Of a DNA stretch of 34,095 nt, positions 1 to 34,095 are shown in pieces. Under the pieces are notes generated by a model. The model had not been told where the DNA came from. It did not search any database and saw only the letters and a list, made by a program, of their open reading frames with translations. The position numbers and the translations under genes were made by a program. Positions within the stretch are counted from its first letter, which is position 1; every line of letters begins with the position of its first letter. The stretch is taken from positions 1 through 34,095 of the forward strand of contig DF237737.1 in assembly GCA_000708835.1 (NCBI GenBank), written 5' to 3'. This stretch comes from Klebsormidium nitens. Its lineage: Eukaryota; Plantae; Klebsormidiophyceae.

Positions 1-100
1 TGGCAAGAGCGTCTGAATGTTTGCTCGGTTCTGGATCTCGCACGTTTATTCTCATTTCTACGTGTCCCTCTATCCCTCTAGTAAGCCTGGATCGAAAGCT

Positions 101-544
101 TCATACTACTATGTACGCAAACGAAAGTTCCTCGGGTGGCGACGGAATAACCAGCTCCATCTCGCTCCTTGTCCTCTCCTTAGGAACCACGACTTTGCCG
201 TCTGCTTCGAGATACTCTATGTACCAAAGGAGACTCTTTTTTACGTATTTCAGAATCTCCTGTTTGGTGCGTCCGACAACCAAGTATCCAGGAACGTCGG
301 GCATAAGAGCGCAGATTGAGCCCGTCTCTTGGTCGCCTTCAATGACTATCAGGAACTTGCGCTTGTCTCGAGGTGGTTTTTCCGGTGAGAGAGAGCTGGT
401 GTCAGACGCTTCGGAAACGGGGGTCGATTGTGGGCGAGGCGGGGCGATGGCTGATCGTTCCAACTGGAAGACCGAAAAAAAACTTTCCAAGCTTAGGTTT
501 CGACGTTGCAGACTGCTGGAAGAGCACTGACATGTCCGAGTCAT
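101..544 (-). CDS. HicB-like (UPF0150 / HicB antitoxin N-terminal fold) protein, 147 aa, with Ser/Arg/Pro-rich N-terminal extension
   Basis: Intronless ORF. The segment KFLIVIEGDQETGSICALMPDVPGYLVVGRTKQEILKYVKKSLLWYIEYLEADGKVVVP follows the HicB pattern (hydrophobic strand, acidic loop, 'PDxPG...GxTxxE', helix, 'LxxDG..P'). Recognised by eye, no HMM run. Confidence 0.7.
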   Translation of the reverse strand: MTRTCQCSSSSLQRRNLSLESFFSVFQLERSAIAPPRPQSTPVSEASDTSSLSPEKPPRDKRKFLIVIEGDQETGSICALMPDVPGYLVVGRTKQEILKYVKKSLLWYIEYLEADGKVVVPKERTRSEMELVIPSPPEELSFAYIVV

Positions 545-1270
545 CGTCGAGCCGCTAAATTCTGACGCGTCTGGCTTTCAGGATCTATGTTGTGTATCTC
601 ACTTCCTCATCTCGTCCTTCGACCTTGCAACCACTTATATTGGCCTATAAAGACACGTGATTGATGAAGGAACTCGTGCCACGATTCTCCGGAGAATCTA
701 GAAACAAACCGTTGTAAGTCGAACGCATCAATAGATGACAAACAAAACCAGGAGCAGATGTCAGTTTCACATCATGATAGATCCATCCGGGCATCTGCGT
801 CCTGGGTGGAAAGACGGAGTGTTACCTCTATTGTCAGAAGCACCATGGCTGCTCCCTCGTCCTTAATTGGTGAACGTGTCAGATGCGGGCTTATTTGCCT
901 TCTTGAGTTTGGGTCTGCACAAAGTGAACACTCTCCGTCAGGTGTGATTGTACCCCAACCGGACGGAAGAGATTGTGCGGCCCTGCCTGAGCCCCGAAAT
1001 GTGGACGGTGGCGCCGAGGGTGGACGACTGGAGAGTGGTTAGCAACGTGTCAGACCTCCCGGCCAAACCCCTGGCCCACATCTATTCCAGAACAAAAAGC
1101 TGATTTCCTCATCCTTTGATCCACCCCCCTCCTTGGAGAACGTCCTGCTATTTGCAATCAACCGAAGCTGCATTCCATGGGTCCTCCATTTTCGTACTGA
1201 CCCGGAGTTGTAAAGCAGTGAAAATTAGGCTGCAACCCTTGTTCCTGAAGAGAGTTTCTGTGATACGTGC

Positions 1271-1868
1271 NNNNNNNNNNNNNNNNNNNNNNNNNNNNNN
1301 NNNNNNNNNNNNNNNNNNNNNNNNNNNNNNNNNNNNNNNNNNNNNNNNNNNNNNNNNNNNNNNNNNNNNNNNNNNNNNNNNNNNNNNNNNNNNNNNNNNN
1401 NNNNNNNNNNNNNNNNNNNNNNNNNNNNNNNNNNNNNNNNNNNNNNNNNNNNNNNNNNNNNNNNNNNNNNNNNNNNNNNNNNNNNNNNNNNNNNNNNNNN
1501 NNNNNNNNNNNNNNNNNNNNNNNNNNNNNNNNNNNNNNNNNNNNNNNNNNNNNNNNNNNNNNNNNNNNNNNNNNNNNNNNNNNNNNNNNNNNNNNNNNNN
1601 NNNNNNNNNNNNNNNNNNNNNNNNNNNNNNNNNNNNNNNNNNNNNNNNNNNNNNNNNNNNNNNNNNNNNNNNNNNNNNNNNNNNNNNNNNNNNNNNNNNN
1701 NNNNNNNNNNNNNNNNNNNNNNNNNNNNNNNNNNNNNNNNNNNNNNNNNNNNNNNNNNNNNNNNNNNNNNNNNNNNNNNNNNNNNNNNNNNNNNNNNNNN
1801 NNNNNNNNNNNNNNNNNNNNNNNNNNNNNNNNNNNNNNNNNNNNNNNNNNNNNNNNNNNNNNNNNNNN
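1271..1868. other. Assembly gap (N run)
   Basis: Run of N; the X-filled ORFs spanning it are artefacts. Confidence 0.99.
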
Positions 1869-2917
1869 TGCGAACGCCCTGCAGTCCTTCCAGTCCAAGG
1901 CAGAACCAGTGGGCCTTCACCTTTAGAATTTCAAGATTAATTTCTTTCCTTCCGCTCCCGAATGCTCTGCAACCAGCTGCTTATTTGTGTGACCCAGCAA
2001 CCACTTGCAATTGAAATCAAATCAGCCAGCGCTTTATCTAATATCGAAGCCTATGCACCTATGATGGCTAACGTGATTACGTGCCTGCTAAGTTCGTTGT
2101 TGGATATAAGGTAGCTTGAATGTACTAGCATGTAACAGCTCAGTTTTCAACGGAGCAGGTTATAAAGGTTCCATTTCTCGACCATGAGTAGCTGCATCAA
2201 CAGACCAGCCGTAGGGTCCAAGAAAAGCACTCACCTTGCCAGCCTGGGCCAAATGCATTTAGTAGCTCAAGGTTGTGCACTCAGATAGCTACATGGATAT
2301 CATCTGATAGGGCTATGTTCCGTCAGCATCCACACTAACACAAAGTAAGATTCTCTAACAGTTGGAAGGATCAGCCTTTCTCCAACTTGTCAGTAGAGCT
2401 CTCTTGCAAATCGAATCTGCACTCTTACACGGGAGCCAAGTAAATCCGGGTATACATACAATGATACAGAAAGCAGCGGAAAGAGCCCAAAAGCATCCCT
2501 TTGATTGTGATAGTTTCCGAGCTGCCCTAATCCTAATCCCGACTTGTTAAGAGGAGGTCTGATTCGAGGTCGCCGCGTCGATGGCAGAACCGCCGGCCGG
2601 GCCTGGGCGGATCTCACTTGCATTAGCCAAAATCGCCCCCCCTGCGCCCTAAAGCCTCACCAGCTCTCGTCAGCTTCTTACGTGCGTAACAGGACGGTCA
2701 CGTACGGTGCAAGCGCTAGTCTGCCATGCAACGTTGGAATCGAGCAGCGCCGATCATCTATGCGGGCCCGAGGGTGCGACGCGGCCGGCTTACGCGTACG
2801 CGTCCAGGTTCGGGGGTTTGCGAAAGGTTATGCGAGGCTCTTCCAACCGTCCGATGACTCTTGATTGCAGCGGTAATACCTGCATCTCGGCCGTTGATTC
2901 TCCCGGGAGAGGCTACT

Positions 2918-2925
2918 TTTCCCGC
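2918..2925 (+). promoter_or_regulatory. E2F-binding site (TTTCCCGC) upstream of MCM3
   Basis: Exact match to the canonical E2F element about 360 bp upstream of the MCM3 ATG; MCM genes are established E2F targets. Function not shown here. Confidence 0.55.
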
Positions 2926-3286
2926 CAGTTTCTTTGAGTGATGTGGCAGTCATCCTTGAGAATGCCCGAGCTGCTATCTCCACCGACTGGCAGCATCTCA
3001 TTTCTCCCTTGCGCCTAGTGGTGAGGATTCAGCATCCATTGATCAGATCGCTTGCGGGCGTCGGCGCTGCAGCAAGGGCCAGGAGGGACCGAAGATAAAA
3101 TCTTACTGTTCCAGAAAGCAAGGCCGCTGCGCATTTGAGGACAATCTCCGTGGCCAGAGAACGGAAGGTCGGATTGGAGGACAGGATATTGAAGGGGCGG
3201 TGCATTTGTACGAGCTGTTTGTCAGTCAGCACTTTCTTGCCACTTAAGCCAACATAAGCGGAGTAGGAAAGTGAGAAGTGAGAAAA

Positions 3287-14949
<11,663 letters not shown>

Positions 14950-17900
14950 ATCGATACGTCGCTGTCCTGAATCCAACGTTGCGCGTGCGTAGCCACGAGT
15001 TGCGGAGCAACTCGTCAATTCTACCGATCAAGCAGGCACCGCGTGTCGAGATTGCATTCTGCTGATGTTCTTCGCAAGCAGACTGCCATGAAGAGATATC
15101 CTAAGAGAGAGTTCTCATTGGGACTTTGTAAGCAGTCGTTCTGTTACGTCGACGCTGTTAAAATAAACTCCTACGTACACTGTCGAGAAGCGTTGTTGTG
15201 AGCCCGCTGATTCCTCAGTATATTCTGTCCAGAGTTTGTTTGCAGAGCGCCTCGTGACTCCTGCTAACCCTGGGCTTTGCAATTTTCAACAGGGCCTTCA
15301 AGAGAAGAACGTGGGTATGGTTACCCACGAAGTCTTCTTCAAGTTGTAGAAAGCACCGGCCGATGTGCCACACCATAGCGCAAACGTTGTAGAAGTGTTG
15401 TTGTTGTTGACGACCCTTTTCGGCCTGGAGGCGGCCTGTACTCGTCAGGATCTTAAGCCACACGTAAGCAGCAAAGAGTAACCAACGTTCGTTTAAAATC
15501 CTAGAACGCTCAAAGCATACACTGAAGTTGCTTCAATGCTAACGTGGCATGCTACTAAACCGCGACATGCTGGTCAGTTTAGCTGTAACAACCACGGGCC
15601 AGGCGCAACATGTAGCCTATCCTTGCCTTGGTCGGATCGTGAACGTGTCCACCGCACCGGGCATCTTTCGTTATAGTTCAGTGCCTGAACAGAATGTGCC
15701 TCTATTACGGCGCAACCCAAGTTGAACGTTGTGCATTGCTTTCAACGTCCGAAATGCGTATGGTCAAATTGACTTCGTAACTGCGACTTGCGACAAGGTC
15801 ATTTTAGTCACCTCATGGCAAAAGCTGGCTCAAATTCGTGTTGTCCTTGCTGCACCGATTCTCTGCTTGCATGCTGATAATTGGTGCAAACGATGGATCG
15901 TACATGATGCTAGCTCACGTCGAAACGAGCTTGCCGCCCCGGCTAGCTTGGGTGTTTAGTACACGCATTTCCTTCAAGTAGGGAACCTGAATTGCAGTAT
16001 ACTTAATTTGGTCCACTATAGCTCATTCTATACCGTTTAATTCTGTCTGATCCCATGTATGTTCGCCTGGCACGGGCATTGCAACATGCATCCGCCACGC
16101 GACTCGATTTGACTCGTCCAACGATACTCTAAATTATGATTTTATAAGACCTCACTGCCAGCGTACTGAGTATCGATCCTTCATAGACTCCCGGCCTATA
16201 TTGAAATATATAGGTGTCTCATGCATGCATACAATGATATTACTTGGAACATCAAAGTGAGTGTAGGCATGAGTCGTCACTCGTATGCTCAGGCTTGCGA
16301 CAGGCATGCGACCACGTTAATGGTACCCAGATTGAAACGTGGCAAGCTGCATCTCCAGGCAAGCTCCAGGCTTAGCACACATTGTCCACGAGCATGCTAG
16401 TGGGATAGGTATCTTGTCAAAAGTAGCTTTTGTTCAATTGCTCATGGCCGCCAACAAACTTGTAAGGTAGGACACACTTTGGTCGCATGTGCGGCATGGG
16501 CTCGATGCGACTCCTCGAGACATCTCTAGGTTCACGATAGTAGTTGTGTCTAGTAAATTCTTCACTGGCAACAATCTTATAGGAAGACCAAAACTGGACA
16601 TTAGCAAAAATAGTAGCCAGATTACTCGTGCACCATAGAAAGCTGGGACGTAGGAAGCCAGGAATTGAAAGTGGTGCACGAGGAACAAAAGGAACGAGAA
16701 GCAAAACATACAAACCGCAAAAGGATTCGGAGTAAAAGGCTCATGGGCCTGGTTTCATCTGACACGAGATCAGTTGAACAGGGTGCAGGAACACCCTTTC
16801 AGGGCCAGGTGAAGTCATCGCCAAGATTTGAACCGAGGCGCTTCGCACGGTTGCAGTGTGTGCTACCAATGTGCTGTCGCGCCCGATTGGTGTGGTGTTG
16901 ACAATGTAAATATATATTTCCTTGATGCGAGCGAGATATTTTATTTTGCCACATCCAACGGCGCAGGATCCATGTTAGGTATCACTCATCGAAGGCCAAA
17001 ACGTCGGCTTTTATATAAGCGCTCAAAATCTCAGATGCTGGTCACCCGTTCACCAAGCTCTCCTGCCGCTTTTATGCATCTTGGGCGGCTTGAAAATAGT
17101 GGTTTCTTGGCGAAATAGCTAGCCGTCCGGAAGGATATCCAGGAAACTCATCGCATACTGCAAGATTTGAAAGGAAGGAATATCCCATCCACGTCTGACC
17201 ATCTGGTGACCGCATTCACATCAACAGGATCTGGCCTCGTAGAGCAGATTCAGTCCGACACACAAGCTTCGAACAGACGTTACATGTTCTGTGTTCGGCT
17301 AGCGCGTCGATCGTATCCAGTCGACAGCCAGGCTTTTGCAAACAGTGGGACATGCTTTCCCGCTTCACAAGCTGGAGAAGCAATTTTAGGGTTCGGGCGT
17401 GCACTTCATCAGGAGGAAGAAGCAACTCGCGAGTGGTCGCATCTTTGTTTTCCCAGCTCATGCAGCTCCTTTTGTTCTCTGCATGCTGGGACCCTTTGCA
17501 GGAGGAGGAAGCCCGCCCTCCCAATTTGCTGCAAACAGCTGCAAGGTGGGTTTTATGCACCCTGCGCGATGCGGTGGCAGATCTGACGCTTTGCGGTTTC
17601 ACACTTTCAACTTTTAGAGAATCTTGTGTTTTTACAGCAGCTCCCTCAGAGCTCCAAAGCTGTTAAGGAATGCTTGTGATGGGAAAGATGGCATTGTTAT
17701 TCTCTTTACAGAAGAAGTGTGTCTTTAGGGTTGACTTCTAATTCAATGTTGTCGGGGTTGTAACTTGCACGCTGGTTTCAGGATCTTCATCGTTGCCATG
17801 TCTGATTTGTATTCCTTTGTCCCGGCAGGTTGGCTTTGGCACTTTGGGGGAAGCAAGTTTAAGAAGTTGGACAAGGGCCAGTCAGACTCCTCGCTGAAGT

Positions 17901-18247
17901 TGGTAGTGCTGGCAAGGAAGATTGGTTTGTCACAGCTTGAGACTCTCTTCGGGTCATCAATTGTCGCTGTAGAGCCTCTCTTTTTGCTGGGACTGTCGCA
18001 AGCATACATAGCTCTTCGTGAGGAGCTCTATTGTCTTCACTTCTGTGAAACAATAGCATTTGGCAGTGTCGTTCTTGGAGGGGTTTTAGGGTTGCTCAAA
18101 TTCAAGTGAAAGCACCTTAGTGCTGTTTTGGGACAGGATTTAAGCGCAGGGGAGCAGTTTGGAAGAAGTGAGCGGAACATTGAGTTCTCATCATGAGAGT
18201 GGCGTGGCGCTAGGGTTTAGGAGTAACTGAAACTGCAAAGAGGCCCT

Positions 18248-21200
18248 ATGGGGCTGGAAGTGCATTCAGAGCCAAGCTTTAGAGCTGAGGCAAGGACAGG
18301 TAATGGAACCCTAGAGTCGCGGTGTAGGGAATGCAGCATCACCACAAGTGCTGAGCAGCATGCAGAGGGAGGCGACAGTCTTTGCTTCACGTGCGGCCTC
18401 TTTGCCTTGACTGAGAGAGGTGAGGGCTGCTTCGAGGAGCATGTAGGCTCAGAACCCCTAAAAACATTAAACACACTGGAGAATAAGGCTGGGGGGGTTA
18501 GTGGAAGCGAAGGGGTTTCCGATGAGAGAGCAGGGGGCGAGAATGTTGTCTCTGGCCCTGGGGAGGCGAATGCTGGGGTCAGTGGAGCCGGAGCAGGGGG
18601 GGACTTTACAGCACAGAGGCATGCGGTGGCAACCCCTAATTTCAACTCAAGCGAGAGGGCAGGAGGAGCTGAGTTTGAAAAGCTAGGGTTACAAGCGGGG
18701 GGGGCTCCAGATGCGAAATTAGGGGTTGAGGCAGGGGTTGAAAGTCACTCAGCGGGCGGCATTCGTGGAAAGGCGGGGGTTTTGCTCACTGTGAGTGGGG
18801 TTGATCCTACTGAGAGGCCAGCCAGCCAAAACCCTAGTGCTGAGATTCCTGCCACAGACAGGGAGGATGTCGCTCCAAGTCCAAAGGCCCAATCTTTCCC
18901 CTCTCCTGCTCCTCAGAGTCATGGGGCGCTGTGTGTGCACTGCAAGGGGAAGCCCGTGTTCAACAAGAAGGAGAGCCTGTGCAAGTCGTGCGCGCATGCC
19001 AAGTGGCGGTATGGCTGGGAGGAGTTTCCCCAGGGGTGGAAGCCTGGGGACCGGTTGAAGGGAATTGAGAAGAAAATGCGAGGTGGGGCAGTTGAGAATG
19101 AGAACAGGCGGCCGACCTCACCAGGCAAGCGAGGCAGCCTGTCAAGGCTGGAGCAGGAGAGAGAGCGTGTGCTTGCTGAGGGCTGGAAAAGCGTCGCCAA
19201 GCGGGAGAGGACCACTGTCAGGAGTTTGAGAGCCGGGGCAAACCCTAGCTGGACCAGGTATGGCGAGGAGCATTTTCCCTGGGATAAGCCGTCTCTTGGT
19301 GGGGGTAAGGGGGTTCTGGCGGCACTGCTGGCTGCCGAGGGAAGCGCGCATCTGCTCGACAGGAAGCTCGCAGATTCGCTGTCCCGGAAAGATCTGAGCC
19401 CCAAAGTGCCCCCTGAAGCGATGAACTCTGAGAAGCACTCAGGGATTGACATCTTGCGGGAGGCTGCGAATCAGGAGAGGGCGCGGGAGCAGGGCGCGCC
19501 GGGGGGGAGGACGGCGATATTCTCAAAGGGGCTGCCCAGGCTGGAGACTGAGAACACGGAGGAGGAGGAAGTGCTGGAGACGATGAGGATCATGAGCCCC
19601 GCTACGTTGCAGCAGACTGTGTATCCCAATGAACCGGCGAGTCTGGTGGTAAGTTTCTACGAATTGTGAATAGTGGTTGCTCTCTTTTCTGGTCTGGTGG
19701 GAAGCCAATTTAGGGTTCATATAGTGAACTAGGGTTTGGCAGACGGGATACTGGTAGTCCTGGCAGTGATGGTGGGGGGCTGATCTGTTGTTGGTTGCTG
19801 CGGCCTTCCTGATGTCTGTTCTACAGGAATGGCTTGCATGCTGCATAAAGATAGGGTTTGGGGTATCTGCATTACAGCATTGCGGTTTCTTCAAAAGCTA
19901 GGGGATGCTAGTAGATTTTGTCCATTAAGAAGGAGTTCCACTAAGAAGGAGTTCGGTGTGTGCCATGCATTAGCTTCAAAGAACTGGGTTTTCCAGCAAC
20001 CATAACCGTCAGGAGTAAAAGAAGACTGACGATTTGACAGCAATAAATATGAGGCCTCCTCTTGGATTCTCATACTGTAGTGTTCTGGGCTTCAGCAAGA
20101 CTTGCTGAGGGGGTTCAGTCGTAATTGTCTGTGAGCTCTTTGAGTTGCCCCATTTTGCTGGTTAGGGTGTAGAGCTCGCCCTTTCTTTTTTCTTCATGTG
20201 ATATAAAGAACGTAAGGTCTGCTTTGCAACAAGGCAAAGCAATGCCTATAATGTTCCAGTGACTCGTTGCCCAAGTTTCTTATGTATCAAAGGCTGTTTA
20301 GAAAGGCTTGCTTCTTATGCAGATAACGACCGAGGTTTTACGGTTTTGGAACCTTGGTTTGTGCGGGTCTGCAGTTGCTGAGTCGAGAGACTTATCTTAG
20401 AGTCAGGCTTTTTGAATACTTGGTTCATTAGACAGGGCTGCATTGAGCCTACTTTTGTAGTACGTTCATTGCCTATCCCGAGGTTTCTGTATGTGTACTT
20501 TTGACTTGCTTGAGAAACAAACTCAGGTTCAATCAGGTTAATAGGTTGTCAACTTGAGCACTTTCTGCATTCCATCAACACGAGTTCACCACTTGCACTT
20601 CTGCTGTTTGAAACGCAAGTCTAAAGGTTCATGTCCTTCGGTTTGCACCCCTTCTTTGTGTATTACTTGGATTGAAGAGCTTGGGAAAGGAACTCATTTG
20701 GTGCATAATTCCCTTTACGCTGCAGACCATTGAACTTGATACTCGAAAGGGTTTCATTCTGAAACTGCGAATCTGCCCAGGCTTCAACGATCTCTGATTC
20801 AATACAAAGGTTGACTGGCTTTGGTTCACTCTTCGTAGCAGGAAGTACTTTTGCCAACAAAAGGACGTTGAGTCCAAGCCTGATTGATTCCATGTTATAA
20901 AACTGCCTTCGTTCATTCACAGCTTTCGAAAGAGGAAACAAAGCTTTTGCAAATCTGAATAAGCGGAGCTTTCGTCGCTGGAAAGGTGAAACACGACGTC
21001 AATTGCCATCTATCCAGGATGAACGTCTTTCCGGAACTCGTTTGAATGATTCCTCAGTGAACTTGGTCCCTGTAAGCTCTTCCCTTGGACATATTGTCAA
21101 TCTCTAATCCTGACTGCTCAAGGAACGATTCGTTTCGTGAATCTCCCTTGAATAACCCTTTAACTTGTGTAGGTTTTTAGCTTCCTGAAAACTAGTGTGC

Positions 21201-24200
21201 CAGAGTTTCGCATGGTCCCACCGCTATAGAATCAAGAGACGAATCTCTTCTGCTCTTCCCTGCATGCATGCATCTTTCGTGACGCCCCAATGGATGAAGT
21301 TTCATCATTGAGCTTCTTCACAACATTCCTTTACAGCTCTTTGTCTCCCTTTGCAGACAATCCCCGATTTTCTTCTTATAATTATGACAGTTAAGTCCAA
21401 TAGACACATGACACAAGAGCAGTATTGCATCAATTGTTTAAGCATCGTCGGTTACCCCCTTGCAGAAAGTCGCTGTCGCTGCGCAAGTCCTCTTAGAAAT
21501 CGCCACCTCGCCCCGGGACCCCCCTGGCGACACCAAACCGCACGACGAGACGCAGTCCTCCGAGCAATGGAAGAGGCCGCCCCCCTCTCGCTTCGTGGCC
21601 TCGGCCGCGCCGTTCCCCGAGGCCGCTGCGAGCAGCCTCGGCCCCGAAAACGACGACCTGCGATCACGGGTGGGGGAGAACCAGCCCTCGTACCCCCCCT
21701 CCAAGTGGGGCGACCACGAGCTGGACGACCTGCCCCTGAGGTCGCCGGACCTGGACGTACACGACGAGATGCAATTGGGGGGGGAGGCCGTTAGTCTGGA
21801 AGACCTGGGGGTTCTGAAGGGGGGCAAGCGGCGATCAGTGACGCTACCAATCCAAACGGGCAACTTCCCCCCCCGGATCGTGACGGATGGTTGGACCCCC
21901 CGGTTGGACGCAGACCCCCCGACGCTGGGCACTGCAACGGACGGCTGGACGCCCCACCAAGATCTGGAAGGATTCACGCCCCGAGGGGAGGGGTTGAACG
22001 GGCTCACGCCTAGGGGCGGGGAGGGGGGCGAGTTGAACAACACCCCCCGGAGCAAAACGCCGAGCTTCCACGACATTGCGGCGAACGTGTTCAAAGCGGG
22101 GCGAGCGGCGGCGATTGCTGGCCGTCGAGGGGGATTCCAGCGACCCCCAAGTGCCGATATGAAGGCGAAGTCGCCCCTAGGGGAGGATGTCTTTCCAGGG
22201 GTGTCGCCTCGAAGGACGAACGCACACCCACAACCGTCGGTCACGGCAGAGGAGTCCACCCCCCCGGAAGAGGACGACGAGGACAGCAACGAGATGTCGC
22301 CGTCAGCAAACCGTCGGAAACGGAAGCTGAAGGCGCGCCAGGCGCAGGACACTCGTCCCGGAGACACGGCATCGGGCGAGGAAGGGAAAGCCGACAGCGG
22401 GGGCTCCGAGCAGGACGCCCCGATCGTGAGTCCGGGGATCCATAAACGCGGGCGCACCCGGGCGGTTCTCGGGCGGAACACGAGCGGAACGGCGGAAGAG
22501 GGGTCGCGGGACCCTGGGCAAGCGGCTGCGGAAGCGCGGCCCGGGGGAGCCCCCGGAAAAGGGCCGATTGAGCCGCCGAAGAAGCGGAAGGGCTCGTGGG
22601 GAGGCGCACGGCGGCGCGGGGAGAAAGTGGTGCTGCCGGACTCTGAGGAAGAAGAGGCGATCCTGCCGAGGATCGAGTCGGCGTCCGAGGCGAGCCGCGG
22701 CAAGCGGCCCCGGCCGTCGGTGTCGGAGGAGGCGCGGAAGAGCTCCGGGGGGAGCGGGTTGTTGGATTTGGTGAAGGGGCGGTGGGACGATGCGCAGCGG
22801 CTGAGGGACCGCGCCACCGCGAAGCGCGCGGAGGCGGAGCGGCTGAAGCGCGTTGCGGAGACGAAGCAGCGGCTCGCGCAGCGGCTGATTGAAAAGTAAG
22901 TGGCGTTTGATGGAAGTGCTGATATTCTGAGGTCATCCCTGGCATGCCCTTGGCTACGACAAAGGCGTTCGGGCCCAGGATTCCGCAATCTTGAGGTTTC
23001 TCTGTCGCTGTTAAACTGACATGCTGCATCGAAACTCAGCCTAGATCCTGCCGTGTTCGAGTTATCATCCATCAGGAGGTTGATTGGCAAAGCGCGCTTC
23101 TGAGCAAACGCGTTGGCAAAGTGGATCGTTGCATGTTTGCTGAAGGACGGCTGCATCTGAGAGTTTTATCGATGACGATGTCCGCAAACGTCATCCTTCT
23201 CCGTATGGTCTTGAGTAAATCTCGAACGCTTAGTCCAGCCAGCATCTTGTTTTCGAAGGCTGGTCAGCTCTAGATTTCGGTTGAGCTTTAGCCAGTCTGT
23301 AGAGAGCACTTCTCTGAAATGAGTGCGTGTGAATTAGGGAAGGCGTATTGTGAGCCGTCAATTTGTAGTTTATACTTTTATCAAGTTAAGGTATACTTTA
23401 GTCGTGTTCATGAAAAGGTTGTTTTTGTTTCAATTGCTGACGATACGTACTCTTGCCTACAGAGCGACGGAGCTGGGCAACTGGCCGCCCGGTAGAAAGG
23501 CCAAGGCGGACGAGCGGGCGCGGCGGCAGCAGGCGGCCAAGAAGCGGAACGCCGACGAGACGGAAACGGAAGCGGAGGTCGAGGACGCGCCTAGCGACGA
23601 GGGTTCGGACGACGATGAGGACTTCTCGCTGGACGGGGACCCGTCCGGAAAGACGCCGGACGAGGACTGGGGCGACGAGGAAGGAGACGGGTCCGAAAAG
23701 GGGCAGGAGGGGGAGTCGGAGAGAGTGAGTCTTGAAGTTTGCTGTGCAAAATAAGTTGTGCAAAGTAAATTGGAGGAAGGTGAGGAAGTTGTGGAGTTTG
23801 CTATTGGTGTCTGTTATGGACTGCAGTGCAACCTTCACGAGAAGGGCCCGGAAGGAGATCCAGAGGGAGTAGCGAGCTTTGGTGTTTGCTGCCGGTGCTG
23901 TGCAAGTTTGATGCAGCGCAGCTCTGTGGACGCGCCTCTGGGAGAGGCTTTTTGCGTTCTCTGGACGCTCGAGGCGGCCGTCAACGTGAGAATGGACATA
24001 AACGATCCGCCAAGCTGCAAAATTCAATCCTGTCGGGACATGTCCAACTTCCGTCCTGGAACAGAGGCGGGCTAAGATCTTGTTTCCGGAGACTCGCGTA
24101 CTTGTCTTGTCGAACCGGTTCCAAGCTTTTGTCAGAGAAACTTCTTTATCTTTTCCAGCTCAAGAGTCCGCGTTCAACAAAAGCACTTGCTTTTCTCTTG

Positions 24201-26768
24201 CCTTTACATTTAAAGTGTTCATAGTCTCTCCCAACGGCTTGAAACCTGATATGGATTTTTCATTACTCGCAGATGCTGTCGGTCGAGCCAGCCAGCACCG
24301 TGCCCGACCAGGAGCGTTGCGTCACTAGCGACAGCCGAGGCTGGCGCTGCCCCCGCCCGCACCTGCCCGGCTCGCAGAAATGCGACCGGCATGACACTAG
24401 CAACCAGCCCAGGTCAGTGACAAACCTGGTCCCATTTTACATTACATCCAAGTATCAATGTCCAAATTCCGAGAGCCTGGGGATTCGTTTGGCAGAATGC
24501 TGCCGAGGACAGAAACGTTTCTTTGGCAACGTACTGGAGAGAGTGATCTGGAGGTTCTAAAGTTCGATCCGAGAGTCAGTCGTGCCGTCTTTGCCGCTGG
24601 GAGATACTCGGCTTTTCTCTGCTTGATTCTCGCAACGAACTGCAGAGAATGATGTCAGGGTCCTGGAGTTGGATCCAAAAGTCAGGTGTGCCGTCTTCAT
24701 CTTGTTGAGGGGCTCCGTTTTTCTCTGCTTGAGTTTGCTTAAAACAAGGAGTTTAATCAAGCAGTGACCCACAGGCAAGATAGGTTGACTCTGAGCTCCT
24801 CCTTCGAAGTAGGCACAAGCGAGTTATCAATCAAGAAGTAGCACACCGCGCAGGGACTCAAGACACTCTTTTGACCATAATATGCAAGCACCGAGTCATC
24901 GAAGGAAGCACAATCGAACATACCCCTCCTCGAGACTCTCTTCCATCCTGCATAATGGCTTGTCTGACTCTTCCACCCATCTTCTCCATCTCAGAAGCTA
25001 CACCAAATCAGAGACGAGCTCGCGCCGCCCCGAGGAGGCCGCCACCGCCGACTCGTGCCCCCCCTTCGTCGACCCCCTGGAACCCTTCAAGCCGAAGAAG
25101 CACTTCGGCTTCCGCGGGCGCACCAGCTTCCGTCCCGAGCACATGCAGCACCTCGCGCTGCGTCCCCCGGGCGCGTCCCCCGACCCGAAACCAGAGGGGG
25201 ATCCCCCTCCGGAAGACCCACCTGGGGACCAACCGAGGGAGGGCTTTTTGGATCCCGAGGAGTTGCTGCAGCTTGCCAAGGCGCGGCAGCTGAAGCGCGC
25301 GCGGTCGGCGCGGCGGCACGGGCCGGAGGTGCCCGGTACGAACGGCCCGGGGGCCGATGCGGGTGGGTCTGGAGGTCCAGGAGTGTCCGGGGGATCCCCC
25401 GGAGAGGTAGCCGGAGAAACGAGAAACGGGGGTGGGGAGAGCGGATCCGAGGAGAGATTGAAGCGGGCGAAGCTGTCGCCTGGGGAGGATATGGCCGAGC
25501 TTTTGACGGGGGATCCAACGGGGGTTTTGCAAGACGGGCGACAACCGAACGGGCCAACCGGGCAGCTTGCGGGGGTTAAGGGGCTTGGGGTTAAGCAATC
25601 GGTGACCAATCCTCCGATTCCTGGAGGGTTTGTACAAATGGTTCAGTCGGCGGCCCAGACCGAGCCCCAGAGATCCTCCTTTGGCGAGTTTGGGGCCAGG
25701 GTTGACGTGGCAAGGCTTGACCCCGTTGGGGTTAACCCCTTCGCCGCTAACCCGGTTCTTACCAGCACAACCCCCCTCAGCAGTACCTCGGTTCCACCGT
25801 TGATAAGTCCAGGGCCCAGTCACTGGGCGGGTCGAGCGGTCGGTACAACTCCGCCGTTGACGGGGCCTTGGGAGGTGCCCGGACGTCCGGAACCAGCGGG
25901 CTTTTTGAACAACGGCGTCGCCCCGTTTGTTGACATAGGGGGGCCCCTACAGCCGCTGACTTACAGGCCGCAAAATGGGCTGACCTCAGCTCCCGAGCGG
26001 GGTGAGGTCAGCACGGCGAGCCAGGTTGGGATTAGTGGGGATGAGAGCACTGGCTTTCTGTATGGGCCTGTCGTTCTACACGAAGAGAAACAAGTGAACG
26101 GAATAAACGGAACGCAGAGCGGCCCGTACACAACGTACCTCGGGCCGGCCGTCGTGCCCTTGCCAGGCGGTGCGAACGAGCTCGCCGGCACGAACGTTGC
26201 CGCCTATTTCGATGAGCCGCACTCCCTGCTAAATAATGGTGCCCCTCTTCCTGTTGTGTCGGATCTTGCGATGAAGCTGGATCAACCGGGGAGAGAAGGA
26301 AATGGCGCCAAAACGAACGGGACGAACGGCGTGCACCGGGCGTCGTCGAAGCGGGAGAATAATAGCGGGATGGGGGTGACGCGGAGCCGGGCGATCGAGG
26401 ATGGGCTTCCCGTGGGCCGAACGTACACGTTACCGGTCGAGCTGAAGCTCCCGGTGGAGTTGCGGCAGCCGATGGAGCTGCAGCCGTTTGTTCAGCGGGG
26501 GAAGCGGCAGACGACCAAGAAGAAGAAGCGCATCCCGCCGCCGATCGACGGCATTGATGACTCGATGCGGTGCACAAAGACGGGGGGTTCCGGGTGGAGG
26601 TGCAACCAGAGGCGGTTGGAGGGGTATGCAAAGTGCGAGCGGCATATGGAGATTGTAGCAAAGAGATCAAGGGTCGAGGCGACCAAGCCCGCCGAGGATG
26701 CCCCAAAAGAAGGCCCTGAAATGCGGGGTCCCGAGAACGAGGTTGCGATGGTTGAGGAGGTTAAGTAG
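18248..26768 (+). CDS. Large low-complexity protein with two WRC zinc fingers and N-terminal CxxC pairs, about 1668 aa, 5 exons
   Basis: join(18248-19648,21466-22895,23463-23724,24273-24412,24995-26768). All junctions GT-AG and phase-compatible (total 5007 nt), linking the 473, 479, 134, 95 and 628 aa ORFs. The start codon is uncertain; upstream exons cannot be excluded. Confidence 0.75.
24318..24392 (+). other. WRC zinc finger 1
   Basis: CVTSDSRGWRCPRPHLPGSQKCDRH = C-x9-C-x10-C-x2-H with the WRC core. Confidence 0.85.
26571..26645 (+). other. WRC zinc finger 2
   Basis: CTKTGGSGWRCNQRRLEGYAKCERH = C-x9-C-x10-C-x2-H with the WRC core. Confidence 0.85.
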
Positions 26769-27703
26769 GATAGTGCTGATGGACAGCTTCGTTGACTGAA
26801 GCACAACAGTCTTCTTCAATGATTGCCGGCCTTGAGCGGACCTTTCAATGGTTGTCTCACTGATGGTGGTGTTTTTTGTGTAAAACGCAACATATGACAG
26901 GAACCGAGTCGGTTTTGTGATGAGCACCTTCCGTTCTCGACCCTCCTATATGGTCGTGTGTGGTTCTACCAGATTGAGGCATGCATGGAGTGTGATTTGA
27001 CATGTCAGTAAGCTGAGCCGATTCGTCCTCTCATGAGCCTCTTAAGTTAAGTAAGCCACTCCATGATGCGCACGGGCTCGGAGCCACTGAGGCGCGTTTG
27101 CTCATGCAACATGCATGATGGGCGTGGCGGCTCTTGCATGGTGACCCCCACATTGTATTGAAGAGATTGATTGGTAGCACCCATGTAGACAACGACAAGT
27201 TGCAGCGCTGCACGACTCGTGATTGAGCGGCCGCCCACGTTGCTTACAAGTCTATTTATATTTAGCAAGGGCTTAAATAGATTGACGAAACCATTTTGGC
27301 TTATTCATAAGCTTTCCAGCCAAGCGCTAAAGACGGCATGCATGAGGATAGACAAGCAGGGCGCCGCACGGCCAATAGACTGCAGAGAAATGTTCAAGTG
27401 CCTTTTTTGGGGGGCAAACTACTAGCCATCATCATCAGCATTGGTGTTATGCAATGATGTTGGTATCCTCGTCCTGTTGAAGGCTTCTCGAGTCTCGACT
27501 CTGCCTCGACGCTCATTGATCGCGACTCGCGAAGCCGGCGTGTGCCGTGGTTTGGTTGTATTAGCACCCTCTGGGATGTCGGGCTCCCCCGAGCCAAGCC
27601 ATCAAGCCAATTTGATCTGCCCAGGCCATGCAGTGCGAATAACCTAACAACCACACTGAGTGATGGTACGCTTGCGGCTTGCCGGTACACGGTGGGGTAC
27701 CTA

Positions 27704-27835
27704 AAAACCGAGGAATGCACTTGCAACCAATCAGAAGAGCAGCAGCGAAACTTAAATCACCGGCAGACCCTCCGATATAGAGGTTTGGGGGGTCACCGAC
27801 GGCCGGATCTCATCGTTCTGCGCCCGAATACACCG
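27704..27835 (+). repeat. 132-bp direct repeat, outer copy (putative split direct repeat B2)
   Basis: aaaaccgaggaatgcacttg...cgcccgaatacaccg; one mismatch to 28811-28942 (aaacttaaat vs aaactaaaat). Confidence 0.95.
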
Positions 27836-28029
27836 TACGGGGCGCAGGTGAGACGTCGTATACGGCCGCGGTTAAGTAGCACTGGTACCGGTTGCCGGTC
27901 AGCGCGGTCTGAGGGTCGCCGGTGTCGCCGCGGTCGTTGCGCGCGCGGTGGAGTCAAGGTTGTACGGCATATAAGGCGCGCATTAAATGCGAGCGGAGAC
28001 TGCGGGGACCACTTAACCACTGATTGGCA

Positions 28030-28144
28030 GTACTGGAGTGGTCAGTGGTCAGTGAACTGCAGTAGTGCAGTACTGCGCGGTCACTGGACTGCAGTAGTGC
28101 AGTACTGCGCGGTCAGTGGACTGCCGTCAGTGGACTGCCGTCAG
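28030..28144. repeat. CAGT/ACTG-based short tandem repeats in the element
   Basis: actgcagtagtgcagtactgcgcggtca at 28056-28083 and 28088-28115; gtcagtggactgcc x2 at 28112-28139; gtggtca x2 upstream. Confidence 0.85.
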
Positions 28145-28325
28145 AGCAATAGAGTAGTAAGCAGTGCTTATTAGTAAGAGGACATTCCTGGAGGTTGAGG
28201 CGGCGCTGCTTTTTGATGAGAAGAAGTGGTGGTGCATACAAGCCTTGGAGTGGGCGCTGTAGGAGGCCTCTCCATTGGCTTGATCTATTGATCCTGCGGC
28301 GTTAGGGGAGTGAAAATATTCTGTA

Positions 28326-30141
28326 ATGATGGCGGAGCCAGGGTTAGCGGTCGTGCCAGTGGGCGGGGTTGGGCAGGGGCAGGTTGGCTTGGCTGTGGAT
28401 GAAAAAGAGAGGTGAGTTTATGTGTTTCGCATGGTTTAAGGGTGGGTTGGGTGGGTCGAAAATTTTCAATTTTCTCGTCTCCTTGGAGCGCCCCTTCTGG
28501 CGCCTCCCCTTTTGCGCAATCAACTTGAACAAAGCGCAATTAGGACGACGCTTCTTCAAGGCGCCAACCCGCCAGTCTGACGCGGCCGGGCTTAAGGAGG
28601 TTCAGGGTTTTAATTAATTGCAGCGTGGCCGGCTAGGCGGCCGGGCCTATTGGCGGCGTGCGACTTGCAGTTCTACCGGTCTCTGCAGGCCCAGCGTGCC
28701 TGCAACTTATAGCAGCTTAGCATTCCCCGAGCCTAAATCCGGTAGAAGGCTACGTTCTCTCTGAGCCGCACAATCTCCCATCAAGCGGCCGGCGAACATT
28801 CCCCTGCCTGAAAACCGAGGAATGCACTTGCAACCAATCAGAAGAGCAGCAGCGAAACTAAAATCACCGGCAGACCCTCCGATATAGAGGTTTGGGGGGT
28901 CACCGACGGCCGGATCTCATCGTTCTGCGCCCGAATACACCGCCCCAAAAATGCCAATTGTCACCAGACAACAGTTATTGACAAATAAGTGGGCTTACTT
29001 GCTGCAGGCGGGAGTTCCAGGCGCGGTGTCAGGCTCACGTTCTCTCCGTGCGCGGGATCCATGGCGGGCGTGGTGGGGGCACGAGCTCAGTTTGGAGCGC
29101 GGCCGAAACAAATGCGTTGTACGCCAGGGCCTTGACGGAGTTCGGGGAGATGGCAGAACGGAAGGTTTCGGCAGCTGCGAATAGCTCGCGCAAGCGGACT
29201 GCAGAAGAATTCGCAGCGTTCCTTGGTCGGAACCCTTACGGGGTTAGCATTGAGACCGCTTCTCCTGCGGACGTCGGTGCTTTTATCGTCAGTGACTGGC
29301 TGCCCCGACACAGCGGGAATTGCAGGACGGTGCTGCCGTCTACTGGAAAGACGGTGGCTTCTGCTTCTGCTGTGAAAGGGGTCGTGAAGGACCTGTCAAA
29401 AACATACACGTTGTTGGGGTACGCCGCCGGGCACGAGAACCCGGCCAAGTCAGAAGTTGTTAAGTCTTATCGGGACGGCTACGAGCGTTGCCTGCACGAC
29501 GAGGATGTGAAGGTCCAGCGCGCCAAGGTTTTCACCGAGGTGAAGTTGGATGCGCTGCTTGCGCACATGGCCGACCGCGTGAAGCAGGAGACGGACGCTC
29601 TGGAGCTCTGTACGCTGCTGATGGACCAGGCGGCCGTGTTGTACCTGTGGGAATCGTTAGCTCGGGGCAAGGAGTGCGGTGCGCTGAGCGCGCGAGAAAT
29701 TGAAGGAGGAGCCGCTCCTGCAGCGTACCCTGGTTGGAGCAAAACTGTTCACAAGAACCCAGTGCGCGTAGTCCGTTGGCCCAGGCTGGGACGGGAGTTA
29801 GGCTCACCTTCGTCGAAGCTGCTGCACAACTGATTAAGGGTTTGGAGATCCTTGGCGACCCGAGTCCAGAGGACGGTTACCTGTTCAGGGCGCAAAATCG
29901 GCAACGAACCGGATTCTCGCCGGGTCCAATTTCGAGCGCCTGCCTGCGGAAGCGAATTCAACGACGACTGCAGCAGGCAGGGTTGTTTGAGGGGGAGACC
30001 CTGCATAGTTTCCGTAGGTCAGCAGTGCAGCATGCGGCAGTCAACCTGAACTATAACGTGAAGCAGTTGATGGAGTTAGGGCGTTGGAAAAGTTACTCTG
30101 CCTTCAAGGTCTATGTAGAAGAAATCTGGCATCGGCGCTAG
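28326..30141 (+). pseudogene. Tyrosine recombinase of the retroelement; predicted join(28326-28411,29008-30141) with a 1-nt frameshift near 29750
   Basis: Catalytic set R (LARGKE), K (SKT), HxxR (HSFRR), GRW and Y (FKVYV); N-terminal 'NPAKSEVVKSYRDGY'. SKTV and QEPSAR lie in frames offset by -1. Exon 1 ends AG|GTGAGT and joins in phase to the ttgctgcAG|G acceptor. Recombinase identity is strong; exon 1 is a prediction. Confidence 0.8.
28811..28942 (+). repeat. 132-bp direct repeat, inner copy (putative B1), inside the predicted recombinase intron
   Basis: 131/132 identical to 27704-27835. Confidence 0.95.
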
Positions 30142-30255
30142 AGAACAGTTACAATTGAATGTTAATTGTCAGATGTTACTCCGTGTTCTCACTATGCTAC
30201 CTGTGCGCTCATGTATCTGATGCACTGCCACATTACTCCGCAATTGCTTTGTCAA

Positions 30256-30753
30256 CTACCATGTTATCAGGAACGCCTGCAACTTATACAGCGCTGGATT
30301 GGCCGTCCCTTTGGGGACCCGATGACTAGGCGTGCATGTGTCCGTGCTGTGTGGCAGGATCACCGGTCCCCTCACTGATGCTCGCTTGTTGATGCCGCTC
30401 AGCGCCAGCCACCAGTTGGTTGCCGGCGCCTCTGGGACTATGACCACGCAGCTGGTTTCGAAGCGCTGGATTGCCGTCACGACTTCGCTAAGGAGTCTCA
30501 CTGGTGGAAAAATCCAGGCTATCTCTCCGGGTGCCAGCACGTCCCGCCAGTCGACCCGCAGCGCATCTGCTGCGATGCAGCCGGGAGTGATGTGCTGGCT
30601 GAAGAACCGATCGGACAGGTGCCACGTGTCCGACGCAAACAGGTCCAGCGCTGGCTCCACGCCGAATTCCCCCTTGATTCTGCGTACCTGCCCCGCACTC
30701 AACCCCCAGTCGGAGCTGTCCTGGAATTTGCTAAGGTCATCTTCTTCCTGCAT
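30256..30753 (-). CDS. DIRS-type DNA N6-adenine methyltransferase-like domain (C-terminus of pol, in frame after a premature TAG)
   Basis: LDLFAS, AWIFPP and VPEAPATNWW motifs as in DIRS MT domains; same frame as the RT ORF, separated by one stop (VVAQ*KPRLEMQEEDDLSK). Confidence 0.8.
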   Translation of the reverse strand: MQEEDDLSKFQDSSDWGLSAGQVRRIKGEFGVEPALDLFASDTWHLSDRFFSQHITPGCIAADALRVDWRDVLAPGEIAWIFPPVRLLSEVVTAIQRFETSCVVIVPEAPATNWWLALSGINKRASVRGPVILPHSTDTCTPSHRVPKGTANPALYKLQAFLITW

Positions 30754-30768
30754 CTCTAGGCGCGGCTT

Positions 30769-32508
30769 CTACTGGGCCACTACGTCGAAGTCCCCCCCCA
30801 CGCACAGCTCAAACAGCTGTCTGAGCGCGGCGTTGACGTCGGGGGCGCGGCTATTCATGGCGTTCACCGCCCTGACCGCCCCTTGGTTGTCTCCCTTCAG
30901 CAGCACCGCGGCTCCCCGCAGCACCTCCCCCGCTCGCTCGTGTGCTTCCGTCAGCACCCGCAGGAACGCCACCGTTTCCCTTGCCGTGCTGGACATTTTC
31001 CTCTCGTCCTCCGAGAGGGTCCCGACAACCGAGAGCTTCTCGCCCCCGGGGATCTGAATGGTGCCTCCAAAGCCGGTTTCCGACGCGTCCGAACCAGCCT
31101 CCGCCGTTATGCAGCGCGGGAACCAGCGCCTGCCGTTCCATTCCGGCAGCCGCTGCAAGAACAACTCCGTTGTCCGCTTCGCTGCCTGGGGCGTTGAGAA
31201 GACGTCATCCCACGTCAGCTTCCCTTGGATTGCTGCGAAGAACGGCCGGCTATAGAGGGACGCCGGCAGCACTGCCGGGCTGACGGAAATCACCTTCCCC
31301 GCCACCTTGGCCAGCTCCCGGGGCGTGACGTCAGCGCTCTCTGCCAAACCCCTTAGCGCCGCCCGCAGCTTCTCCATCTTTGCAGGGGCTACGGCGAAGC
31401 GCTGGGCTACCGTCTCGATGATAAACCCCAGCCAAGGCCCCTCTTGTTGCGGCCAGAGGTTGCACTTGGGGATGCTGAGGACCGCTCCGCACAGCGTCAG
31501 AAGCTTGATGATGAAGATCGTCGCCCACAGACAGCGGTAGAAGTCGATGTCCCCTGTGAGCCCGTCGTCGAGGTAGCTCGAGACGGGCACCGCTCGCAAT
31601 CGGATCTCCTTACTCAGCTCCTGGGTGAGGAGAGTGTAGAGGAAGCAAGCTGCCGACCACCCGAAGCACATCGCGTTGTAGTGCATGTAGACTTCTCCGA
31701 TCTTGATCCCGAAGTACTTGCGGTAGGCCGGGTTAATCAGGACGTGGTAGTACCCGGCCTTGAAGTCCCAGGTCGTGAAGAAGGAGGCCTGCGTCAGAAA
31801 CGTGAGGACCTCGCGCAGCGTCTCGTACTTGAAAGCGTGCTTCTTCGAAAACAGGTTGACGTAGCGGGCGTTTACCACCAGCCGCCCCTTGGGGAGGTTA
31901 ACCACTCCGAGTGGGTTGACCACCTTAGGCTTGCCGTCTCCCGGGCCGTACACGTGCAGGGTACCGTTTTGGACCATCTTGACTGCTTCCCCCACTGCGA
32001 ACGGGGCGTTGTCGTAAAAGGACTGGTGGTTCCGGAATTCGACCTGATGGGGAACTTGTCCGTGAAGCAAGTCGTCCACTTCGAGGGGTTTGACGGTGCG
32101 GGCGAGCATCGCCCTAACTTGCTCGCGTTTCTTGGGCTCCGCTTCTTCGGTGCCCACAAACTGAGGTTTTATTCCCGCAGCGAGCATCTTAAGGACCCGT
32201 TTCGAGGACTCCCGTTTGGAGTCTTTCAGCAACTCTTGCCAGGCCGGGAGGTGCCGCCCAAAGCTGCCGGCCACAAACTTCTCCGGGTCGGACGTGTGGT
32301 CTCCGACGTTCCTCACCCAGGTTTCCAACTCCCCTTTCATTTCGGCGGACATTTCTGATCCCCCCGCCGGGCCTGGTGCTGTGCGCAGGACTTCTCGCAC
32401 AGCTTTCCGAAGTTGCTCTAGATCTGGGATAGGGGCCTGCCTGACCTTTGATCCCGGCAAAGAAAGCGTGTGTGCAGGCGTCGAGCGCCACGGACACGCC
32501 TTCTGCAA
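30769..32508 (-). CDS. Reverse transcriptase plus RNase H (DIRS-type pol), truncated by TAG at 30769-30771
   Basis: RT motifs WDFKAGYYHV, CFGWS and YLDDGL; RNase H GSDASETGFGG, STARET and GDNQGAV. The true start may be the later ATG (MSAEMKGE). Confidence 0.93.
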   Translation of the reverse strand: MQKACPWRSTPAHTLSLPGSKVRQAPIPDLEQLRKAVREVLRTAPGPAGGSEMSAEMKGELETWVRNVGDHTSDPEKFVAGSFGRHLPAWQELLKDSKRESSKRVLKMLAAGIKPQFVGTEEAEPKKREQVRAMLARTVKPLEVDDLLHGQVPHQVEFRNHQSFYDNAPFAVGEAVKMVQNGTLHVYGPGDGKPKVVNPLGVVNLPKGRLVVNARYVNLFSKKHAFKYETLREVLTFLTQASFFTTWDFKAGYYHVLINPAYRKYFGIKIGEVYMHYNAMCFGWSAACFLYTLLTQELSKEIRLRAVPVSSYLDDGLTGDIDFYRCLWATIFIIKLLTLCGAVLSIPKCNLWPQQEGPWLGFIIETVAQRFAVAPAKMEKLRAALRGLAESADVTPRELAKVAGKVISVSPAVLPASLYSRPFFAAIQGKLTWDDVFSTPQAAKRTTELFLQRLPEWNGRRWFPRCITAEAGSDASETGFGGTIQIPGGEKLSVVGTLSEDERKMSSTARETVAFLRVLTEAHERAGEVLRGAAVLLKGDNQGAVRAVNAMNSRAPDVNAALRQLFELCVGGDFDVVAQ

Positions 32509-32938
32509 GCGGATCTGTGGCTGTGTCTGGCTGCAGCTCCTCGAGCTCTTTGTCGGGCCCGCTACCCGCCAGCTCCGTGGCGTTATGAGGCGCTTTGGGC
32601 AACCCGCTCGGGTTTTCTGCCTGCGTCACGTTTTGGTCACGCTCGAAGGCGTCTGGGGGCCCCTCAGATTTCTTTCCAGGGCTGTCGACTTTTGCTCCGC
32701 CCTGCTCGCTTTGGGGGAGCGTTTTGTTCTCGCCCTTCGGGGCCGCTCCGTTTCGAGCCGGCAGTTCGCCACTTCGTGGCGCGACCGCTTCTGCGTTTTC
32801 CTCCGAGCCACGTGGCGGGGTTTGCGCCGGGTCGGTGGCTGTGACGCCTTGCTCCGTGGCCCTGGTGAATTCATTGTGAAGTTCAGTTTGAATAGAGCCG
32901 CAGCGGCGGTCTCGGGGAGCCAGGAAAAAACGCACCAT
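32189..32938 (-). CDS. ORF1 (gag-position ORF) of the retroelement, 249 aa, no recognised domain
   Basis: Upstream of and overlapping pol in a different frame, as is usual for DIRS; low-complexity acidic/Pro-rich. Identity inferred from position only. Confidence 0.45.
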   Translation of the reverse strand: MVRFFLAPRDRRCGSIQTELHNEFTRATEQGVTATDPAQTPPRGSEENAEAVAPRSGELPARNGAAPKGENKTLPQSEQGGAKVDSPGKKSEGPPDAFERDQNVTQAENPSGLPKAPHNATELAGSGPDKELEELQPDTATDPLAEGVSVALDACTHAFFAGIKGQAGPYPRSRATSESCARSPAHSTRPGGGIRNVRRNERGVGNLGEERRRPHVRPGEVCGRQLWAAPPGLARVAERLQTGVLETGP

Positions 32939-32952
32939 TCGCCGGCCAGTTC

Positions 32953-32959
32953 TTATATA
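32953..32959 (-). promoter_or_regulatory. TATA-like box (TATATAA) upstream of ORF1/pol
   Basis: Plus strand ttatata reads TATATAA on the minus strand, about 15 nt upstream of the ORF1 ATG. Confidence 0.35.
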
Positions 32960-34095
32960 GGAATAAGCGGGTTCCGACTAACCCGATTCTGAATAAGGGG
33001 CCCCGTAGCCGCATGTGCAAGTCGCTTCGCTAATCCACGCGGGCGGAGAAGGATTCAGCCCGATGGGCTCGGAAAACCTGGTTCGGACTTAACCCAAATT
33101 TAAGTTGACGAATTTTTCTCAGAAAATTCTCCGCTGCCAGTCGTATACCTTCTGGCTTAACGAGGTGGACCGAATTTATGAACTCACAAATTTTGTGTTC
33201 CTCCTAACCTCGCGGTAATTTTCCTTAACCCACTCTAACCGCGCAGTTAACCCGGTTAACGGGCGGATTTACACCAAAGCAGGACGTTCCAACTTTGAAG
33301 GCCATACAGTGGTCAAAACCTCTTTTTCTGGTGGCCCGAAGAGAACCAGCTTCGGTTCATTAGCTATGCCCCGTCTTTTTTGTACAATTAGAACTTTACA
33401 GAAGTGCATTTGGACACCTGTAGCTCCAGATATGACCGAATACGTGTTGGCAGGCAATTTTTCCCGGCCGGAGAGCAGAACACGCCCGAGATGCAGATGC
33501 AATAATTTGATCAAAGCATTCGAATCCCATCTTTGAAAGTAAACTCAAAGCATACCTAATGACCTGCTTTCAAGATCGGCTTCGATCAAATCACTGAGAC
33601 CGATCTACAAACATTTTATCGGATTCAGGAACACAGTCGAAACAACTTCATCTTACAAGGAACTTGTTGGGATCAGACACTTTTCATCCCTTGAAGTCAG
33701 CCGCCGATGATCCATCATGTTTGTCCAGTTCGGAACTCTTAGTGTTACGTTTCTATTTCCAACTATTTCGCTGCTCTCCTATACTTCTCTTCTACTCCAA
33801 CGTGGCTTCGTGGGGCTTTCTCTGTCTTTCGCTCCCCGAATCTCTTACCTACGACTTGCCCGATTTCCTGGGGCCTGACGGTCGCGGTCCTCACGATCAT
33901 CTCTGTCCCGATCGTCGGCCCTTCTCTTGCCGCCCCAGCCGAATCCTCTGCCGGAGCCTCCAGATCCGCTCATGTTAAGCGGAGGGAGTTTCGTTAGTCG
34001 GAGCCGCTTCAGGTGTGACGATTCGAGTCTATGAACTCTTCATATCGAACTCGTCCCAGTATATTGTCCGCGCGCGTATGGCGTATCTGCTATCT

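Follow-up and report, generated by a model that had tools for sequence, protein, structure and literature searches.

A putative phase-2 intron enclosing an internal direct repeat in the inverted recombinase gene of a PAT/kangaroo-like retrotransposon of Klebsormidium nitens

Results

The window analysed here is an entire Klebsormidium nitens scaffold of 34,095 nt that contains two N-runs. It carries a decayed, PAT/kangaroo-like tyrosine-recombinase retrotransposon of the DIRS order. Both the reverse transcriptase (RT) and the tyrosine recombinase (YR) by which that order is recognised were found, the YR taking the place of a DDE integrase. The pol gene, with the RT and then a putative Dam-like methyltransferase (MT), is encoded by the minus strand and the recombinase by the plus strand, in agreement with an earlier note on this DNA, which had described the recombinase as antisense to the RT template. 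The two genes converge, the recombinase ending at 30141 and pol at 30259 with 115 nt between their stop codons, and past the YR the element closes with a repeat, 971 nt and a second repeat. We found no further copies or fragments of the element elsewhere in the window, and a search of 27000-34095 against Rfam returned no family.

The pol gene is a single minus-strand frame that runs from 32952 to 30259 and is interrupted by two stops, at 32626-32628 and 30769-30771. Its upstream piece (32629-32952), belonging to a pol or gag-like ORF, is basic and of low complexity, and had no match in Pfam. The piece bounded by the two in-frame stops (30772-32625) carries the reverse transcriptase, with an RVT_1 match at 31417-31824 on the minus strand that scores 30.7 bits, above the Pfam cut-off of 29.6. 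The C-terminal piece (30259-30768) has a weak match to the Dam methyltransferase family PF05869 at 30406-30684 (E 0.012; 15.7 bits, below the cut-off of 28.1).

The main coding part of the recombinase, translated from 29009-29830 on the plus strand, has 131 homologues, many of them with a precomputed PF00589 assignment, and its best match is the 303-aa K. nitens protein KFL_007880030 (P0001), to which it is 100% identical. The 412-aa paralogue P0002 aligns with 29006-29776 in one frame and with 29728-30138 in another, and by comparing the frames we placed a one-base frameshift at 29750-29751. Upstream of it, 29008-29749 encodes the N-terminal and core-binding part (P0002 residues 36-292, 78% identity); downstream, 29752-30141 encodes the C-terminal catalytic part in the shifted frame (P0002 residues 277-412, 82% identity) and ends with TAG at 30139-30141. 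The HSFRR motif and the C-terminal Tyr region of this part are conserved among the recombinase homologues, and its PF00589 match (E 0.0011) is below the cut-off. The frame that the proposed splice opens halts at 29831-29833, ahead of the catalytic HSFRR...Y region, and P0001 is truncated by the same frameshift. Because the recombinase is frameshifted and pol has in-frame stops, we regard this copy as dead, and nothing functional would be made from it, even though its candidate splice signals are preserved.

Beyond the recombinase lie two copies of a direct repeat, which in split-direct-repeat terms are B2 and B1. The outer copy (27700-27835) delimits the element against host DNA, no element-like similarity being found upstream of 27700; the inner copy occupies 28807-28942. 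The two are identical at 134 of 136 positions, and at 131 of 132 over the core that the earlier note had delimited. In an arrangement of the type A1...B1-A2-B2, only the B pair is seen here, which is half of the architecture. At the RT-proximal end, searches with short-seed repeats, blastn at word size 7 and a pattern allowing 3 mismatches revealed neither a second repeat pair nor a copy of the inter-repeat segment, and this copy of the element may be truncated at its 5′ end. The defects at 29750-29751, 30769-30771 and 32626-32628 coexist with the near-identity of the repeats, which could mean either that a defective master was mobilised in trans or that some of these defects are errors of the Newbler assembly.

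The rest of the scaffold holds several other features. A 628-aa ORF on the plus strand (24882-26768) contains a WRC domain (PF08879, E 9e-10), is a plant GRF-type host gene and ends about 930 nt before the outer repeat of the element. At 13794-14341 there is a tandem array with a unit of roughly 133 nt in 3-4 copies that share 67-93% identity. Duplicated exon-like segments with 79-87% identity (8376-8676 and 8478-9597) lie around the N-run at 8711-9445 and so flank an assembly gap; each begins after a pyrimidine tract and CAG, they read as an MCM-like peptide, and one of them contains an in-frame TAG.

The recombinase frame is closed on its upstream side by a TGA at 28979-28981, in a frame whose codon starts are congruent to 2 modulo 3, and there is no ATG in any frame between this TGA and 29008. 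The earlier note had read the frame as closed at this TGA and as lacking an ATG before the homologous region, and both readings agree with the sequence. It had further proposed that a short upstream exon with its own ATG is spliced to this frame, and we found each part of that proposal as described. The candidate exon 1 (28326-28411, plus strand) starts with ATGATGG at 28326-28332, comprises 86 nt, or 28 codons plus AG, encodes MMAEPGLAVVPVGGVGQGQVGLAVDEKE before those two bases and ends AG/GTGAGT, the slash marking the splice site, so that the intron would begin at 28412. If it is left unspliced, the frame reads AGG TGA, with the stop directly past the donor.

The candidate acceptor is CTTACTTGCTGCAG followed by G, with AG at 29006-29007 within CAG at 29005-29007. 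The putative GT-AG intron (28412-29007, plus strand) is accordingly 596 nt long and of phase 2; the exons join in phase, AG plus G giving Arg, and are followed by REFQARCQAHV. A branch-like TTGAC (28978-28982) stands 26 nt upstream of the acceptor AG, and thus donor, acceptor, compatible phase and a branch-like motif are all present. The polypyrimidine tract is modest, with 45% pyrimidine over the last 40 nt of the intron. A second AG at 28988-28989, 18 nt upstream of the acceptor, is also in phase with the donor at 28411; its use would add six codons (SGLTCC), and its pyrimidine context is poorer.

Within 27836-28978, no in-phase ATG exon other than 28326-28411 terminates at a GTRAG donor. 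We compared the arrangement with 5000 dinucleotide-preserving shuffles in a post hoc test, in which in-phase ATG exons that have 10 or more codons and end AG/GTRAGT occurred in only 0.8% of the shuffles, and those with GTRAGT alone as donor in 10%.

The inner repeat lies wholly within the putative intron, as the earlier note had also reported for its 132-bp core. Between the outer repeat and exon 1 lies the inter-repeat segment 27836-28325 (plus strand), which by its position is presumed to hold the recombinase promoter and leader. This segment includes a 32-nt tandem array at 28047-28132 (2.7 copies, 90% matches by TRF, consensus GGTCAGTGGACTGCAGTAGTGCAGTACTGCGC), about 200 nt upstream of the proposed start codon of the recombinase and between the repeats.

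A spliced model of the recombinase is already in the public annotation and hence is not new: the Augustus model KFL_007880030 makes the same join as the proposed splice, and its N-terminus is identical to the translation of exon 1. The nuclear genes of K. nitens are Augustus predictions on a Newbler assembly (PMC4052687), and because they were made in this way, P0001 and the models of its paralogues count as predictions and not as RNA evidence. Seven K. nitens models (P0001, P0002, P0003, P0009, P0015, P0024 and P0107) have a short first exon joined at the same split Arg codon, which means that each of these first exons must end in AG or CG. On the donor side, this split codon common to seven predicted models is the only support from other copies. 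Four of the seven first exons are visibly homologous, namely MEAALAELGRLAEEAEE, MESALTGWGPPAED, MEVALGGSGPEAATD and MDSALTECGRLAED, and have the pattern M-E/D-x-A-L...G...A-E-D/E in common. The first-exon peptides of the subfamily to which the window belongs (P0001, P0002 and P0003) are poorly alike. A tblastn search of the window with the first exons of the paralogues gave no significant match, these exons being too short and too diverged.

We then compared the region around the junction in 29 relatives that are annotated as plain, unspliced ORFs reaching the junction; they show about 40-80% identity to the window and are related to one another, so the counts are not independent. The first residue past the junction (+1) is Arg in all but one of the 29. 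The residue before it (-1) is Cys in 24 calls, the remaining ones having Tyr, Phe, Trp or Arg; at -2 there is mainly Leu, Phe, Met, Ala or Val, and upstream of residue -2 there is no conservation. The extension upstream of the junction is at most 7 residues long in 20 of the calls, and nine calls start with Val or Leu, which implies that GTG or TTG was taken as the start for want of an ATG.

Because Cys-Arg corresponds to TGC-AG/G, Tyr to TAY and Phe to TTY, the shared feature at the DNA level is T-N-Y-A-G/G, which is the consensus of a splice acceptor and not a protein motif. This signature fits a YAG/G acceptor conserved family-wide. Past the junction, the pattern R-x-x-F/W-Q...C...R-G is conserved across all subfamilies, and since this stretch is coding, a start codon is needed from upstream. 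In some relatives the frame does stay open upstream of the junction and includes a Met there (P0014, P0031, P0079, P0094, P0100 and two K. nitens models, P0005 and P0050); the position of the Met varies among them, and several of these sequences are truncated. The junction residue of P0014 is Lys in place of Arg, which would fit a damaged acceptor.

Many database entries of the family (within P0010-P0116) begin Met/Val/Leu-Cys-Arg. Such starts are probably a translated splice acceptor, and the annotated N-termini artefacts of ORF calling on eukaryotic DNA. A search with an alignment of 26 contiguous-ORF homologues found no related loci in collections of metagenome, viral and genome contigs.

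The stretch before the acceptor is also recognisable in other subfamilies. The read-through N-termini of P0060 and P0014 align by tblastn with the 3′ part of the inner repeat (28876-28950) and with its twin at 27769-27825, and the alignment also covers the 65 nt past the repeat, up to the acceptor. This conserved 3′ tail of the intron (28943-29007, plus strand) is the part that contains the TGA, the TTGAC and the acceptor. Compared with P0060 and P0014, the sequence of the window changes frame and is interrupted by stops in this stretch, which indicates that the stretch is conserved as DNA and not as protein. Conservation at the DNA level is what would be expected of cis-acting or splice-signal sequence in an intron, and the presence of the repeat within the intron thus appears to be a feature of the family. 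Paralogues differ by more than 20%, whereas the two repeat copies are 99% alike; this near-identity fits ends that are regenerated in a replication cycle that carries the intron along.

Discussion

We propose that the recombinase is made, family-wide, from a separate antisense mRNA that would start between the two repeat copies. In this mRNA, the short ATG exon would be spliced across the phase-2 intron to the main exon, and the intron would hold the inner repeat together with its junction with the inter-repeat segment. The splice signals belong to the strand opposite to the RT template RNA and are not splice sites on that template, so that the intron would go unread there and persist, being copied in each cycle. 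Antisense-intron retrotransposition reporters rest on the established principle that an intron that is unread on the template RNA survives, and by analogy an intron antisense to the RT template can survive retrotransposition in this element as well. We consider the whole account, from the antisense mRNA with its start between the repeats to the intron carried through successive cycles, to be probable.

Different parts of this account stand at different distances from the data. What the sequences compared show is the geometry, the consensus signals, an acceptor signature across the family, read from protein sequences, and the missing ATGs; splicing itself, a promoter between the repeats and the passage of the intron through retrotransposition are what we infer from them. 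The interpretation in the earlier note is supported in part, namely for the intron model, for the repeat inside the intron and for the opposed strands of RT and YR. Its further suggestions, that the intron shelters replication cis-sequences and that recombinase expression is tied to an intact end, are readings of the geometry, and we treat both as speculation.

The recombinase could instead have no intron, its continuous ORF starting a few codons before the junction, either with an ATG that intact copies possess or with a non-ATG codon, and the first exons of the gene models being artefacts of the gene finder. A Met start is indeed found 2-27 residues upstream in P0010, P0012, P0014, P0031, P0079, P0094 and P0100, an upstream ATG serves as the start, without splicing, in the K. 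nitens models P0005 and P0050, and every spliced model stems from one predictor. However, the Met positions are unconserved and the nine Val or Leu starts remain, and in the subfamily of the window the frame is closed by a stop 9 codons upstream and lacks an ATG. Conservation moreover ends exactly at the junction, save for a Cys that fits TGC-AG, an in-phase consensus donor is rare by chance, and the same split Arg codon with homologous first exons recurs in the seven models, so that we regard a gene without an intron as improbable. A real acceptor joined to an upstream exon other than 28326-28411, through another donor, another first exon, an additional non-coding exon or use of the AG at 28988-28989, seems to us somewhat less probable still. 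The family-wide support is on the acceptor side only, the first-exon peptides of P0001, P0002 and P0003 are poorly alike and the second AG is in phase, all of which would suit another exon; yet the 1.1 kb upstream offers no in-phase ATG exon with a GTRAG donor besides 28326-28411, and the split codon is Arg in 7/7 models.

The block 27700-28942 might also be a separate small terminal-repeat element that is nested here by chance, in which case the apparent intron would be accidental to one copy. One visible repeat pair and no RT-proximal pair are what such an insertion would leave, but sequence homologous to the repeat stands directly before the acceptor in other subfamilies (P0060 and P0014), and the outer repeat coincides with the end of the element-like sequence; a chance insertion is therefore very unlikely in our judgement.

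The spliced antisense gene with the repeat in its intron can be extended, tentatively, to a recombinase whose production depends on the repeat junction. The intron would then be more than a passenger. Split-direct-repeat elements carry the segment with the promoter and the start exon in duplicate, once at each end, and the gene would therefore span the internal repeat junction, the one that would also form when the ends join in the replication intermediate. The recombinase would be assembled across that junction and made only from DNA in which it is undamaged; at the other end, the second promoter and exon would direct transcription outward into host DNA, and splicing would strip the replication cis-sequences and leave the mRNA unfit as a template. 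We give this extension little weight.

Passage through spliced RNA should normally purge a retrotransposon of its introns. If the spliced antisense gene is real, the element would have an intron-dependent integration enzyme and so present, in nature, what the antisense-intron reporter does by design, with an intron that spans a repeat junction. A practical consequence concerns annotation: ORF-based annotation of transposons would miss the start of the recombinase, many database entries beginning at the splice acceptor. A paper on DNMT and retrotransposons in K. nitens (PMC5890265) was also considered as a source and set aside, as it deals with Gypsy elements and not with the recombinase family.

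An inverted recombinase as such has been described before, in kangaroo of Volvox carteri and in a "novel" PAT element of Daphnia pulex, according to PMC4157794 and PMC3266345, the latter of which cites Poulter & Goodwin 2005 for the inversion. Our literature search found no intron described in an inverted DIRS/PAT recombinase; the original accounts of kangaroo were outside that search, and a prior description is possible. Kangaroo (PAT group, Duncan et al. 2002, as described in PMC4157794 and PMC3266345) and the K. nitens element are both YR retrotransposons of the green lineage and have in common an RT, direct repeats and, if the weak Dam-like match is genuine, an MT-like domain; the split arrangement of the repeats is half visible in the K. 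nitens element. In both, a zinc-finger gag is not seen and the recombinase is inverted. They differ in the placement of the internal repeats, which in kangaroo are said to be between MT and YR (PMC4157794), whereas those of the K. nitens element lie beyond the YR, in the proposed intron, as the Daphnia element also has them beyond its YR; we found no repeat between MT and YR in 30142-30258, the internal repeat being instead at 28807-28942. The "novel" PAT element of Daphnia pulex (Szitenberg et al. 2014, PMC4157794, Fig. 1G) has the same order of parts as the K. nitens element. It is from an animal, its description mentions neither an intron nor a split first exon (PMC4157794), and the likeness is one of layout.

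If the account is correct, DIRS/PAT elements with a backwards recombinase would run a second, DNA-templated and host-like gene within a retroelement. Penelope-like elements also retain introns, but these are in the sense orientation and are kept by another route. A parallel in arrangement is HBZ of HTLV-1, an antisense retroelement gene; in its spliced form, the terminal repeat region supplies the first exon, which is joined to the body. HBZ is an accessory gene of a retrovirus and its repeat is an LTR, whereas the K. nitens gene encodes the integration enzyme, and there is no homology between the two. Antisense-intron indicator cassettes are artificial and the K. nitens intron is natural; the principle common to both would be an unread intron that is carried through reverse transcription.
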